Part shown: piece after piece, positions 1-64,000 of the stretch
Layout of the letters: the number at the start of each line of letters is the position of its first letter
Numbering within the stretch: the stretch's first letter is position 1
Source: Fermentimonas sp.
GTDB taxonomy: Bacteria > Bacteroidota > Bacteroidia > Bacteroidales > Dysgonomonadaceae
Assembly: GCA_015478775.1 (NCBI GenBank)
Contig: JADMKP010000008.1
Span: 184,076 to 248,075 of the forward strand
Direction of reading: 5' to 3'
Length of the DNA stretch: 64,000 bases
Program-made: the position numbers and the translations under genes
Notes under the pieces: model-generated
The model's database searches: none
What the model saw: the letters and a program-made list of their open reading frames with translations, nothing else
Told to the model about the DNA's origin: nothing

Positions 1-879
1 AAACATGCAATGCAGCTAGAGAACTGTGTTTATGACTTTTTTGAATTAACATCACTCAATATGGCTCAACAAGGGCTTTTTGGAGAGATACTACATGCTG
101 AGGGAGCTTATATTCATGACCTTAGTGCATTTTGGGAATATTATCAAGACGACTGGCGTTTACAGTATAATAAAGAGTTTAGGGGTGATGTATATGCTAC
201 GCACGGAATGGGGCCTGCTGCACAAGCACTTGATATCCATCGTGGCGATAAGATGAATGTCCTTGTAGCTATGGATACGAAGCCTGCAAATATCCCTGAA
301 CACTTGATTAATAAAAGAGGTGTAGACAGAGACAGTGCATACATGTTTGCAAACGGTCAGCATACCATGACAATGATTAGTACAGAAAATGGTAAGACAA
401 TTCATATTCAGCATGATGTTGCATCTCCAAGACCATATTCTAGAATGTATCAATTAAGTGGTACTAAAGGTTTTGCAAATAAATATCCAATGGAAGGATA
501 TGCACTTGATGCTTCATCACTTGAAGGTAGTGAAATACCAAATTTGGAGAATTTAAATGCACATAGTTACGTTTCAAAAGAAACAAAAGATGCTTTGATG
601 GAAACATATAAACACCGCATTCATAGAGAACTAGAAGAGAAAGCAAAGGAAGTTGGCGGACATGGAGGAATGGACTTCATAATGGATTACAGATTGGTTT
701 ACTGCTTACAAAACGGATTGCCATTAGATATGGACGTTTATGACCTTGCAGAATGGTGCTCACTTGCAGAGCTAAGTCGCATTTCATTAGAAAATAACAA
801 TGCTCCTGTTGTAGTACCTGATTTCACACGTGGTAACTGGGATAAGATTGATGGTTACAGACATGCATTTGTGGATTAG
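1..879 (+). CDS. Gfo/Idh/MocA-family oxidoreductase, GH109 (alpha-N-acetylgalactosaminidase-like); 5' end lies outside the window
   Basis: Frame is open from base 1. YATHGMGP and GGHGGMDF motifs and the C-terminal PDFTRG match GH109 NAD-dependent glycosidases; the Rossmann N-terminus is missing. Confidence 0.8.
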   Translation, partial: KHAMQLENCVYDFFELTSLNMAQQGLFGEILHAEGAYIHDLSAFWEYYQDDWRLQYNKEFRGDVYATHGMGPAAQALDIHRGDKMNVLVAMDTKPANIPEHLINKRGVDRDSAYMFANGQHTMTMISTENGKTIHIQHDVASPRPYSRMYQLSGTKGFANKYPMEGYALDASSLEGSEIPNLENLNAHSYVSKETKDALMETYKHRIHRELEEKAKEVGGHGGMDFIMDYRLVYCLQNGLPLDMDVYDLAEWCSLAELSRISLENNNAPVVVPDFTRGNWDKIDGYRHAFVD

Positions 880-934
880 AAAAAGCTGAGATTAAATATT
901 ATTATTTAAAGTATTAGTTTTTAATCTTAAAAAT

Positions 935-970
935 AAAAGAGATTGCTCCAACCAAGGTGCAATCTCTTTT
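935..970 (+). terminator. Intrinsic terminator after the GH109 gene
   Basis: Perfect inverted repeat aaaagagattgc (935-946) / gcaatctctttt (959-970) with a T-run. Confidence 0.85.
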
Positions 971-974
971 TATT

Positions 975-1035
975 ATGCGCCGTGCATGGTGTTTAACTTG
1001 GTGGTGAAAGTCCACTATGGTGGTTCGTAATCGCC
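975..1035 (+). mobile_element. 5'-end fragment (about 60 nt) of a group IIC intron; no RT ORF, no domain V/VI
   Basis: ATGCGCCGTGCATGG (GUGYG-like start) followed by the GTGG-TGAAAGT-CCAC hairpin typical of the start of domain I, located immediately after a terminator stem, the known IIC target. Confidence 0.6.
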
Positions 1036-1044
1036 GGAAAACGA

Positions 1045-1080
1045 AAGTAGGAAGAAAACTACTTCGTTTTCCTCCTACTT
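1045..1080 (-). terminator. Terminator hairpin downstream of tRNA-Pro; copy 1 of a dispersed palindrome
   Basis: Minus strand AAGTAGGAGGAAAAC-GAAGTA-GTTTTCTTCCTACTT, 15-bp stem followed by a T-rich tail. Confidence 0.7.
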
Positions 1081-1091
1081 GATTACTTCAG

Positions 1092-1167
1092 TCGGGATGA
1101 GAAGATTCGAACTTCCGACCCCACGCCCCCCAGACGCGTACTCTAAACCGGACTGAGCTACATCCCG
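1092..1167 (-). tRNA. tRNA-Pro, anticodon GGG
   Basis: Reverse complement CGGGATGTAGCTCAGTCCGGTTTAGAGTACGCGTCTGGGGGGCGTGGGGTCGGAAGTTCGAATCTTCTCATCCCGA folds as a cloverleaf with GTTCGAA T-loop; CCA not encoded. Confidence 0.97.
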
Positions 1168-1179
1168 AAAAAGTGAGTG

Positions 1180-1211
1180 CAAAAATAGTATATTATTTTG
1201 ATTTCCACAAA
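1180..1211 (-). promoter_or_regulatory. Bacteroidota primary-sigma promoter for tRNA-Pro
   Basis: Minus strand TTTG-N20-TATTTTTG, matching the -33/-7 consensus TTTG / TAnnTTTG. Confidence 0.75.
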
Positions 1212-1404
1212 TCAATGTCTGATGCGGTTTAAAATAAATTATGAATAAATTTATGACTAGAACGAAAATAAGTTGTTAATTTGCAAAATTAAATATTGAC
1301 TAATGTGGACGTTGTCTGGATCATTCATCGGTTAATTTGTTTCAGTTGAATGTTATCTCTTTTCGTCCCTATAAATTGACAGTATCAGTAAAACGTTTAA
1401 TAAA

Positions 1405-2451
1405 ATGGCTTATACAGCAAAACAAATAGCTGATTTCCTACACGGAGAAGTGATAGGCAATCCGGATGTCACAGTTTCTAGTTTCTCAAAGATTGAAGAG
1501 GGTAAACCAAATACTCTAACCTTTTTAGCAAATCCAAAATACACATCATATATCTATGAGACGGAATCAGATATAGTGCTTGTGAACAGAGATTTTGTTC
1601 AGGATAAGCCTATAAAGGCAACTCTTGTAAAAGTTGATAATGCTTATGCTGCATTAGGTGCTTTAATGGAAATGGTAAATCAAAGTATTCCCAAAAAAAA
1701 TGGTGTAGAAGGGATGAGTTTTGTTTCATCTTTGGCTACAATTGGTAAAGATGTTTACATTGGGTCCTTTGCTTATATTGCAGATAATGTAATTATTGAG
1801 GATAATAGTAAGATTTATCCGAACTCCTATATTGGTGATAATGTAAAGATTGGTAAGAATACAATCATTTTTCCCGGTGTTAAAATTTATCACGACTCAA
1901 TTATTGGAAGTAACGTAATTATACACTCAGGTGCAGTTATAGGAGCAGATGGCTTTGGATTCAGTAGAAATGGCAATGTTTATAATAAAATTCCTCAGCT
2001 GGGCAATGTCATTATTGAGGATGATGTAGAAATTGGAGCTAACACCACTATCGACAGGTCTGTAATGGGTTCTACAATAATACATAAAGGGGTTAAACTC
2101 GACAATTTAATACAAATTGCTCATAATTGTGAAATTGGCGAGAATACAGCTATGGCCGCTCAAGTGGGAATTGCTGGTTCTACAAAAATAGAAGAGAACT
2201 GTGTCTTAGGTGGACAGGTAGGTATTGGTGGACATATAACAATAGGTAAAAACAGCCAGATTGGTGCACAGTCGGGTATTATAAGTAATATAAAAGAAGG
2301 GTCTGAACTGTTAGGATCTCCTGCATACCCAGTTAAGAATTTCTTCAAATCTAGTATCATTATTCCCAAACTTCCTGATATATACAGGCAAATAAATGTA
2401 ATGGAGAAAGAACTTGCCGAATTAAAAAGGAAAATGGAAACTACTGATTGA
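1405..2451 (+). CDS. lpxD: UDP-3-O-(3-hydroxyacyl)glucosamine N-acyltransferase
   Basis: N-terminal LTFLANPKY, hexapeptide repeats, [11 protein letters not shown] and [11 protein letters not shown] motifs. Confidence 0.97.
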
Positions 2452-2566
2452 TCAATCGTTTTTATTTCGACTTAATAAACATTTTACATTTTGTTACACG
2501 AATTTGTGCTTTTGATTGTATCTTTGCACAAATATAGGTAAAATGAGAAATTAAATATATATTACA

Positions 2567-3949
2567 GTGAAACAGCAAACATTACAAGGTAGCTTCACAT
2601 TAAAAGGTGTGGGTCTGCACACTGGGTTAGAAATTGTTGTAACATTTAATCCTGCGCCCGAAAATCACGGAGTAAAGATTAAGAGAGTTGATCTTGAAAA
2701 TCAACCAATATTAGATGCATTAGCAGAAAATGTTGTTAATACTCAACGTGGTACTGTAATTGGCAAAGACGGAGTTACAGTTAGTACAATTGAACATGGT
2801 ATGGCGGCATTGTATGCACTAGGTATAGATAACTGTCTTATTGAAGTGGATGCATCAGAATTTCCAATACTTGATGGTAGTTCAATCGAGTATGTGAAAG
2901 AAATAACTAAAGTTGGAATAGAAGCTCAGAGCAAGGATAAGGATTTCTACGTAGTTAGAAAAAAGATTGAAGTAACTGATCCTGAGACGGGTTCAAAACT
3001 CACATTATTACCGGATGATTCGTTTTGTATCAATTCATTTATAGAATTTGATTCTAAATATATACCAAACCAGTCGGCAACCATGGACTCTGTAACTGAT
3101 TTTCAGACAGAGATTGCTCCTTCAAGAACATTTGTTTTTGTACGCGAGATACAAAAGTTACGTGAAGCCGGACTCATTAAAGGTGGAAGTCTTGAAAATG
3201 CTATTGTAATTTATGAGAGGGAACTTCCTCAGGATGAACTTGACATAATTGCCGACGAGCTGAAGGTGCCTAGGCAAAATGCGAAAGAATTAGGTTATCT
3301 CAATAGTCGCAAATTAGTATTTCCTAACGAGCCAGCTAGGCATAAATTGTTAGATATTATTGGTGATATGGCTTTAATTGGAAAACCAATTAAAGGAAGG
3401 CTTATAGCCTATCGTCCTGGTCATATGATTAATAATAAACTTGCGCGACTCATTCGTAAAGATATTAAATTAAATGAGGTTCAACCTCCTGTTTATGATC
3501 CTACTTTAGAGCCTGTTATGGATAATATACGTATTCGCGAACTGTTGCCTCACCGATATCCATTTCTGATGGTTGATAAAATTATTCAAATGACTGATAA
3601 GTTTATTGTAGGAGTAAAAAATATAACTTCAAATGAACCTTTTTTTACCGGTCATTTCCCCCAAGAACCAGTTATGCCAGGTGTCTTACAAATAGAAGCT
3701 ATGGCGCAAACTGGGGGACTGCTTGTTCTTTCTGGATTAGATAATCCTGAAAAGTATTCTACGTATTTTCTTAAGATTGATAATGTTAAATTCAGACATA
3801 AGGTTGTACCTGGCGATACCATCATCTTCCGCGTAGAACTTTCAAGCGAAATGAGAAGAGGAATTGCCACAATGCGTGGTTTAGCATTTATTGGAGATAA
3901 AGTTATCTCAGAAGCAGATTTCACTGCACAGATAGTAAAAAATAAATAA
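2567..3949 (+). CDS. lpxC-fabZ: Bifunctional LpxC deacetylase / FabZ dehydratase (GTG start)
   Basis: GVGLHTG, TIEH and RHKLLDIIGD zinc motifs, followed by the FabZ LLPHRYPFLMVD and GHFPQEPVMPGVL motifs; typical Bacteroidota fusion. Confidence 0.97.
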   Translation: MKQQTLQGSFTLKGVGLHTGLEIVVTFNPAPENHGVKIKRVDLENQPILDALAENVVNTQRGTVIGKDGVTVSTIEHGMAALYALGIDNCLIEVDASEFPILDGSSIEYVKEITKVGIEAQSKDKDFYVVRKKIEVTDPETGSKLTLLPDDSFCINSFIEFDSKYIPNQSATMDSVTDFQTEIAPSRTFVFVREIQKLREAGLIKGGSLENAIVIYERELPQDELDIIADELKVPRQNAKELGYLNSRKLVFPNEPARHKLLDIIGDMALIGKPIKGRLIAYRPGHMINNKLARLIRKDIKLNEVQPPVYDPTLEPVMDNIRIRELLPHRYPFLMVDKIIQMTDKFIVGVKNITSNEPFFTGHFPQEPVMPGVLQIEAMAQTGGLLVLSGLDNPEKYSTYFLKIDNVKFRHKVVPGDTIIFRVELSSEMRRGIATMRGLAFIGDKVISEADFTAQIVKNK

Positions 3950-3968
3950 CAAATAACTAAGTTTATAT

Positions 3969-4757
3969 ATGAATTCTGTTTCGAATTTAGCTTTTGTACA
4001 TCCTGAAGCAAAGCTGGGCGATAATATTATTGTGGAACCATTCGCATTTGTTGATAGCAATACTGTAATTGGAGATGGAACACGAATAATGAGTCATTCA
4101 ACCATCCTATATGGTTCACGTATTGGTAAAAATTGCACTATATTTCCTCACGCAACCATTGCAGGAGTTCCACAAGACCTCAAGTTTCAAGGGGAAGATA
4201 CAACTGCTGAAGTTGGTGATAATACAATAGTGCGAGAGTGTGCAACTATTAATCGTGGAACAGCATCAAGAGGAAGAACTATTGTTGGTAGTAACTGTCT
4301 TATTATGGCATACAGCCACGTCGCTCATGATTGTATACTTAATAATAATATAATTATTGGCAATGCTACACAATTGGCAGGTGAAGTTGAAATTGATGAC
4401 TATGCTATTATTAGTGGAGGTTCTCTAATTCATCAGTTTACTCGAATAGGAGCACATGCAATGATTCAAGGAGGTTCTAAAATACCAAAGGATATTCCAC
4501 CTTTTGCGCTCGTTGGCCGCGAACCAATAGTATATATGGGTCTTAATGTAGTAGGCCTTCGCAGAAGAGGTTTTAGCGGCGAGCAGATCAATTCAATACA
4601 GGAGATTTATCGTTATATATACCAGACCGGATATAATGTTTCACAGGCTACAGAAAAGATAGAAAACGAGCTTCCCGAGACTGATGAACGCAATCATATA
4701 TTAGAATTTATCCGCACTTCGAGCAGAGGCATAGTTCGTGGAAATATGGAGGGTTAG
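3969..4757 (+). CDS. lpxA: UDP-N-acetylglucosamine O-acyltransferase
   Basis: Hexapeptide repeats, PQDLKF, RECATINRGT, MAYSHVAHDC, HQF. Confidence 0.97.
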   Translation: MNSVSNLAFVHPEAKLGDNIIVEPFAFVDSNTVIGDGTRIMSHSTILYGSRIGKNCTIFPHATIAGVPQDLKFQGEDTTAEVGDNTIVRECATINRGTASRGRTIVGSNCLIMAYSHVAHDCILNNNIIIGNATQLAGEVEIDDYAIISGGSLIHQFTRIGAHAMIQGGSKIPKDIPPFALVGREPIVYMGLNVVGLRRRGFSGEQINSIQEIYRYIYQTGYNVSQATEKIENELPETDERNHILEFIRTSSRGIVRGNMEG

Positions 4758-4760
4758 GGT

Positions 4761-5786
4761 ATGCAGCAAATCTTTTTTCCGGCTGAATGGCATTCACAAA
4801 GTGGTGTTCAGTTAACCTGGCCACATATTGATACAGATTGGGTTGATATATTAGAAGAGGTTATTGATTGTTACGTCTCTATATCCAGGGAGATAATAAA
4901 AAGGGAAAAACTAATAATAGTTGCTTCAGCTAATTCAGATGTTGAACAATACTTTTCTGATGAGGAGAAGAATAATATCATTTTTACTGAAATAGAGAGC
5001 AACGATACCTGGGCAAGAGATCATAGTTTAATTTCTGTAATTATAGATAATAAGCCAGCCTTATTGGACTTTGGATTCAATGGTTGGGGCCTTAAATTTG
5101 CAGCAAATCTCGATAATCAAATCAATAACAAACTTTACAAAAAGTCCGTATTTAAATCGGATGTAGAATATAAGAATAATCTAAACTTTATACTAGAGGG
5201 CGGATCAATAGAGACTGATGGAAAAGGTACTTTGCTTACAACATCTCAGTGTTTATTAGCACCTAATAGAAATCAGCCTTTAACCAGAGAACAGATAGAG
5301 GAGCATTTTAAACGTGTTCTGGGGATTAACAGAGTGTTGTGGCTCAATTATGGCTTCCTTGCAGGTGATGATACTGATAGTCACATTGATACACTGGCAC
5401 GGTTTTGCGATGAGGATACCATTGCTTATGTGAAATGTGATGATGTAACTGATTTGCATTACTTTGAACTAAAGCAAATGGAAAGTGAGTTAAAGTCGTT
5501 CGTTAAATCCAACGGAGAGCCATATAATCTTTTACCTCTTCCAATGGTTGATGCTTTATATGGCAATAACGGTCGATTACCAGCTACTTACGCCAATTTT
5601 TTAATTATAAATAATGCTGTTCTGGTCCCAACATACGGTACAAAAAAAGATGAGATTGCGAAGAATCAATTAAAGAAGCAATTTCAAGAAAGAGATATTA
5701 TAGGAATTGACTGTAGGACATTAATTAAGCAGAATGGATCGCTTCACTGTATAACTATGCAGTTTCCTGAGGGGTTTATTCGATAG
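4761..5786 (+). CDS. aguA: Agmatine deiminase (PPAD family)
   Basis: FPAEW, WARD, LEGGSIETDG, SHIDTLARF, ATYANFLI and GSLHCITMQ with the catalytic Cys. Confidence 0.92.
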   Translation: MQQIFFPAEWHSQSGVQLTWPHIDTDWVDILEEVIDCYVSISREIIKREKLIIVASANSDVEQYFSDEEKNNIIFTEIESNDTWARDHSLISVIIDNKPALLDFGFNGWGLKFAANLDNQINNKLYKKSVFKSDVEYKNNLNFILEGGSIETDGKGTLLTTSQCLLAPNRNQPLTREQIEEHFKRVLGINRVLWLNYGFLAGDDTDSHIDTLARFCDEDTIAYVKCDDVTDLHYFELKQMESELKSFVKSNGEPYNLLPLPMVDALYGNNGRLPATYANFLIINNAVLVPTYGTKKDEIAKNQLKKQFQERDIIGIDCRTLIKQNGSLHCITMQFPEGFIR

Positions 5787-5927
5787 ATCTTAAGAGATGA
5801 AAGAAAGTCAATTTTCATTTTATTTAAGAGGAGTCATTATTGCAAATTACAGTACACTTTTGACAGAGAATAAACAAATATTCCATTTTTAGAGTTAACT
5901 TAAAAGAAATCTTTAATTATAGTTATT

Positions 5928-6800
5928 ATGAAAGTAGGAATCATACAACAAGCAAATAATTCTGACATTACAAGTAATTTAAATAAACTTCAGGATAAAG
6001 TAAGATCACTTGCAAGTGAAGGTGCCGAACTTATTGTTATGCAGGAGTTGCATAATGGGTTATATTTTTGTCAGACAGAAAATCCTGATGTTTTTGAACA
6101 GGCCGAAACAATTCCTGGACATTCTACTAATCTTTTTGGGAATCTTGCAAAGGAACTTGGAGTTGTAATTATTCTTTCGCTTTTTGAGAAGCGTGCGGCA
6201 GGACTTTATCATAATACTGCTGTTGTAATTGAGAAAGATGGTACGATTGCCGGAACATATCGTAAAATGCATATTCCTGATGATCCCGCATATTATGAGA
6301 AATTTTACTTCACACCCGGAGATTTGGGTTTTCGCCCTATAGACACATCTGTAGGAAGGTTAGGCTTACTTGTTTGCTGGGATCAGTGGTATCCCGAAGC
6401 TGCTAGACTTATGGCTATGTCAGGCGCAGAAATGCTCATCTATCCAACAGCAATCGGTTGGGAATCAACTGATAGTGATGATGAGAAACAGCGCCAGTTG
6501 GATGCATGGATTACAATACAACGTGGACATGCTGTAGCAAATGGTATTCCGGTAATTGCAGTTAATCGTACTGGTTATGAGGCCGATCCTTCAGGCGTAA
6601 CTAATGGCATTAATTTTTGGGGCAATAGTTTTATTTGTGGTCCACAAGGTGAGTTTTTATTTCAGGCACAAGAAGGAGAAGAAACGCATATTGTGGAGAT
6701 TGACAAGAAAAGAACTGAAAATGTGAGACGTTGGTGGCCCTTTTTCCGTGATCGTCGTATAGAGGATTATAAAAATCTTACAAAACGTTGGATTGATTGA
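5928..6800 (+). CDS. aguB: N-carbamoylputrescine amidase (carbon-nitrogen hydrolase)
   Basis: Nitrilase triad in QELH, YRKMHIPDDP and VCWDQWYPE; lies next to agmatine deiminase. Confidence 0.9.
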   Translation: MKVGIIQQANNSDITSNLNKLQDKVRSLASEGAELIVMQELHNGLYFCQTENPDVFEQAETIPGHSTNLFGNLAKELGVVIILSLFEKRAAGLYHNTAVVIEKDGTIAGTYRKMHIPDDPAYYEKFYFTPGDLGFRPIDTSVGRLGLLVCWDQWYPEAARLMAMSGAEMLIYPTAIGWESTDSDDEKQRQLDAWITIQRGHAVANGIPVIAVNRTGYEADPSGVTNGINFWGNSFICGPQGEFLFQAQEGEETHIVEIDKKRTENVRRWWPFFRDRRIEDYKNLTKRWID

Positions 6801-6859
6801 AATGATTATTGAATAGGATTGAAATAACTAATTGACAAGTCTGTCTTTAATATCGTACT

Positions 6860-6893
6860 AAAAGGCCGCTCCATATTAATGAGGCGGCCTTTT
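6860..6893. terminator. Bidirectional terminator between convergent aguB and the lipoprotein gene
   Basis: aaaaggccgc / gcggcctttt inverted repeat with A- and T-runs. Confidence 0.85.
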
Positions 6894-6921
6894 ATTGAAA
6901 TTAAAAACACACACATGAAAA

Positions 6922-8244
6922 TTATCTGCGACTAGACGAAGATCTTGTATTTGTAGAGCTACTGCTGGCTCTGTTGTTTCTGCTAGAGCTTGAAGAAGAG
7001 CTAGATCTCACAGTTGATGTTCTGTTACTTGTGTTATTGCTATTTTGAGTTCTTGCAGTAGCATTTCTGTTACTTGATGTTGAAGAACTTCTTGTTTGAT
7101 TTACAGTTGAACTTCTATTGTTATTAGTACTGTTTCTATTTGTAGAGTTAACTGTTGCATTCCTATTAGAGGTGTTGCTTCTGTCAGTTCGAGTTGTAGT
7201 AGCATTTCTTGTAGTAGTTGAGTTTCTATTAGTAGATGTGTTCCTGTTATTTGGATTAACAGTCGCATTTCTGTTTGTGCTACTATTCCTTTCAGTTGAA
7301 TTTACAGTTGCGTTTCTATTTGAACTACTATTTCTTTCGGTAGAATTAACAGTTGCGTTTCTATTAGTTGTAGCGTTTCTATTAGATGTTGCACTTCTAT
7401 TAGTTGTTGCATTTCTGTTAGATTCGTTGATTGTTGCGTTGCGTGTAGTGCTATTATTTCTTACTCCGGATTCGGGACGGTAAACAGTCACTGCATTATT
7501 GCTAACTCTGGTGCTCCTACCTGAAGTGCGATTGTTATTACTTTCTAGTTTATGAACAGTTGCCCTTCTGCCAGTGGTTCTTTCGAAATCATTACTGCTA
7601 GGACCACTGTAGTAGCGATTGTCGTTATATATGTATGTATTATTTATAATTGTTGTACGGTTATATATTGCTGGAGTATATCTATCATAATATCTGTGCA
7701 TATTTCTATGATACATTCTTTTATGTGGTAAAAATGTCCAGTAACTACCCGGTAAATTTATATTGATGTTTATATTAAGTCCAGGAGACATTGGTGCCCA
7801 TCCGTAGTATCCACCACCACTTCTCCAAGAAACCCAAGCTGGCGCCCACTCATATCCTGGTACCCAAGCCCATCCGTAATAATCGTCGTGGTACCATCTT
7901 CCATAGTGGAAAGGAGCCCAACCCCATGAATAATTAGATACCCATGTGTTACCATGGTCGGTCATTACCCAATATCCATTTGATGCATAAGGATGAAAGT
8001 CTCTACCTACATTTGGAACCCAAACCCGGCCGTAATTACCATTGTTGATCCATCTGCCGTGCGGCCTTAATTCATTGTAAAAAACATTGAAATTTACCCC
8101 GCTGTTATTATAGTTATCGTAATACTCTTCTTCGTAGTAATTATCATATCCCTGTGAGTACATCTCTCTTGAAGAGAAGCATGATGTAAGTAGAAGTGCA
8201 AGTATTGCTAGAACTACTGGGTGTTTTATTGCTTTTGCTTTCAT
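6922..8244 (-). CDS. Lipoprotein with a Trp/Gly/Tyr-rich repeat domain (DUF6600-like) and a long N/R/S/T low-complexity tail
   Basis: Lipobox LLLTSC; WGWAPFHYGRW and GWAWVPG motifs; tail of repeated RNAT units. Confidence 0.8.
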   Translation of the reverse strand: MKAKAIKHPVVLAILALLLTSCFSSREMYSQGYDNYYEEEYYDNYNNSGVNFNVFYNELRPHGRWINNGNYGRVWVPNVGRDFHPYASNGYWVMTDHGNTWVSNYSWGWAPFHYGRWYHDDYYGWAWVPGYEWAPAWVSWRSGGGYYGWAPMSPGLNINININLPGSYWTFLPHKRMYHRNMHRYYDRYTPAIYNRTTIINNTYIYNDNRYYSGPSSNDFERTTGRRATVHKLESNNNRTSGRSTRVSNNAVTVYRPESGVRNNSTTRNATINESNRNATTNRSATSNRNATTNRNATVNSTERNSSSNRNATVNSTERNSSTNRNATVNPNNRNTSTNRNSTTTRNATTTRTDRSNTSNRNATVNSTNRNSTNNNRSSTVNQTRSSSTSSNRNATARTQNSNNTSNRTSTVRSSSSSSSSRNNRASSSSTNTRSSSSRR

Positions 8245-8328
8245 ATCCGTATGTTTTAATTGGGTGATACATCATTTATTTAACACTATGACCTCATTTT
8301 AAAAGAATGGTTTAACACATAAAAGAAA

Positions 8329-8365
8329 AAGGGCTCAAATCAGAATATATCTAATTTGAGCCCTT
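8329..8365 (-). terminator. Terminator of the rnf operon
   Basis: aagggctcaaat / atttgagccctt inverted repeat; T-run follows on the minus strand. Confidence 0.8.
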
Positions 8366-8395
8366 GTATGTTATATGTTTCTGTAATTTGCTGTT

Positions 8396-8980
8396 TTATT
8401 TGAATACCTGATCAATTCCAGAGAATCCCATAAATGCCATAGCAATAACACCCGCGGTTATAAGCGCAATTGGTATACCCTGCATTGACTTTGGCACTTT
8501 AGTAAGAGCAAGTTGCTCACGAATACTTGAGAATATGATCAATGCCATTGCATATCCAATAGCAGTAGCAACAGCATAAATAACAGATTCCAGCAGATTG
8601 TATTCTTTTTGAATAACCAGAATAGCTACTCCCAGAATAACACAATTTGTTGTGATGAGTGGTAAGAAAACTCCCAATGCCTGATATAATGAAGGAGAAA
8701 TTTTTTTAAGTATAATCTCAACCATTTGCACCAAAGCAGCAATTACCAATATAAAAGTAATGGTCTGAAGATATTCAAGTCCATATGGTTCGAGTATGGC
8801 TTTTTGAACAAGAAATGTAACTATTGTAGCTATTGTTAGCACAAACATAACTGCCAGTCCCATTCCAACTGCTGTATCCACTTTTTTAGAAACACCCAAA
8901 AAAGGACATATTCCTAAAAACTGTGAGAATACAACGTTATTAACAAAAATAGCGACTATTATAATTCCAATTAATTCCAT
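8396..8980 (-). CDS. rnfA: Rnf complex subunit A
   Basis: FLGICPFLG and LITTNCVILG; six hydrophobic segments; operon position. Confidence 0.95.
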   Translation of the reverse strand: MELIGIIIVAIFVNNVVFSQFLGICPFLGVSKKVDTAVGMGLAVMFVLTIATIVTFLVQKAILEPYGLEYLQTITFILVIAALVQMVEIILKKISPSLYQALGVFLPLITTNCVILGVAILVIQKEYNLLESVIYAVATAIGYAMALIIFSSIREQLALTKVPKSMQGIPIALITAGVIAMAFMGFSGIDQVFK

Positions 8981-8992
8981 AATGATAATTAT

Positions 8993-9592
8993 TTAGTTTG
9001 TTTTTGGTCTGTTCTGAAGCTTGTTAAATACTGCAATTAAATATCCTAGAACAATAAAGGCACCTGGTGCAAGCACAAATATTAATGATCCAAACTGCTC
9101 GGGGTAGATATTAATTGAGAATATTTTACCTGTTCCCATCAATTCTCTTAGGGCTCCTAAAACAGTAAGAGAAAGTGTGAATCCTAAACCCATGCCTGCA
9201 CCGTCAAAAATAGATGAGATTACACTATTTCTAGAAGCAAATGCTTCAGCACGACCAAGTACTATACAATTTACAACTATAAGTGGTAAGAATATTCCAA
9301 GGCTATCGACAAGGGCGGGTACGTAAGCATTCATTATCATCTCAATGATAGTAACAAATGCTGCAATTACAACAATATATGCTGGGATACGTACCATATC
9401 AGGGATTAAGTTTTTTAATAATGATATTACAGCGTTTGAGCAAATTAAAACAAACATTGTTGCTAATCCCATACTCATTCCGTTAATAGCTGAACTGGTA
9501 GTTGCAAGTGTTGGACACATTCCTAAGAGTAATACAAGGATAGGATTCTCTCGTATTATTCCATTTAAAAGCACGCTTAAATTTTTATTCAT
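8993..9592 (-). CDS. rnfE: Rnf complex subunit E
   Basis: LGMCPTLA, IVVNCIVLGRAEAFA, GALREL. Confidence 0.95.
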   Translation of the reverse strand: MNKNLSVLLNGIIRENPILVLLLGMCPTLATTSSAINGMSMGLATMFVLICSNAVISLLKNLIPDMVRIPAYIVVIAAFVTIIEMIMNAYVPALVDSLGIFLPLIVVNCIVLGRAEAFASRNSVISSIFDGAGMGLGFTLSLTVLGALRELMGTGKIFSINIYPEQFGSLIFVLAPGAFIVLGYLIAVFNKLQNRPKTN

Positions 9593-9610
9593 TGTATTTT
9601 ATCCTCTCAG

Positions 9611-10243
9611 TTAATTGTCATTATTGTCAACGCTATCAGTAGTAGCACTGGAATAGGAGTCTGTCTTACTTCCACTGTAGGCACTGTAGGCTTTATTAAC
9701 TGCATTAAGAAAAGCTCTGGATGTAATTGTTGAAGCAGTTATTGCATCTATATCACCGCCATCGTTTTTAACGGCCAATGCACCTAAAGTCATATCCCTT
9801 CCAATAATCGATTTGCTGTTAGATTCTGTATCCTTGAACCAGTCACTCATTTTAGATCCCAACCCTGGTGTTTCGGCATGTTGTAAGATTTCATAATTTA
9901 CTAGTTTTTCATCCATGTCAAAGCCAACCATTATTTGAATCTCTCCCGCAAAGCCATTTGCAGAACTACTAATTGCGAATCCTACAAACTCTCCACCTTT
10001 TATAGCAGGGTATACTAACAGAGAATCTCCACTTTCGTTTGCAATCAAATAAGATTCTGCAACCGGGTCATTATCAAATTCTGGTACAACTTGACCAATT
10101 GCATTCTGAAGCTTCAAAGCCTTTGCTTCAGCAATTGGCTTTGCAGTCATTTTGTTAACCTGTGCCAATAATAAAGCCACAGCTAGGCATATTATTGATA
10201 ATGACAGGAACATATTTTTAAATGTAGATGTTAATTTAGCCAT
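9611..10243 (-). CDS. rnfG: Rnf complex subunit G (FMN-binding)
   Basis: N-terminal TM anchor, HAETPGLGS, DAITASTITS flavinylation-type motif. Confidence 0.93.
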   Translation of the reverse strand: MAKLTSTFKNMFLSLSIICLAVALLLAQVNKMTAKPIAEAKALKLQNAIGQVVPEFDNDPVAESYLIANESGDSLLVYPAIKGGEFVGFAISSSANGFAGEIQIMVGFDMDEKLVNYEILQHAETPGLGSKMSDWFKDTESNSKSIIGRDMTLGALAVKNDGGDIDAITASTITSRAFLNAVNKAYSAYSGSKTDSYSSATTDSVDNNDN

Positions 10244-11201
10244 TTTTTACAACCTCCCCGAATCTTTTTGGTGATGTATAACTATTAATTAATGGTGTAA
10301 AAGCATTCATTAAAAGTATTGCAAAAGATACCCCTTCAGGATAAGCTCCCCAGAGACGAATTGCTACTGTAATAAAACCTATTCCAACACCGTAAATAAT
10401 CATTCCTTTTTTGGTCATTGGAGACGTTACATAATCAGTTGCCATAAAACAGGCCCCAAGCATTAATCCCCCCGAAGCTAGATGAATAATAGGATTATAT
10501 AACTCTAATGGATTAATTAGATATAATATTCCTGTAAAGAGTGCAACTGTTACAAGAATTGAAACTGGGATATGCCATGTTATCACCTTTTTCCAAATCA
10601 TATAAATTAACCCAATAAGAATGGCCAGAGCACTCATCTCACCTATAGACCCCGCTTCAATTCCTAGAAACATTTGTTGTAACGTAGGCAATGCTTCGGG
10701 ATTATATTTTAGAACTCCCAATACAGTAGCCGAGCTCACAGCATCAGTTGTTTCTGCAATTGCGGGCATAGGCCATGTAGTCATTTGAGCGGGAAATGAG
10801 ATTAATAAGAATATTCGTCCCGCAATGGCTGGGTTAAAAATATTATTTCCCAATCCTCCAAAAGATAGTTTTACTACTCCTATTGCAAATAGACATCCAA
10901 GTGCTAAAATCCACAACGGTAAATTTGATGGTACATTAAAAGCTAAAAGAACTCCGGTAATAATTGCCGATCCATCGAATGCGGAAGGTATCTTTTTTAT
11001 CAAATATTTAACTATAACATATTCAAACAAAACACAGAAAACCACTGCAGAAAGAGTGATTATCAGTGTGTCAAGTCTAAATACATATAAAGCTATAATA
11101 AATGCCGGAATTAATGCTATAAGCACATGATACATGTTTCTCTCAATCGAATCACCACTGTGTATGTGTGGTGATGGAGAGACAATCAGTTTGTTTTCCA
11201 T
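10236..11201 (-). CDS. rnfD: Rnf complex subunit D
   Basis: SPSPHIH, FGGLGNNIFNPA, DAVSSAT, FMATDYVTSP, GAYPEGVSFA. Confidence 0.95.
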   Translation of the reverse strand: MENKLIVSPSPHIHSGDSIERNMYHVLIALIPAFIIALYVFRLDTLIITLSAVVFCVLFEYVIVKYLIKKIPSAFDGSAIITGVLLAFNVPSNLPLWILALGCLFAIGVVKLSFGGLGNNIFNPAIAGRIFLLISFPAQMTTWPMPAIAETTDAVSSATVLGVLKYNPEALPTLQQMFLGIEAGSIGEMSALAILIGLIYMIWKKVITWHIPVSILVTVALFTGILYLINPLELYNPIIHLASGGLMLGACFMATDYVTSPMTKKGMIIYGVGIGFITVAIRLWGAYPEGVSFAILLMNAFTPLINSYTSPKRFGEVVKNG

Positions 11202-11219
11202 ATCTAAATTTGTTCTGCT

Positions 11220-12551
11220 TTAATTTTTTCTTGTCCTTATAATGGTATTAACTTTCCCTTTACCCAATTTTATATAATCGAGCAGCGGACGGTGCGATGG
11301 ACATATAAAACTGCATGAACCACACTCTATACAGTCAGTTATATGATTCAATTCCGCTTTGTCCCATACCTCGTATTCGGTTAAATTCATCAATAGAGTA
11401 GGGTTAAGTCCCATAGGGCAAACAGTGATACATTTAGTACATCTTATACACTCTTTCATCACTTTTCTCTTAGCTGCTAGAGTTGGAATAATCAATATCC
11501 CTGAGGTTCCTTTAGTAATAGGAATCTCAATACTTGCTAAAGCTTTACCCATCATAGGTCCCCCGCTAACTATCTTCCCTGTTTCATTAGGTAATCCACC
11601 TGCTTCTTCAATAAGATTGTTTAGAGGTGTACCTATTCTAGAAAGAAAATTAGAAGGCTTGCTTACATGGTCGCCGGTAATTGTTACCACACGATCTATA
11701 AGTGGTTTGTTATTCTGAACCGCCTCATATACTGCGAAAATTGTGCCTACATTTTGAACAACTGCTCCCACCGATATTGGTAGTGAACCGCTTGGTACCT
11801 GACGCTTAAGTACGGCATCAATCAACTGTTTTTCACCACCTTGAGGATATTGTACTTTTAAGGGTTGAATCTCAATGTTAGGATATTCTTTAGACAATTT
11901 CTTGAAGCCCGTGATAGCATCTTTCTTATTATTCTCAATGCCTATGATAGCTTTATTTACATTTAAAGCTTTCATTACAATTGTAGTGCCTACTAATATC
12001 TCTTCAGTCTTTTCAATCATTAGTGCATGGTCTGATGTGAGATAAGGTTCACATTCAACCCCATTGATGATTAAAATCTCTGGTGTTGTTCCCGGGGGAG
12101 GTGTAAGCTTAACATGAGATGGAAATGTTGCACCTCCCATACCAACTATACCGGCTTTTTCTATTTTGCTCAATATCTCTGTTGGGGATAAAGTGCATTC
12201 CCTTTTAATTGTATCACTTCTATCAATCGTTTCTTCCCATTCATCACCTTCACAGTTTATGAAAACTGCATCTCTTTTGTAACCGCTCGAATCTAAGGCT
12301 TTATCAATCTTTAGTACCGTGCCAGATACCGAAGAATGAATGTTTGCTGAAACATACCCTACGCTCTTACCTATCTGAGTTCCTACCTTCACTTTATCCC
12401 CTTTCTTAACAATGGGCTGACAAGGTGCACCTATGTGTTGACTCATAGGAATTACTACCTGTTTAGGTATAACAATGGGTTGTATTGCTTTTCCGGCTGA
12501 TATTTTCCTTTCTTTCGGATGAATACCACCAAGTTTGAATGTTTTTAACAT
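11220..12551 (-). CDS. rnfC: Rnf complex subunit C
   Basis: GGIHP, GMGGATFPSHVK, ECEPYLTSD, YPQGGEKQL and two 4Fe-4S motifs (CIRCTKC..CP, CIECGSC..CP). Confidence 0.96.
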   Translation of the reverse strand: MLKTFKLGGIHPKERKISAGKAIQPIVIPKQVVIPMSQHIGAPCQPIVKKGDKVKVGTQIGKSVGYVSANIHSSVSGTVLKIDKALDSSGYKRDAVFINCEGDEWEETIDRSDTIKRECTLSPTEILSKIEKAGIVGMGGATFPSHVKLTPPPGTTPEILIINGVECEPYLTSDHALMIEKTEEILVGTTIVMKALNVNKAIIGIENNKKDAITGFKKLSKEYPNIEIQPLKVQYPQGGEKQLIDAVLKRQVPSGSLPISVGAVVQNVGTIFAVYEAVQNNKPLIDRVVTITGDHVSKPSNFLSRIGTPLNNLIEEAGGLPNETGKIVSGGPMMGKALASIEIPITKGTSGILIIPTLAAKRKVMKECIRCTKCITVCPMGLNPTLLMNLTEYEVWDKAELNHITDCIECGSCSFICPSHRPLLDYIKLGKGKVNTIIRTRKN

Positions 12552-12571
12552 ATGTTCTCTAAACTTACAGG

Positions 12572-13441
12572 TTAAACAGATACTGCAACCGGCTCATCTT
12601 TAATAGCCAGAGGTTTATCTTTTTTAGGTGGAAAATTTAATTCTAGTATCGAGTTAGTAGGACAAACCGGTACACATTTCCGGCATAATCTACACTTATC
12701 ATCAATGATAAAAGCCAGGTTGTTTTCAATAGTTATAGCCTCAAATGGGCATACTTGCTGACACTTTGTACAACCAATACATGCCACTTCACATGATTTT
12801 TTAGCTACACCACCTTTGTCTTTATTCACGCAACTTACATATATGCGTTTAGATTTAGGTCCTTGCTTTCTTAATTCAATTATATCCTTAGGACAAGCCT
12901 TAACACAAGCACCGCATGCAGTGCACTTATCCTCAATTACCTCAGGTAGCAGAGTATCCGGGTTTATATGAATTGCATCAAATGAACATGAATCAACACA
13001 ATCGCCAAGACCATAACACCCAAATGAACAGCCTGTATCACCACCATATAAAGCGGATGCAATCGTACAATTAGAAACTCCATCATAGAGATTCAATCTG
13101 GGTCGATTATCGCAAGTTCCATTACAGCGGACTACCGCTATTTTCTTTACTGCTACAGGAGCTTTTTGACCAAGTATCTCGGCCACAGCGTCCATTGTTT
13201 TTTGTCCTCCAACTGGACAGTTTAAATCGCTTAATGTCTCTGCATTAACGCATGCAGTTGCAAACGAGGAACATCCGGGGAACCCACAGCCACCACAATT
13301 GGCAGCTGGTAAAGCATCTTGAACCTCCTGTATGCGAGGATCTTCTTCTACTTTAAATTTTTGTCCCACAATATAGAGAATTGCCGCGCTTCCCGCACCA
13401 ATAGCTCCTAATGTTGCAACGGCAGATAGTAATACACTCAT
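12572..13441 (-). CDS. rnfB: Rnf complex subunit B; start placed at the ATG at 13441 (MSVLLSAV...) instead of 13516
   Basis: LPAANCGGCGFPGC cluster plus several ferredoxin motifs; the TM anchor begins at MSVLL; the longer ORF would overlap rseC. Confidence 0.93.
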   Translation of the reverse strand: MSVLLSAVATLGAIGAGSAAILYIVGQKFKVEEDPRIQEVQDALPAANCGGCGFPGCSSFATACVNAETLSDLNCPVGGQKTMDAVAEILGQKAPVAVKKIAVVRCNGTCDNRPRLNLYDGVSNCTIASALYGGDTGCSFGCYGLGDCVDSCSFDAIHINPDTLLPEVIEDKCTACGACVKACPKDIIELRKQGPKSKRIYVSCVNKDKGGVAKKSCEVACIGCTKCQQVCPFEAITIENNLAFIIDDKCRLCRKCVPVCPTNSILELNFPPKKDKPLAIKDEPVAVSV

Positions 13442-13445
13442 AATA

Positions 13446-13856
13446 TTAATTTGTTTTTTTAATACTGAATCTAAACGAATTTGCCATTCTGTTTCTGAAA
13501 AAATAGAGTACGCCATAATAAGGAACCAGAGCTACCAAAGAAGCCAAAGCTGCCTTTATATCACTTAAATTCCATATTTTAAGAGAAAGAACTAAGACAA
13601 GTATAAGAAATAGCAGTGGTAACACAAATGCCCAAAAAACAGCTTTATAACCAATTGATTTTTTACCTTCAATTAATACTTTTTCGTTTTCATGAAACAT
13701 ACCTGTAAAATCCCATATATCAACCAACTTTTCTTTTGAATCGGAAGCCATACAGGCTGCTCTTGCATGACAATCACTGCAGGCCGATTTTTGTAGTATT
13801 CGAACTGTAATGTTATTGCCTATTACTTTCTCAATTATTCCTTCGTGTTCAATCAT
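13446..13856 (-). CDS. rseC: RseC/MucC-family protein
   Basis: MIEHEGII, SACSDCHARAAC Cys motif, two C-terminal TMs; heads the rnf operon. Confidence 0.88.
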   Translation of the reverse strand: MIEHEGIIEKVIGNNITVRILQKSACSDCHARAACMASDSKEKLVDIWDFTGMFHENEKVLIEGKKSIGYKAVFWAFVLPLLFLILVLVLSLKIWNLSDIKAALASLVALVPYYGVLYFFRNRMANSFRFSIKKTN

Positions 13857-14138
13857 GAATCACTGGTATAATAAATTCTTATTTAATTTATATGCCTAAC
13901 TAGCCACAAAGTTAGGTATTATTTTTGTGATTATTAAAAGTATTAATGAACTAAATCCCAACTCTATTGTTAATATAAGTTTGCAATTAATTTATAATTG
14001 CCATAGACGGTGTTGATTGACTACAATTAAATAATATAACCCTACTTTTCGACGAACATTTAGCTCAATTTTCTTGTTTAAATGTAGTGTTCTAGCTTAG
14101 TCAACAGATTTTTGTTATATTTTAATACTTCGATTCCT

Positions 14139-16397
14139 ATGATTTTTGATATTGAGATGATTCGGAAGGTTTACGAACAACTTCCTGCTAAAGTGCAACA
14201 AGTTAAAGATGTACTTCAAAGACCTTTAACATTAACTGAAAAAATTCTATTTACGCATCTTTCTACCGATATGCCGGTTAGGAACTATAAGCGTGCAAAG
14301 GATTATGTTGATTTTGCTCCCGACCGTGTAGCAATGCAGGATGCAACAGCTCAGATGGCTTTACTTCAGTTTATGAACTCAGGCAGAACTTCTGTTGCGG
14401 TGCCTTCTACGGTTCACTGCGATCATTTAATACAAGCTTATAAAAACGCTTCTACAGATCTTGAAACAGCTAAAATTACAAATCGTGAGGTTTTTGATTT
14501 CCTTCGCGATGTATCAAACAAATATGGAATTGGATTTTGGAAGCCAGGTGCAGGCATTATACATCAGGTAGTTCTCGAAAACTATGCTTTCCCAGGTGGT
14601 ATGATGATTGGAACCGACTCACATACACCCAATGCTGGTGGTCTGGGCATGATAGCAATTGGTGTTGGTGGTGCCGATGCTGTTGATGTTATGGCAGGCA
14701 TGCCATGGGAGTTGAAAATGCCAAAACTCATTGGTGTTAAGCTTACAGGTAAACTATCCGGATGGAGTGCGCCAAAGGATGTAATTCTTAAAGTTGCAGG
14801 TATACTCACGGTAAAAGGTGGAACAAATGCTGTAATAGAATATTTTGGTGAAGGCGCAGAGTCTCTATCTGCCACAGGAAAAGGAACTATATGTAATATG
14901 GGTGCTGAGGTCGGAGCAACAACATCAATTTTCCCATTCGATTATAAATCTGCCGAATATCTTAATCATACGGGTAGAAAAGAGGTAGCTGATGAGGCAA
15001 TGAAAGTTGTAGAACATCTAAGACCCGATCCTGAGGTGGTTGCTAATCCTGAACTTTATTACGATCAATTAATAGAAATCAACCTTTCAAAGCTAGAACC
15101 GCATATAAACGGTCCATTCACACCCGATGCAGCATATACGATATCTGAATTTGGGGAAGCTGTAAAGAAAAATGGCTGGCCTCGTAGGATGGAAGTCGGA
15201 CTAATTGGTTCATGTACCAACTCATCTTATGAAGACTTAACCAGAGCAGTCTCTATTGTTAAACAGGCTGCAGATGATGAAGTGCCAGTAAAAGCACAGT
15301 TCCTTATCAATCCAGGTTCTGAGCAAATAAGATATACTGCCGAGCGTGATGGCATCCTTCAGGTTTTTGAAGATGCAGGCGCCACAATTATCGCAAATGC
15401 TTGCGGTCCGTGTATAGGACAATGGAAACGTGATGATGAAACAGCAAATGATCGAGTAAATTCAATAGTAACATCGTTCAACCGTAATTTTGCTAAGCGA
15501 AATGATGGCAACCCAAATACACATGCCTTTGTAACTTCTCCTGAGTTGGTTGCTGCCCTAACTATTTCAGGTGATTTATGCTTTAACCCCTTAACCGACA
15601 CTCTTTTAAATGAAAGAGGCGAAGAGGTGAAACTTAAAGAACCACAAGGTTTTGAATTGCCTCCTAACGGATATGATGTAAAAGATGCCGGATTTATTGC
15701 ACCCTCAGATAATGCTGATGGAGTAAGCATTAATATCGATCCAGAATCAAACCGATTGCAAAAACTAGAGCCTTTTGCTCCTTGGAATGGCAATGATTTA
15801 ACAGATTTGCCCCTTCTCATAAAGGTTAAGGGTAAATGCACTACCGACCATATTTCAATGGCAGGTCCTTGGCTTCGCTACAGAGGTCACCTCGATAATA
15901 TTTCTGAGAATATGCTCATCGGTGCTGTAAACATATTTAACGATCAAACAAATACTGTTTTAGATCCCGAATCGGGAGAATATATGACTGTACCCGGTTT
16001 AGCTCGCAAATTCAAAGCTCAGGGCTTGGGATCCGTTGTTGTTGCAGAAGAAAATTATGGTGAAGGATCAAGTCGCGAGCACGCTGCAATGGAGCCTCGT
16101 CACCTTAATGTAAAAGCAATACTTGTTAAATCGTTCGCGCGTATTCACGAAACAAATTTAAAGAAACAAGGAATGTTGGGTCTTACATTTGTTGATAACA
16201 GCGATTACGACAAGATTAGAGAGGGCGATAAAATAAGTATATTAGGTTTAAGAGAGTTTGCACCAGGAAATAATCTGACAATAGAACTTCTTCATACAGA
16301 TGGCTCAAGGGAATCTTTTGAAGCAGCTCACACATACAATGAGCAGCAGGTAGAATGGTTCAAAGCCGGTAGTGCATTAAATGCGATGAAAAGATAA
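14139..16397 (+). CDS. acn: Aconitate hydratase (mitochondrial-type); likely start at ATG 14139
   Basis: [42 protein letters not shown] motifs. Confidence 0.95.
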
Positions 16398-16420
16398 TGT
16401 TACCTTTATAAATTTAACAC

Positions 16421-17677
16421 ATGCAAATTAAAATGAATAAGGGTAAGATGATTATCCCAGATAATCCCACAATTCCTTTTATTGAAGGAGATGGTATTGG
16501 CAAGGAAATCACTACTCAAGTGCAAAAAATACTAGACTCCGCTATAGAAAAGTCTTATAGCGGAACAAAGAAGATAGATTGGCTAGAGGTACTGGCCGGA
16601 GAGAAAGCCTTTACTGAAGTGGGCACATGGTTACCTGCACAAACCATAGATGCATTTCGTAATCATTTTATTGGCATAAAAGGACCCTTAACCACTCCTG
16701 TGGGAGAGGGCATTAGATCGCTAAACGTTGCGCTCCGACAGGAACTTGATCTTTATGTATGCTTGCGACCGGTAAGATGGTTTAGAGGTGTTGCCACTCC
16801 ACTTTTGCATCCCGAAAAAGTAAATGTTACTATTTTTCGCGAAAATACAGAAGATATTTATGCAGGTATCGAATGGGCAGCAGGAACATCAGAATCAAAA
16901 AAAGTTCTCGATTTTCTGCAAAACGAGATGGGAGTAAAGAATATTCGATTCCCAAACAGCTCTTCCTTTGGTATCAAACCAGTGTCTAGAGAAGGAACAG
17001 AGAGGCTGGTTCGATCGGCAATAGAGTATGCTATAGAAAATCAATTGCCCTCTGTAACGTTGGTTCATAAAGGCAACATCATGAAGTTTACAGAAGGTGG
17101 ATTCAAAAAGTGGGGTTACGATCTTGCTGAACGTGAGTTCTCCGATAATACATTCACAGAACATAGATTCAATCAAATTAAGGTTGAGAAAGGTCTAAAT
17201 AAGGCAGTTGAAATGTACAATCATGCAATAGAGTCGGGTAAAGTATTTATTAAAGATGTTATTGCCGATGCTTTCTTGCAAAACACACTGCTCAAGCCCG
17301 AAGAATACTCGGTCATTGCTACACTTAATCTCAATGGAGATTACATCTCCGATCAGCTTGCAGCAATGGTGGGAGGTATAGGTATAGCACCAGGTGCAAA
17401 TATCAATTACCTTTCTGGTCATGCCATATTTGAAGCAACTCATGGCACCGCACCCGATATTGTCGGTAAGAATTTGGCCAATCCCTGTTCATTGTTGCTT
17501 TCTGGTGTAATGATGTTAAATTATATCGAATGGTATGAACCAGCCAAGCTAATAACCTCATCTCTAGAGAAGTTATTCAAAAACGGATATGCTACTTCCG
17601 ACCTTGCACGTTTCATGGAAGATGGTAAACCTCTTTCAACATCTGAGTTTTCGTCAAAAGTAATAGAGTATCTCTAA
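16421..17677 (+). CDS. icd: Isocitrate dehydrogenase, type I (E. coli Icd-like); NAD-type signature
   Basis: KGPLTTPVGEGIRSLNVALRQ, FRENTEDIYAG, HKGNIMKF, EATHGTAPDIVG. Confidence 0.92.
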   Translation: MQIKMNKGKMIIPDNPTIPFIEGDGIGKEITTQVQKILDSAIEKSYSGTKKIDWLEVLAGEKAFTEVGTWLPAQTIDAFRNHFIGIKGPLTTPVGEGIRSLNVALRQELDLYVCLRPVRWFRGVATPLLHPEKVNVTIFRENTEDIYAGIEWAAGTSESKKVLDFLQNEMGVKNIRFPNSSSFGIKPVSREGTERLVRSAIEYAIENQLPSVTLVHKGNIMKFTEGGFKKWGYDLAEREFSDNTFTEHRFNQIKVEKGLNKAVEMYNHAIESGKVFIKDVIADAFLQNTLLKPEEYSVIATLNLNGDYISDQLAAMVGGIGIAPGANINYLSGHAIFEATHGTAPDIVGKNLANPCSLLLSGVMMLNYIEWYEPAKLITSSLEKLFKNGYATSDLARFMEDGKPLSTSEFSSKVIEYL

Positions 17678-17813
17678 AAATAACCGCTTTAATTAAACAA
17701 AAAGAGTATTCCCTATGTTAGAACTACAACAGTTTTTAGTGCCATTCGAAAACTGAATAATAAGTGCAATCAGATTATTAAAAACGGATACAAAAAATCA
17801 ACATTATAATTAT

Positions 17814-19172
17814 ATGAATAATAACGAAATTACTAAAATCTTGTCAGAATCAATTCTGTTTACAAGCGATATCGACAAAGAGTTATTTACCAAAATGGGA
17901 GTAAAGCGAGGACTGCGTAATGAAAATCATTCCGGAGTTCTGGCCGGACTAACTCGTATTGGCGATGTTGTAGGATTCGAGAGACAAGCGGACGGAAGCT
18001 TAAAACCAATTCCTGGAAAACTTTTCTATAGAGGTCTTGATGTTGAGGAGCTGGTTGCCGGTGTGCAAAATGAGAATAGACTGGGATTTGAAGAAACAAT
18101 TTTTCTTCTTCTATCAGGACGTCTTCCTAATAAAACCGAGTTAGATGCTACTCAAAATCTAATTGCACAAACAATGCCCTTGAATCATAAAGCTACAATG
18201 AATATTCTTGCTCTTCAAGGTAAAAATATTATGAATATACTTGCCAGGAGTGTACTCGAATTGTATGTATATGACCAGGATCCTGATAATATCTCACGCG
18301 AAAATCTGATAAGCCAGTCTATTAATTTAATTGCCAAATTCCCAACCATCATTGCATATGCATATCAGGTGTTAAGGCATGATGTTAAAGGACGCTCATT
18401 ACATGTTCGTCTGCCTTACCCACATAAATCGGTTGCCGAGAACTTCCTCTTTATGATGAAAGGTCACGATAAATATACAGAACTGGATATTAAGATACTC
18501 GACCTGGCACTTATCCTGCATGCCGAGCATGGTGGAGGTAACAATTCAACATTCTCGGTACGAGTAACAAGTTCAACCGAAACAGATACATACTCGGCTA
18601 TAGCTGCCGGAATTGGGTCTCTTAAAGGACCTTTGCATGGTGGAGCAAACGTTAAGGTTATGGGTATGCTTTCTGATATGAAAAAGAAGATAACCGACTG
18701 GACAGATGTTAGTCAGGTTGATGCTTATCTCACAAAGGTTTTAAATAAGGAAGAGTTTGATCGTACAGGTCTCATTTACGGTATTGGGCATGCTGTTTAT
18801 ACAATCAGTGATCCTCGTACAGCACTTCTAAAAAATATGGCAAAAGATCTTGCAAAAGAAAAAGGTCGTGAAGATGAATTCGCTTTTATGGAATTAATCG
18901 AAGAGCGTGCAATAGAAGTCTTTATGGATGCTAAAAAACGTACAGCTAAAGGTAATGTTTGTGTCAACGTCGATTTCTATTCAGGCTTTGTTTATGATGC
19001 AATAGGTTTGCCATCTGAAGTTTATACTCCTCTTTTTGCAATGGCTCGTATCGTAGGCTGGTCTGCTCACCGAATCGAAGAGATGAACTTCTCAAGCAAG
19101 AGACTAATTCGTCCCGCATACAAGAATGTACGTGAAATACAAGACTTTGTACCACTAAGCGAAAGAAAATAG
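17814..19172 (+). CDS. gltA: Citrate synthase
   Basis: HAEHGGGNNST, GPLHGGAN, GIGHAVYTISDPR, NVDFYSG. Confidence 0.95.
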   Translation: MNNNEITKILSESILFTSDIDKELFTKMGVKRGLRNENHSGVLAGLTRIGDVVGFERQADGSLKPIPGKLFYRGLDVEELVAGVQNENRLGFEETIFLLLSGRLPNKTELDATQNLIAQTMPLNHKATMNILALQGKNIMNILARSVLELYVYDQDPDNISRENLISQSINLIAKFPTIIAYAYQVLRHDVKGRSLHVRLPYPHKSVAENFLFMMKGHDKYTELDIKILDLALILHAEHGGGNNSTFSVRVTSSTETDTYSAIAAGIGSLKGPLHGGANVKVMGMLSDMKKKITDWTDVSQVDAYLTKVLNKEEFDRTGLIYGIGHAVYTISDPRTALLKNMAKDLAKEKGREDEFAFMELIEERAIEVFMDAKKRTAKGNVCVNVDFYSGFVYDAIGLPSEVYTPLFAMARIVGWSAHRIEEMNFSSKRLIRPAYKNVREIQDFVPLSERK

Positions 19173-19262
19173 AGTTTTTATCAAATGATTAAGTGTTGAA
19201 GTTGAATATTATTAATCAGCTTAAACACAATTGTCTAAATATATAGTGAAAGTTATATTATA

Positions 19263-20489
19263 ATGCAGAAAATTAAAGTAGTAAATCCCGTTGTAGAACT
19301 TGATGGTGACGAGATGACCCGTATAATCTGGTCGTTTATAAAAGAAGAACTTATCCTGCCCTATCTCGATTTAGATATAAAATATTACGATCTCAGCATA
19401 CAGCATCGCGATGCTACGGATGATCAGGTAACAGTGGATGCCGCAGAGGCAATAAAAAAATATAATGTAGGTATTAAGTGTGCAACCATCACACCCGATG
19501 AGGCTCGTGTTGAGGAGTTTGAACTCAAAAAGATGTGGAGATCACCAAATGGTACTATTCGTAATATTGTGGGAGGCACCGTTTTTCGTGAACCCATAAT
19601 CTGCAATAATATACCTCGCTATGTTCAGGGTTGGACCCAACCAATAATCATCGGTCGTCATGCTTTTGGCGATCAATACCGTGCAACAGACACGGTAATA
19701 ACTGGTAAGGGAAAACTCACAATGACATTCACTTCAGAGGATGGCAAAACGCAGAGCTGGGATATATACGATTTTAAAGGTGATGGTGTAGCAATGGCAA
19801 TGTACAACACAGATGAGTCGATATATGGCTTTGCTCGCTCATCTTTCCAAATGGCTTTAAGTAAAAACTATCCACTCTACATGTCCACCAAAAATACCAT
19901 CCTTAAAGCTTATGATGGTCGCTTCAAAGACATTTTTCAGGAAGTTTATGAAAATGAATTTAAAGATGAATTCATAAAAGCAGGCTTAACCTATGAGCAC
20001 CGACTTATAGATGATATGGTAGCCGCTGCCATGAAGTGGAATGGTGGATTTGTATGGGCATGTAAAAACTACGATGGAGATGTGCAATCAGATACCGTTG
20101 CGCAAGGATTCGGTTCACTTGGAATGATGTCATCTGTATTAATTACACCAGATGGCAAAACTGTTGAAGCTGAAGCCGCACATGGCACTGTTACTCGTCA
20201 TTATCGCCAACATCAGCAAGGTAATGAGACTAGTACAAACCCAATTGCATCAATCTTTGCATGGACAAGAGGACTTGCTCATCGTGGTAAATTAGATAAT
20301 AATCAAGAGTTAATAGATTTTTGTAATAACCTCGAGCAAGTTTGCATTCAAACTGTTGAAGATGGCGAGATGACAAAAGATCTTGCAATTCTAGTATATG
20401 GTTCTGATATGCAGCGAAACAACTGGTTAACAACAAAAGATTTCCTCCATGCGCTCAAAAGGAATCTCGAAAAAGCTCTAAAAGATTAA
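19263..20489 (+). CDS. icd: Isocitrate dehydrogenase, type II (eukaryotic IDH1-like), NADP-dependent
   Basis: [58 protein letters not shown]. Confidence 0.95.
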
Positions 20490-20496
20490 AAAACGG

Positions 20497-20608
20497 TTAA
20501 TGATTTAGTTCAAAGTAGAATTAATGATTTAGCTTAAAGTATTTATTAATGATTTAGCTTAAAGTATTTATTAATGATTTAGCTTAAAGTATTTATTAAT
20601 GATTTAGC
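20497..20608. repeat. 25-bp tandem repeat (VNTR): 3 perfect copies, 1 degenerate, 1 partial
   Basis: TTAATGATTTAGCTTAAAGTATTTA at 20521, 20546 and 20571; degenerate 24-nt copy at 20497; partial copy at 20596. Confidence 0.95.
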
Positions 20609-20639
20609 AAAAAGCTTGATAATATTAAAGATAAAATAA

Positions 20640-20670
20640 ATTAGGGCGACTCTTAACGGGCCGCCCTAAT
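20640..20670. terminator. Hairpin/terminator between convergent icd and fusA2
   Basis: attagggcg / cgccctaat inverted repeat. Confidence 0.7.
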
Positions 20671-20703
20671 CGTATATAACATAAGCTTTAATTAAAAAGA
20701 AAA

Positions 20704-22860
20704 TTAGTCCTCTTTTTCCTGCTCTTCATATTCCTTAAGCAGTTTTTCCTGAACATCAGATGGAACAAGTTCGTAACCAGAGAGTTTCATAGAAAATGAA
20801 CCTCTACCACCAGTAATAGAGCTCAGTGTGGTTGAGTAATTACTCATCTCCTTTAAAGGCACCTTTGCATTTAGCTTCTCAAAACCTTTCTCACTTTCCA
20901 TACCCATAATAATAGCTCTGCGTCCCTGAAGGTCACTCATTACGTCACCTAAATAATCACCAGGTACCGACACTACAATATTATAGATAGGCTCAAGAAT
21001 CTTTGGAGCTGCGTTCTTAAATGCAGAAATAAAAGCATGTCTTCCTGCAAGCATAAATGAGATTTCATTAGAGTCTACAGGGTGCATCTTGCCATCATAA
21101 ACAATAACTCTCACATCTCTTGCATAAGAACCTGTTAATGGACCTTGCTCCATTCTTGCCATAATACCTTTTAGTATAGCAGGTAAGAAACGAGTATCAA
21201 TAGAGCCCCCAACAATACTATTTACAAATACCAACTTTCCACCCCAATCCAAATTGATTGTTTGGGTGTCGCGGTTCTGAATTTTAAACTCCTGACCGTT
21301 AAATTTATAAATCTCAGGCAGTGCCATACCTTCAGAGTAGGGCTCAATAATTAGGTGTACTTCACCAAACTGACCGGCTCCACCAGACTGCTTCTTGTGT
21401 CTGTAATCTGCGCGAGCCGACTTAGTAATTGTTTCTCTATAAGGAATCTTTGGCTCAAAAAATTCAATATCAATCTTATCATTATTCTCAAGACGCCATT
21501 TAAGAGTTTTAAGGTGAAACTCTCCCTGTCCCGAAACAATAGTTTGTTTCAGTTCTTTCGATATCTCAACCAGCCATGTTGGGTCTTCCTCTCTCATGCG
21601 GTTAAGTGATTCATTCATCTTTTCAGAATTAGATTCACTTACAGCCTTAATAGCTCTGCGATAACGTGGCTCAGGATACTTAATAAAATCAAATTTATTG
21701 TCAGAACCCTTAGCATTAAGGGTGTTGCCTGTACGTACTTCTTTAAGTTTTACCGAAGCACCAATGCTACCAGCATGAAGTTCTTCTGCTCTGTTACGCA
21801 TCTGTCCCGCAACAGTATATAATTGTGCAAGTCTCTCTTTAGACTGGCGATTAACGTTTGTAAAATCATCACCCTCTCTCACCACACCGCACATTACTTT
21901 AAAATAACTCACCTCGCCAATATGTGGCTCAACTGTCGTTTTAAAGAAATAAAGGCTTGCTGGCTCGTTGTCAACCGGATGCACCTCAACTCCTTCAGAG
22001 TTAACTGGTGATGGCATATCGTCTGGCGATGGAGCAACCATACTCAAAAAGTTCATAATACGGTGAACTGCCATATTCTTTTCGCCCGAAGAGCAGAATA
22101 CCGGATATAAACTTTGATTAAGCATTCCCTTATGAATTCCGTCACGCATCTCTTCTTCAGATAGTGTTCCCTGATCAAAGAATTTCTCCATCAAACCCTC
22201 ATCATTTTCAGCAGCAGCCTCCAATAAAACCTGATAGTAATCTCCTGCTCTCTCTTTCTCGCTTTCTGGTATATCTAATACTTGTGGTGCGGTGTCATCT
22301 GATTCCCAATGATAATATTTCTGTTTCAAAACATCAATGATACCGTTAAAAGTGGTACCACTACCAATAGGATATTGAACCGGTGTAATTTTATTTCCAT
22401 AAACCTCTTTAAGGCTTGCAATCGTGTTATCATAGTCGGCTTTCTCATGGTCCATCTGGTTAACAAGCAAAACTACAGGTTTCTTAAGTGCATCGGCATA
22501 ACGAAATTGGTTAATTGTGCCAACTTCAACTCCACTGGTAGCATCAATAAGCATAAGAGCCATATCAGTAACATTCAGTGCAGTAACCACTCCCCCTACA
22601 AAGTCATCCGAACCAGGGCAATCGATAAAGTTCATCAATTTATCTTTCCATTCATACGATATCACAGACGGAAATACAGAATATCCATACTCCTTTTCCA
22701 CTGGGAAATAATCACTTGCGGTGTTTCCTCCATCTATGGTACCACGTCGTCTTAATAGACCACACTCGAAAAGCATAGCTTCAGCGAGAGTGGTCTTGCC
22801 TGACCCCGAATTTCCAATCAGGGCTATGTTCTTAATTTGGTTTGTCTTGTAAACTTTCAT
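20704..22860 (-). CDS. fusA2: Elongation factor G paralog (EF-G2)
   Basis: EF-G domain order with G1 GNSGSGKTT, switch II DCPGSDDF (no catalytic His), G4 NQMD, HKKQSGGAGQFGEV and an insertion in domain IV. Confidence 0.92.
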   Translation of the reverse strand: MKVYKTNQIKNIALIGNSGSGKTTLAEAMLFECGLLRRRGTIDGGNTASDYFPVEKEYGYSVFPSVISYEWKDKLMNFIDCPGSDDFVGGVVTALNVTDMALMLIDATSGVEVGTINQFRYADALKKPVVLLVNQMDHEKADYDNTIASLKEVYGNKITPVQYPIGSGTTFNGIIDVLKQKYYHWESDDTAPQVLDIPESEKERAGDYYQVLLEAAAENDEGLMEKFFDQGTLSEEEMRDGIHKGMLNQSLYPVFCSSGEKNMAVHRIMNFLSMVAPSPDDMPSPVNSEGVEVHPVDNEPASLYFFKTTVEPHIGEVSYFKVMCGVVREGDDFTNVNRQSKERLAQLYTVAGQMRNRAEELHAGSIGASVKLKEVRTGNTLNAKGSDNKFDFIKYPEPRYRRAIKAVSESNSEKMNESLNRMREEDPTWLVEISKELKQTIVSGQGEFHLKTLKWRLENNDKIDIEFFEPKIPYRETITKSARADYRHKKQSGGAGQFGEVHLIIEPYSEGMALPEIYKFNGQEFKIQNRDTQTINLDWGGKLVFVNSIVGGSIDTRFLPAILKGIMARMEQGPLTGSYARDVRVIVYDGKMHPVDSNEISFMLAGRHAFISAFKNAAPKILEPIYNIVVSVPGDYLGDVMSDLQGRRAIIMGMESEKGFEKLNAKVPLKEMSNYSTTLSSITGGRGSFSMKLSGYELVPSDVQEKLLKEYEEQEKED

Positions 22861-23106
22861 GATTAGAAAATATTATTAATTAATTTATTATTCACTCATT
22901 TCTTATTTTCTCTCTTCTTAAAATGGTATAGTTATTAAAATGCGATGTAATTTAATTAAAGTATATGTATATGTTAATCAGATAATTGAGCGCTCAAAAG
23001 TTAGTATTAAAAAAGACTTTGCGTCTAAATAAGACTGGCAAAGTCATGCTTTACTTAATAAGAATGCAATTTATACAAAAGGGGTCACAAAAAAAAATGA
23101 ACTCTT

Positions 23107-23122
23107 TATGTTATATAACATA
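23107..23122. promoter_or_regulatory. Putative Cur (BT4338-like CRP-family regulator) binding site
   Basis: Perfect palindrome TATGTTATATAACATA in AT-rich flanks; fits wwwTATGTTnTAnAACATAwww; about 250 bp upstream of fusA2. Confidence 0.75.
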
Positions 23123-23206
23123 TACAAACATTCAATACAATAGTCAATACCGACGTTTATTAGTTGTTTAAATATTTAGTTACATTTACTAAAAGATTTA
23201 TAAATA

Positions 23207-25918
23207 ATGGAGCATTACTATAACCAAACCATAGACGAGGTAGTAAAGAAATTTGAAGTCGATTCAACCAAAGGTCTCTCAAGTCAGGAGGTAGAAACAA
23301 GAAAAGAAAAATATGGACTAAATAAGTTGGAGTCACATAAACAAAAGTCTCTTTTCTCCATATTCATAGAGCAATTCAAAAGCAGCATGGTTGTTATTTT
23401 ATTTATAGCAGCCGTAGTTTCAGGTGTTATTGGAGTTATTGAAGATGAAGGGTTGATTGAAACCATTGTGATTCTTGCAATCTTACTTCTCAATGCCATC
23501 ATTGGTACAATAGAAGAACGAAGAGCTCAATCTTCCCTCGAAGCACTAAATAAGATGAGTGCGCCACGCAGTAAGGTACTGCGTGACGGTCAAACCACAG
23601 AAATTACATCCATAGAAATAGTTCCCGGAGATATTGTTGTACTAGACACAGGAGATATTATACCTGCCGATATGAGGCTAGTCGAAGCTATAAACCTCAA
23701 AGTGCAAGAGTCGGCACTTACCGGCGAATCCGTTCCTGTTGAAAAGATAAATGGTCAACTTAAAGGTCAAGACATTTCCCTTGGCGATCGTACTAACATG
23801 GCATTCTCCACAAGTGTTGTTACTTACGGTCGCGGCAAAGGTGTTATTGTAGGAACCGGTATGAATACAGAAGTTGGCAAGATAGCCCACATGCTCCAAA
23901 GTACCGAAGCAACCGAAACACCAATGGGCCGACGCCTCGAGCAGCTGGGTAAGGTTCTGGGATACGTTGCGCTATTTATCTGTGCTCTCATATTTGGCAT
24001 AGGTATGCTTTATGGCAACAATTGGCTAGATATGTTTATGATGGCAGTTAGTCTTGCAGTTGCAGCTATCCCCGAAGGGCTACAAATTGTAGCCACAATT
24101 GTTCTCGCAATTGGCGTGCAGCGTCTGGTTAAACAAAATGCAATTGTTCGCACACTACCGTCAGTAGAAACACTAGGCAGCACAACTGTTATATGCTCAG
24201 ATAAAACCGGCACTCTCACTCAAAACAAGATGACCGTAGTCGAAACCTGGACAAATGAAAATAAATCCGATTTCAGAAATACCAACAACCAAAATGCTAT
24301 AAAGGACAATGAGAAGTTGATAGGTGATGAGGATTTGTTAATTATCTCTGCTCTGCTATGTACCGACTCACACCTCAAAGTGCATAGCAATGGTGAACAT
24401 GAGCTTTCAGGCGACCCAACAGAAACATCAATTGTTGAACTAGCATTAAAACTTGGTTACGACAAAAACGAACTAGAAAAACAATATCCACGTGTACAAG
24501 AAGTACCCTTCGATTCTGAAAGGAAGAGAATGACTACCATCAATCAAATGGAGGAGGGTAAGCTTCATGTAAATGTAAAAGGTGGTCTTGATGAAGTACT
24601 TAGTGTAACCACACATATACTATTTAAGGGTGAAGTCCGGCCAATAACAGATCAGGATAAAGAAACTATAAAACTTGAGAATGAACGAATGGCAAAGTTA
24701 GCCTTGCGAGTACTCTCTGTTGCCTATAAAGAAATAAACTCCATTCCCGATAATGTAAGTGCCGAAACTATCGAGAAAGACCTTGTATTTATTGGACTTT
24801 TAGGGATGATAGACCCCGCTCGTCCGGAAGTTATAGAAGCAGTAAAGAAATGCAGAACAGCCGGAATAAGACCTGTAATGATTACCGGCGATCATAAGAT
24901 TACCGCTGTTGCCATTGCCGATGAAATTGGCATTTATGACAAAGGGCATAAAGCTGTTACAGGCACTGAAGTTGAAGCGATTGATGATGAAACACTTTTC
25001 AGAAATATAGAAGACTACTCAGTTTATGCTCGAGTGGCTCCCGAGCATAAGGTCAGAATAGTAAAAGCCTGGCAGAAGCATGGTGATATAGTTGCAATGA
25101 CAGGCGATGGTGTAAATGACGCACCAGCCCTAAAGCAGGCCGATATTGGTGTTGCCATGGGTATCGTCGGAACTGAGGTTGCAAAAGACGCATCAGACGT
25201 TGTGCTTACCGATGATAACTTTGCTACAATAGTTAGCGCAGTTGAGGAGGGCAGACGGATATACGACAACATTCTCAAAGTAATCCAATTTCTCTTATCG
25301 GCAAATATGGGAGAGGTACTACTTATTTTTATTGCATCAATATTTAATCTTGGCAACCCGTTATCCCCAATATTAATACTTTGGATTAACTTGGTAACAG
25401 ACAGTTTGCCTGCTCTTGCATTAAGTTTAGACCCAGCCGAGAAAGATATAATGACTCGTAAACCCAGAGATCCCAAGAAAGGTTTCTTTACTAAAGGCAT
25501 GATTTTAAGAATTGTCTACCAAGGGTCAACTATCGGACTTATATCCCTTGCTGCTTATATAATTGGACGAAACGATGGGGTTAATATGGGACTTGATAAT
25601 CCAGAAGCACTAGGGCAAACAATGGCCTTTGCCGTGCTAGGGTTCTCTCAACTATTTCATGTCAGAAACCTTCACTCAAATAAGATGTCTTCATTCAAAA
25701 CAAGTATATTAAGCAACAAATCTCTATTAATGGCAATTCTTGCTTCTAGTGTATTAATGCTAATAGTATTGATGATTCCGGGTGTAATGAATGTATTCGG
25801 ACTTGTTCCTATGGACGCTACACATTGGCTATATGTACTTGCACTTTCACTAGTCCCAATAGTAATTGTGGAACTTGTAAAAGCATTTAAACTCAATCAT
25901 ACTAAAGATGAGTATTAA
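23207..25918 (+). CDS. P-type IIA (Ca2+-transporting, SERCA/PMR1-like) ATPase
   Basis: [47 protein letters not shown]. Confidence 0.92.
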
Positions 25919-25944
25919 TAATACCTTATAAGTATATTTATTTT

Positions 25945-25972
25945 AAAGCCCGGATTTTTAAATTCGGGCTTT
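25945..25972 (+). terminator. Terminator after the P-ATPase
   Basis: aaagcccg / cgggcttt inverted repeat. Confidence 0.75.
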
Positions 25973-26176
25973 ATTGTTCTATATTATATAATCTACCCTT
26001 AAACAATGCTAAAAATTGCACAAATAAGTGGTGTACGTGCACAAAATAAAATATTATTTGTATTTTTGAAATAATAATTACATTCATAAGTTATTTCCCT
26101 TTATTACTAACAATTAGGTTATAAATTTTAAGCCATATTGAGGTGTGATTTTGGTATGTAAACAAAAAAAGAAGTT

Positions 26177-26437
26177 ATGGAAAACATTCAAGCGGCATTA
26201 GTTCTTTTGCTTATCGGAATGATAATGGTAATTATCGTTCTTTGGTTAGTTGTAGGTCTAGGTAATCTCCTTATCAGGCTCACAAATAAGTATGTCAAAG
26301 AAGATAAAGATACACCATCAAATTATGGAATGAGCAGAACAGGCAAAAACCCTAAAAAAATTGCAGCAATTATAGCAGCAGTTGATATCGCAACACTGGG
26401 AGAGGGTAAGATAGAATCGATAAATAAAAACAGATAA
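26177..26437 (+). CDS. oadG: Na+-translocating decarboxylase gamma subunit (OadG family)
   Basis: Single N-terminal TM, short linker, IAAIIAAV motif; first gene of the oad cluster. Confidence 0.8.
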   Translation: MENIQAALVLLLIGMIMVIIVLWLVVGLGNLLIRLTNKYVKEDKDTPSNYGMSRTGKNPKKIAAIIAAVDIATLGEGKIESINKNR

Positions 26438-26448
26438 AAAATAAAATT

Positions 26449-28371
26449 ATGGCAAAAGAGATTAAATTTAGTCTTCTCTACAGAGATATGTGGCAGTCGG
26501 CTGGTAAGTATGTACCCACGGTTGAACAATTAAAAGAAGTTGCTCCTGCTATCGTAGAAATGGGTTGCTTTGCCCGTGTTGAGACAAACGGAGGTGGCTT
26601 CGAACAAATAAACCTTCTTTTTGGCGAGAATCCAAATAAAGCAGTACGCGAATGGACCCAACCATTTAACGATGCAGGCATACAAACACATATGCTTGAG
26701 AGAGGACTCAATGGAATTCGTATGTCACCAGTTCCTGCAGATGTACGCAGACTTATGTTTCAACTTAAAAAGAAACAGGGAACCGACATCTCTCGTTCTT
26801 TTGATGGTCTAAATGACCCTCGTAATCTCGAGAATTCAATAAAGTTTGCCAAAGAAGCCGGAATGATTTCTCAAGCAGCACTTAGTCTAACCGTTTCACC
26901 TGTTCACACAATAGAATATTACACCAATCTTGCAAACACACTAATTAAGATGGGTGCAGATGAGATATGTATTAAAGACATGGCAGGAGTTGGACGCCCC
27001 GTTAGCATTGGCAAAATTATTAAGAATATAAAAGAGCTTCATCCCAATGTGGCAATAACATATCACGGACATGCCGGTCCCGGTTTCCAGATGGCATCAA
27101 TTCTTGAAGCAGCAAATGCCGGAGTAGAATATATAGATGTTGGTATGGAACCACTGTCGTGGGGAACAGGCCATGCCGACCTCCTTGCAGTGCAGTCAAT
27201 GCTCAAAGATGCCGGTTTCAAAGTAGCCGATATCAATATGAAAGCCTATATGAAAGTGCGATCCCTAACTCAAAAGTTTATGGACGACTTCCTTGGATAT
27301 TATATTAGTAATAAGAACAGAGTAATGAATTCTCTTCTTATCGGTCCAGGACTACCAGGTGGAATGATGGGTAGCCTCATGTCAGACCTCGAGGACAACC
27401 TCAAATCACTTAACAAGTGGAAAAGGAAGCATAACCAACCCGAGCTTACTCAAGACGATCTCATGATAAAGCTGTTTGAAGAAGTATCATACGTATGGCC
27501 CAAGGTAGGATTTCCTCCACTGGTTACACCATATAGTCAGTATGTTAAGAATCTTGCACTTTTAAATGTAGTTCAAATTGAGAAGGGGAGAGAACGGTGG
27601 TCTATGATAGCCGACAATGTTTGGGATATGATGCTTGGTAAAACAGGTAAACTTCCGGGACAACTTGCTCCTGAGCTTGTAGAAATGGCAAAAGAACAAG
27701 GACGTGAATTTTATACAGGCAACCCACAAGACCTTTATCCCAATCAGCTCGATGAGTTCCGTGCCGAAATGAAAAAGAACAATTGGAGTACAGGTAAAGA
27801 TGACGAAGAACTATTTGAGCTTGCCATGCACCCCGAGCAATACAGAGCATACAAATCTGGCGATGCACGTAAATATTTCCTTGCCGACCTCGAAAAGAAA
27901 AGAGCAAAAAGTGAAGACACTGAATTAACAGATTCAACAGAAGTTCCTGCAATATTCTCATCAGGAAATAATTATCAGCCAAAAACTCTAATCGTTAATG
28001 TAGACAACGAAGAGTACCTGGTTAATATTTCATATCCACAAAACGGAGAAGGCGCTGCTGCAGTTTCTGGTACAACTCCTGCCGCCGTCGCTGCACAACA
28101 ACCTGTTGCACAACAAGCACCTGTTTCATCTAACAGTGGCACAAAAGAGGTTACTTCACCACTCGAAGGTAAATTCTTCCTCACTAAAGAGGCATCAGAG
28201 AAACCTCTAAAGGTGGGAGATACCATTAAAGTAAATGATATCGTAGGTTATATCGAATCAATGAAGACCTACAACGCCATAGCATCTGAAGTTGAAGGTA
28301 CAGTTACAGAAATATGCTATGCCAATGGTTCATCAGTTGAAGAAGAAGATATACTCGTTAAAGTTAAATAG
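26449..28371 (+). CDS. oadA: Oxaloacetate decarboxylase alpha-like subunit (carboxyltransferase plus biotin carrier)
   Basis: RDMWQS, CIKDMAG, YHGH, LPGGMMGS, PPLVTPYSQ; Ala/Pro/Gln linker; biotinyl domain IESMKTYN. Confidence 0.82.
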   Translation: MAKEIKFSLLYRDMWQSAGKYVPTVEQLKEVAPAIVEMGCFARVETNGGGFEQINLLFGENPNKAVREWTQPFNDAGIQTHMLERGLNGIRMSPVPADVRRLMFQLKKKQGTDISRSFDGLNDPRNLENSIKFAKEAGMISQAALSLTVSPVHTIEYYTNLANTLIKMGADEICIKDMAGVGRPVSIGKIIKNIKELHPNVAITYHGHAGPGFQMASILEAANAGVEYIDVGMEPLSWGTGHADLLAVQSMLKDAGFKVADINMKAYMKVRSLTQKFMDDFLGYYISNKNRVMNSLLIGPGLPGGMMGSLMSDLEDNLKSLNKWKRKHNQPELTQDDLMIKLFEEVSYVWPKVGFPPLVTPYSQYVKNLALLNVVQIEKGRERWSMIADNVWDMMLGKTGKLPGQLAPELVEMAKEQGREFYTGNPQDLYPNQLDEFRAEMKKNNWSTGKDDEELFELAMHPEQYRAYKSGDARKYFLADLEKKRAKSEDTELTDSTEVPAIFSSGNNYQPKTLIVNVDNEEYLVNISYPQNGEGAAAVSGTTPAAVAAQQPVAQQAPVSSNSGTKEVTSPLEGKFFLTKEASEKPLKVGDTIKVNDIVGYIESMKTYNAIASEVEGTVTEICYANGSSVEEEDILVKVK

Positions 28372-28373
28372 AA

Positions 28374-29582
28374 ATGGGAGAATTCTTTTCAAGTCTTTTC
28401 GGAACAACCGGTTTAGTTGGAACTGATTGGGGAACCATGCTCATGTGGATAATATCCGGAGCACTGTTGTACATGGGTATTTTCAAGCAGTACGAACCGT
28501 TGCTGCTTGTGCCCATAGGATTTGGGGTACTTCTTGCCAACCTCCCCGCAGCAGGTTTAGCAGTAGTTGAAGCTGATATGGTTCTTAATCCTGATGGCAG
28601 TCTCATGAACTTTGCTGAGATTGCAGCCAATTATGGGATTATTAATCTTCTTTATTATTCCTTGATCAAAACAGGTCTATTGCCACCCATTATATTTATG
28701 GGGGTAGGGGCGTTAACCGATTTTGGACCGATGCTCAGAAACCTCAAACTGGCATTCTTTGGAGGAGCGGCTCAGTCGGGAATATTTACTGTAGTCATTT
28801 TGGCTGTAATAATGGGGTACACACTTCCCGAAGCAGCATCCATGGGTATAATAGGTGGTGCAGACGGACCAACCGCTATATACACCACAATTAAGCTGGC
28901 TCCACATCTGTTAGGACCAATTGCAATTGCTGCATACTCATATATGGCAATGGTACCGGTTATAATACCTGCAGTAGCCAAACTCCTAATGAAAGAAGAT
29001 GAATTTAAGATTCATATGAGAAACATGGACAAGCAGTTTCCTCCTAAATATGAAATTAAACATCTTAGAACAGTAAAAATTCTCTTCCCTATTGTATTAA
29101 CTTTAGTAGTGTCTATTTTAGTGCCTTCATCTGCACCACTTATAGGCATGCTGATGTTAGGTAATCTGCTTAAAGAGATAGGAGCTAATACAGCCCGTTT
29201 GGCCGATGCTGCGTCGGGTCCAATTATGAATACTGCTACAATCTTCCTAGGTTTATGTGTAGGAGCTACAATGCCTGCAGAGGTTTTTCTTAGATGGCAA
29301 ACAATAGGCATTTTAGTATTAGGACTATTTGCATTTGCTATATCTATAGCAGTAGGAATAATAGCAGTTAAAATCTACAATAAGAGCTCAAAGAAAAAGA
29401 TCAATCCACTTGTGGGAGCAACAGGTCTCAGTGCGGTACCAATGGCATCACGTGTAGCTAATGATCTTGCACTTAAGTACGACAAATCAAACCATATTCT
29501 GCAATACTGTATGTCTAGCAACGTTTCAGGCGTTATAGGTTCTGCAGTTGCAGCCGGAGTGTTAATTGCATTCTTAGGTTAG
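28374..29582 (+). CDS. oadB: Na+-translocating decarboxylase beta subunit
   Basis: EPLLLVPIGFG, IFMGVGALTDFGP, GIIGGADGPTAIY, SAVPMASRV. Confidence 0.92.
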   Translation: MGEFFSSLFGTTGLVGTDWGTMLMWIISGALLYMGIFKQYEPLLLVPIGFGVLLANLPAAGLAVVEADMVLNPDGSLMNFAEIAANYGIINLLYYSLIKTGLLPPIIFMGVGALTDFGPMLRNLKLAFFGGAAQSGIFTVVILAVIMGYTLPEAASMGIIGGADGPTAIYTTIKLAPHLLGPIAIAAYSYMAMVPVIIPAVAKLLMKEDEFKIHMRNMDKQFPPKYEIKHLRTVKILFPIVLTLVVSILVPSSAPLIGMLMLGNLLKEIGANTARLADAASGPIMNTATIFLGLCVGATMPAEVFLRWQTIGILVLGLFAFAISIAVGIIAVKIYNKSSKKKINPLVGATGLSAVPMASRVANDLALKYDKSNHILQYCMSSNVSGVIGSAVAAGVLIAFLG

Positions 29583-29605
29583 TAATATTCAGAGTTAAAT
29601 AATTT

Positions 29606-29647
29606 AAGCGGCTACTTTTGTTTATCAAACATTAGTAGCCGCTTTTT
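29606..29647 (+). terminator. Terminator of the oad operon
   Basis: aagcggctact / agtagccgctt followed by a T-run. Confidence 0.8.
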
Positions 29648-29674
29648 AATTTACAGAAAACCTTTTTTATATAC

Positions 29675-29708
29675 AAAAAAAAAGCGAACCCCATTAAGAA
29701 GCTCGCTT
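29675..29708 (-). terminator. Terminator of pnp
   Basis: aagcga / tcgctt stem with a long A-run (T-run on the minus strand). Confidence 0.6.
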
Positions 29709-29727
29709 AGTAATTATATCAATAATA

Positions 29728-31866
29728 TTAATTATTATTATCCTGTCTTTCTGGACGTGGTAGTAAAGCCTTTCGCGAAAGTTTAAACTTACCACTACGA
29801 GGATCAACATCAATAAGTTTAACCTGTATCTTATCACCCTCTTTAATACCCGAATCTTCAACTCTCTCGAGTCTCTGCCAGTCTATTTCTGAAATATGAA
29901 GTAAACCATCCTTACCAGGCAAGAACTCACAGAACATTCCGTAAGGCATTACCGAGCGAACAGTAGCTTCATACACTTCACCAACCTCAGGCACTGAAAC
30001 AATACCCTTAATCTTATTAAGAGCAGCATCAATAGCAGCTTTATTAGTAGCTGAAATTTCAACGTGCCCCATGTTGTTAATCTCTTCAATAGTAATTGTA
30101 GCACCAGTTTCTTCCTGAATGCCCTGAATGATCTTACCACCCGGTCCTATTACAGCACCAATAAAATCTTTAGGAATATCAAGTGAAACAATACGAGGAG
30201 CATGTGGCTTCATATCCTCTCTTGGCTCTGTCATTGTTTCCAATATCTTACCCAAGATATGCTCACGTCCCGATTTAGCCTGAGCCAAAGCTTCTTCAAG
30301 AATCTGATAAGATAAGCCATCCACCTTAATATCCATCTGAGCAGCAGTTATACCATCTTTAGTACCACACACCTTAAAGTCCATGTCGCCCAAATGATCC
30401 TCGTCGCCAAGGATATCCGAAAGAATAGCATAATTTAGTCCTTTATTCTCAGATATCAATCCCATTGCTATACCGCTAACAGGTTTCTTTATCTGTACAC
30501 CCGCATCCATAAGAGCAAGAGTGCCAGCACAAACAGTTGCCATAGAAGACGAACCGTTTGACTCTAAGATATCAGAAACTATACGAATTACATATGGATA
30601 GTTAGCAGGAATCATTTTCTTAAGAGCACGGTTAGCGAGGTTGCCATGACCAATTTCACGACGACCAGTTCCACGCTGCGGACGAGCTTCCCCAGTAGAG
30701 AATGGAGGAAAATTATAATGTAATAAGAATCTGTCGTGACTTTTTAATAAAGCATCATCAACCAATTTCTCATCAAGTTTTGTGCCTAACGTAACAGTAG
30801 TAAGCGACTGTGTTTCACCCCTAGTAAATAAAGCAGAACCATGAGGACCCGGAATAAAATCAACCTCACTCCAAATAGGTCTTATCTCAGTAGTCTTTCT
30901 TCCATCCAGACGTTTTCCCTCATCAAGAATACTTCTGCGCATAGCCTCCTTCTCTAAGTCGTGATAATAACGCTTAATTAATGGAGCTTTTGCAGACAGT
31001 TCCTCTTCAGGAATAGTCTCAAGAAATTTAGCAAGAACGTTTTCAAATGCAGCCAAACGTTCGTGCTTGTTAGGGTTTTGAGAAGAAGCAGCCTCATAAG
31101 CAGGCTTATAGCATTTATCCCAAACCAATTTTTTCAGCTCTTCATCATTATCCTCATGGTTGTATTCACGTTTAACGGTCTTACCCACCATTTCGGTTAG
31201 TTCAATCTGAGCCTGGCACTGTTTTTTAATCTCCTCGTGAGCAAATTTGATGGCCTCAAGCATATCAGCTTCAGAAACCTCATTCATCTCACCCTCCACC
31301 ATCATAATGTTGTCTATGGTAGCGCCAACCATAAGGTCAAGATCAGCTTTTTTAAGTTCACTGAAAGTTGGATTAATTACAAGTTTGCCATTAATACGAG
31401 CAACGCGAACCTCAGATATAGGTCCGTTAAAAGGTATATCAGATACAGCCAGAGCAGCAGAAGCAGCAAGTGCAGCCAGTGCGTCGGGCATCTCTTCACC
31501 ATCAGAAGAGAAAAGTATCACATTAACAAAAACATCAGCATGATAATCACCTGGAAACAATGGACGAAGAACACGATCAATCAGTCGGCTCGTCAATATC
31601 TCTGAGTCTGACGCTCTACCTTCACGTTTCAAAAATCCACCCGGAAAGCGTCCGGCTGAAGCATATTTTTCTTTGTACTCCACTTGAAGTGGCATAAAGT
31701 CTGTACCCGGGGTAGCATCTTTAGCAGCTGTTACAGTTGCCAGCAGAAAAGTGTCTCCCACACGTAATGTAACGGACCCATCAGCCTGTTTAGCCAACTT
31801 TCCCGTTTCCAGCGTAATCTCGCGTCCATCTGACAGTTCGATACGCTTAGTAATTGGATTCATCAT
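29728..31866 (-). CDS. pnp: Polyribonucleotide nucleotidyltransferase
   Basis: [45 protein letters not shown] and S1 domains. Confidence 0.98.
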
Positions 31867-31946
31867 AAATAAAATCAGTTATTTCTTTTACGTAAAATTA
31901 TTACAAAGGTACACAAAGTTTTGGTTTATTGGGATATCCGTTATAT

Positions 31947-31980
31947 AAAAAAACAGGAATGTCATATTATAACATTCCTG
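31947..31980 (-). terminator. Terminator after the OmpA gene
   Basis: caggaatgt / acattcctg stem; T7 run on the minus strand. Confidence 0.85.
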
Positions 31981-32076
31981 CAAATTAGAGAAAGACTTTA
32001 AATTTATGATATAATCACATACATGACTAAAGTTGTTATTGTAATATATTTAATATCATTCTCAAATTTCAAATAA

Positions 32077-33183
32077 CTATTTAGATACCTCTACTCTACG
32101 AGCACTAATAGTAAGTGCTTCATCACCCGAAGTCTTTGAATCCTTACCTTCACCCGAAGTAGTCATTCTAGAAGCATTAATACCCTGTTCAACAAGATAC
32201 TTTTTAACAGCCTCAGCTCTGCGAAGAGAGAGTCCATCATTGTAACTATCAGAACCACGGTGATCGGTATAACCTGTTACCACTACATCATCACTAGCAA
32301 ACTCTTTTAATATGCTAACGATAGTGCTAAGCTCTTCAGAATATTTCTGAGTATCCACAACATCGCTATCAAAATTAAAGTGAATAGCAGGCATAGCAGG
32401 CAATTCCTTCGCTATAGGAGCAGGTGCTGGTGCAGGCGCAGGCTTTGGAGCAGGCGCAGGCGCTGGTTCGGGAGCAGGTGCTGGAGCTGGAGTATCATAA
32501 TAAACAGGTGCAGTGCGAGTAACTGATTTACCCAAGTTAAATTTAAAACCTGCAAGAGCATTAAAATTCCAATCAGGATTATCAGCTCTCTTAGAGTTGA
32601 AATGATCAGAAAGAATGCTAGCGTTACCCTCAATCATAAAAGAAACAGCATTACTCAATTTAAAATCCAGTCCAAGACCCACTCTTCCACCAGGGAAGCC
32701 TTTGTTGTCTTGCCATAGATATTCAAGATCATAAGTACCAGTATTAAGAGCATTAGTCTCATCATTTTCAAAACCGTAAGCATAAGCACCACCGGCAAAC
32801 AGATAAGGATTAAATACCCTATCAGGATTAAACCCGTTAAACATCGATCTTAAGTCGAGCATAAAATCAAGATTAGCCTGAATAAACTTAAATGAGTACA
32901 ACTGAGCAGGAGCCACCCAGCCCCCTTTACCCTCCCAACCAGAAGCACCAAGGCGCATTCCGAACACAGGAGTAAATTTATATCCTAAGTTAAGTGCCGC
33001 AGCTGGTGAAATCAGGTCAGCAAACTTAGCCTCACCCAATGTGTGCGCAACACCACCTTGTAATTGTATAAAAGCGTGTGGTTTAAACTCAACTTTTCCT
33101 TCCTCCATAATTTGTCTCTCTTGAGAGAAAGCTGCCAGCGAAATCGCCAGGAAGGTAGCAGCCAATAATATAATTCTTTTCAT
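32077..33183 (-). CDS. OmpA-family outer membrane protein
   Basis: Signal peptide ending AFS-Q, beta-barrel, Pro/Ala linker (PAPAPAPEPAPAPAPKPAP), peptidoglycan-binding domain GYTDHRG...LSLRRAEAV. Confidence 0.93.
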   Translation of the reverse strand: MKRIILLAATFLAISLAAFSQERQIMEEGKVEFKPHAFIQLQGGVAHTLGEAKFADLISPAAALNLGYKFTPVFGMRLGASGWEGKGGWVAPAQLYSFKFIQANLDFMLDLRSMFNGFNPDRVFNPYLFAGGAYAYGFENDETNALNTGTYDLEYLWQDNKGFPGGRVGLGLDFKLSNAVSFMIEGNASILSDHFNSKRADNPDWNFNALAGFKFNLGKSVTRTAPVYYDTPAPAPAPEPAPAPAPKPAPAPAPAPIAKELPAMPAIHFNFDSDVVDTQKYSEELSTIVSILKEFASDDVVVTGYTDHRGSDSYNDGLSLRRAEAVKKYLVEQGINASRMTTSGEGKDSKTSGDEALTISARRVEVSK

Positions 33184-33261
33184 ACCTCTATTTATTTAAA
33201 ATGTTAGTGTTTATTATGGTTGATTTAATTATAATAATAAGACACGACTCATAATTAAACA

Positions 33262-33294
33262 AAGTAGGAGGAACCTACTTGGTTTCCTCCTACT
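33262..33294 (-). repeat. Palindromic hairpin between the lipoprotein and OmpA genes; copy 2 of the element at 1045-1080
   Basis: Minus strand AGTAGGAGGAAAC-CAAGTA-GGTTCCTCCTACT. Confidence 0.8.
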
Positions 33295-33317
33295 AAGAAA
33301 TTATTATTTAAAAAAGA

Positions 33318-35984
33318 TTATCGTTTTAGAACTGTAATTGGAAGTTCGATTTCAACTTCATGTCCGTACATATCAAATACAGTAATTACAAGTGTTGAAG
33401 CAACATTGGCCGTTGGATTAGAAGATCCTGAAGCTTCAGTAAGAACAACGCCAGCAGCTGTAACGCTTGCTGTGAAGTATTCTTCAAGTTCAGTACCATT
33501 ACTGTACAATTTAGCACCGCCTACAGCACCGTTTAAACCTGTTAATGACAAGCTACCTAAATATGGAGCACTTAATGGAGCATCATAATTACTATCTCTT
33601 TCGCTTGTTCCTAAGATTTCTGCTAATGATATAGTTGCATCTGAACCATATACGATTTCTGTTTCAAAATCTTCATCCCATTCCCATGAATATGTATCGT
33701 TGTAAATATTGTTAAATACAGTTGGGAAGTTTTCAACTTCTATCACATAATCAACACCATCTTGAGCAGTAGAGATATCACCATAATTGTAAACAACAGA
33801 TGTCTCATGTTGAGTTGTATTATTGATAAATTCTTTAGCAACATTTAAAGTAGAGTTACCTGGATTAACAGTTAGGTCTACAATATCATCACCACTTCTA
33901 GCAGCGTCAGCAAAGATAACATCAAAGTTAGCTACAGATGCTAAAGCATCTCCTGTAAAGGTAAACACATCTCCTAGAGGCATAGTACCTTGAGTAGCAT
34001 TTGGTGCTGTCCATGTGTTAGGAACTAAGTATGCATTATATACACCATTAGCACTTAATTGGCTAGTCTTAATAGAGAATCCTGAAGGAGCACCAGTTGG
34101 AAGTACTTTCTTCATTGATACTTTTAATGTTGCAATTACGTGACCAGTTGCATTTTTAACAATAAGTGTACCATTGTATACTTTATTATCTTCGTATGCT
34201 AACCAGCTAGAAGCTGTTGGAACTGTATGAAGTTTAGTTACCTCTGTGAAATCCACACTACTTACAACTCCCCCATCAGTTGTGAATAATTCACCATCAG
34301 CATCTTCTAATACTACATGGAATGCAGGAGTATTTTCATCTGCATCTTCGTCTGTTGTCCATTCGAATGTAGTTGCGCCTGTTATAGCAGTAAGTGTTTT
34401 ATTAACATCTTCTGATATAACTCCAGGAACTGTTTCACTTTCAGGAGTGATAACTGTATTAACAGTGCCCCAATCAGCACCTTCTGCACCAAGACTTACA
34501 TAGAATGCTTTTCCGTCAGGATCAACTAATGTACCGTCGAAGTTAACTGCATATACTCGGAAACCAATCATATCATTAATAGCACTATTGTTATTAATAA
34601 CAATTTCAGTTTCAGTTCCTTCTACTACAGAATTTAAGCCTGTGTAGCTATAGCCTTGCCAAGCATTCCATTCTGATGGTGCTGATTCAACAGCATTTGC
34701 TTGTTTGTCTAATGTAACATAAATAGCTCTAATTGTTTTAACAGCACCTTCAACAATAGAAATTTTCATTGGTCTGCCTTGTACTGCAGGGTAAACAGAT
34801 TGAGTTGTACGGTCGTCACCTGAAGTAACATTTTGGTTCGCACCAGAAGTAATTGCATCTGTTGCAGCAACATCACTCCAAACTAACTCTGCATATGGAG
34901 TTGCAGTTCCGTTATAGTTTAGAAGACTTTGTGAAGTAAAGTCAAAACGGTTATTGATATTGTCAATTGAAGTTTCATCAACCAAGAAATCTAATTCGTT
35001 TGCACCATCAAAATCATCACTCCAATCAAGTGTAATGTCATATGAAGAAACTACTTTGCGTATCAAAGGATTTTCCTCAGTTTGAGAATTGTCAACTGCA
35101 ACTGCAAATAGAATTTTACCTTGATTGCTTCCAGATATAGCATCTTCATTTACGGTAGCTGCTAAGAAGTCATCTTCGTTATACTCGCTAAGTTGAACAG
35201 TAACTTCCCAAAGACCTGCACCATTAGTAGCACGAGTAAGAAGTTGTTCGTAAGGTTTAACGCTTAATATTTCAAGATTTTCATAAGCTATACCTAAACT
35301 GTTTTGTAATGTTACCATTTCTGGAGTAATCACTGCATTAGTTGGAGATACACGAATTACAAAAGATGTAGGAGATTGAATCTGATTACCTTCTTTAAAA
35401 GTAATTGCATTTGCAATACCTGTTTCAAAAACATTATCTTGTTCAAGAACAGCAGCAAATGTAAGATCAATAGCTACATCATTGTTAGATGTAATTATTA
35501 ACTCTACATCTGTTACGATATTTCCAATCATGCTATCCACCTGAGCAGTCATTGCTGCAACATCCGCAATAATTGCTTCAAGTTGAGCTTCATTAGCTAA
35601 TTTAAGCTCTTCCATTAAAGCATCAATTCTAGCTTCTAGGCCGGAAAGAGCTTCTAGTTGATCATTAATAGCATCAAGTTCTACTTGGAAATCAGCTATT
35701 TGTCCTTCAAGTGCAGAAATAGCTTCTGCATCACCAGCAGCTTGAGCAGCAGCTAAAGCTTCGTTAGCTTTTGCTAATGCATCTGTAGCAGTAGACTGAG
35801 CAGCTGTTGCAGCGCTTTGAGCTGAAGAAACAGTTGTCTGTAATGCTGTAAGATCACTTTTTACAGTAGATACAGACGTTTCCAGACCACTGATGTCATC
35901 ATCATAATCCTTACAAGAGGGCAATATCGCTAATGCGCCTACAAGTGCAAAGACAAAAAATTTAAAAAAATAACTCTTTTTCAT
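33318..35984 (-). CDS. Large acidic surface lipoprotein with an N-terminal coiled coil (S-layer/pilin-like; resembles DUF4988/PL29-N type starts)
   Basis: Lipobox LPSC followed by KDYDDD; Ala-rich heptad region of about 120 aa; beta-rich acidic remainder. Confidence 0.75.
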   Translation of the reverse strand: MKKSYFFKFFVFALVGALAILPSCKDYDDDISGLETSVSTVKSDLTALQTTVSSAQSAATAAQSTATDALAKANEALAAAQAAGDAEAISALEGQIADFQVELDAINDQLEALSGLEARIDALMEELKLANEAQLEAIIADVAAMTAQVDSMIGNIVTDVELIITSNNDVAIDLTFAAVLEQDNVFETGIANAITFKEGNQIQSPTSFVIRVSPTNAVITPEMVTLQNSLGIAYENLEILSVKPYEQLLTRATNGAGLWEVTVQLSEYNEDDFLAATVNEDAISGSNQGKILFAVAVDNSQTEENPLIRKVVSSYDITLDWSDDFDGANELDFLVDETSIDNINNRFDFTSQSLLNYNGTATPYAELVWSDVAATDAITSGANQNVTSGDDRTTQSVYPAVQGRPMKISIVEGAVKTIRAIYVTLDKQANAVESAPSEWNAWQGYSYTGLNSVVEGTETEIVINNNSAINDMIGFRVYAVNFDGTLVDPDGKAFYVSLGAEGADWGTVNTVITPESETVPGVISEDVNKTLTAITGATTFEWTTDEDADENTPAFHVVLEDADGELFTTDGGVVSSVDFTEVTKLHTVPTASSWLAYEDNKVYNGTLIVKNATGHVIATLKVSMKKVLPTGAPSGFSIKTSQLSANGVYNAYLVPNTWTAPNATQGTMPLGDVFTFTGDALASVANFDVIFADAARSGDDIVDLTVNPGNSTLNVAKEFINNTTQHETSVVYNYGDISTAQDGVDYVIEVENFPTVFNNIYNDTYSWEWDEDFETEIVYGSDATISLAEILGTSERDSNYDAPLSAPYLGSLSLTGLNGAVGGAKLYSNGTELEEYFTASVTAAGVVLTEASGSSNPTANVASTLVITVFDMYGHEVEIELPITVLKR

Positions 35985-36042
35985 ACATTAAAAAATTTAA
36001 AAAATAATAATTAAAGATATATCACTAAGTTGTTTCTATTTT

Positions 36043-36657
36043 CTAGAAATTTTTCTTATTTAGTTTTGTTAATAATAATTCTGTCATGGTTGGGTTATAC
36101 TCTTTTTCGGAGTTATTGCCATTTTCAGTTCCTGATGAATCTCTGTCTCTCAAAAAGCGACGTCTCATCCCGGTAATCTCCTCGAAATTTGGTATATATT
36201 TTATTTCAACCTGACCAAATTCTATCATATCGTCTGTATTCTGAAAATCTATACAAACTTTAAGTAGTACGCTCTTTTTTACCAATACTCTGCATGATGT
36301 TTGAATTATTCCTGAAGAAAATAAATCTGTTTGTAATTTATCATCATGTACAATAGTTGCTGAGATTGGCTCTCCCTGCTCTACAAGCCTCACAAATAAA
36401 ATTCGGTTGTCAATTCCTACCCTATGATATGAGATTTTAATATCTGTGATTAAGCTTCCACTAACAACCGGCAGCATCATGTATATCCATTTTGAGTCGC
36501 CTGGCTCAGTAACAGTTATTTGCATTCCTGGATGGGATATATAAGGGTAGCCAAGATTTATAGTAGGATCTCCGGTTACAAATCCAATTCCGTGAAGCAT
36601 TAAAGACTCTGTTTTAGAGAGGAGCTTCTTTGATATATTTATAGTTTGATGGGGCAT
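36043..36657 (-). CDS. Hypothetical 204-aa protein, no signal peptide
   Basis: Co-directional ORF filling the gap between the HU-like gene (13 nt away) and the lipoprotein (58 nt away); family not recognised. Confidence 0.7.
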   Translation of the reverse strand: MPHQTINISKKLLSKTESLMLHGIGFVTGDPTINLGYPYISHPGMQITVTEPGDSKWIYMMLPVVSGSLITDIKISYHRVGIDNRILFVRLVEQGEPISATIVHDDKLQTDLFSSGIIQTSCRVLVKKSVLLKVCIDFQNTDDMIEFGQVEIKYIPNFEEITGMRRRFLRDRDSSGTENGNNSEKEYNPTMTELLLTKLNKKNF

Positions 36658-36670
36658 GTGTAATAGATAG

Positions 36671-37054
36671 TTACTCTTCTGTAGATATTTCCAATTTCAT
36701 GTCTTGTAAGGTCTTCTTAAACTCAGGTGCTGGAGTGAAGATCACTTTGGTGTTTTTAATATTATCGCCAGAGAAGTTTGTGGGATCATCAACTCCATTA
36801 CTGGATAATGATAATCTAAGAGTTCCCAGATTATTGAGATTAACACTATATCCTTCAATTAAGTAGGCAGGTATCTCATCAACCATGTTCTCAATCACAT
36901 TAAGAACCGCACCTCGTGTCATAGACGATTTAGCAGAAATGCCTTTGCTCAACTGGTAATTGTTTATGGTGCCCTTTTTCACTGGGCTGGCATACCACTT
37001 TCGTTTACTATCCGGTTCTAATGGATTAGCTTTCTGGATAAGTTTAAACTTCAT
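36671..37054 (-). CDS. Bacteroidales HU-related DNA-binding protein
   Basis: NPLEP..KWYA, helix pair, GYSVNLNNLGTLRLSLSS and VIFTPAPE pattern of the extended HU/IHF-like family. Confidence 0.85.
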   Translation of the reverse strand: MKFKLIQKANPLEPDSKRKWYASPVKKGTINNYQLSKGISAKSSMTRGAVLNVIENMVDEIPAYLIEGYSVNLNNLGTLRLSLSSNGVDDPTNFSGDNIKNTKVIFTPAPEFKKTLQDMKLEISTEE

Positions 37055-37451
37055 ATTTTATATTTAATTTGTGTTTATTACGCTAAAAGATTGAATACTA
37101 CCTCTGTTTACAAGTGTGTTTCAATATTTGTTACGTTTCAAGCAATGTCTATAACCGCTTATAGTTAACACGCTGACCGCTTGTCGTTTTTGTCTACTTA
37201 TAAATTATTTATCCTCTCTGAACGCTTAGAAAACATTATGGGACTTTTCACCGCCCCTTTTTTTTCTACGACAAACTTACACTATTCTATAAAATGAGGT
37301 TAGGACTTATTCTGTTATTTATAGCACAAAACCCGCTTTAACATTCATTTAATATAGCACTATTTGCTCATTTTAAAAGTTAAGTAGCAGTATTACTGTT
37401 TAATACGTGTGCTATTTGTCCTAAATATACAGGTTAAAGTTTTTTATACAA

Positions 37452-37459
37452 CAAAGATA
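37452..37459 (-). promoter_or_regulatory. Candidate -7 promoter element for the HU/lipoprotein/OmpA locus
   Basis: TATCTTTG on the minus strand; no clear -33 TTTG. Confidence 0.45.
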
Positions 37460-37490
37460 AAAACAGTTGTTAAGCTATAATATATTTAAT

Positions 37491-39209
37491 TTAACTAAGT
37501 TGCTTTTTTCTATTAGCTGCAGGTAATCTCTTGTATTGAGTAGGCGTGAAACCGATATGTTTTTTAAATACCCTCGAAAAATAGTTAACATCATATATAC
37601 CACACTCGGCTGCTACTTCACCTATAGTTTTGTTCTCGTTGGAGAGTATCTTTTTTGCATATGACAGTTTTACATGAAGTATGTATGTTGAGGAAGGGTA
37701 ACCGGTAATTGCATTTAGTTTTTTGTTTAGCTGCGATACGCTTATTGCAAGTTCTTCAGAAAGCATTGTAGGTGTAAAATCGGGGTTTTTCATCTCCCTA
37801 TAGATAAGATCAGTTGCTAGTCTCAAAAACTCTGTATTAGCATTATTTTCATCTATTATTTCGGTATTATTGTCTTCTTTTAATATCGTACGTTTATATT
37901 TTTCGATTAACAGATCGCGTGATGCTAAAAGATTCCTTACTCGTATTTGTAGTTCTTCTGGTTGAAATGGTTTTGATAAATAAGTATCTGCTCCTATATT
38001 TAAGCCCTCAAGTATATCCTCATTACGGTTCTTTGCAGATATTATTATAACTGGTATATGGTTTAGTAAAGTTGAAGCTTTTATTTTTTTTATCAATTCA
38101 ATTCCGTCTTTTTTGGGCATTATAATGTCTGTAATGATTATGTCGGGTATCAAAGATTCTGCAAGTTTATATGCTTCTTCGCCATTACTACAGTATATAA
38201 TATTGTATTTATTATTAGGAAATATTGAACGAATATATATTGCAATATCTTTATTGTCTTCTACAAGTAGAATTGTATAGCGTGAATCGTCATCAGCCCT
38301 TTTTTCTATGAAGAATCCAATCTTCGAATCAGTTGTTTCTGAAGGAGGATATATAATTTTAGCTGATGCGTCTTGTTTCCAGTGTGAATATAATATTTTC
38401 TCACTTATCTGAATAGGTAATGTAATTGTAAATGTTGTGCCTTTGCCGGGTTCGCTTATTACATCAATTTTTCCACCGGATACTTCTACTAGCTGTTTGG
38501 TGATAGTTAATCCAATACCATTACCTTCTTTTACTTTATGCTTGTTGGTTTGATAAAACAGGTCGAATAAATGTGGTAAATCATCTTTATTTACACCGAT
38601 ACCGTTGTCAATTACTTTTATGATAAATTTTTTCTTGTCTTTTTCACTTATTTCTGTCATTACATATATATGTGTACCACCTTCACTATATTTAATGGCA
38701 TTCCCTATAAGGTTGTTGAGTATCTTGTTAAGATAATCGGGTACAAAATCTGTTTCTACTTCTTTTTCTTTACTAAAAAACTGTAAGTCAATATCTTTAC
38801 CACTTGCCAGTATGGTAAAGGACTCGGTAACCATATTTACAAAGTTTACTATATTGCCGGTTTTCCATTCTATAGTGTTAATTTCGGATTGCAAGTTGGT
38901 GATATCTAACAACTGATTAATCAGAAAAGAGAGATTTTTACTTTGTCGTTCTATTGCACTTAAGAATGCTCCTGCATTATTGGGGGAAATATCTTTCATG
39001 TCACGCATCTGACGGCTCAATCCTAATATAGTGGTTAAGGGAGTACGGAACTCATGTGTGATTTTAGCAAATATATCGCTTCTAATTTGTTCTAATTGTT
39101 TTAATGATTTAATTGTCTTTAATTTATCTATATATGCAATTATTAAAAAAGATACTATAATTGTCAATAAAACAATAAGTATAATAAATGTAGTATTCTC
39201 AATATTCAT
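37491..39209 (-). CDS. Hybrid histidine kinase / receiver / AraC regulator without a periplasmic sensor domain
   Basis: One N-terminal TM, H-box ITHEFRTPL, N-box NLIGNAIKYS, G1 DNGIG, G2 GNGIGL, receiver LLVED..TDIIMP, AraC HTH YFSRVFKK. Confidence 0.9.
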   Translation of the reverse strand: MNIENTTFIILIVLLTIIVSFLIIAYIDKLKTIKSLKQLEQIRSDIFAKITHEFRTPLTTILGLSRQMRDMKDISPNNAGAFLSAIERQSKNLSFLINQLLDITNLQSEINTIEWKTGNIVNFVNMVTESFTILASGKDIDLQFFSKEKEVETDFVPDYLNKILNNLIGNAIKYSEGGTHIYVMTEISEKDKKKFIIKVIDNGIGVNKDDLPHLFDLFYQTNKHKVKEGNGIGLTITKQLVEVSGGKIDVISEPGKGTTFTITLPIQISEKILYSHWKQDASAKIIYPPSETTDSKIGFFIEKRADDDSRYTILLVEDNKDIAIYIRSIFPNNKYNIIYCSNGEEAYKLAESLIPDIIITDIIMPKKDGIELIKKIKASTLLNHIPVIIISAKNRNEDILEGLNIGADTYLSKPFQPEELQIRVRNLLASRDLLIEKYKRTILKEDNNTEIIDENNANTEFLRLATDLIYREMKNPDFTPTMLSEELAISVSQLNKKLNAITGYPSSTYILHVKLSYAKKILSNENKTIGEVAAECGIYDVNYFSRVFKKHIGFTPTQYKRLPAANRKKQLS

Positions 39210-39390
39210 GTAGTATGGTAAATATAAGTACGGTTATATTCATTTTTAGAAATTACGCAAAAGCAAAAATAATAAAAATAATGTAAATAAGACAGTTTCT
39301 AAGCATATTTTCTCAACACTTCTTTGTAATAATTGTATGTGCCCAATGGTATATCCCATTAAATGTGTAAATTTGTAATTATTATTAACT

Positions 39391-40587
39391 ATGGATATTC
39401 ACAATAATCAAATAACTAAAGTGGTGAAAAAAGTGATTAAAAAACTATTATTTCTTACAATCCTTACTTTTGGTGTGTTTGCATCGTGTAAGCAAGGCGA
39501 TAAATTTACCGTAGCAGGAACAGTTACTTCTGCAGATGGCGATACTCTTTATCTTGAGCATAGAGATCTTGCAGGACTTGAGCTGATTGATTCTGTTAAA
39601 CTTAAAGATAACGGAGTGTTTAAATTTAAACATCAGGCACCGCATAATCCCGAGTTTTATCAATTGAGACTGGGTAAACAGGTGGTTGCTTTTGCGGTTG
39701 ACTCAACTGAAACGCTAAATGTATCGGCAGATGCTTCTGATTTGTATAAGACTTTTGTTGTTGAAGATTCATATACTAATAGTCAGTTGAGATTAGTAGA
39801 CGCTCTTACTCAAAAAGTAGCAGAAGGTATCAATAATCTAGAAAAGAGTCACACTGCTGGTAACCTAGATGATGTTGCTTTTATAAATAATCTCGATAGC
39901 CTGCTCACACAATATAAACGTGAGATTTCTAATCTAATATTAGCAAATCCATCAAGTGCCGCTGCTTACTATGCCGTATTTCAGAAGATAAACAATTATC
40001 TTATTTTTGATCCATACAATAAGAGCGATTATGCTATGTTTGGAGCTGTTGCTACATCGTGGAACCGTTATTTTCCTGATACAAAAAGAACCAAGCACTT
40101 ATATGATTTTACCGTTAATGCGCTTAATGCAAGACGTCAACAAGAACGCCAGGATGCTCTCTTTGAAAATATTCCTGTTGAAACTGGTTCTGGTTTACCC
40201 GATATTAACTTACCTGGGATAGGGGGGTCTAAGGTTGCCTTGTCTTCTCTTGAAGGTAAAGTTGTAATACTTGATTTTGTGGTTTATAATGCCGATTTTT
40301 CACCTGCTCATAATATTCAACTTAACAATATATATAATAGGTATAAGTCGCAAGGTGTAGAAGTGTATCAGATTTCATTTGATTCTGACGAGCATTTCTG
40401 GAAAATTTCGGCAGATAACCTTCCTTGGATTACTGTTCATGATGCGGCTTCTGTAAACTCCTCATTGTTGCCAAGATATAATGTAAGAGAATTACCTACT
40501 ACCTTTATTATGAATCGCGAAGGTGATGTAGTATCCCGATTAGAAAATTTAACGCAACTGCCTGAAGAACTGAATAAAGTGTTATAA
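39391..40587 (+). CDS. DUF4369/TlpA-like lipoprotein with a thioredoxin fold lacking CxxC; true start may be a GTG near 39424
   Basis: Lipobox FASC; C-terminal GKVVILDFVVY..., YQISFD, YNVRELPTTF. Confidence 0.8.
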   Translation: MDIHNNQITKVVKKVIKKLLFLTILTFGVFASCKQGDKFTVAGTVTSADGDTLYLEHRDLAGLELIDSVKLKDNGVFKFKHQAPHNPEFYQLRLGKQVVAFAVDSTETLNVSADASDLYKTFVVEDSYTNSQLRLVDALTQKVAEGINNLEKSHTAGNLDDVAFINNLDSLLTQYKREISNLILANPSSAAAYYAVFQKINNYLIFDPYNKSDYAMFGAVATSWNRYFPDTKRTKHLYDFTVNALNARRQQERQDALFENIPVETGSGLPDINLPGIGGSKVALSSLEGKVVILDFVVYNADFSPAHNIQLNNIYNRYKSQGVEVYQISFDSDEHFWKISADNLPWITVHDAASVNSSLLPRYNVRELPTTFIMNREGDVVSRLENLTQLPEELNKVL

Positions 40588-40626
40588 AACAAATCGATAA
40601 TATTTTTTTTATATAAATTAATTATT

Positions 40627-40634
40627 TATCTTTG
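40627..40634 (+). promoter_or_regulatory. Candidate -7 promoter element for greA
   Basis: TATCTTTG about 100 nt upstream of the greA ATG. Confidence 0.6.
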
Positions 40635-40654
40635 CTTTACTAATCATGAAAAAA

Positions 40655-40698
40655 AAGAGTTCCGACTTTCTATTCTTTAGGTCGGAATTCTTCTTTCT
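40655..40698 (+). terminator. Terminator-like hairpin upstream of greA
   Basis: aagagttccgac / gtcggaattctt 12-bp stem (one G-U) followed by CTTTCT. Confidence 0.6.
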
Positions 40699-40734
40699 AT
40701 ACATGATTTACAACTTAGATAAAAAAATATAGAT

Positions 40735-41205
40735 ATGACAGTTACCTACATGACCGAAGAGGGCCTTCGGAAATTACAAGAAGATATTAGAGAATTGGAA
40801 TCTGTGCAGAGGCCTGAAATATCTCGCCAGATTGCAGAAGCCAGAGACAAAGGAGATCTGTCTGAGAATGCCGAATATGACGCTGCTAAAGAGGCGCAGG
40901 GTATGCTTGAGGCTAAGATAGCCCAATTGAAAGCTCTTTTATTCTCGGCTCGTTTAATTGATGAAAGTGCAATTGGCACCGATGAGGTGAGAATTATGAA
41001 TAAAGTTACCATAAAGAATCTGAAAACGAAAAAAGAGATGACTTATACACTTGTCTCTGAAAGCGAAGCAGATTTAAGAAGTGGTAAAATAGCAGTGAAT
41101 ACACCCATTGGTTTGGGCTTATTAGGCAAAAAAGTGGGCGACGTAGCCGAGATTGAGGTTCCTTCTGGAATAATGACGTTTGAAATAATGAATATTTCTA
41201 TTTAA
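40735..41205 (+). CDS. greA: Transcription elongation factor GreA
   Basis: ARDKGDLSENAEYDAAKE, ISVNTP-like IAVNTPIG. Confidence 0.97.
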   Translation: MTVTYMTEEGLRKLQEDIRELESVQRPEISRQIAEARDKGDLSENAEYDAAKEAQGMLEAKIAQLKALLFSARLIDESAIGTDEVRIMNKVTIKNLKTKKEMTYTLVSESEADLRSGKIAVNTPIGLGLLGKKVGDVAEIEVPSGIMTFEIMNISI

Positions 41206-41223
41206 GCGAAATACAGATTAGAT

Positions 41224-41619
41224 ATGGCAACAATCTTTAGTAAAATAATTTCAGGCGATATCCCTTCTTACAAGATTGCAGAGAACGATAAGTTTTATGC
41301 TTTTCTGGATATTAACCCAATGGCTAAAGGTCACACGTTGGTGGTGCCAAAACAAGAGACTGATTATATATTTGATTTAGATGATACATTACTTGGTGAG
41401 ATGATTATCTTCGCCAAGCAGATTGCCATTGCAATAGAGAAAGCAATAAGTTGCAAGAGGGTGGGGATGATGGTAATTGGCCTTGAGGTGCCTCATGCTC
41501 ACATTCATCTTGTACCTATACAAAAAGAGGGTGATTTGAATCTCTCTAATCCAAAACTAAAATTAAGCAGTGATGAGTTTATTGAAATTGCAGATAAAAT
41601 AAAAGAGGCATTTCAATAA
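41224..41619 (+). CDS. HIT-family nucleotide hydrolase
   Basis: TIFSKII, AFLDINP, GHTLVVPK, HAHIHLVP triad. Confidence 0.95.
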   Translation: MATIFSKIISGDIPSYKIAENDKFYAFLDINPMAKGHTLVVPKQETDYIFDLDDTLLGEMIIFAKQIAIAIEKAISCKRVGMMVIGLEVPHAHIHLVPIQKEGDLNLSNPKLKLSSDEFIEIADKIKEAFQ

Positions 41620-41646
41620 GACTTCTTCGAGAAGATATAATAAAAT

Positions 41647-41682
41647 AGCGATGGTTTCATTAATTTGAATCATCGTTTTTTT
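41647..41682 (+). terminator. Terminator of greA-HIT
   Basis: cgatggtt / aatcatcg stem followed by a T-run. Confidence 0.7.
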
Positions 41683-41956
41683 ATGCATTATAATTACCAG
41701 ATCTATTTTAACATATAATATTATTTTTACTATTATTTCTTTTATATTTCTTACGCATTGGTTACATCCTCTTTATCTTCACCTCGTCTAACAATTGTTT
41801 AAATAAACCATTTTATATCCATAAATAAACTGTATTATCTCTACACATAGTCCGCACATTCTCCTGATTCTCCTCGAAAATTTCATGGCGAATCAAGACT
41901 TGGTTGGAGTAAAACAGGTGTTTGGTAATGTTAATAACTACCATCTAAATGAACCA

Positions 41957-41974
41957 AATGCAATCGTTTGCGTT
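41957..41974. promoter_or_regulatory. Putative LacI-family operator upstream of susC
   Basis: AATGCAATCGTTTGCGTT near-palindrome centred on CG, fitting the GnAAnCGnTTnC pattern. Confidence 0.6.
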
Positions 41975-42183
41975 AAAAAGTGAGCATATATATTGAATAA
42001 ATTAAAAATTAAAGAGAGTTAACTGTTATTATTGTAAAAGAAATATTACATCGAGGATGCATAAAAACCACTAAACTAAGGGATTAATGTTATATATCTA
42101 TTCCAGATACATGTTATAATAAAGAAAATTAATTTGAATTAACTAAATTATTTTAAGTATTTAATCTAAACATTCATGAATTT

Positions 42184-45126
42184 ATGAAAATTAAAAATTT
42201 TAATTTTGTTAAAGGGATCATGTTCGTATTAATATGGATATGTTCCTTGAGCATTTTTGCCCAGAACATTACCGTAAGAGGTAGTGTAAACGACGAAGAT
42301 GGAGAAGCGTTGATTGGGGTGACCGTGCAAGTGCAGGGTACCTCTATTGGTACTGTTACAGATTTTGATGGGAATTTTGTATTAGAAAATGTAGGGCAGA
42401 GTGCAACTCTAGAGGTTTCGTATGTAGGGATGCAGTCGGCAATTGTTCCAGTAAACGGAAGAACAACTATTAATGTTGTAATGGAAGCTGATGCAGAGAT
42501 TCTTGATGAACTTGTGGTGGTAGGTTATGGGCAACAACGCAGAAGAGAAATTACCGGTTCTGTGACAAATGTTACTCCCGAAGATTTTAATCAGGGGGTT
42601 AACAGAGATGCTGCCGACTTACTTCAGGGTAAGGTTGCTGGTTTGCAGATAACTAATCCTTCGGGGGATGTTACAGACGGTGCCAGAATTAGACTACGAG
42701 GGGTGTCTACTTTGCAAAACGACCAGGGTCCATTCATCGTTATTGATGGTGTGCCAGGAGGTGATATGCAAACTGTTGCTCCACAAGATATTGAATCTAT
42801 TACTGTATTAAAGGATGCTTCTTCTGCAGCTATCTACGGATCGCGGTCGGCAGGTGGTGTTATCCTTATTACCACAAAAAGAGGTTCGGGTGTGAAACCA
42901 AGAATCTCGTACGATGGTTATCTTGCTACCTCTTTAATTGCAAATAAACCCGACTTGCTAACGGCTGATGAATGGCGTGAGTATGCCAAAACAAGTGGCA
43001 GTGATGCTTCGGTTTATGATAGGTATGGTGCAAGTACAGATTGGTTTGATGAGATTACAAGAAATGGGTTTTCGCAAAATCATAGTTTGTCACTTGCCGG
43101 TGGAGGTTCTAACAGCAACTACAGAGCTTCGTTTAACTATCAGAAAAGCGATGGTATAATGAAGGATAACGATATGGATAGATATAACTTCAGGTTTCAG
43201 CTTCAACAGAGGGCAATAAACGACAGGTTGCGTATTGGACTTACAGGGTCTGCAAATATGCGCGATTTTAATCAACCTAATCGTAGGAACTTTGTACTTG
43301 CTTATAATATGCTTCCGGTTTATCCTATTAAACAGAGTGATGGCGAGTGGTTTGATACTCGAGAGTATGACCAGGGTAACCCGGTTAGAAATCAGGAGTT
43401 GAATCATAATTTCCGCAAGAACATTCACTTTTATGGTTCGGGAGATATTCTTTTTAATCTGATGGAAGGTTTAGACATAAAAACTCTTTTGTATAAAGAG
43501 AGAAGATCTGAAGAAAGAAGTCAGTATAATAATTCGGCTTCGGAGGCTGGAAGAGATGATGGTGGTTATGCTCTGCGTGAAAACAGAATTTGGGATAAAG
43601 AGCTGATGGAGTGGTTGCTTGAGTATAATACTGATTTTGGTGCATCGGAGCAGCATAGCTTAAATGCTATTGCAGGTTACTCGTGGGAAGAGAATGAATT
43701 CTCTTTTATGCGTGTGGCTAATAGAAACTTCACAACAGACCTGCTGGGTTCAAACAACTTAGAATCGGGTCAGGGTTTACGTCCAAATGATGTGGGTTCT
43801 GAAAAAAATATGAGTAGACTCATTTCATTTTTTGGAAGGGCTCATTACAGCTATATGTCTAAATACATGATAACTGCCACACTGCGCCGCGATGGTTCTT
43901 CTAAATTTGGAGCTAACCATAAATGGGGTACTTTCCCCTCGGTTTCGGCTGCTTGGGGAATTACCGAAGAGGCATTTATGGAAAATGTGAACTGGGTAAA
44001 TGATATGAAAATTAGGGTTGGTTATGGTATTACGGGTAATCAATCGGGACTAGATCCTTACAAAACTTTGCAGTTATACGGAACTAGCGGTACTTACTAC
44101 GATAATGGTCAGTGGCTTACTGCATATCAAATTAGTCAGAATGCCAACCCCGACCTGAAGTGGGAGGAGACATCGATGTTTAATATTGGTTTGGACTTCT
44201 TTTTGTTTAATAATAGAGTGAGCGGTACAGTTGAATGGTATGACAAACGCACTACCGATATGCTTTATACTTACCGAGTGCCTACTCCTCCTTTTTTGCA
44301 TCCGGATATGATGGCAAACGTGGGTGATATGAGAAACACCGGTATTGAAATGGCATTGAGTATTGATGTTTTAAAAGAAGGTGATTTTAGATGGAACACT
44401 TCTATTACAGCGGCGCACAATAAGAATGAAATAACAAGTCTTTCGGACGATGTTTATACTACTAGCAGAATTCTTGTGGGTGATGCTTGGGTTAGAGGTG
44501 GTTCGGGAAGAACAACGCACGTTATTGAAGAGGGTTATCCAGTTGGTCAGTTTTACGGACCGGAATTTATTCGTATTGATGAAGATGGCAAGTATGTATT
44601 TAAAGATAAGGATGGTAACGAAACAAATTCTGTAACTGCCGAGGATTATACCTATATAGGATCGGCACAGCCTGATCTTACTTTTGGATGGAGCAATCAG
44701 TTTAATTTTAAGAACTGGGACTTATCCTTCTTCCTCCGTGGAACTCTAGGAAACAAAGTGCTGAATATGGGACGAATGACTTACGGTCACCCAGGTTACC
44801 TAATTGGTGCTAATGCGCTTAATGATCCGCTTATACATCAGTTGAAGGTGGTTCCTGAGTACTCGTCGCTATATGTTGAAGATGCATCTCATATTCGCCT
44901 CGATAATATGTCGCTTGGTTATACATTTAAAACAGATAATATAAGCTGGCTGGAGCGTGCTAGAGTTTATGCAACAGGACAAAATATGTTTGTGTTGACA
45001 AATTATAAAGGTTTGGATCCTGAGGTTGATGAAAACAGGAATAACGGACTTGCTCCCGGTGTGGAGGATAGAGAATATTATCCGAAAGCCACAACTTACT
45101 CAGTTGGTATAAGCCTAACTTTCTAA
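42184..45126 (+). CDS. susC: SusC/RagA TonB-dependent transporter
   Basis: N-terminal carboxypeptidase-regulatory-like domain, LDELVVVGYG, IESITVLKDASSAAIYGSR plug, LRRDGSSKFG, LKWEET, terminal F. Confidence 0.96.
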   Translation: MKIKNFNFVKGIMFVLIWICSLSIFAQNITVRGSVNDEDGEALIGVTVQVQGTSIGTVTDFDGNFVLENVGQSATLEVSYVGMQSAIVPVNGRTTINVVMEADAEILDELVVVGYGQQRRREITGSVTNVTPEDFNQGVNRDAADLLQGKVAGLQITNPSGDVTDGARIRLRGVSTLQNDQGPFIVIDGVPGGDMQTVAPQDIESITVLKDASSAAIYGSRSAGGVILITTKRGSGVKPRISYDGYLATSLIANKPDLLTADEWREYAKTSGSDASVYDRYGASTDWFDEITRNGFSQNHSLSLAGGGSNSNYRASFNYQKSDGIMKDNDMDRYNFRFQLQQRAINDRLRIGLTGSANMRDFNQPNRRNFVLAYNMLPVYPIKQSDGEWFDTREYDQGNPVRNQELNHNFRKNIHFYGSGDILFNLMEGLDIKTLLYKERRSEERSQYNNSASEAGRDDGGYALRENRIWDKELMEWLLEYNTDFGASEQHSLNAIAGYSWEENEFSFMRVANRNFTTDLLGSNNLESGQGLRPNDVGSEKNMSRLISFFGRAHYSYMSKYMITATLRRDGSSKFGANHKWGTFPSVSAAWGITEEAFMENVNWVNDMKIRVGYGITGNQSGLDPYKTLQLYGTSGTYYDNGQWLTAYQISQNANPDLKWEETSMFNIGLDFFLFNNRVSGTVEWYDKRTTDMLYTYRVPTPPFLHPDMMANVGDMRNTGIEMALSIDVLKEGDFRWNTSITAAHNKNEITSLSDDVYTTSRILVGDAWVRGGSGRTTHVIEEGYPVGQFYGPEFIRIDEDGKYVFKDKDGNETNSVTAEDYTYIGSAQPDLTFGWSNQFNFKNWDLSFFLRGTLGNKVLNMGRMTYGHPGYLIGANALNDPLIHQLKVVPEYSSLYVEDASHIRLDNMSLGYTFKTDNISWLERARVYATGQNMFVLTNYKGLDPEVDENRNNGLAPGVEDREYYPKATTYSVGISLTF

Positions 45127-45144
45127 CTTTAATATCACACGAAA

Positions 45145-46692
45145 ATGAAAAAAATATTTAAACTAACAATAATGTTGACAGTGTTGGTGTTGATGGGTGG
45201 AATATTCTCATGTACCAACCTCGACGAAACTGTGTATGACACAATTCCGGCAGATGAATTTGGTAAGAAGCCTGCCGAGATTAATGCAATAATTGCACCT
45301 ATATATAAAACACTTAAGAGTGTATTCCCGGGGGATGTGTTTCTTCTTTCGGAAGCTACAGGTGATATGGCTATTACGCCCACACGTGTGGGTGGCGACT
45401 GGTGGGATGGTGGTGTTCATATGGTTTTAAAGCTGCATACATGGCATGCAAGAAATGGTCTTATTAATGGTTCGTGGAATGCATGTATGTCTGGTATTAC
45501 TAGCTGCAACCAAATTTATGCAACTATTGAAGGGTCTGAAATGGACGCCGATTTGAAGGCTCAAACTCTTGCCGAGATTAGAGGAATTAGGGCATTTTGG
45601 TACTATATTCTTATAGATTATTTTGGAAATGCTCCTCTTGTATCTGATTATGAATCAACAGATTTGCCATCGATGACTGATCGTCAAACTCTTTATAATT
45701 TTGTGGTTTCGGAACTTAATGAGATTAAAGATAATCTTAGAGCTGATGTTACGGGCGAGAGCTATGGCAAGTTTACACAAGGTGCAGCTTATACATTGCT
45801 TGCTAAGATGTATTTGAATGCGGAGGTGTGGACAGGTACTCCAAACTGGCAGGGTGTGATTGATGCTACAGATAAAGTGATGTCGCTTGATTATATTATT
45901 GAGCCTAACTGGAAGACTAACTTTGAGGTAAATAATGAGGTTTCGAGAGAAATTATTCTTCCAATTGCATTTGGTAAGGATGATGGGGACAATCATATTC
46001 ATAAACGTACATTGCATTATTTAGACCCGATTGCATTGGGAATGACCGTGGGTACTTGGAATGGTGTGAGTGCGCAACCCGACTATGTAAAACAGTTTGA
46101 TGATGCTGATAATCGTAAGAAGGGTTCGTTTTTAATTGGGCCAATGATTGATCCGGCAACTGGTGAAGTTTTAATAACTGGTCACGCTCGACCTCTTAAT
46201 CATACTATTGATTTCAATATGATTCCTGGTTCTCTCAGAGAAGGAATGTGGGGTGAGGTACACCAAGAAGAGGGTGCACGCTGCAATAAATGGGTGTATG
46301 AAAAGGGTCTTGCCAATTCGGATATGGAAAACGATTTTGCAATTTTCCGCCTTGCTGACGTTTATCTTATGAAAGCAGAAGCTTTGGTGAGATTGGGACA
46401 GAATAACTCTGAAGCTACAAGTCTGGTAAACACTATTCGTGAACGAGGATTTGGAGACGACTCTCATAACTATACTTCTGTAACACTAGAGAATGTGCGA
46501 ATGGAAAGACGTCTGGAGCTTGCATGGGAAAACGCTAACCGTCAGGATTTGATTCGCTTTGGTAAATTTCTTGAGCCGGGTTACCTTCGTCCAACTGCTT
46601 CTTCACCTCACTTGTTGTTATTCCCTATCCCTGAAACTGCATGGGAGACAAATAACAATTTAGTACAAAATCCAGGTTATCCTAGTTTTTGA
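45145..46692 (+). CDS. susD: SusD/RagB lipoprotein
   Basis: Lipobox IFSC, TPR helices, RLADVYLMKAEA, ERRLELAWE..RQDLIRF, QNPGY. Confidence 0.95.
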   Translation: MKKIFKLTIMLTVLVLMGGIFSCTNLDETVYDTIPADEFGKKPAEINAIIAPIYKTLKSVFPGDVFLLSEATGDMAITPTRVGGDWWDGGVHMVLKLHTWHARNGLINGSWNACMSGITSCNQIYATIEGSEMDADLKAQTLAEIRGIRAFWYYILIDYFGNAPLVSDYESTDLPSMTDRQTLYNFVVSELNEIKDNLRADVTGESYGKFTQGAAYTLLAKMYLNAEVWTGTPNWQGVIDATDKVMSLDYIIEPNWKTNFEVNNEVSREIILPIAFGKDDGDNHIHKRTLHYLDPIALGMTVGTWNGVSAQPDYVKQFDDADNRKKGSFLIGPMIDPATGEVLITGHARPLNHTIDFNMIPGSLREGMWGEVHQEEGARCNKWVYEKGLANSDMENDFAIFRLADVYLMKAEALVRLGQNNSEATSLVNTIRERGFGDDSHNYTSVTLENVRMERRLELAWENANRQDLIRFGKFLEPGYLRPTASSPHLLLFPIPETAWETNNNLVQNPGYPSF

Positions 46693-46741
46693 TTAATAAT
46701 GATATAGTATTGCCAGTTGAGACTGGTAACAACAATGTTTT

Positions 46742-46774
46742 AAAAGTGCCCGTTTAATTGGGCACTTTTTTTTT
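46742..46774. terminator. Bidirectional terminator between susD and coaA
   Basis: aaaagtgccc / gggcactttt with a long T-run. Confidence 0.88.
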
Positions 46775-46858
46775 GGTTATACTAAAAGTCAATACGATAC
46801 TTGCAGATTGTATTACCAAAGGATTTAGGTTGTGATTACGATTGCTTTGTACAGTTTG

Positions 46859-47809
46859 CTAAACTTTGCGTGTGCGAATACCTCTAATCATATGACTTTT
46901 GCCTTTCTCCAAGATAAGATCGGCACGAAAGCGTGTGGGCAGAATATTTTGTTGAAGGTTAGGAAGGTTTATTTCCTCCCACACCATATTGGCAAAGTTT
47001 AATAGTTTTTCTTCGGAATATGATGCATATTTATGAAAATAGGATTCGGGGTTGCTAAAAGCTGTTTTCTGTAATTTTTTGAATCGCTCTATGTACCATT
47101 GTCGAAGATCTTTCTCGCTTGCATCAACATAAATTGAGTAATCGAAAAAATCGGATACAAATACGCGTCGTCTGGCTTTTAGTGCATTTGACACCTGTAG
47201 CACGTTTATTCCTTCAACTATGAGAATATCTGGTCGTTTGAATTTGTGAACTTCGTCTTTTATAACATCGTAATATAGATGTGAGTAAACTGGCACTTCA
47301 AGATCTTCGCGACCAGATTTAACAGCGGAAAGGAACGAAAGTAGTTTTTTTGCATCGTAGCTTTCGGGAAAGCCTTTTTTATTTAATATACCTCTGTTTT
47401 CCAACTCTTTGTTGGTGTAGAGGAAGCCGTCGGTAGTAATAAGTTCTACCTTTAAATTGCCAGGGGTGAGCGATAATAGTTTCTGAAGTACACGCGCTGT
47501 GGTGCTCTTGCCTGCGGCAACGCTACCGGCTATGCCTATTATATAGGGTATGGTGGTGCTTTTGTTTTCAAAAAACTGATCTAGCTCGTTGTGAAGGTTG
47601 CGATAATGTGTAATATAAATTTGGAGGAGGCTAATCATGGGTATGTAGATATCCTCAACTTCTTGCTCTGTGAGTGGTTCGTTTAACGCATGCAGCCTAG
47701 TTAAATCGATATCAGATATAGGGAACATTGGGTGCTCTTCAAGCATTTTCCATTCGTCGCGTGTGAATGCCCGAAAGGGTGAATAGGTGACCTCATAGAC
47801 TTTGTTCAT
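46859..47809 (-). CDS. coaA: Type I pantothenate kinase
   Basis: GIAGSVAAGKST P-loop, TTDGFLY, KKGFPESYD, PVYSHLYYD, LIVEGINVLQ, RFRADLILEKG..H. Confidence 0.93.
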   Translation of the reverse strand: MNKVYEVTYSPFRAFTRDEWKMLEEHPMFPISDIDLTRLHALNEPLTEQEVEDIYIPMISLLQIYITHYRNLHNELDQFFENKSTTIPYIIGIAGSVAAGKSTTARVLQKLLSLTPGNLKVELITTDGFLYTNKELENRGILNKKGFPESYDAKKLLSFLSAVKSGREDLEVPVYSHLYYDVIKDEVHKFKRPDILIVEGINVLQVSNALKARRRVFVSDFFDYSIYVDASEKDLRQWYIERFKKLQKTAFSNPESYFHKYASYSEEKLLNFANMVWEEINLPNLQQNILPTRFRADLILEKGKSHMIRGIRTRKV

Positions 47810-47852
47810 ATGATTGCAGATTATTTAACCACAAATGTAAGGTTTTTTTATA

Positions 47853-47886
47853 AAAAAACCGGTAAACAAATGTCCACCGGTTTTTT
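47853..47886 (-). terminator. Terminator of htpG
   Basis: aaaaaaccggt / accggtttttt. Confidence 0.85.
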
Positions 47887-47905
47887 AGGGTTTTATATAA
47901 TCGTA

Positions 47906-49798
47906 TTAAATCATATCGAAGCTGCGTTTTACAAAATTACTTAGGGCCTCACCTCTTAGCATTCCGTTAGAAAGCAATGCAATATCTACAAGATGCTTAA
48001 GCTTACCATTGGCAGTTGTTTCGTTTAATAATGCTTCTTTATCTTTTTGCTTGCTTGCCTCCATAAGCTCTTTTATGAGAGGGTGCTGCACATTAAGCAC
48101 TACCTGATAAGTATCGGGCATCTCGCCATAGAACGCCATCTGCTGTTGCATTGCTGCCATCTCTTTCATTCGGCGTGAGAACTCGTTTTGAGTAATCTGA
48201 ATAGGCCTTGAGTTTTCGCCCAGCGACTTGAAGTCTACACTAAATTCTGTTTTTGCAATAATCGGCATTTGTGCTTTTACAGTTTCTGTAAGTGATTCTT
48301 TTTGCTCGTCGGTGAGCTCAACCTCTTTAATATCCTCTTTTTGGATTATATGTTCAATAATGTCGCTATCGACTCTAATAAAGCGGGTTTTTTCAAGCTT
48401 TTGTTCAAGTAATCCCACCCAGTGAACATCTAACTGGCCATCAAGCTGCAGTACGTCGTAGCCTTTGTCCTTGGCTGCTTCTATATGCGAATATTGTTCT
48501 TGTGTGTTGCTGCAATAAAGGTATATAATATCACCATTTTTATCTGTTTGACTGCTCTCTACCAGCGTTTTGTACTCGTCGAATGTGAAGAACTTGCCAT
48601 CAACATTCTTAAGTAATGAGAATTTTGTGGCACGGTCGTTAAATCTCTCGTCGGTGAGCATGCCATACACAACAAACATTTTAAGACTATCCCATTTTTC
48701 CTCAAACTGAGCACGTTCTTTTTTGAATAGTTCTTCAAGCTTATCGGCAACCTTTTTTGTGATGTGGTTGGATATCTTTTTTACGTTATTATCGCTTTGC
48801 AAATATGAGCGAGATACATTTAGAGGAATATCGGGTGAGTCTAACACACCATGCAACAGAGTAAGAAATTCAGGCACTATTCCCTCAACAGAATCGGTTA
48901 CGAATACCTGATTGCTGTATAGTTGAATTTTATTGCGCTGAAGATCGATATTACTCTTCACCTTAGGGAAATAGAGCACACCGGTGAGATTGAATGGGTA
49001 ATCTACATTAAGGTGAATCCAAAACATTGGCTCTTCGGTAAGCGACATTGGATATAGATCGCGATAGAAATTGAGATAATCTTCATCCTTCAGAGCTGCT
49101 GGCTGACGACGCCAAAGTGGATTAACATCGTTAATTACATTATCCTCGTCCGTATCAACATAGCTGCCATCTTTCCATTCCTGTTTTTTGCCATATACAA
49201 TTGGAACGGGAAGGAATTTACAATATTTTTTTAATAGAGTCTCAATTCTTCCTTTTTCAAGATACTCGCTATACTCGTCATCTATATGAAGTACGATGTC
49301 GGTGCCTCTGCTATCTTTCTCTACAGTCTCCATCGTGAACTCGGGAGAACCGTCGCAAGTCCATTTTACCGCTTCTTCATCTTTATAAGACTTAGAAATT
49401 ATCTCAACCTGTTTTGATACCATGAAAGATGAGTAGAAACCTAAGCCAAAATGACCTATAATGGCATTTGCATCATCTTTATATTTATCTAGAAACTCAT
49501 TTGCCGATGATAGTGCAATTTGATTGATGTATTTATCAACCTCCTCTGCCGTCATGCCAATACCGCGATCGGAAATAGTGAGTGTCTTATTCTCATTGTC
49601 GATAGCAACACTTACAGATAAATCGCCAAGCTCACCTTTGAACTCACCTCTGTCTGATAAAGTTTTAATTTTTTGTGTCGCATCAACTGCATTCGAAACT
49701 ATCTCGCGCAAGAATATCTCCTGATCGCTATAAAGAAACTTTTTAATAATGGGGAAAATGTTGTCGGTGGTAACCCCGATTTGACCTTTTTGTACCAT
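47906..49798 (-). CDS. htpG: Hsp90 chaperone HtpG
   Basis: FLREIVSNAVDA, DRGIGMT, IIGHFGLGFYSSF, DSPDIPLNVSRSYLQ. Confidence 0.97.
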   Translation of the reverse strand: MVQKGQIGVTTDNIFPIIKKFLYSDQEIFLREIVSNAVDATQKIKTLSDRGEFKGELGDLSVSVAIDNENKTLTISDRGIGMTAEEVDKYINQIALSSANEFLDKYKDDANAIIGHFGLGFYSSFMVSKQVEIISKSYKDEEAVKWTCDGSPEFTMETVEKDSRGTDIVLHIDDEYSEYLEKGRIETLLKKYCKFLPVPIVYGKKQEWKDGSYVDTDEDNVINDVNPLWRRQPAALKDEDYLNFYRDLYPMSLTEEPMFWIHLNVDYPFNLTGVLYFPKVKSNIDLQRNKIQLYSNQVFVTDSVEGIVPEFLTLLHGVLDSPDIPLNVSRSYLQSDNNVKKISNHITKKVADKLEELFKKERAQFEEKWDSLKMFVVYGMLTDERFNDRATKFSLLKNVDGKFFTFDEYKTLVESSQTDKNGDIIYLYCSNTQEQYSHIEAAKDKGYDVLQLDGQLDVHWVGLLEQKLEKTRFIRVDSDIIEHIIQKEDIKEVELTDEQKESLTETVKAQMPIIAKTEFSVDFKSLGENSRPIQITQNEFSRRMKEMAAMQQQMAFYGEMPDTYQVVLNVQHPLIKELMEASKQKDKEALLNETTANGKLKHLVDIALLSNGMLRGEALSNFVKRSFDMI

Positions 49799-49840
49799 AT
49801 ATTCTGATTTTTAAACTTAAAATTTAGCTAATATAACAGA

Positions 49841-49857
49841 AGCAAATAGTGTGCCAA
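49841..49857 (-). promoter_or_regulatory. sigma54-type -24/-12 promoter of htpG
   Basis: Minus strand TTGGCACACTATTTGCT, i.e. GG-N10-GC, 43 nt upstream of the ATG. Confidence 0.7.
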
Positions 49858-50150
49858 TCTAATATGTTTTCTATGCTAGAAATTCAAATTTGATTAGTAA
49901 ATAATATATGCTTAAAGTGTAAAATTTACAAATATGAATGAACCTTAAGAGGTTATCAATTATTTATATTGGGTATAAATACCCCAATTAAACCCTTTTT
50001 TCTTTAACCAACATACTGATAATCAATGCTAAAAGGGGTGTTGCTGATGCATTAACAATATTTAATTATAATTGACTGCTAAAATATTGTTTGTTTGGAA
50101 ATTTATAGTTTATATTTGCCTAACACAATCATTTTTAAAAGTCAAAGCTT

Positions 50151-50669
50151 ATGAAGACAAAAAGTGCATTCGAAAAACAATTGCTGAGTTTGCAAGACAA
50201 TATGTTTAATTTCGCACTCACGCTAACAGCTGACAGAGAAGAGGCTAAAGATTTACTACAAGAGACGACACTTAGAGTATTAGACAACAGAGAAAAATAT
50301 TACGAGAATGTAAATTTTAAAGGTTGGGTTTTCACAATCATGCATAATATTTTCGTTAATAATTATCGCAAAATAGTTAGAAGCCAAACCATTATAGACA
50401 AAACAGAGAATCTTTATCATCTGAACTTACCGCAGGATTCAGGATTTGATACTCCAGACGGTGCATATACTATTAAGGAGATTAATAAAGCAATTAATAG
50501 TTTTACCGATGAGTATAAGGTCCCTTTTTCTATGCATGTTTCGGGTTACAAATACGAAGAGATTGCTCAGCACTTGAGTTTACCAATAGGTACAGTAAAG
50601 AGCAGAATCTTCTTTGCTAGAAAAAGATTAAAAGATATGTTGAAGGACTTTAGATTTTACGCTGAATAA
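50151..50669 (+). CDS. ECF-type RNA polymerase sigma factor
   Basis: Region 2 AKDLLQET..FKGWVFTIMHNIF; region 4 GYKYEEIA..PIGTVKSRIFFAR. Confidence 0.93.
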   Translation: MKTKSAFEKQLLSLQDNMFNFALTLTADREEAKDLLQETTLRVLDNREKYYENVNFKGWVFTIMHNIFVNNYRKIVRSQTIIDKTENLYHLNLPQDSGFDTPDGAYTIKEINKAINSFTDEYKVPFSMHVSGYKYEEIAQHLSLPIGTVKSRIFFARKRLKDMLKDFRFYAE

Positions 50670-50689
50670 TTCATCATTATATAAAACAC

Positions 50690-50723
50690 AAAAAAGCCTC
50701 TTCAGAAATGAAGGGGCTTTTTT
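50690..50723. terminator. Bidirectional terminator between the ECF sigma gene and lon
   Basis: aaaaagcctcttca / tgaaggggcttttt. Confidence 0.88.
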
Positions 50724-50747
50724 GTTAAGGCTGGTGGAGAATAAAAC

Positions 50748-53207
50748 TTATGCTGTTTCTTCTATGAACTGTTTAGGCTTGTTTACTTTTTCCTTAAGCA
50801 GAGCAATTTCGAGTACTTCTTTAACATCGCTTACATAGTGGAAGGTAAGTCCCTTTATGTATAATTCGTTTATCTCTTGTACATTTTTGCTGTTTTGTGT
50901 GCACAGTATGATATCTGTGATGCCAGCGCGTTTTGCAGCTAATATTTTTTCGCGAATTCCACCAACAGGCAACACCTTGCCTCGGAGAGTTATTTCACCG
51001 GTCATAGCTAAATTAGCTCTCACCTTGCGCTGTGTATAGCTTGATACGAGTGAGGTAATCATTGTTATTCCTGCAGAAGGGCCATCTTTGGGTATTGCAC
51101 CCTCGGGAACGTGAACGTGAGTATTGTATTGCTCAAATATTTCGGGATTGATATTAAGCTCATCGGCATGCGAACGGATATATTCCATTGCTAGCATTGC
51201 CGACTCTTTCATTACATCGCCAAGGTTTCCGGTGAGTGTTAGTTTGGGGTTTTTACCTTTACTTAAGGAGCTTTCTACATATAGTATTTCACCACCTACA
51301 GCAGTCCATGCCAAACCAGTAACAACACCTGCATATTCATTTCCCTGATATTGCTCTCTAGTATAATCTTCTATTCCGATATAATCTTTGAGATCTGTAA
51401 CTTTAAGAGATTTTGGATATGCTTCTTCGGAAGCAATCTTGCGAGCAACACGGCGCATTATTTTTGCAATTTTTTTATTCAGCTCTCTCACGCCCGACTC
51501 GCGAGTGTAGTTCTCTACTATTTTTTGCAAAGTAGCTTTGGGAATTGTGAGCGATTTTTTATCTATACCATGATTTTCCTTCTCTTTTGGTACAAGGTGA
51601 CGATGGGCTATTTCAATTTTTTCTTCTGTTATATAGCCTCCCACATTTATTAGTTCCATCCGATCGAGTAGGGGACGAGGAATGGCGTTGTAGTTATTGG
51701 CAGTTGCTATAAATAACACCTTTGATAAATCGAAATCGATTGACAAATAGTTGTCGTGAAAAGCATTGTTTTGCTCTGGATCGAGCACCTCAAGCAGTGC
51801 AGAGGATGGGTCGCCTCTGAAATCAGATCCTAATTTATCTATTTCATCTAGCACAAAAACTGGATTGGAAGAGCCTGCCTTTTGAATGTTTTGAATTATA
51901 CGGCCAGGTATTGCTCCAATATATGTACGGCGGTGTCCGCGAATTTCAGATTCGTCGTGAAGACCTCCTAAGGAAACACGCACATATTTACGATTAAGTG
52001 CTTCGGCAACTGACTTGCCAAGTGAGGTTTTACCTACCCCGGGAGGGCCGTATAGACATATGATAGGCGACTTTAAATCTCCTTTTAGCTTTAATACGGC
52101 AAGGTGTTCTATGATACGCTCTTTAACTTTCTCCATGCCAAAATGGTCTCTGTCGAGTACCTTTTGGGCATTTTTTAAATTGAAGTTGTCTTTTGTATAT
52201 TCGTTCCAAGGGAGCTCTAGAATGGTTTGAAGGTATCCAAACTGCACGGAGAAATCGGGTGCATGCGGATTTAATCTCTCTAACTTTTGTACCTCTTTCT
52301 CGAAAATTTCAGCCACTTCGGCACTCCATTTTTTACTTTTTGCTTTTTTTCTGAACTCGTCAATTTCCACCTGTTGCGAGTTTCCACCCAGCTCTTCTTG
52401 TATAGTTTTGATTTGCTGCTGGAGGTAATATTCTTTTTGCTGTTGATTGAGATCTTCACGTGTTCTAAGCTGTATATCCATCTTCATCTCGATGATTTGC
52501 AGCTCACGACTGAGTTTATTTAAGAGGCGATAGGCCTGTTCTTTTTCATCGTCGATAGTAAGTATTTCTTGCTTTTCGCTACTTGCAATTGGCATATTAG
52601 TGCCGCAATAACTTATTAATACCGAGGTGAATCCTTTATCACTAAGTGTTTGAACCAGCTCCTTTGGAGGATCGCCAATTGTATTAAGCATGCTGAGCAT
52701 GGTTTCTCTGATTGAATCGAGAACGGCATCAAACTCTTTATCGTCTACTGCAGGCTTAATCGATTCCTTGAATTTATAGTTAGCAAGCATATATGGCTTG
52801 GTCTGTGACATCTCATTCCAACGAAAACGCTTTTTGGCCTGTATTATGATGCTGTAGTTATCTTCAGAAAATTCAACAACGCGCAACACTTCTGCTACTA
52901 CACCTATCTGATATATATCTTCTGGTTTAGGATCTTCGGTATAAGCATCTTTTTGACAAACTAAACCAATGTATCGTTTGCCTTTTGGAAGTGATTTAAT
53001 GAGTTCAATTGATTTTTTTCGGCCTACAGATATTGGGAGTGTGATTCCAGGAAATACAACTGTATCTTTTAATGGAAGAATGGGCAATAACTCAGGTAAT
53101 TCTTTCTCGTCGATGTTGTTATTATCTAGAGACAAATCACCTGTTATGAATGATATTGTTCCTTCCACCTCTCTATCGCTGGCACTATTTATTTTAAATG
53201 GATTCAT
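50748..53207 (-). CDS. lon: ATP-dependent protease La
   Basis: LPILPL N-domain, GPPGVGKTS, HRRTYIGAIPG, DEIDK, PKDGPSAG catalytic Ser, GGIREK. Confidence 0.98.
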   Translation of the reverse strand: MNPFKINSASDREVEGTISFITGDLSLDNNNIDEKELPELLPILPLKDTVVFPGITLPISVGRKKSIELIKSLPKGKRYIGLVCQKDAYTEDPKPEDIYQIGVVAEVLRVVEFSEDNYSIIIQAKKRFRWNEMSQTKPYMLANYKFKESIKPAVDDKEFDAVLDSIRETMLSMLNTIGDPPKELVQTLSDKGFTSVLISYCGTNMPIASSEKQEILTIDDEKEQAYRLLNKLSRELQIIEMKMDIQLRTREDLNQQQKEYYLQQQIKTIQEELGGNSQQVEIDEFRKKAKSKKWSAEVAEIFEKEVQKLERLNPHAPDFSVQFGYLQTILELPWNEYTKDNFNLKNAQKVLDRDHFGMEKVKERIIEHLAVLKLKGDLKSPIICLYGPPGVGKTSLGKSVAEALNRKYVRVSLGGLHDESEIRGHRRTYIGAIPGRIIQNIQKAGSSNPVFVLDEIDKLGSDFRGDPSSALLEVLDPEQNNAFHDNYLSIDFDLSKVLFIATANNYNAIPRPLLDRMELINVGGYITEEKIEIAHRHLVPKEKENHGIDKKSLTIPKATLQKIVENYTRESGVRELNKKIAKIMRRVARKIASEEAYPKSLKVTDLKDYIGIEDYTREQYQGNEYAGVVTGLAWTAVGGEILYVESSLSKGKNPKLTLTGNLGDVMKESAMLAMEYIRSHADELNINPEIFEQYNTHVHVPEGAIPKDGPSAGITMITSLVSSYTQRKVRANLAMTGEITLRGKVLPVGGIREKILAAKRAGITDIILCTQNSKNVQEINELYIKGLTFHYVSDVKEVLEIALLKEKVNKPKQFIEETA

Positions 53208-53277
53208 ACTAATCTTTACTTAGATATAAGAACGAAATAATTATTATATTTGTTTATGTAGAATGTATACTTTATTA

Positions 53278-53294
53278 CTCAAAATTCATGCCAA
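53278..53294 (-). promoter_or_regulatory. sigma54-like -24/-12 element upstream of lon
   Basis: Minus strand TTGGCATGAATTTTGAG, GG-N10-GA (imperfect -12). Confidence 0.5.
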
Positions 53295-53314
53295 AGTAAA
53301 AATAAAGGGACAGA

Positions 53315-53776
53315 ATGACAGGAACAATGAAATATATACTTTTTTATGATGGAGATTGCAGATTTTGTAACCGGTGGGTTCAATGGGTAGTGGATAGAGA
53401 CGAAGAGAGGGTTTTTATGTTTGCTGCATTAGAGAGCGTTTTTTATAAAGATTTGCAAGCTTATTTGAATATAGAGAAGGGTGCAAATTCTATTGCTATA
53501 ATTGATATAAATGACTTGTTGCAAAATAAACGATTGGCAAAGCTTAAATATCGGTCGGAGGCAGTGGCATGTTTATTTGCAAATTTGCAGCCTAATGCAT
53601 TTGTGCATAAGCTATTGAAAGTTACACCTCGGTTTATATCTGATTTTATATATAGCTGTGTGGCTGGTGTAAGAAAGTTTTTGCGGGTGGCTAAATGTCG
53701 TCTCTACACAAATGAGGAGAAAAAATTATTTTTAAATGATAGAGATTTTATTGATTTCATTTCTTTGTCATTATAA
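53315..53776 (+). CDS. DCC1-like thiol-disulfide oxidoreductase (DUF393 type)
   Basis: FYDGDCRFCN (DxxCxxC) N-terminal motif. Confidence 0.85.
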   Translation: MTGTMKYILFYDGDCRFCNRWVQWVVDRDEERVFMFAALESVFYKDLQAYLNIEKGANSIAIIDINDLLQNKRLAKLKYRSEAVACLFANLQPNAFVHKLLKVTPRFISDFIYSCVAGVRKFLRVAKCRLYTNEEKKLFLNDRDFIDFISLSL

Positions 53777-53815
53777 AAAATTGTATTTTTGCCGTTCTAA
53801 AAAAAATCCAGAAAA

Positions 53816-54355
53816 TTGAAAGAAGTAATCACCATTAAGGACAAGCAGTTTGAACTCTTTATAGAACAAGAGGTGATTGAACTGGAAATTAAGCGTATTT
53901 CTCAGCAGATTAACGCCGATTTAAAGGATAAGAATCCGATATTTCTAGCAGTACTAAATGGCTCTTTTATGTTTGCAGGAGAGTTAATGAAAGAGGTAAC
54001 TATTGCAAGTGAAATAACATTTGTGAGATTGGCTTCTTACGTTGGTACCTCATCTACCGAACATGTAAAGGAAGTTCTGGGCTTAAACGAAAGCATTGAA
54101 GGGCGTGAAGTAGTAATTGTTGAAGATATTGTTGACAGCGGTAATACCATGAACTCTCTGCTTAAGGAATTGAACAAGCTTAATCCGGCAGGAATCAGAA
54201 TTGCAACTTTATTGTTTAAACCGGCAGCTCTTGTGAATAAAGTAGACATTGATTATGTGGCACTTGAGATTCCCAACGATTTTATAGTGGGATATGGATT
54301 GGACTACGATGGGTATGGTAGGAATTTGAAGGATATTTATAAGGTAAGACAATAA
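53816..54355 (+). CDS. hpt: Hypoxanthine phosphoribosyltransferase (TTG start)
   Basis: VLNGSFMF, VIVEDIVDSGNT PRPP loop, FIVGYGLDY. Confidence 0.96.
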   Translation: MKEVITIKDKQFELFIEQEVIELEIKRISQQINADLKDKNPIFLAVLNGSFMFAGELMKEVTIASEITFVRLASYVGTSSTEHVKEVLGLNESIEGREVVIVEDIVDSGNTMNSLLKELNKLNPAGIRIATLLFKPAALVNKVDIDYVALEIPNDFIVGYGLDYDGYGRNLKDIYKVRQ

Positions 54356-54482
54356 TCGAAACCAGATTAAACTATTTAGATAAAATTCTATCAAAATAGT
54401 GGGTCTATTGAAAATAATAACTATTTTTGCAAGATAAGCAGTCGAAAAATATTAATGAAGCAGATAAAAAAAATTATTCACA

Positions 54483-55181
54483 ATGAACAAAGATGAAGTA
54501 AAAAAATCACAAAAGGCGAATCTGGAATCACACAGAGGGACTTTTATCCTTATGGGATTGGTTTTAGGTATTTCAATTCTTTTCTTTGCCTTTGAATGGT
54601 CTACTGTAACAGAAAAGTTAGATGAGTCCATTATCGTTCAGGATGTATTGGCTGAGGAAGAAATTGAAATTACCAGACGCGACCCAGCTCCGCCACCGCC
54701 ACCACCACCACCTGAGCCAGAAACACCGGAAATTATTCAGGTAGTTAATGAGGAAGTGGAGACAAAATTTGATATTAGTACTGAGGACGACCAGACTCAA
54801 CGACAAGTGCAAGCTTATGTTCCACCACCACCACCACAACCTAAACATGAAGAGGTTACGGAAGAGATTTTTGTGGTTGTAGAAGAACAACCTGAATATC
54901 CTGGAGGTAATGTTGCAATGATGAAGTTTTTAGGTGATAACATCAGATATCCGGTTATTGCACAGGAAAATGGTATTCAAGGAAGGGTAATTTGTAACTT
55001 CGTTGTAGAAAGAGATGGTAGCATTACTGACGTTCAAGTAGTACGTGGAGTTGACCCTTCGTTAGACAGGGAAGCTGTTCGTGTTATTCAGCAAATGCCC
55101 CGCTGGAAACCCGGTAAACAGAGAGGATCGGCAGTTCGTGTACGCTTTACATTACCTGTTGTATTCCGTTTACAAAACTAA
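54483..55181 (+). CDS. tonB: Energy transducer TonB
   Basis: KKSQKANLE, single TM, poly-Pro linker, PEYPGG...YPVIAQENGIQGRV..F.V. Confidence 0.95.
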   Translation: MNKDEVKKSQKANLESHRGTFILMGLVLGISILFFAFEWSTVTEKLDESIIVQDVLAEEEIEITRRDPAPPPPPPPPEPETPEIIQVVNEEVETKFDISTEDDQTQRQVQAYVPPPPPQPKHEEVTEEIFVVVEEQPEYPGGNVAMMKFLGDNIRYPVIAQENGIQGRVICNFVVERDGSITDVQVVRGVDPSLDREAVRVIQQMPRWKPGKQRGSAVRVRFTLPVVFRLQN

Positions 55182-55238
55182 AAGTTTGATTTGATTGGTT
55201 TTTAAATATCAGTCGGGTTTATAAACAAAAAGATAAAG

Positions 55239-55275
55239 AAAAAGCTGCTTTTCGTAACCGAGAAGCAGCTTTTTT
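55239..55275 (+). terminator. Terminator after tonB
   Basis: aaaaagctgctt / aagcagcttttt. Confidence 0.85.
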
Positions 55276-55305
55276 AATATAAGATTTCTATAAAATTGAT
55301 GAAAT

Positions 55306-56283
55306 ATGAGTAACAGAATAGACTTTCTTGAAAAAAGAATTAATGAGGAACTTGAAAAAGTACTAGTCAACGAAGAGCCTCGTTCTCTTTTTGAGCCACC
55401 GGTATATGTATTTTCGTTAGGAGGTAAGAGGGTACGTCCGTTACTGACTTTGATGGCTGCAGATTTATTTGAGAAAGATATTAATATTGCTATAAACCCT
55501 GCTTTGGCGGTTGAGATATTTCATAACTTCTCGTTATTACACGACGATTTAATGGATAAAGCCGATTTGCGACGGGGGAGTGAAACTGTGCATAAAAAAT
55601 GGAGTGCTAATACCGCTATTTTGTCGGGGGACGCAATGGTTATAGAATCCTATAAATATATATCAAAAGCGCCTCATAAATATCTCCCAGAGCTGTTAGA
55701 AGTGTTTTCTGATACTGCTATGGATATTTGTATAGGACAGCAGTTGGATATGGATTTTGAACAGCGTATGGATGTTACAGAAGATGAGTATTTGAAAATG
55801 ATTAGATTAAAAACAGCCGTACTTATAGGTTGCTCATTGAAATTGGGCGCAATTGTTTCAGATGCATCAGTTAAAGATTTAGAAGCATTATATCAATTTG
55901 GAATTAACTTGGGTATGGCGTTTCAACTTAAAGATGACTTGCTTGATGTGTATGGTGATTTTAAATCTTTTGGAAAGAAGCCGGGGGCTGATATATTAAG
56001 TAATAAAAAAACATATTTGCTAATTAAAGCACTCAAGAGTTCCGAAGGGAAGCAAAAAGCTGAACTGTACAAATGGTTAACTGCAGAAGAATTTGATCAT
56101 GAACAGAAAATTTTTGCTGTTAAAAAAATTTACGATGAATTAAAATTGAGGGTTTTAGTGGAAAATCTAATAGAAAAGTACTATCTTGCATCTTTGGAAT
56201 TTTTGTCATCCATTAGGATATCTGACGCTCTTAAAAATGATCTCCTAGATTTTTCAGAGCAACTGACCCACAGAGTAAAATAG
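55306..56283 (+). CDS. ispA: Polyprenyl diphosphate synthase (IspA/GGPP-type)
   Basis: GGKRVRP, LLHDDLMD..LRRG, GQQLDM, FQLKDDLLD. Confidence 0.85.
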   Translation: MSNRIDFLEKRINEELEKVLVNEEPRSLFEPPVYVFSLGGKRVRPLLTLMAADLFEKDINIAINPALAVEIFHNFSLLHDDLMDKADLRRGSETVHKKWSANTAILSGDAMVIESYKYISKAPHKYLPELLEVFSDTAMDICIGQQLDMDFEQRMDVTEDEYLKMIRLKTAVLIGCSLKLGAIVSDASVKDLEALYQFGINLGMAFQLKDDLLDVYGDFKSFGKKPGADILSNKKTYLLIKALKSSEGKQKAELYKWLTAEEFDHEQKIFAVKKIYDELKLRVLVENLIEKYYLASLEFLSSIRISDALKNDLLDFSEQLTHRVK

Positions 56284-56306
56284 TATTTTTTTAAAGAAAA
56301 AGCGGA

Positions 56307-57002
56307 ATGCCATATAGAAGATTACCAAACACCGATGCCGCACGGATTAAAGCTCTAAAAACAGCTATTGAGAAAGCAGATAATACAGATTATAAAGAAT
56401 TACAGATTACAACTACAACACTATCTGAGTCGAAAACTACACTAAATCAATTTGAAATTCTTTGTTCTCGTTATCGACGAATGCACGATATACAAGTGAA
56501 GGCAAATAAAACATTTCAGGGTAAAGTCAAAAATGCCCGAATGTACATATCTCACTTTGTTCAGGTTTTATATATGTGTGTAGTTCGTGCAGAAATTAAA
56601 GAAACCCAATTGGAATATTATAACCTTCAAAATTTAAATATGGTTGTACCCGATCTCACTTCCACTGAGTTGATATTGGAGTGGGGTGAGAAAATAATTG
56701 AAGGTGAAAATCAACGTATCTCTAAAGGGGGCGTACCAATTTATAATCCCTCTATAGCAAAAGTGAAAGTTATGTTTTCATTATTTAAAGAGGGATATCA
56801 TACTCAGAAGTTACATCAAAAAAGTACATTAAGAGTGTTGGATGAGGTGGCTGCCTATCGAGAGAAGGTTGATAAGGTGATTTTTGATATTTGGGAAGAG
56901 GTTGAAAAAAATAGTTTAGATATTTCTTCCGAAAAACGCCTAGATAGAAATAGGGAGTATGGTATTGTCTACTACTATAGAAAAGGTGAAATAGTAGAAT
57001 GA
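56307..57002 (+). CDS. Hypothetical helical protein (231 aa)
   Basis: Clean ORF starting MPYRRLPNTDAARIKAL; stop overlaps the tatD start (ATGA). Confidence 0.8.
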   Translation: MPYRRLPNTDAARIKALKTAIEKADNTDYKELQITTTTLSESKTTLNQFEILCSRYRRMHDIQVKANKTFQGKVKNARMYISHFVQVLYMCVVRAEIKETQLEYYNLQNLNMVVPDLTSTELILEWGEKIIEGENQRISKGGVPIYNPSIAKVKVMFSLFKEGYHTQKLHQKSTLRVLDEVAAYREKVDKVIFDIWEEVEKNSLDISSEKRLDRNREYGIVYYYRKGEIVE

Positions 57003-57778
57003 ATATGGTTGATACGCATGCTCATATTTTTGCCGAGGAGTTTTTGGATGATTTACCAGAGGTAGTATTAAGGGCAAATAATGCAGGTGTAAAAAAAATT
57101 CTGTTGCCTAATATAGATGAAGCTTCTATTAATGATCTAAAATATAGTGTCTCACAATATCCCGATTTATTTATTCCGATGATGGGACTACATCCAACTA
57201 GTGTTACTAGTGATTGGAAACAACAGCTTGAAATTATATATAACGAATTAAACAGCAGTAATTATATTGCTGTTGGAGAGATTGGTGTAGATTTATATTG
57301 GGATACTTCATTGCAAACAGAACAGATTTCTGTTTTTGAAGAGCAACTTAAATGGAGTGCCGAGAAGAATCTTCCGGTTTCAATACATTTTAGGAGTGCA
57401 ACCAAGGAAGTAATAAAAAGTATAAAGAGGATTGGAGTGGGATCTCTTAGAGGAGTATTTCACAGTTTTGGTGGCTCGAAGGAGGAGTTGGATAATATTC
57501 TTCAACTAAGTGATTTTATGATTGGAGTGAATGGAGTGGTTACGTATAAGAACTCAGGATTGGCCCAAACATTAATTCATTGTCCTAAAGATCGATTGGT
57601 AATGGAAACCGATTCTCCATACTTAACACCGGTTCCTTATAGAGGAAAACGCAACGAATCAGCTTATTTATGCTTTATATTAAATAAAATTTCTGAAATA
57701 TGGAACTTAGATGTTAATGAGGTTGAGAAGCTTATTAATCAGAACGTTAATATGATGTTTGGATTAAACATAATATAA
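56999..57778 (+). CDS. tatD: TatD-family hydrolase
   Basis: DTHAH, MMGLHP, AVGEIGVD, SIH, FHSFGG, METDSPYL. Confidence 0.95.
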   Translation: MNMVDTHAHIFAEEFLDDLPEVVLRANNAGVKKILLPNIDEASINDLKYSVSQYPDLFIPMMGLHPTSVTSDWKQQLEIIYNELNSSNYIAVGEIGVDLYWDTSLQTEQISVFEEQLKWSAEKNLPVSIHFRSATKEVIKSIKRIGVGSLRGVFHSFGGSKEELDNILQLSDFMIGVNGVVTYKNSGLAQTLIHCPKDRLVMETDSPYLTPVPYRGKRNESAYLCFILNKISEIWNLDVNEVEKLINQNVNMMFGLNII

Positions 57779-57922
57779 TTTTTGAAGCTAATAAAAGGAT
57801 TTTTAAAATATTTTCATCACTAACTAGATTATAATTGATAAATTCAGTAAATTTGCAAACTAAATTGAGTGGGATTGAAATATTTTTAGTAATTTGCGCC
57901 CGTTTCTGGGACGTCCCTCTAT

Positions 57923-58010
57923 GGAGAGGTGCTCGAGTGGTTGAAGAGGCACGCCTGGAAAGCGTGTATACGCCAAAAGTGTATCGCGGGTTCGAATCCC
58001 GCTCTCTCCG
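57923..58010 (+). tRNA. tRNA-Ser, anticodon GGA
   Basis: GGAGAGG acceptor, CACGC-CTGGAAA-GCGTG anticodon arm, long variable arm, GTTCGAATCC; CCA not encoded. Confidence 0.97.
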
Positions 58011-58116
58011 CTCAAAATAGAAGTCGTATAAGGTTTATATAGAAGAATTGATAAATCAAAATCATTAATAAAACAAACAAATTAAAAGATCATTAATCAA
58101 CAAAATTGAACACACA

Positions 58117-58902
58117 ATGAAAAAGTTATTCGCAATTTTAGCAATCTTCGGAATGATGTCTGTAGGATTGTCTTCGGTTCTTTTCGCACAAGAAACAACC
58201 CCTGGAGATCAAACAGAACAAGTTGCCACTACTCAAGCAGCTGTTCAGGAGTCTTCTGCTGGCTTTCACCAAGCATTGAAGGTTAAATTTATAGAAGGTG
58301 GTGCCGGTTTTATGAGTCTCATCGCTATATGTTTAATCTTAGGATTAGCTTTTAGTCTTGAAAGAATTATCTATCTAAGTTTGGCTGATGTAGATCCAGA
58401 CGCATTCCTAAATAAAGTTGGTGATGCTTTAAATAGAGGTGATGTAGAAGCAGCAAAAGATATTGCTCGCGATACAAGAGGACCTATAGCATCTATTGTT
58501 TATCAGGGTCTATTACGACTAGATAATGGTGCTGATGAGGTTGAACGTTCTATCGTTTCTTACGGTGGCGTACAATCGGGACTCCTAGAAAGAAACCTTT
58601 CATGGATTACACTTTTTATTGCTATTGCACCATCTCTTGGTTTCTTGGGAACAGTAATAGGTATGGTTAAGGCTTTTGATGATATTGCTAGAGCAGGTGA
58701 TATGAGCCCTACAATTGTTGCTGGTGGTATGAAGATTGCTTTAATTACTACTGTAGGTGGTTTGATTGTTGCAATTATTCTTCAGATTATCTATAACTAT
58801 ATTCTTTCGAAAATGGAAGGTATCCTTAATAAAATGGAAGATGCTTCTATCACTTTCCTTGATCAAGTAATCAAATATAACGTAAAATATAAAAACTTGT
58901 AA
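58117..58902 (+). CDS. exbB: MotA/TolQ/ExbB proton channel
   Basis: APSLGFLGTVIGM, GMKIALITTVGGL, three TMs plus a signal-like N-terminus. Confidence 0.94.
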   Translation: MKKLFAILAIFGMMSVGLSSVLFAQETTPGDQTEQVATTQAAVQESSAGFHQALKVKFIEGGAGFMSLIAICLILGLAFSLERIIYLSLADVDPDAFLNKVGDALNRGDVEAAKDIARDTRGPIASIVYQGLLRLDNGADEVERSIVSYGGVQSGLLERNLSWITLFIAIAPSLGFLGTVIGMVKAFDDIARAGDMSPTIVAGGMKIALITTVGGLIVAIILQIIYNYILSKMEGILNKMEDASITFLDQVIKYNVKYKNL

Positions 58903-58906
58903 TAAG

Positions 58907-59386
58907 ATGGCTGTAACTAAAATACACAGGACATCCAGAACAACATTAATCATAGGGGTTATTATCTCTATAATTGTATTGGCTCTCTTTTTCTTTGGCG
59001 GTCAGGTGGCCGATCATGAAAAAGTTGCTGCTGATATGTCTGAGCCTAAATTTACAGATTTAATATTGTACTGGAGTTATATACTTCTAGTTGTAACTGT
59101 TGTTATTTTAATAGCATTTGCAATTATTGACTTCGCAAGGGGATTAAAAGAGAATCCTAAGAAAGCAATGAGCGGTTTCCTAGCAATTCTTGCATTAGGT
59201 GCTCTGTTGGTAGTAACTTATATTATGGGTGATGGTACTTTATTAAACATACCCGGGTATGAGGGAACTGATAATGTGCCAGGAATGTTGAAACTGACCG
59301 ATATGTGGCTGTATTCATGCTATTTCATGATGATAGTAACAGTATTGGCTCTTATTTTTTCGCCTTTGATGGCTAGAAGAAAATAA
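58907..59386 (+). CDS. Hypothetical 4-TM membrane protein in the exbBD operon
   Basis: Four hydrophobic segments; 4 nt after exbB. Confidence 0.8.
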   Translation: MAVTKIHRTSRTTLIIGVIISIIVLALFFFGGQVADHEKVAADMSEPKFTDLILYWSYILLVVTVVILIAFAIIDFARGLKENPKKAMSGFLAILALGALLVVTYIMGDGTLLNIPGYEGTDNVPGMLKLTDMWLYSCYFMMIVTVLALIFSPLMARRK

Positions 59387-59451
59387 ACTTGTCTAGGTTT
59401 AAATATTGACGATTCTCTATGAGAATTTTTTAAAAGAAAGGTTTATAATTT

Positions 59452-60081
59452 ATGGCAAAAACTACAAAAAAGGTTCCAGCTCTGAATGCTAGTTCAATGG
59501 CTGATATTTCTTTCCTGTTGCTTACATTCTTCTTGCTGGTATCAAATATGGATGTTGATTCTGGATTGGCTAGACGCCTTCCTCCTCCTCCACAGTCAGA
59601 TGATCAGACATCTGTTGATGTTCAGCGTAGGAATTTGCTAGTGGTGTTGGTAAATGCACAGAACGAAATTCTGTTACAAGACCAACAAGGTGTTATTGTA
59701 TACGCTAATGAAGATGATTTGATGGGTGGTGCTGGTCGTGCTGCAATGAAAGATGTTGTTAAGGGTTTTGTTCTTAATGAATCTAACAGCCAAGACTTGC
59801 CACAGCTTATTGAGGAAGACTTTGGTCCCCCTATTGGAATAGTGCCCGTTACATCTAACCATGTTGTTTCTATTCAAAATGATGCTACAACTAGGTACAG
59901 TGCTTATATTGCTGTTCAGAATGAAGTCGTAAAAGCATATAATGAGTTGAGACAAGAAGGAGCAAGAAGATATTTTGGAACTGCATATGAAGAACTGACA
60001 GTAGAGCAGAAAAGTCAGATTGATACACTTTATCCACAACGTATCTCTGAGGCTGAACCTAAAAATTATGGAGATCAATAA
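59452..60081 (+). CDS. exbD: ExbD/TolR-family protein
   Basis: SSMADISFLLLTFF TM with the essential Asp; QRISEAEP C-terminus. Confidence 0.92.
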   Translation: MAKTTKKVPALNASSMADISFLLLTFFLLVSNMDVDSGLARRLPPPPQSDDQTSVDVQRRNLLVVLVNAQNEILLQDQQGVIVYANEDDLMGGAGRAAMKDVVKGFVLNESNSQDLPQLIEEDFGPPIGIVPVTSNHVVSIQNDATTRYSAYIAVQNEVVKAYNELRQEGARRYFGTAYEELTVEQKSQIDTLYPQRISEAEPKNYGDQ

Positions 60082-60083
60082 TT

Positions 60084-60542
60084 ATGGGAAAATTTAATAA
60101 AAGCGGCAAAAAAGATATGCCCGAAATGAATACATCTTCAATGCCTGATATTGTATTCGCTATTCTGTTTTTCTTTATGGTTACAACTACTATGCGCTCA
60201 GAAACTCTGTTGGTGCAGATGAAGTTGCCCTCCGCAACTGAAGTTCAGAAACTAGAGAAAAAGTCATTGGTTACTTATATTAATATTGGAGTTCCTATGG
60301 ACAACAGATTAGGTACAGGTACCCAGATGCAGCTGAATGATAGATTCGCACAAGTTGCTGATATACAAAACTATATCGCGCAAGAAAAAGCTAGTATGAA
60401 TGAAGCTGATCAACCCTTAATGACTGTATCTATAAAGGCAGATGAAAATACGCGTATGCAATATATTACTGAAGTAAAACAAGCATTGCGTCAAGCTTAT
60501 GCATTAAAAATTAGTTATTCTGCAAGAAAATCTGAAAACTAA
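60084..60542 (+). CDS. exbD: Second ExbD/TolR-family protein
   Basis: SSMPDIVFAILFFF, LPSAT, IKADE. Confidence 0.92.
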   Translation: MGKFNKSGKKDMPEMNTSSMPDIVFAILFFFMVTTTMRSETLLVQMKLPSATEVQKLEKKSLVTYINIGVPMDNRLGTGTQMQLNDRFAQVADIQNYIAQEKASMNEADQPLMTVSIKADENTRMQYITEVKQALRQAYALKISYSARKSEN

Positions 60543-60566
60543 TATTTTTTATTGTATCTAAATAAT

Positions 60567-60599
60567 ACCGGAGGTCTATAGAGACTTCCGGTTTTTTTT
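60567..60599 (+). terminator. Terminator of the exbBD operon
   Basis: accggaggtct / agacttccggt followed by T8. Confidence 0.88.
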
Positions 60600-60822
60600 A
60601 GAGTTTCTGGTTTAAAGTATAAGTTTATACAAGCATATCAATTTAATTTATAATAGAAAGATAAACAAATTTCCCTATTTAATGTTTTACTCTTAATTAT
60701 TGGGATGTTTAAATAATGTATGAGCAATAAATTGCTTGATAATTTAACTATAACTGTTTAATTTCAGATATTATTAAGCTACAATATTTAACTTAAGAAA
60801 GAGAATAAATGAAATTTATATA

Positions 60823-61239
60823 ATGAAAAGAAAAAACGATTTATTACAACTAGGGTGGCTAATATTAAGATTTGGAATTGGTATATCAATTTTCCTACAT
60901 GGTCTTCCTAAAATTATGGGTGGAGCTGAGACATGGACTATGGTAGGTAGTACTATGTCTAACTTCGGTATATATTCAGGACATACATTCTGGGGTTTGC
61001 TTGCTGCATTTGCCGAAACAGTTGGAGGAATTCTATTTGCTTTGGGATTGATCTTCAGACCGGCTGCTTTAATGCTTACTGGAACTATGGTTGTTGCTCT
61101 AATAACTCACCTTTCTGCAGGTGATAGTTTTATGGTATATGGTCATGCATTAGACCTTTTAATAGTTTTTGCGGGATCAGTGTTTATAGGAGCAGGAAAA
61201 TACTCAATAGATAATAAATTATTCCCTAAAATTGCTTAA
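60823..61239 (+). CDS. DoxX-family membrane protein
   Basis: LILRFGIG..HGLPK, AETVGGILFALG. Confidence 0.88.
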   Translation: MKRKNDLLQLGWLILRFGIGISIFLHGLPKIMGGAETWTMVGSTMSNFGIYSGHTFWGLLAAFAETVGGILFALGLIFRPAALMLTGTMVVALITHLSAGDSFMVYGHALDLLIVFAGSVFIGAGKYSIDNKLFPKIA

Positions 61240-61310
61240 TTAAGATATAAGCTAAGATTACATACTTCAGATTTAAATTAAGTTTACCAAACTGAGTAAA
61301 GGTAAATAAA

Positions 61311-61360
61311 AAAACCCCCCTTTTCTACGACTAAAATGCGTAAGAATGGGGGGTTGTTTT
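61311..61360. terminator. Long hairpin between convergent doxX and ffs
   Basis: aacccccc / ggggggtt outer stem with inner ttc/gaa and tacg/cgta pairs. Confidence 0.7.
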
Positions 61361-61375
61361 TATTAAATAAAAAAA

Positions 61376-61471
61376 GGGTAAGCTTACTATATCGCGCCGC
61401 TACAACCAAATACCCTTGCTTCGATCAAGACCTGGGGGATTAAATGGGAGCTGGCCGTATAGGACTTACCC
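61376..61471 (-). ncRNA. ffs: Signal recognition particle RNA (small bacterial type)
   Basis: 96-nt rod closed by GGGUAAG/CUUACCC; symmetric-loop CAGG...AGCA; own promoter; T-run immediately downstream. Confidence 0.88.
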
Positions 61472-61476
61472 AACTG

Positions 61477-61506
61477 CAAAGATAGTGTTTTTTTTAAATA
61501 TACAAA
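61477..61506 (-). promoter_or_regulatory. Promoter of ffs
   Basis: Minus strand TTTG-N18-TATCTTTG ending 5 nt before the RNA 5' end. Confidence 0.75.
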
Positions 61507-61606
61507 AGGGTAAATTGATTTTTACTATTCAACTCAAATATTTATCTTTGTAAAACCAATGTAGCTTTAACTTTGAAAATGCATTTAAATCAAAAAAAGT
61601 ATAAAC

Positions 61607-62833
61607 ATGACAATTGTAGATCGTTTTATTAAATATGTTCGTATTGATACTCAGTCAGATGAGAATAATACACAGACTCCCAGTACTCAGAAGCAATTTA
61701 ATTTAGCCAAAGAGGTCGAAAGAGAGGCTCTTGAAATGGGATTATCAGATGTTAGTTTAGATAACAATTGTTATTTGATGGCAACTCTCCCTTCTAATAC
61801 AAATAAGATGAATGTACCTGTAATTGGTTTTATATCACATTTTGATACAAGCCCTGATATGAGTGGGAAAAATGTTAATCCAACTATAATTAAAAATTAC
61901 GGTGGTGAGGACATTGTTCTTAATGAAGCAAATAATGTAGTACTATCTCCTAAGGATTTTTCTGAATTGTTGAAATTCAAAGGTGATGACATAATTGTTA
62001 CAGATGGGACAACACTATTGGGAGCAGACGATAAGGCAGGTATTGCTGAGATAATGGATGCAATGCAATATCTTATCGATCATCCTGAAATTGAGCATGG
62101 AAAAATAAGAATAGCCTTCACACCGGATGAAGAAATAGGTAGGGGTGCTGATAAATTCGATGTTAAGAAATTTGGGGCTGATTGGGCATATACAATAGAT
62201 GGTAGCGAGATTGGTGAACTTGAATATGAAAACTTTAATGCTGCATATGCTAAAATTGAAATCCAGGGAAGAAATGTGCACCCGGGCTATGCAAAGAATA
62301 AAATGATTAATGCACTTCATATTGCAAATGAACTTTCATCGATGCTACCACAAGAAGAGCGTCCTGAAAAAACTCAAGGATACGAAGGTTTTTTCCATCT
62401 TATTTCTTTAAATGGCACTGTTGAAGACTCTAAAATGTCATACATTATAAGAGATCATGATAGAGTGAAATTTGAAGAACGCAAAAATACATTAAGCAAA
62501 ATTGTTGAAGAACTCAATAACAGATACAATAATCGTATCACTCTTGAAATGAAAGATCAGTATTTTAATATGAGAGAGAAAATTGAGCCTGTTATGCATA
62601 TTGTAGATTATGCGCACCGTGCAATGGAAGAACTTGGTATTAAGCCTATTGTTAAGCCAATACGTGGTGGAACTGATGGCTCTAAGTTATCTTTCATGGG
62701 ATTACCTTGTCCAAATATTTTTGCAGGAGGTATGAACTTTCATGGTAAATATGAGTTTCTGCCTATACCAGCATTAGAAAAAGCTTCTAAGGTTATTGTA
62801 AAAATAGCCGAATTAGTAGCCAAAGAAAATTAA
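61607..62833 (+). CDS. pepT: Peptidase T (M20B)
   Basis: [39 protein letters not shown]. Confidence 0.96.
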
Positions 62834-62862
62834 CACGTCATTATTATAATTATCAATTCAAA

Positions 62863-63948
62863 ATGAAACAGACTCCATTTACAGAACTCCATATATCTCT
62901 AGATGCAAAAATGCACGAGTTTGCTGGTTATAATATGCCAATTGAGTATACAGGTATAATTGAAGAACACCAAACTGTAGTTAATGGTGTGGGTGTATTT
63001 GATGTATCTCATATGGGAGAGTTTTGGGTAAAAGGGCCAAAAGCATTAGAGTATCTTCAAAAGATAACAAGTAATGATGTTACTAAGCTTCAGCTAGGCA
63101 AAGCGCAGTATACGTGTTTTTTAAATGAGAATGGTGGAATAGTAGACGATTTTATCCTTTACTATTACGAATCCGAAAAGTATTTGCTGGTTGTAAATGC
63201 TGCTAATATTGATAAAGATTGGCAGTGGTGTAAGAAATGGAACACAGAGGGTGCTATACTTGAAAATGCTTCTGATAATATGGCACAACTTGCGGTGCAA
63301 GGCCCCAAGGCTGTTGAAACACTACAGAAACTCACGAAGGTTGATCTTTCCACAATTCCATCATATGAATTTGTAACAGGGCAATTTGCCGGAGTGGATA
63401 ATGTGATTATTTCGCATACAGGATATACTGGTGCTGGTGGTTTTGAGCTCTATTTTTATCCTTCAGAAGGACTTAAAATATGGGAAGCTGTTTTTGAAGC
63501 CGGAGAAGAGTTTGGGATAAAACCTATTGGACTGGGTGCAAGAGATACCTTGAGACTTGAAATGGGTTATTGTTTATATGGCCATGAACTTGATGATGTG
63601 ACCACTCCATTAGAAGCAGGTTTAGGATGGATTACTAAATTTGCAGAGAATAAGCCATTTATCGGTAGAGATGTATTAGAAAAACTAAAATCAGAAGGCG
63701 TTTCAAAGAAATTATGCTGCTTTGAATTAATTGATCGAGGTATTCCTCGTCAAGGCTACGAAATTGTAAATCTTAACAACGAAGTCATAGGAAAAGTAAC
63801 TTCAGGAACAATGTCTCCAATGCTTAAGAAAGGTATCGGTATGGGCTATATTAAAACAGAGTATGCTAAACAAGGAAATGAAATTGCTATAAAAATAAGA
63901 AACAAATCACTAAAAGCTGAAATAGTGAAAGCACCTTTCAGAAAATAA
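62863..63948 (+). CDS. gcvT: Glycine cleavage system aminomethyltransferase T
   Basis: [38 protein letters not shown]. Confidence 0.97.
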
Positions 63949-64000
63949 ATTGTGAAGAAGGCAAAGATAGCTAAGAATATCTTTTTTATTCTCGGTGCGA

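Follow-up and report, generated by a model that had tools for sequence, protein, structure and literature searches.

An operon of three genes (acnA-icd-citrate synthase) was reportedly described in Bacteroides fragilis by Baughn and Malamy in 2002 (PNAS 99:4662). The locus analyzed here shares its acn-icdI-gltA order and its proposed role as the oxidative branch leading to 2-oxoglutarate in an anaerobe, and differs in carrying a fourth gene, for a type II isocitrate dehydrogenase (IDH), after gltA. Some bacteria have one NAD-IDH and one NADP-IDH, Xanthomonas campestris among them; its second enzyme is of the monomeric type, and the IDH genes of this organism are not known to lie in one operon. 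The pair in our window, in contrast, combines a type I and a type II enzyme within one operon. The first Xanthomonas enzyme, from X. campestris pv. campestris, is a type I Asp-Ile NAD-IDH accompanied by the second IDH (Lv et al. 2016, as cited in PMC12707098), and the B. fragilis genes carry the identifiers BF638R_3569-3567 in PMC11304471. Asp/Ile occupy the positions of Lys344/Tyr345 in all known NAD-IDHs (PMC3590139). Among type I enzymes, the triads Asp-Ile-Ala, Lys-Tyr-Val and Lys-Ile-Ala denote NAD, NADP and dual specificity, respectively (PMC5397045). Enzymology of any Bacteroidales IDH was not found in the literature searched.

Organization of the locus

The window, a 64,000-nucleotide stretch of DNA, comes from an anaerobic member of the Bacteroidales in the Proteiniphilum/Fermentimonas group. 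ORF calls and profile searches identified a mitochondrial-type aconitase, a type I IDH, a citrate synthase and a type II IDH on the + strand between 14139 and 20489, and all four family assignments exceeded curated profile cut-offs. The aconitate hydratase (14139..16397) contains PF00330 and PF00694 and scored 1122.7 bits with TIGR01340 (cut-off 825). Its start is placed at the ATG of position 14139, with an in-frame TTG further upstream at 14112 (ORF 14112/14139-16397). The homodimeric type I enzyme, IDH-1 (icdI, 16421..17677, 418 aa), scored 612.9 with NF005425 (cut-off 490) and 582.9 with TIGR00183 (567.3). Citrate synthase (gltA, 17814..19172) belongs to the PRK14032 subfamily (NF010635, 633.5 bits, cut-off 426), and the eukaryote-like type II enzyme, IDH-2 (icdII, 19263..20489, 408 aa), reached 747.7 with NF006156 (335) and 739.1 with TIGR00127 (397). 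The acn-icd-gltA-icd cluster named in a preliminary description of this DNA is thus confirmed. The order of aconitase, type I icd and citrate synthase on one strand, with an aconitase of mitochondrial type, is that of the B. fragilis-type operon.

The genes are separated by 23 bp (acn-icdI), 136 bp (icdI-gltA) and 90 bp (gltA-icdII); the last spacing amounts to only a few bases in relatives. A motif scan located candidate Bacteroidetes-type -7 boxes, TAnnTTTG, in the divergent intergenic region (13857..14138), at 13920 and 13976 on the + strand and 13907 on the - strand, all as consensus matches. The same scan returned no TAnnTTTG in the icdI-gltA and gltA-icdII gaps, which places the operon's boxes solely upstream of acn. 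Scans for sigma-70 promoters and intrinsic terminators yielded neither above shuffled controls. Directly 3' of icdII lies a 25-bp tandem repeat of 4.5 copies (20497..20608), whose unit is unique in the genome. It is followed by a GC-rich hairpin (20640..20670; -17.1 kcal/mol, z = -3.0) between icdII and the convergent EF-G2 gene fusA2 (20704..22860, - strand; NF058620 EFG2_Bacteroid, 1297 bits), which marks the operon boundary. By consensus match, the hairpin is likely a bidirectional terminator closing the operon. The genus-wide gene order, the short gltA-icdII gaps of relatives and the restriction of TAnnTTTG to the region 5' of acn agree with the earlier view of an operon-like block, and we infer that acn-icdI-gltA-icdII is co-transcribed as a single operon.

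The divergent orientation relative to an Rnf cluster, also pointed out earlier, was borne out. Upstream on the - strand are an RseC/MucC-family gene, the first of the cluster (13446..13856; PF04246, 92 bits), RnfB (12572-13516; NF005504 RnfB-like Fe-S protein model, 459.5 bits) and RnfC (11220-12551; TIGR01945 rnfC, 564.6 bits). Synteny comparison indicated that the RseC/MucC-like gene is kept beside RnfB in the loci of the genus. The accompanying hint of Rnf-linked redox balancing did not hold. Adjacency of rnf and acn is retained in Proteiniphilum species lacking icdI (L112, L113, L035 and L042) and so does not track the two-IDH state. Nor was rnf seen within the 1.9-3.3 kb covered upstream of acn in Limibacterium, the Paludibacter loci or the more basal L047. 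The adjacency looks incidental, and a functional link of Rnf to the IDH pair was rejected on this synteny pattern.

Substrate and cofactor pockets of the two dehydrogenases

Residues of IDH-1 were mapped by HMMER alignment to the E. coli, B. subtilis and A. thiooxidans IDHs. All isocitrate and metal ligands are conserved (Ser113, Asn115, Arg119, Arg129, Arg153, Tyr160, Lys230, Asp283, Asp307 and Asp311), and the enzyme is ~62% identical to B. subtilis IDH (547 bits). PF00180 also includes enzymes acting on homoisocitrate, 3-isopropylmalate and tartrate, to whose profiles IDH-1 gave weak matches. That IDH-1 uses one of these substrates is nevertheless barely conceivable, given its isocitrate-specific residues, Ser113 and Asn115 among them, its closeness to the B. 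subtilis enzyme and scores far under the cut-offs of the other subfamilies; a separate LeuB exists as well. The genome holds three PF00180 genes, encoding IDH-1, IDH-2 and this LeuB-like protein. The two IDHs had been called unrelated, but both belong to PF00180 and share 26% identity over 148 residues (E 1e-5). They are distant homologues from different subfamilies of one superfamily.

Asp346, Ile347, Ala353, Ser393, Arg397 and Lys292 of IDH-1 correspond to E. coli positions 344, 345, 351, 391, 395 and 292. Read in the order 292/344/345/351/391/395, the cofactor positions are K-D-I-A-S-R in IDH-1, compared with R-K-Y-V-Y-R in the wild-type E. coli enzyme and R-D-I-A-G-A in that of A. thiooxidans. 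Of the 119 closest database homologues, 117 share with IDH-1 the full Asp-Ile-Ala triad at 344/345/351. Ser393 stands in place of Tyr391, and the equivalent of Arg395 (Arg397) is retained. Against IDH-1, the engineered NAD-specific E. coli mutant 1ISO scored 487.9 bits, higher than the 479.7 bits of wild-type E. coli IDH. The motifs HGTAPDIV and ATSD given in the preliminary description occur exactly in the translation, the latter within GYATSD, and its use of Asp344/Ile345 as an NAD marker in type I enzymes relied on the correct determinants according to the literature (PMC3590139, PMC5397045). IDH-1 is predicted to prefer NAD. In this B. subtilis/A. thiooxidans-like enzyme, Asp346 would hydrogen-bond the 2'/3'-OH of the adenosine ribose and repel a 2'-phosphate, and the 2'-phosphate contacts Lys344, Tyr345, Val351 and Tyr391 are all gone.

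Arginine at position 395 and lysine in place of Arg292 make residual NADP+ use possible. IDH-1 could then be dual-specific, turning over NAD+ and NADP+ at comparable rates and leaving the pair partly redundant. A natural dual type I IDH is known from Methylobacillus flagellatus (PMC5397045), and position 344 varies among sister lineages (Asn, Thr, Ala or Gly). The known dual enzyme, however, has Lys-Ile-Ala, with lysine rather than aspartate at 344. The characterized Asp-Ile-Ala enzymes cited in PMC3590139 and PMC5397045 are all NAD-specific, and the acidic residue repels the 2'-phosphate; we consider comparable use of both cofactors unlikely. NADP dependence of both IDHs, with the second gene serving as redundancy, dosage or a backup copy, is a markedly poorer prospect. 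Both equivalog models that IDH-1 passes (NF005425 and TIGR00183) are named NADP-dependent IDH, and the NCBI pipeline names its relatives 'NADP-dependent isocitrate dehydrogenase'. These models score the whole fold and not the cofactor pocket, where IDH-1 has lost four of the six NADP contacts, with Asp in place of one. A misannotation of this kind is documented in the M. flagellatus paper (PMC5397045).

In IDH-2, Arg312/His313 align to Arg314/His315 of the porcine enzyme 1LWD, accompanied by Lys258 (= Lys260), Asp253, the LIDDM motif and the ETSTNP motif (Thr327); position 257 is Ala. The Arg-His pair was present in all 86 relatives in which the motif pattern matched, the pattern being unmatched in 10 of 96. 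HGTVTRHY and AMK, the latter within AAAMKW, were likewise found in the translation exactly as first described. Arg-His (human IDH1 R314/H315) had been named as binding the NADP 2'-phosphate, in agreement with the literature, where the use of NADP by type II IDHs is set by Arg314/His315 together with Lys260', Asp253' and Thr327 (PMC4813160, PMC4420465). IDH-2 is predicted to be NADP-specific and would bind NADP+ with Arg312/His313 together with Lys258 and Asp251 from the partner subunit. Asp-Ile-Ala in IDH-1 and Arg-His/Lys260/Asp253/Thr327 in IDH-2 make the opposite cofactor preference of the two enzymes well supported at the level of predicted binding residues.

We propose, with a probability of roughly 0.7, that the four-gene operon encodes the oxidative branch of a split TCA cycle whose last step is served by an NAD-type IDH-1 and an NADP-type IDH-2. 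Oxaloacetate and acetyl-CoA would be converted via citrate and isocitrate to 2-oxoglutarate, with two isofunctional enzymes, each of a different IDH subfamily, sharing the final step. With opposite predicted cofactors, the same flow of carbon could provide the cell with either NADH or NADPH; such a physiological partition is what we infer. The genome also encodes a PntB transhydrogenase and glucose-6-phosphate dehydrogenase, which would supply NADPH independently of IDH-2. NADP-IDHs are reversible, and the two enzymes might run in opposite directions, the NAD enzyme oxidatively and the type II NADP enzyme in the reductive carboxylation of 2-oxoglutarate. Amino acids or succinate could supply 2-oxoglutarate in proteolytic fermenters, two glutamate dehydrogenase paralogues are present in this genome, and Bacteroides is reported to form 2-oxoglutarate by two routes, from isocitrate and by reduction from succinate (PMC11304471, citing Baughn and Malamy 2002). 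A single operon argues instead for a common direction and common conditions, and sequence is silent on direction; we regard opposed operation as improbable.

Distribution and evolutionary origin

The acn-icdI-gltA-icdII order was found in more than 20 loci of the Proteiniphilum clade and is conserved genus-wide. Of the 24 genomes in the genus sample, 23 carry type II and 20 carry type I. At least four losses of icdI occurred in the genus, and having two enzymes is therefore not essential; icdII is the stable copy there and icdI is dispensable. A sample of 250 further genomes of the order contained 86 with type I and 37 with type II; just two had both types. These two come from a single family, and icdI and icdII are adjacent in them too. 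Outside the genus, the two types almost exclude each other within the order (2/250 with both), and most Bacteroidales keep a single IDH.

Almost all of the 138 type I sequences from the Proteiniphilum clade read K-D-I-A-x-R. Stand-alone Bacteroidales type I enzymes carry R-K-Y-V-Y-R in 13 of 14 cases, the remaining one having Ile at 351, and enzymes with Lys-Tyr make up a stand-alone clade of their own. A rule by which co-occurring type I enzymes have Asp-Ile and sole ones Lys-Tyr fitted the first nine families and was refuted by wider sampling, because sole type I enzymes embedded in acn-icdI-gltA operons also lack Lys-Tyr and have Asn/Asp/Ala-Ile.

icdI groups (95% SH-aLRT) with the icd genes found in the acn-icd-gltA operons of genera such as Parabacteroides, Tannerella and Coprobacter. 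On this tree, in which such relatives stand in for B. fragilis itself, it is the orthologue of icd in the B. fragilis-type operon. icdII sits after gltA, as in the acn-gltA-icdII arrangement of Paludibacter. Horizontal gain of the type II gene had been suggested, with phylogeny as the means of checking it. All of its nearest relatives come from Bacteroidales and share its operon context, and the IDH-2 tree follows taxonomy, which leaves recent foreign acquisition unsupported; a recent horizontal origin was rejected on synteny and tree together. By gene order and grouping, the locus appears as a Bacteroides-type acn-icdI-gltA combined with a Paludibacter-type acn-gltA-icdII. We tentatively suggest, at somewhat less than even odds, an ancestral Bacteroidales cluster with both IDHs from which extant states arose by reciprocal loss, type I becoming fully NAD-specialized where both persist. 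Gut Bacteroidales would then have kept type I and Paludibacter type II, both having persisted in the Proteiniphilum group and Prolixibacteraceae. As a corollary, the whole operon-type clade of Bacteroidales 'NADP-dependent IDH', probably with the gut genera included, would lack the NADP determinants and be NAD-linked or dual. If this is true, the redox bookkeeping of metabolic models of gut Bacteroidales would be wrong.

Lys344/Tyr345 are absent from the operon type I IDHs of Proteiniphilum, Parabacteroides, Tannerella, Coprobacter and others, and the name 'NADP-dependent' for operon-embedded Bacteroidales type I IDHs is a probable systematic misannotation. The point matters for the redox balances of metabolic models built for both biogas-reactor and gut Bacteroidales.

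Comparison with known systems

Each enzyme is an ordinary representative of a subfamily that has been well studied, and an operon with the three-gene core is already described in B. fragilis. The pathway is ordinary; the gene arrangement is uncommon but explicable. What is new is the predicted pairing of an NAD-type type I and an NADP-type type II IDH in one operon, and the distribution of this arrangement. It offers a natural system for NAD-versus-NADP choice at the IDH step, with repeated natural icdI knock-outs within one genus.

IDH-1 resembles the A. thiooxidans NAD-IDH (2D4V) and 1ISO in its type I fold, which has an insert like that of B. subtilis, in an identical HGTAPDI(A/V)G...ANP motif, which yields Asp-Ile-Ala at 344/345/351, and in the loss of Tyr391, which is common to all of them. 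It differs at position 395, where 2D4V and 1ISO have Ala or Ser and IDH-1 has Arg, and in its Lys at 292. Gut-type type I enzymes are mostly Asn-Ile-Val, unlike the Asp-Ile-Ala of IDH-1.

IDH-2 matched the type II NADP-IDHs of Sinorhizobium meliloti (3US8), pig (IDH2, 1LWD), human (IDH1) and Bifidobacterium longum (BlIDH) with 630-670 bits. It shares with them Arg314/His315, Lys260, Asp253, Thr327 and the catalytic residues (PMC4813160). These enzymes have Gln or Ser at position 257, where IDH-2 has Ala, and the gene for IDH-2, unlike theirs, is part of a bacterial acn/gltA operon. In the Paludibacter operon the type II IDH likewise follows gltA (identity 80-83% for IDH-2 and 74-77% for Acn), but acn and gltA have no type I gene between them.

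Gene organization of the two-IDH cluster

Four plus-strand open reading frames were assigned using Pfam and NCBIfam, with every score exceeding the curated cut-off. These encode a mitochondrial-type aconitase (acn, 14139–16397; TIGR01340, 1122.7 bits), a type I isocitrate dehydrogenase (icdI, 16421–17677; NF005425, 612.9 bits; TIGR00183, 582.9 bits), a citrate synthase (gltA, 17814–19172; NF010635, 633.5 bits) and a type II "eukaryote-like" isocitrate dehydrogenase (icdII, 19263–20489; NF006156, 747.7 bits), in agreement with the cluster outlined in the preliminary description. The motifs quoted there for the icdI product (IDH-1) and icdII product (IDH-2) were present in the translations. The enzymes had been called unrelated; they are instead distant homologues (26% identity across 148 residues, E 1e-5). 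The 2.9-Mb, 13-contig genome contains one further PF00180 gene only, which is LeuB-like. Its nearest public relatives are MAGs named Proteiniphilum or Fermentimonas (Dysgonomonadaceae, Bacteroidales). Pfam and NCBIfam also placed an RseC-like gene, rnfB and rnfC upstream of acn on the opposite strand, and a convergent fusA2 (EF-G2) downstream of icdII.

Co-transcription of the four genes is likely, judging from intergenic gaps of 23, 136 and 90 bp, two candidate Bacteroidetes −7 boxes (TAnnTTTG) upstream of acn with none in the internal gaps, a stable hairpin between icdII and fusA2 (−17.1 kcal/mol, z = −3.0), and a gltA–icdII gap of only a few bases in relatives. Generic sigma-70 promoter and terminator scans performed no better than on shuffled sequence. 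Immediately downstream of the icdII stop codon lie 4.5 tandem copies of a 25-bp unit (TTAATGATTTAGCTTAAAGTATTTA; 20497–20608), for which no exact match was found elsewhere in the genome. The terminator scan also flagged an inverted repeat with a 10-bp stem (13892–13919) between the divergent rseC-like and acn genes, roughly 36 bp upstream from where the rseC-like gene starts; this repeat could be an operator or leader hairpin.

Cofactor determinants

Residue-by-residue alignments indicated that every substrate and metal ligand of IDH-1 is conserved. Its best structural relatives were Bacillus subtilis IDH (1HQS, NADP) and A. thiooxidans IDH (2D4V), a structurally characterised NAD-specific homodimer. 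Next came E. coli IDH engineered for NAD (1ISO, 487.9 bits), ahead of the wild-type enzyme (479.7 bits). At E. coli positions 292/344/345/351/391/395, IDH-1 carries K-D-I-A-S-R, in contrast to R-K-Y-V-Y-R in wild-type E. coli IDH, R-D-I-A-K-S in the engineered NAD-using enzyme and R-D-I-A-G-A in A. thiooxidans IDH. Replacement of Lys344/Tyr345 by Asp/Ile occurs in all known NAD-IDHs, making these residues reliable landmarks (PMC3590139); the triad Asp-Ile-Ala denotes NAD, Lys-Tyr-Val NADP, and Lys-Ile-Ala the dual-specificity Methylobacillus enzyme (PMC5397045). The NAD-type signature proposed for IDH-1 at 344/345 is borne out, and Ala at 351 completes the triad. Arg395, retained in IDH-1, is the sole discordant feature and would suit an enzyme using both NAD and NADP. 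We therefore put a clear preference for NAD at roughly 75–80% and regard dual use as unlikely.

For IDH-2, end-to-end alignment with Sinorhizobium 3US8, porcine IDH2 (1LWD) and human IDH1/2 placed porcine Arg314/His315 at Arg312/His313. Lys258 (equivalent to Lys260), the LIDDM aspartates and ETSTNP (Thr327) were also present. Mutagenesis has identified the Arg314/His315-type residues, Lys260, the LIDDM Asp and Thr327 as setting type II NADP specificity (PMC4813160), with the converse experiment reported in PMC4420465. The full set in IDH-2 is consistent with the predicted NADP-type signature. Arg-His was found in all 86 IDH-2 relatives matching the motif pattern, which was unmatched in 10 of 96.

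Classes of type I enzyme in Bacteroidales

Three classes were drawn from 25 fetched type I loci of other families. Stand-alone genes carry the full E. coli NADP signature R-K-Y-V-Y-R (13/14), the remaining one having Ile at 351. Lys-Tyr is absent from genes inside acn-icdI-gltA operons, the order known from B. fragilis and here also seen in Parabacteroides, Tannerella, Coprobacter and others; their residues are mostly Asn-Ile-Val, with Asp, Thr, Ala or Gly sometimes at 344. The Proteiniphilum clade forms the third class and is nearly uniform (K-D-I-A-x-R). The idea that Asp-Ile occurs only where a type II IDH coexists was refuted by the second class. Public annotation names all these type I proteins "NADP-dependent", a label that probably misdescribes the operon-type clade.

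Homologues of the operon-type icd of loci L116 and L118 (P0276–P0462; Parabacteroides, Tannerella, Coprobacter, Prevotellaceae MAGs and others) were likewise mostly Asn-Ile-Val under the NCBI name "NADP-dependent". In one 588-aa member of the gut-type clade (P0363), PF00180 is joined by GNAT acetyltransferase domains (PF13673, PF00583 and others); the protein is possibly an IDH carrying its own acetyltransferase, or else a fusion created by gene calling.

Distribution and evolution

Among 24 other genomes of the genus, type II IDH was found in 23 and type I in 20, and loci with both always had the order acn-icdI-gltA-icdII. In G018 and G022, whole-genome searches turned up no type I gene at all. 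A further 250 genomes, drawn evenly from the order and with completeness of 90% or more, yielded type I in 86, type II in 37 and both in two (G098 and G217, of a single family). In these two the icd genes are adjacent (acn-icdII-icdI), as in Prolixibacteraceae MAGs. Prolixibacteraceae-like loci L103, L125, L126 and L101 (family f73) represent a second, independent two-IDH cluster, in which acn-icdII-icdI is followed by a citrate synthase of different type (about 28% identity); their type I enzyme has Asn/Asp-Ile-Ala and has also lost Arg395.

Because the Proteiniphilum and gut-type operon clades group together in the IDH-1 tree (95% SH-aLRT), separate from the Lys-Tyr clade and the Prolixibacteraceae enzymes, the window's icdI appears to be orthologous to the icd of B. 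fragilis-type operons. The order acn-gltA-icdII is present in Paludibacter, Limibacterium and related MAGs, whose IDH-2 is 80–83% identical to the window's. On a concatenated Acn+GltA+IDH-2 tree, Proteiniphilum species without icdI (L112/G018, L042, L039, and L113 with L035) are scattered among icdI carriers, implying at least four losses. In the aconitase tree, rooted on Prolixibacteraceae, lineages with both types, type I only and type II only are interleaved. An old two-IDH cluster with reciprocal loss fits this tree at least as well as icdI insertion, and these quick trees are insufficient to choose between them. Horizontal acquisition of the type II gene had also been raised. The IDH-2 tree clusters strongly by taxonomic label, splitting Dysgonomonadaceae, Paludibacteraceae and allies from Flavobacteriaceae and others (99% support), with no sign of recent foreign origin.

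Three further loci deserve mention. In Limibacterium fermenti, the intact icdII is followed 1.6 kb downstream by a second, partial IDH-2-like match (L049:9792–10385; 64% identity over about 200 residues), possibly a gene fragment. A 1560-bp contig of a "Parachlamydiaceae" MAG (L060) encodes an IDH-2 that shares 87% identity with the window's and falls within Dysgonomonadaceae in the tree; it is most likely a binning contaminant. In a Candidatus Azobacteroides MAG (L065), a type II icd close to gltA and acn runs on the other strand, and the aconitase groups among gut lineages that have type I only, further evidence for repeated sorting of the two IDH types.

Physiological context

Redox balancing linked to Rnf had been suggested from the divergent rnf cluster. 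This adjoins acn throughout the genus, including species without icdI, and was not seen in the 1.9–3.3 kb of available sequence preceding acn in Limibacterium, Paludibacter and the more basal L047. Adjacency to rnf and possession of both IDHs do not vary together, so the former is treated as incidental. The genome also encodes PntB and glucose-6-phosphate dehydrogenase, so NADPH supply would not hinge on IDH-2; no AceK was found in it. Two glutamate dehydrogenase paralogues (G000, the window's genome, C13:4832–5566, L134; C7:225074–225811, L135), are also present; one matches PRK14031 "NADP-specific" (874 bits) and its partner PRK14030 (855 bits), a possible counterpart to the IDH pair. Possession of both IDHs would probably permit flexible choice of the pyridine nucleotide reduced during 2-oxoglutarate synthesis for glutamate. 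Repeated loss of the predicted NAD copy shows that the benefit is conditional.

Comparison with known systems

The preliminary observation stands, and its interpretation holds in part: the sequence signatures are supported, the Rnf link, a foreign type II gene and unrelated enzymes are not. In the literature searched, no operon combining a type I NAD-IDH with a type II NADP-IDH was described, and no Bacteroidales IDH enzymology was found. Bacteria that pair an NAD-IDH with another IDH are known, Xanthomonas campestris among them (cited in PMC12707098). The operon core is the acnA-icd-citrate synthase arrangement of B. fragilis (Baughn and Malamy 2002, as cited in PMC11304471). The comparative pattern is tidy. 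By sequence comparison the enzymes themselves are ordinary, and their four-gene arrangement is a new variant of that known operon.

What the first reader, a model, noticed from the sequence alone, without database searches (positions are those of the whole stretch)
32077..39209. Candidate cell-surface-layer module: sensor-less HTCS, long leader, HU-like protein, orphan protein, giant acidic lipoprotein, OmpA
Seen: five co-directional genes between core genes (pnp and the TlpA-greA block); gaps of 13 and 58 nt link HU, the orphan and the lipoprotein; a hairpin separates the lipoprotein from ompA; a strong terminator closes the block. Established: phase-variable S-layer loci of B. thetaiotaomicron pair a surface lipoprotein with an OmpA and are switched by tyrosine recombinases and invertible promoters. 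Here no recombinase or invertible repeat pair is visible; a kinase-AraC hybrid and a nucleoid-type protein are present instead. Inference: a signal-regulated rather than inversion-switched S-layer, pilus or anti-phage coat, with the intergenic hairpin giving excess lipoprotein over the OmpA anchor. This is the best candidate for an undescribed system in the window.
Basis: partly seen in the sequence, partly recalled or inferred. Interest (0 to 1): 0.72.

Follow-up and report, generated by a model that had tools for sequence, protein, structure and literature searches.

The report
Kinase-fronted surface lipoprotein–OmpA operon
This bacterium carries relatives of the surface lipoprotein/OmpA pairs that gut Bacteroides switch on by DNA inversion when phages attack, but here they sit behind a fixed promoter, a sensor-less kinase-regulator, an HU-like protein and a small beta-sandwich protein.

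Summary
In detail: five co-directional minus-strand genes lie between pnp and TlpA/GreA, with the stated gaps (436, 13, 58, 134 nt), a hairpin and a terminator.

The 888-aa lipoprotein and the OmpA are true homologues of the B. thetaiotaomicron BT1792/BT4480-type phase-variable "S-layer-like" lipoprotein/OmpA pairs. They are not homologues of the canonical BT1927/BT1926 pair. The B. thetaiotaomicron loci have a recombinase and perfect 19-22-nt inverted repeats. This locus has neither.

Instead it has a conserved, fixed-orientation TAnGTTTG promoter with an upstream block that occurs once in the genome, and an A-rich leader without conserved structure.

In 43 of 43 evaluable loci from several Dysgonomonadaceae genera, a short sensor-less HisKA-REC-AraC hybrid sits directly upstream of the HU-like gene. 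This holds even though the flanks differ. The cargo also differs: either an S-layer-like lipoprotein with OmpA, or a fimbria-like operon.

The "orphan" is a jelly-roll domain that elsewhere forms the N-terminus of tailspike-like beta-helix proteins.

Control by the hybrid kinase, lattice formation, and the roles of HU and the orphan are inferred, not shown.

Verdict: a new regulatory variant of a known surface-coat family, of moderate to high interest. The scan had noted the lipoprotein and the kinase on this same window, but not on other DNA.

The parts
37491..39209 (-). Sensor-less hybrid two-component protein, 572 aa: one TM helix, HisKA, HATPase, REC and an AraC-type HTH
   Evidence: Pfam. 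It is the only short form in this genome, beside four canonical HTCS of 1308-1463 aa. It lies directly upstream of the HU gene in 43 of 43 evaluable loci.
37272..37414 (-). Conserved promoter region. It holds TAGCAC/GTGCTA copies, the ATGTTAAAGC...TCCTAA block (37300-37344) ending 19 nt upstream of the -7 box, and the Bacteroidota -7 box TAAGTTTG (37272-37279).
   Evidence: Alignments of 29-32 distinct sequences show the same orientation in all. The block occurs once in the 2.9-Mb genome.
37055..37266 (-). Inferred 5' leader of about 210 nt. It is A-rich (42% A), conserved in primary sequence, and has no conserved secondary structure.
   Evidence: (RNAalifold: 4 pairs, -0.13 kcal/mol). No Rfam match. 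The transcription start is inferred from the -7 box and was not mapped.
36671..37054 (-). HU-HIG family protein, 127 aa. It has the HU domain only and no C-terminal wHTH, Ig or Gly-rich part.
   Evidence: PF18291 8e-27 and TIGR01201. It is the only strong HU-HIG match in the genome. Orthologues are 64-96% identical.
36043..36657 (-). 204-aa cytoplasmic jelly-roll beta-sandwich protein with a disordered basic tail. It starts 13 nt after the HU stop codon.
   Evidence: No Pfam or NCBIfam family. AF2 model at pLDDT 72 with 8 strands. Its domain forms the N-terminal module of beta-helix, tailspike-like proteins.
33318..35984 (-). 888-aa acidic surface lipoprotein. Lipobox Cys24 is followed by an LES-like KDYDDD, a coiled coil at about 27-152, then 6-7 Ig-like domains.
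   Evidence: Homologue of B. thetaiotaomicron BT1792/BT1826/BT4480/BT1512. Hypervariable between species.
33263..33294 (-). Terminator-like hairpin between the lipoprotein gene and ompA: roughly 13-bp stem, dG about -20 kcal/mol, U-rich tail
   Evidence: Equivalent hairpins occur in 7 of 9 related loci, some with unrelated sequence.
32077..33183 (-). OmpA-family protein, 368 aa: N-terminal beta-barrel, Pro/Ala-rich linker, peptidoglycan-binding OmpA_C domain
   Evidence: PF00691 8e-20 and PF13505. It is 43% and 48% identical to the OmpAs of the BT1792 and BT4480 loci.
31953..31981 (-). Intrinsic terminator closing the operon: 13-bp stem followed by T7

Best explanation
The lipoprotein and OmpA are the Dysgonomonadaceae version of the BT1792-type 'S-layer-like' surface lipoprotein/OmpA pair of Bacteroides. 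An LES-bearing acidic lipoprotein is flipped to the cell surface. There a coiled-coil stalk carries a fast-evolving string of Ig-like domains. The lipoprotein is paired with an OmpA-type barrel that ties the outer membrane to peptidoglycan. Expression here does not depend on DNA inversion. A fixed sigma-A-type promoter, with a conserved activator-like block ending 19 nt upstream of the -7 box, transcribes one operon: HU-like, jelly-roll protein, lipoprotein, then OmpA. A conserved terminator-like hairpin after the lipoprotein gene lets only part of the transcripts reach ompA. I infer that the membrane-anchored, sensor-less HisKA-REC-AraC hybrid directly upstream is the dedicated activator of this promoter, so that the coat is signal-regulated. 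HTCS, promoter and HU together form a portable front end that drives a fimbria-like operon in sister genomes. Shown: homology, anatomy, absence of the switch, and co-conservation. Inferred: activation by the HTCS, surface exposure, attenuation, and any role of HU and the jelly-roll protein.
For: Homology to the B. thetaiotaomicron loci:
- The LP888 profile hits eight B. thetaiotaomicron loci.
- Four of them carry the published qPCR primers of BT1792, BT1826, BT4480 and BT1512 (primers from PMC12548429).
- The BT1792 and BT4480 loci read recombinase, then lipoprotein (with the same SCKDYDDDI), then OmpA at 43-48% identity.

No inversion switch:
- B. thetaiotaomicron shows perfect 19-22-nt inverted repeats 256-264 nt apart. 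The window shows none.
- There is no recombination-site motif in the leader.
- There is no recombinase on the contig.
- The promoter has the same orientation in 32 distinct sequences.

Surface exposure:
- Cys followed by K-D-Y-D-D-D fits the lipoprotein export signal K-(D/E)2 / SDDDD (PMC5080379).
- The model shows a coiled coil plus Ig-like domains.

Hypervariability:
- The lipoprotein is 30-56% identical between species, or alike only at the N-terminus.
- At the same locus HU is 67-80%, OmpA 57-82% and PNPase 80-86% identical.

HTCS linkage:
- The short HTCS sits directly upstream of HU in 43 of 43 evaluable loci from at least four genera.
- The upstream flank varies between TlpA/GreA, an ExbBD-TonB-PBP insertion and other genes.
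- The cargo is either the lipoprotein with OmpA, or a set of Mfa2-like, DUF3575, OmpA/PD40 and Calx-beta genes.
- The upstream promoter block occurs once in the genome.
- This is the only sensor-less HTCS in the genome.

Hairpin: it recurs with sequence turnover in 7 of 9 relatives.

RNA: contigs from RNA libraries of two studies cover HU through ompA, and one contig bridges the orphan-lipoprotein junction.
Against: - No experiment links the HTCS to this promoter. Adjacency within one bacterial family could be inherited synteny.
- The small AraC proteins found upstream of lipoprotein homologues in Phocaeicola and Bacteroides are not orthologous to the AraC domain of this HTCS. There is therefore no cross-family conservation of the regulator.
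- Lattice formation has been shown only for BT1927, which is not homologous to LP888. 'S-layer' is a borrowed label for this family.
- The transcription start is inferred from a consensus box only.
- RNA contigs cannot prove a single transcript or give expression levels.
- The beta-arm region of the HU-like protein is acidic or neutral rather than basic (read), so a DNA-bending role is doubtful.
Confidence: 0.6

Rival explanations
1. The HTCS is only a syntenic neighbour. The operon is driven constitutively, or by a regulator encoded elsewhere, and the kinase-regulator controls something else.
For: All the evidence for linkage is positional and comes from a single bacterial family. The HTCS is a separate transcription unit 436 nt upstream. 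Lipoprotein homologues elsewhere lie next to quite different regulators: a recombinase, a small AraC protein, or a LytS/LytTR pair.
Against: HTCS-HU adjacency holds in 43 of 43 evaluable loci, although the upstream flank and the downstream cargo both change. The conserved upstream block is unique in the genome, which suits a local dedicated regulator. No second target for a single-copy sensor-less HTCS is apparent.
Confidence: 0.25
2. The HU-like protein and the jelly-roll protein are not regulators. They form a phage-conflict module made together with the coat. One possibility is a cytoplasmic decoy that mimics the N-terminal docking module of tailspike-like proteins. Another is an HU-HIG protein that intercepts invading nucleic acid.
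For: The orphan domain is homologous (profile E down to 1e-23, about 33% identity) to the extreme N-terminus of 51 of 136 representative proteins. The eight of these that were scanned are 585-1123 aa long. Seven of the eight carry a pectate-lyase-like beta-helix, and five of six scanned carry PHROG tail-spike, tail-fiber or tail-protein matches. Foldseek returns phage tail J and baseplate proteins among its weak hits. A conflict role was proposed for HU-HIG proteins in PMC5499826. The homologous lipoprotein loci of B. thetaiotaomicron are induced in survivors of phage attack (bioRxiv 10.1101/521070).
Against: One pattern scan of IMG/VR found no relative. The beta-helix proteins examined lie in chromosomal or uninformative contexts. 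HU127 is single-copy and strongly conserved, the opposite of an arms-race signature. The same HU also fronts fimbria-like operons, in four of five cases without the orphan.
Confidence: 0.12
3. The lipoprotein is not a lattice-forming coat. It is a stalked adhesin or ligand-binding surface protein, and OmpA is simply the abundant structural porin expressed from the same locus.
For: Its fold matches are generic strings of Ig-like domains: titin, RTX adhesins and cadherins rank alongside S-layer proteins. No lattice has been shown for any BT1792-type protein. The OmpA is far more conserved than the lipoprotein.
Against: The lipoprotein-OmpA pairing is conserved from Dysgonomonadaceae to Bacteroides, Phocaeicola and Segatella/Prevotella. 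Hypervariability behind a conserved N-terminus is the pattern reported for BT1927-type coats (PMC4611039). No SusC/D or adhesin-export genes lie adjacent.
Confidence: 0.3

Closest known systems
B. thetaiotaomicron phase-variable 'S-layer-like' lipoprotein/OmpA loci (BT1792, BT1826, BT4480, BT1512 and others; Porter et al. 2020, bioRxiv 10.1101/521070)
   Same: The roughly 900-1200-aa lipoprotein is homologous and carries the identical SCKDYDDDI lipobox/LES. Its N-terminus is conserved and the rest is variable. A homologous OmpA (barrel plus OmpA_C) lies directly downstream. A hairpin lies between the two genes at BT4480.
   Different: The window has no adjacent tyrosine recombinase and no 19-22-nt inverted repeats around the promoter. 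The lipoprotein gene is single-copy here, against about eight loci in B. thetaiotaomicron. It is preceded by HTCS, HU-HIG and a jelly-roll protein, which are absent from the three B. thetaiotaomicron loci examined.
BT1927/BT1926, the canonical B. thetaiotaomicron S-layer (Taketani et al. 2015, PMC4611039)
   Same: A surface lipoprotein of about 900 aa with an acidic LES, followed by an outer-membrane beta-barrel gene. Its N-terminus is conserved and the rest is variable.
   Different: No detectable homology: blastp E 0.43, and hhalign aligns only the signal peptide. BT1926 is a PF16961 barrel without OmpA_C.
Bacteroidota hybrid two-component systems (HTCS)
   Same: HisKA, HATPase, REC and an AraC HTH in a single membrane-anchored polypeptide.
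   Different: It lacks the large periplasmic sensor domain. It is 572 aa long, against 1308-1463 aa for the four canonical HTCS of the same genome. It is not next to a SusC/D polysaccharide-utilisation locus.
HU-HIG clade of Bacteroidota HU proteins (Burroughs et al. 2017, PMC5499826)
   Same: It matches PF18291 and TIGR01201 above their cut-offs.
   Different: It has no C-terminal wHTH, Ig or Gly-rich module. It is single-copy, strongly conserved (64-96% identity) and has a fixed operon context. The clade was described as expanded, fast-evolving and almost without conserved operon links.
N-terminal module of tailspike-like or depolymerase-like beta-helix proteins (PF12708-containing)
   Same: The orphan's jelly-roll domain aligns along its whole length with their first 140 residues or so. 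They share the motifs GFVTGDPT and PGDxKW.
   Different: The orphan has no beta-helix. It ends in a disordered basic tail and is encoded in a surface-protein operon.

Membership tests
BT1792-type phase-variable lipoprotein/OmpA loci of Bacteroides | Large surface lipoprotein homologous to BT1792, BT1826 or BT4480 | tested here: met
   The profile of LP888 homologues hits the primer-verified BT1792 locus at E 1e-73. Blastp covers the full length at 6e-49. The SCKDYDDDI motif is identical.
BT1792-type phase-variable lipoprotein/OmpA loci of Bacteroides | OmpA-like beta-barrel gene directly downstream | tested here: met
   OmpA368 is 43% identical (E 9e-93) to the OmpA of the BT1792 locus and 48% identical (E 3e-112) to that of the BT4480 locus. 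Both carry PF00691.
BT1792-type phase-variable lipoprotein/OmpA loci of Bacteroides | Adjacent tyrosine recombinase | tested here: not met
   PF00589 finds four genes in the genome and none on contig C8. The flanking genes are PNPase, TlpA-like and GreA.
BT1792-type phase-variable lipoprotein/OmpA loci of Bacteroides | Promoter flanked by inverted repeats (GTTAC-N7-GTAAC type) and found in both orientations | tested here: not met
   The same repeat search finds perfect 22-nt and 19-nt inverted repeats at BT1792 and BT4480, and nothing comparable in the window. There is no such site in the leader. The orientation is identical in 32 distinct promoter sequences.
BT1792-type phase-variable lipoprotein/OmpA loci of Bacteroides | Induced in, or protective for, cells surviving phage attack | not testable with these tools
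   This needs phage infection experiments.
BT1927/BT1926 S-layer | Lipoprotein homologous to BT1927 | tested here: not met
   Blastp E 0.43. Hhalign aligns only 25 signal-peptide columns at probability 43%.
BT1927/BT1926 S-layer | Forms a visible lattice on the cell surface | not testable with these tools
   This needs EM or cryo-ET.
Hybrid two-component system (HTCS) | HisKA, HATPase, REC and AraC HTH in one protein | tested here: met
   All four domains score above the Pfam cut-offs.
Hybrid two-component system (HTCS) | Large periplasmic sensor domain between two TM segments | tested here: not met
   HisKA starts at residue 43 after a single N-terminal hydrophobic helix. Canonical paralogues align only through their C-terminal 550 residues or so.
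HU-HIG (PF18291) | HU-HIG type HU domain | tested here: met
   PF18291 at 94.2 bits (cut-off 26.2). TIGR01201 at 82.7 bits (cut-off 68.6).
HU-HIG (PF18291) | C-terminal wHTH, Ig or glycine-rich module; lineage-specific expansion with rapid divergence | tested here: not met
   The protein ends after the HU domain at 127 aa. There is one strong copy in the genome. Mean column identity among orthologues is 78%.

The most novel reading that the evidence does not exclude
The single-copy HU-HIG protein and the tailspike-N-terminus-like jelly-roll protein form a previously unrecognised functional pair. The pair is made from the same promoter as a hypervariable surface coat. It might be a nucleic-acid-binding and adaptor pair that sets coat expression after transcription starts, through the conserved unstructured A-rich leader. 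Or it might be an intracellular anti-phage decoy acting together with the external coat. The sensor-less HTCS, the operator block and HU would then be a portable control cassette for interchangeable surface structures, whether coat or fimbriae.
Probability: 0.15. Interest if true: 0.8.

Novelty: new variant of a known kind. Interest (0 to 1): 0.58.

Why it matters
The BT1792-type lipoprotein/OmpA loci are a main non-capsular route by which gut Bacteroides survive phages. So far they are known only as stochastic, inversion-switched systems.

This locus shows the same coat family under a fixed promoter that is presumably signal-controlled. It is single-copy, sits at a fixed chromosomal site and diversifies between species. 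That makes it a simpler system for asking what these proteins do and what cue calls for them.

The locus also gives the enigmatic HU-HIG clade its first conserved operon context. It gives a family of sensor-less hybrid kinases a candidate target. And it assigns the 'orphan' to a domain family shared with tailspike-like beta-helix proteins.

The organisms concerned (Fermentimonas, Proteiniphilum, Petrimonas and relatives) are abundant in anaerobic digesters and compost, where phage pressure affects how the process performs.

Tried and rejected
- RNA structure in the leader: RNAalifold on 29 sequences gave 4 pairs at -0.13 kcal/mol with no compensatory changes. Rfam gave no match at E<=1. I dropped the riboswitch and structured-leader idea.
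- Binding between the HU dimer and the orphan: the complex-prediction job returned no verdict. It counts neither for nor against.
- Fold of the orphan: Foldseek against PDB and AFDB gave only weak generic jelly-roll hits at TM 0.3-0.45. The Atlas feature search and PHROGs gave nothing for the orphan itself. No solved structure matched HU127 by sequence.
- Phage origin of the orphan domain: one IMG/VR pattern scan found no relative. The contigs encoding the beta-helix proteins were short or chromosomal.
- A recurrent AraC link: small HTH_18 proteins lie directly upstream of lipoprotein homologues in Phocaeicola and Bacteroides. Their best matches in this genome are other AraC genes, not this HTCS. 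I rejected them as evidence of a conserved regulator.
- Homology to BT1927: rejected.
- Metatranscriptome depth: contigs from RNA libraries leave the HTCS stretch (37417-39300) almost uncovered, and depth falls after the hairpin in three of four runs. Contig depth cannot rank genes and a gap proves nothing, so I did not use either point as evidence.
- O-glycosylation: there is one D[ST][AILVMT] motif against 5.2 +/- 2.1 expected. I drew no conclusion.
- Supplementary files of PMC4611039 were not available.


Full report
**1. Observation**

ORF listing and translation reproduce the five minus-strand genes at the stated coordinates. The gaps are 436 nt (HTCS to HU), 13 nt (HU to orphan), 58 nt (orphan to lipoprotein) and 134 nt (lipoprotein to ompA).

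Pfam and NCBIfam give the following.
- The 572-aa protein has HisKA, HATPase_c, Response_reg and HTH_18/HTH_AraC. HisKA begins at residue 43, after a single N-terminal hydrophobic helix.
- The 127-aa protein is HU-HIG (PF18291, 8e-27; TIGR01201).
- The 204-aa protein has no family.
- The 888-aa protein gives only a weak alanine-zipper hit.
- The 368-aa protein has OmpA_C plus an OMP beta-barrel.

The flanks are PNPase on one side and a DUF4369/AhpC-TSA (TlpA-like) protein, GreA and HIT on the other. A roughly 13-bp hairpin of about -20 kcal/mol with a U-rich tail follows the lipoprotein stop codon. A 13-bp stem followed by T7 closes the block after ompA. The lipoprotein has pI 4.05 and a single Cys, the lipobox Cys24.

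**2. What the lipoprotein and OmpA are**

LP888 has more than 1,800 homologues. The nearest is only 58% identical, and a few are named 'cell surface protein' in Fermentimonas or Lascolabacillus records. The window therefore probably comes from a Dysgonomonadaceae bacterium of that group.

In an alignment of 32 homologues, the motif S-C-K-D-Y-D-D-D-I after the signal peptide is invariant. This motif fits the Bacteroidota lipoprotein export signal, K-(D/E)2 in Capnocytophaga and SDDDD in B. fragilis (PMC5080379). Surface exposure is therefore likely, though inferred.

The AlphaFold model has pLDDT 79. It shows a long coiled coil at about residues 27-152, followed by six or seven Ig-like beta-sandwich domains. 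Foldseek returns only generic multi-Ig chains. These include the S-layer proteins Sap and SbsB and an archaeal S-layer protein, ranked beside titin, adhesins and cadherins.

**3. Link to the known B. thetaiotaomicron loci**

I located the B. thetaiotaomicron genome by the published BT1927 qPCR primer (PMC12548429). It gave one exact match among 250 genomes of the genus, on a contig of 6,260,361 bp.

The gene at that site is 940 aa. Its N-terminus reads C-I-D then T, which agrees with the reported mature start at T26 after D25 (PMC4611039). Two recombinases lie upstream, and a PF16961 barrel lies downstream.

This protein, BT1927, is not detectably related to LP888. Blastp gives E 0.43, and hhalign aligns only the signal peptide. 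BT1926 is likewise unrelated to OmpA368.

The LP888 profile does hit eight other B. thetaiotaomicron loci. Four of these carry the qPCR primers of BT1792, BT1826, BT4480 and BT1512. The primer table lists eight such genes in all. They correspond to the eight loci of lipoprotein, OmpA-like protein and recombinase that Porter et al. found induced in survivors of phage attack (bioRxiv 10.1101/521070).

The BT1792 and BT4480 loci read as follows:
- a recombinase of 312-315 aa;
- a lipoprotein of 1008 or 1206 aa, beginning ...SCKDYDDDI (blastp to LP888 is 6e-49 over the full length for BT1792);
- an OmpA of 396 or 363 aa, 43% and 48% identical to OmpA368.

The window's pair therefore belongs to this described family, not to the BT1927 family.

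**4. The switch is absent**

With identical settings, the repeat finder returns perfect inverted repeats between recombinase and lipoprotein in B. thetaiotaomicron. They are 22 nt at BT1792 and 19 nt at BT4480, they contain GTTAC-N7-GTAAC, and they lie 256-264 nt apart. In the window's leader it returns only a weak AT-rich 12-mer pair.

The GTTAC-N7-GTAAC motif occurs in the window only at chance level and not in the leader. The genome has four tyrosine recombinases, none on this contig.

**5. What stands in place of the switch**

The roughly 350 nt upstream of the HU gene are conserved across the genus by blastn, in 34 of 62 genomes.

An alignment of 32 distinct promoter regions shows these elements:
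- a Bacteroidota -7 box, TAnGTTTG;
- an invariant-like block, AAATGTTAAAGC...T(G/C)CTA...AAATAAnTCCTAAC, ending 19 nt upstream of the box, where a TTTG -33 element would normally lie;
- further TAGCAC/GTGCTA copies.

All 32 have the same orientation. The core of the block occurs once in the 2.9-Mb genome.

The inferred leader is 210-275 nt long and A-rich. It is conserved in primary sequence but has no consensus structure and no Rfam match.

**6. Co-conservation**

In same-genus genomes the order is HTCS, leader, HU, orphan, lipoprotein, (OmpA), pnp. Identities to the window's proteins are:
- HU 67-80%;
- OmpA 57-82%;
- PNPase 80-86%;
- HTCS 44-61%;
- orphan 43-61%;
- lipoprotein 30-56%, or alike only in the first 50-240 residues.

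The lipoprotein is thus hypervariable at a fixed site. This is the same pattern reported for BT1927 homologues (PMC4611039).

Across the family, HU127 orthologues (64% identity or more) occur at 46 places in about 44 genomes of four genera. At 43 of these places a short HTCS, with an open frame of about 560-650 aa, lies directly upstream on the same contig. The other three are cut by contig ends.

This adjacency survives changes on both sides. The upstream neighbours are TlpA/GreA, or an inserted ExbB-ExbD-ExbD-TonB-PBP block, or unrelated genes.

In five loci the cargo behind HU (with or without the orphan) is not the LP888-type lipoprotein. It is instead:
- a weakly Mfa2-like lipoprotein;
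- a second lipoprotein;
- a DUF3575 barrel;
- a protein of about 620-630 aa that has OmpA_C and, in the one copy scanned, a weak PD40 match;
- a Calx-beta protein.

Together these look like a fimbria-like surface operon.

The promoter block is conserved in four of these five loci as well. HTCS, operator/promoter and HU therefore behave as one unit with exchangeable surface-structure cargo. This is the main argument, though still positional, that the HTCS controls the operon.

In the window's genome this is the only sensor-less HTCS, beside four canonical ones of 1308-1463 aa. The HU-like gene is the only strong HU-HIG match.

**7. The HU-like protein**

It consists of the HU domain alone and lacks the wHTH, Ig or Gly-rich extension that names the clade. 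It is strongly conserved, with 78% mean column identity.

Burroughs et al. described HU-HIG proteins as expanded, fast-diverging and nearly without conserved operon links, and proposed a conflict role (PMC5499826). This member is the opposite on all three counts.

Its predicted arm region is acidic or neutral (read), so classical DNA wrapping is doubtful. Its function is open.

**8. The 'orphan'**

Word-based search finds 85 relatives. The few with named sources are from Proteiniphilum, Petrimonas or unclassified Bacteroidales/Bacteroidia. The model is an eight-stranded jelly roll with a disordered basic tail and no signal peptide.

An exhaustive profile search finds 139 representatives. In 51 of 136 re-scored hits the domain sits at the extreme N-terminus of proteins 350-1123 aa long. 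Of eight such proteins scanned, seven carry a pectate-lyase-like beta-helix (PF12708). Five of six scanned against PHROGs match tail-spike, tail-fiber or tail-protein families, two of them also an EPS-depolymerase family. Two carry a precomputed 'Phage_tail_beta' family.

The alignment is convincing, at 33% identity with shared GFVTGDPT and PGDxKW motifs.

No relative was found in IMG/VR with one pattern, and the few contexts seen are chromosomal or short. Whether these proteins belong to phages or to cells is undecided.

In tailspikes, N-terminal modules dock the spike onto a partner. By analogy the orphan is most simply read as a protein-docking module. This is inference.

**9. Hairpin and transcripts**

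A strong hairpin directly after the lipoprotein stop codon is present in 7 of 9 related loci, including BT4480. Some of these have unrelated sequence, so the structure rather than the sequence is kept.

I found no TAnnTTTG box between the hairpin and ompA by reading the sequence. This fits partial termination that gives more lipoprotein than OmpA, or a stabilised 3' end.

Contigs from RNA libraries of a compost study (three runs) and a gut study (one run) cover HU, orphan, lipoprotein and ompA. One contig bridges the orphan-lipoprotein junction. This is compatible with co-transcription but does not prove it.

**10. Other regulators next to homologues**

In Phocaeicola and Bacteroides, small HTH_18 proteins of 162-189 aa lie directly upstream of lipoprotein homologues. 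They are not orthologous to the AraC domain of this HTCS.

A second lipoprotein gene in one same-genus genome is preceded by a short LytS-type kinase and a LytTR regulator. A LytTR pair also lies upstream of the BT1792 recombinase.

The family is thus found with several kinds of transcriptional input. This makes signal control plausible without proving it here.

**11. Verdict**

The lipoprotein/OmpA core is a member of a known family. The inversion switch that defines the Bacteroides loci was tested here and is absent.

The front end is new as a combination. It consists of the sensor-less HTCS, a unique operator-like block, a tail-less single-copy HU-HIG protein and a tailspike-N-terminus-like jelly-roll protein. 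It is conserved, and it can be coupled to another kind of surface operon.

Control by the HTCS, surface exposure, lattice formation, attenuation, and the roles of HU and the orphan remain inferences. Confidence in the full model is 0.6.

Noticed in passing
L013:11876-13613 (G012:C1, record named Lascolabacillus massiliensis): Here the gap between the HTCS and the conserved promoter block is 1738 nt rather than 440-720 nt. About 1.2 kb of extra sequence seems to carry an ORF and may be an insertion element. The promoter block and HU remain intact downstream.
   Followed up: no
L018:6247-14317 (= L074, G015:C1, Fermentimonas sp.): Two lipoprotein genes (1247 aa and 968 aa) flank a single ompA at the syntenic site. 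This suggests duplication or stacking of coat alleles.
   Followed up: no
L151, L155-L158 (G391, G017:C14, G020, G041, G014): The same HTCS-promoter-HU cassette fronts a different operon: a weakly Mfa2-like lipoprotein, a second lipoprotein, DUF3575, an OmpA_C-containing protein (weak PD40 match in the one copy scanned) and a Calx-beta protein. The orphan is present only in L151.
   Followed up: partly
L027:7460-7948, L077:6447-6947, L071:6395-6934, L078:6349-6918: In human-gut and animal-gut Phocaeicola and Bacteroides, a small AraC-type HTH_18 protein (162-189 aa) lies about 50 nt upstream of the lipoprotein homologue. No recombinase, HU or OmpA was seen next to it in L027.
   Followed up: partly
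L020:4607-9512 (G017:C35) and L148:11724-13657 (B. thetaiotaomicron BT1792 region): A short LytS-type histidine kinase and a LytTR response regulator lie directly upstream of a second lipoprotein paralogue. A LytTR/His_kinase pair also lies just beyond the BT1792 recombinase.
   Followed up: no
L141:7262-10084 versus L142-L147 (B. thetaiotaomicron): A profile that detects eight other B. thetaiotaomicron loci (four primer-verified as S-layer-like lipoprotein genes) aligns with BT1927 only in its signal peptide. Its barrel partner is also of a different family (PF16961 against PF00691). The 'eight S-layer loci' therefore appear to comprise two unrelated lipoprotein/barrel families.
   Followed up: partly
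window 33318-35984: The lipoprotein has only one Bacteroidota O-glycosylation motif, D[ST][AILVMT], where composition predicts 5.2 +/- 2.1.
   Followed up: no
L075, L080, L082, L101, L119-L122, L126, L128 (Segatella, Prevotella, Bacteroidaceae): An unannotated ORF of about 105-190 aa recurs between the lipoprotein gene and ompA. The two copies scanned had no Pfam family.
   Followed up: no
L162:5205-8636 (G006:C7): A distant HU-HIG homologue (43% identity) is followed in the same direction by two large lipoprotein genes (923 and 793 aa) of other families. HU-HIG genes in front of lipoprotein operons may be a wider pattern.
   Followed up: no

Follow-up and report, generated by a model that had tools for sequence, protein, structure and literature searches.

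The SRP RNA encoded in a 64,000-nucleotide stretch of Fermentimonas sp. DNA (hereafter the window; assembly GCA_015478775.1, contig JADMKP010000008.1, positions 184,076 to 248,075 of the forward strand) carries at its helix-8 tip a lineage-typical, catalogued and already published loop variant, and the tip is in this sense already known. Our evidence makes it very likely that the gene is an ordinary, functional, single-copy ffs, in which a tip of the known URRC/URRU class, replacing GGAA in this lineage, is best read as a UGAY tetraloop that stacks on a U·C juxtaposition. An earlier note on this DNA, made from the letters alone, had described an SRP RNA lacking the GNRA tetraloop in helix 8; the letters and coordinates proved to be as it gave them, with the gene on the minus strand, and the sequence allows both of its readings of the tip, a UGAU loop above a U·C mismatch and a UUGAUC hexaloop. 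The tip had been regarded there as a variant not known from Bacteroidota, which the surveys described below did not bear out.

Identity, copy number and anatomy of ffs

An Rfam scan of window positions 58000-64000 gave one match only, to RF04183 (Bacteroidales_small_SRP), at 61478-61372 on the minus strand with 119.6 bits and an E value of 9.3e-26. The match covers model positions 1-107 of 107 and exceeds the gathering score of 55.2 bits, membership of the family being defined as a score at or above the gathering score over the full model, and the full model span (61372..61478, minus strand) was taken as ffs, the small (4.5S-type) SRP RNA. A search of the whole genome (2.90 Mb in 13 contigs, 99.64% complete) with RF04183 returned this same single match. 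RF00169 (Bacteria_small_SRP, threshold 40 bits), which the earlier note had recommended for the check, gave zero matches at E <= 0.001 across the whole genome, and the check succeeded instead with RF04183. B. thetaiotaomicron is likewise absent among the RF00169 control matches. The blank is due to divergence of the RNA from the E. coli type, not to absence of an SRP RNA, and RF00169 by itself overlooks Bacteroidales-type SRP RNA genes. RF04183 was added in Rfam 15 and shares clan CL00003 with RF00169; its reference is the B. thetaiotaomicron transcriptome map of Ryan et al. 2020, in the main text of which SRP RNA is not discussed.

The mature RNA is probably the hairpin at 61376..61471 on the minus strand, which has GGGUAAG/CUUACCC as its basal helix and is exactly the span singled out by the earlier note, with its ends placed from the promoter position and the U-run; its single-sequence minimum free energy (MFE) fold in ViennaRNA has -33.7 kcal/mol and a z score of -2.05. 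The helix-8 core, CCAGG-N10-AGCAAGGG, encloses the tip at 61413..61435 (minus strand; exact pattern match at G000:C8:245488-245510, minus strand), and by analogy with E. coli the core strands of the symmetric loop would bind the Ffh M domain. The 10-nt tip UCUUGAUCGA runs from 61430 to 61421 on the minus strand, inside CCAGG-UCU-UGAU-CGA-AGCAAGGG (61435 down to 61413), and can be parsed as UC-U-UGAU-C-GA, with a U-A and a C-G Watson-Crick pair below a U·C juxtaposition and UGAU as the loop on top.

Upstream of the hairpin, the octamer TATCTTTG at 61477..61484 (minus strand) fits TAnnTTTG, the Bacteroides -7 promoter consensus, and may act as the ffs promoter box. Of 125 related ffs loci, 85 have a TAnnTTTG box beginning 5-7 nt ahead of Rfam model position 1, and the position of the box implies that transcription likely starts at or just before the basal helix. 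A possible -33 element, TTTG at 61503..61506 (minus strand), was read by eye 18 nt farther upstream than the -7 box and is weak taken alone. On the other side, a U7 run directly after the basal helix (61369..61375, minus strand) is the likely intrinsic stop of ffs, and a CCCCCC...GGGGGG hairpin at 61315..61353, flanked by T-runs on both strands and located from the sequence and the ORF list, is probably a bidirectional terminator shared by ffs and the upstream plus-strand ORF at 60823-61239. The conserved box upstream and the U7 run after the helix may mark the two ends of a stable transcript. A scan for sigma-70 promoters and consensus terminators around ffs called nothing, in the former case because the promoters of Bacteroidota depart from the sigma-70 consensus, and in the latter because the ffs hairpin is too long and the loop of the 61315-61353 hairpin, at more than 8 nt, falls outside the scan rule. 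Contigs from RNA libraries (X16) match 61358-61398 and then diverge into unlike sequence, and probably come from relatives.

A 408-aa ORF at 61607-62833 on the plus strand is divergent from ffs, with 129 nt between its start and the ffs promoter region; its N-terminus presumably resembles that of peptidase T. In several Bacteroidales relatives (L002, L003 and L011, at 1426-1607, minus strand) ffs abuts tRNA-Thr(UGU) with no spacer, an arrangement that suggests a single transcript cut by RNase P. A tRNA is absent after ffs in the window (61300-61478), in Proteiniphilum (L095) and in Petrimonas (L149), where the U7 run and the terminator hairpin are found instead.

Distribution of the UGAY tip

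The consensus tip of RF04183 is cuuGAucG, lying between CCAGGg and cAGCAAgGG, and the window sequence CUUGAUCG agrees with it letter for letter. Ten of 12 congeneric genomes match the core pattern and all ten carry UCU-UGAY-CGA, giving 5 UGAU and 6 UGAC tips when the window genome is included, in keeping with the suggestion of a lineage-level change. By identity of the SRP RNA itself, the nearest named relatives are Proteiniphilum (97% to a MAG) and Petrimonas (95% to a MAG), both of Dysgonomonadaceae.

To place these tips within the order, a sample of 151 Bacteroidales genomes, mostly one per GTDB family, was used, of which 141 have an RF04183 match and 124 fit CCAGG-N10-AGCAAGGG and could be classified by loop. 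Twenty-nine of the 124 have UGAY (20 UGAC and 9 UGAU, as NNY-UGAY-NNN), 94 have GNRA (92 GGAA, one GAGA and one GUGA) and one has UGAA; four further genomes missed by the pattern add three UGAY and one GGAA. GGAA is thus the majority state in Bacteroidales, and UGAY is the tip in roughly a quarter of the families sampled. All 19 classified genomes from other orders of the same class have a GNRA tip; these 19 are the informative part of the phylum-level survey, in which most genomes outside the class misfit the CCAGG-N10-AGCAAGG frame.

A scan of GTDB species representatives for CCAGGNNTTGAYCNNAGCAAGG gave at least 120 matches. Among the matches listed, at least 96 are Bacteroidales, at least 11 Cytophagales, at least two Sphingobacteriales and at least one Marinilabiliales (NCBI names); the Bacteroidales among them include Porphyromonas, Parabacteroides distasonis, Dysgonomonas, Proteiniphilum, Petrimonas and Tannerella, as well as Paludibacter, Prevotellaceae, Muribaculaceae, Bacteroides and Azobacteroides. 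The matches listed in Spirosoma, Arcicella and Breznakibacter are true SRP RNAs by Rfam, as is that in L093, an 'uncultured Cytophagales bacterium' placed in Sphingobacteriales. Two matches in Leisingera were rejected as chance occurrences after an Rfam check, since they are not SRP RNA. With the tip present as the RF04183 consensus, in about one in four sampled Bacteroidales families and in the published record (PMC4091067), the view that it is new or rare in Bacteroidota falls, and the circumstance that the earlier note itself had named as speaking against its proposal, a variant already common in the family, is what the congeners and the Bacteroidales survey display. The SRP RNA of the window is a textbook housekeeping gene in its lineage-standard form and of little discovery value, and non-GNRA SRP tips in Bacteroidota need no flag as anomalies.

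Some RF04183 matches fall in unexpected places. Full-length matches occur in contigs labelled Eubacterium sp. CAG:180 (L070, 109.2 bits), uncultured Bifidobacterium MAG (L085, 84.9 bits) and Thiomargarita (L130, 98.1 bits), all three of which are probably Bacteroidota DNA that was mis-binned or wrongly labelled. Two genomes of the order sample have two full-length matches each on different contigs, namely G044 (C15:775-882 and C20:298-405, both near contig ends) and G092 (C7:48677-48783 and C44:8166-8272), which could reflect a genuine duplication, a mixture of strains or a gene split in assembly.

Accuracy of the tip bases and standing of the gene

Two readings would make the tip of the window irrelevant to SRP function. 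The one, that a sequencing or assembly error at 61421-61430 converted a GGAA tip into UGAU, is ruled out by independent contigs together with the congeners. Logan contigs from independent public runs were compared with the window, and a 5889-nt contig of X13 across 61355-61700 and a contig of X9 across 61200-61465 each have 0 differences, as do, at the tip, the pieces of X7 across 61376-61441 and 61412-61471; apart from A>C at 61442 in X7, no variant is listed. The base check that had been proposed for these ten positions therefore came out base for base in agreement across independent runs and studies, the ten matched congeners have the same UCU-UGAY-CGA, and the passage from C-GGAA-G to U-UGAU-C requires four separate base changes. 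The other reading, in which the window ffs is a degenerate or secondary copy and SRP function falls to a canonical GGAA copy at another locus, deserves practically no credence either. The search for a second canonical copy, also proposed by the earlier note, is settled by the one RF04183 match and zero RF00169 matches in this nearly complete genome, and both the intact Ffh-binding core and the promoter box conserved among relatives speak against a degenerate copy.

Structure of the tip

The short stem that carries the loop is seen in the variation among 138 relatives. The outer tip pair covaries (G-C in 83, U-A in 47, C-G in 6 and A-U in 2) and the second pair is C-G in 126, U·G in 10 and U-A in 2. 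The consensus structure line of RF04183 annotates basal helices only and leaves 56 central positions, including the whole of helix 8, unpaired despite this covariation. At the third position, directly beneath UGAY, the 29 UGAY genomes of the order sample have U·C in 22, C·C in 4, U·G in 2 and U-A in 1. The C·C cases (G086, G109, G129 and G134) have a C-UGAC-C tip. In the genomes with a U·G flank (G085 and G048) or a U-A flank (G029), the flanking bases can pair, so that UGAY is a properly closed tetraloop there. U·G-closed GGAA tips also occur in the order sample, for example UCU-GGAA-GGA. Across GGAA and UGAY tips, G-A at loop positions 2-3 is invariant; what varies is the closing pair and, in the loop, the first and fourth bases. 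A GNRA loop is defined by G at position 1, A at position 4 and a standard closing pair, and U-G-A-U on a U·C juxtaposition in the window falls outside this definition.

The ViennaRNA MFE fold reproduces the rod-like shape of the RNA but not the expected tip, where it pairs C49-U50-U51 with G56-A57-A58 and leaves the five bases GAUCG as the loop. This differs from the reading we prefer, but the drawn tip is implausible, the method carries little weight for non-canonical motifs, and the choice between tetraloop and hexaloop is beyond a single-sequence fold. A solved structural precedent is the phage phi21 boxB hexaloop CUAACC, in which a C-C pair flanks a GNRA-like motif of the UMAC type (PMC12550061, with reference to Zhao et al. 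2012). By analogy with it, the tip of the window probably has a GNRA-like fold, in which the UGAY tetraloop would stack on the pyrimidine-pyrimidine (U·C) juxtaposition above two Watson-Crick pairs and would keep the central G-A of GGAA and a GNRA-like shape. In the established model the apical loop contacts FtsY Lys399 electrostatically, stabilises the early complex and speeds assembly about 100-fold (PMC4091067, PMC4737761). The UGAY tip would probably dock FtsY in the usual way, and Ffh-FtsY kinetics with a UGAU tip would then be expected to be unchanged. Two further points tell against this picture, in that UGAU ends in U, outside the strict UNAC/UMAC pattern, and the RNA as a whole has diverged from the E. 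coli type, as its failure to match RF00169 indicates.

FtsY and Ffh

The protein partners are encoded close to the window, FtsY at G000:C8:180169-180999 on the plus strand, about 3.1-3.9 kb before window position 1, and Ffh at C8:250512-251306 on the minus strand, 2.4 kb past the window end. In a TIGR00064 search FtsY scored 366.7 bits and Ffh was the second match, and both genes are intact (319 and 442 aa). FtsY of the window genome, at about 319 aa, consists essentially of the NG domain and a short N-terminal segment without the long acidic A domain, which is present in E. coli FtsY (498 aa as translated, stop included). FtsY open frames measure about 316-350 aa in most relatives, which suggests that a short FtsY is the norm in the order.

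The NG domains of FtsY from 29 UGAY and 36 GNRA Bacteroidales genomes were aligned, with the numbering of Lys399 checked on MG1655 FtsY, where it is the second K of ...MEELKKIV.... The equivalent residue is Lys in all 29 UGAY and all 36 GNRA genomes (65/65), and the window FtsY reads ...MNELTKIK... at this site. W343, Q354, S362, F/Y365, D366, V403 and K406 form the RNA-recognition patch of FtsY (PMC6059433), and these residues are equally conserved in the two classes. A column-by-column comparison across the 65 genomes identified no FtsY column that separates UGAY from GNRA cleanly. Of the compensating changes in FtsY/Ffh that the earlier note had suggested, one at the known FtsY contact site is thus unsupported by the aligned sequences.

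Alternative readings of the tip

It might still be argued that GNRA was lost in this lineage and that either FtsY or Ffh changed to make up for the loss or the lineage tolerates a slower assembly of SRP with its receptor. Genomes of like loop type do group together on the FtsY tree (9 changes, compared with 21.5 in shuffles, where 9 is an upper-end guess from a quick, single-gene tree with few supported branches and 2 changes are forced by supported branches), one large clade holding about 21 UGAY families with the window genome inside, and a few FtsY columns do differ in frequency, the one most associated with loop type being E. coli V473 (mutual information 0.48). Against this stand the identity of the Lys399 equivalent and the RNA-contact residues in both loop classes and the want of a cleanly separating column; the columns that do show an association fall elsewhere than in the contact patch and resemble clade signatures. 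A comparison of phylogenetically independent pairs offered 2 contrasts on well-supported branches, and hence no power. In addition, named Bacteroides, Prevotellaceae, Parabacteroides and Porphyromonas are carriers among the matches listed, which would speak against a costly defect. Taken together, we regard compensation or slower assembly as improbable.

Somewhat better placed, while still unlikely, is the reading of UUGAYC as a true six-base loop with a shape unlike GNRA that docks FtsY differently. A standard U·C pair is impossible, and the flanking U and C are strongly conserved (in 22 of the 29 UGAY genomes of the order sample), so that they could be read as bases instead of being stacked. 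However, the same two positions pair as U·G or U-A beneath UGAY in the three genomes named above, the four C·C genomes resemble the solved C-C-flanked UMAC loop with its GNRA-like fold, and a different mode of docking fits poorly with an FtsY contact patch that is unchanged. The UGAY tetraloop on a U·C juxtaposition thus remains the preferred reading.

A wider suggestion, towards which we lean slightly less than away, is that Bacteroidota swapped GGAA for UGAY on a pyrimidine-pyrimidine closure several times independently while the FtsY contact patch stayed constant. U·G-closed GGAA tips, followed by U·G-closed UGAY tips, are possible intermediates of such an exchange. If the exchange was repeated, the tether would respond to how the tip is shaped and charged, not to its sequence, and Y-UGAY-C would be a natural GNRA mimic, structurally uncharacterised so far in SRP RNA. 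The occurrence of two loop types with an unchanged FtsY patch across Bacteroidales families provides a natural series for the sequence specificity of the tether.

Comparison with known systems

E. coli 4.5S RNA (RF00169) and the window RNA share the domain IV layout, with CAGG and AGCA strands ten bases apart and a short tip stem, and have in common a four-base loop with central G-A; Ffh and FtsY are present, and FtsY Lys399 is kept. They differ at the tip, UCU-UGAU-CGA in the window against UCC-GGAA-GGA in E. coli, in which the closing C-G becomes U·C.

UMAC/UNAC GNRA-like loops, which are characterised by a U-turn with positions 2 to 4 stacked and exemplified by phi21 boxB CUAACC, are suggestive parallels, as they too set a pyrimidine-N-A-pyrimidine loop on a pyrimidine-pyrimidine pair, and as a sequence analogy the layout of phi21 boxB is the same as C-UGAC-C of four Bacteroidales families. 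Loop position 2 is A or C in UMAC and G in the window, and the window loop ends in U, not C.

Within SRP RNA, URRC is described in PMC4091067 (2013, citing Rosenblad et al. 2009) as a widespread alternative apical loop, and the same paper reports a URRU tetraloop for over 10 Bacteroidetes and Firmicutes. The class has U-purine-purine-pyrimidine at the helix-8 tip, and both the UGAU of the window and the UGAC/UGAU of its congeners conform to it: window UGAU corresponds to URRU and congener UGAC to URRC, in a phylum that the paper names (Bacteroidetes). The paper gives no closing pair for these loops, whereas in the Bacteroidales sample it is mostly U·C (22/29) or C·C (4/29). The closest match of all is RF04183, with which the window RNA shares its length, basal helix, CCAGG/AGCAAGGG core and cuuGAucG tip; the one difference at the stem, an outer tip pair of U-A in place of the consensus G-C, is compensated and is found in 47 of the 138 relatives as well.
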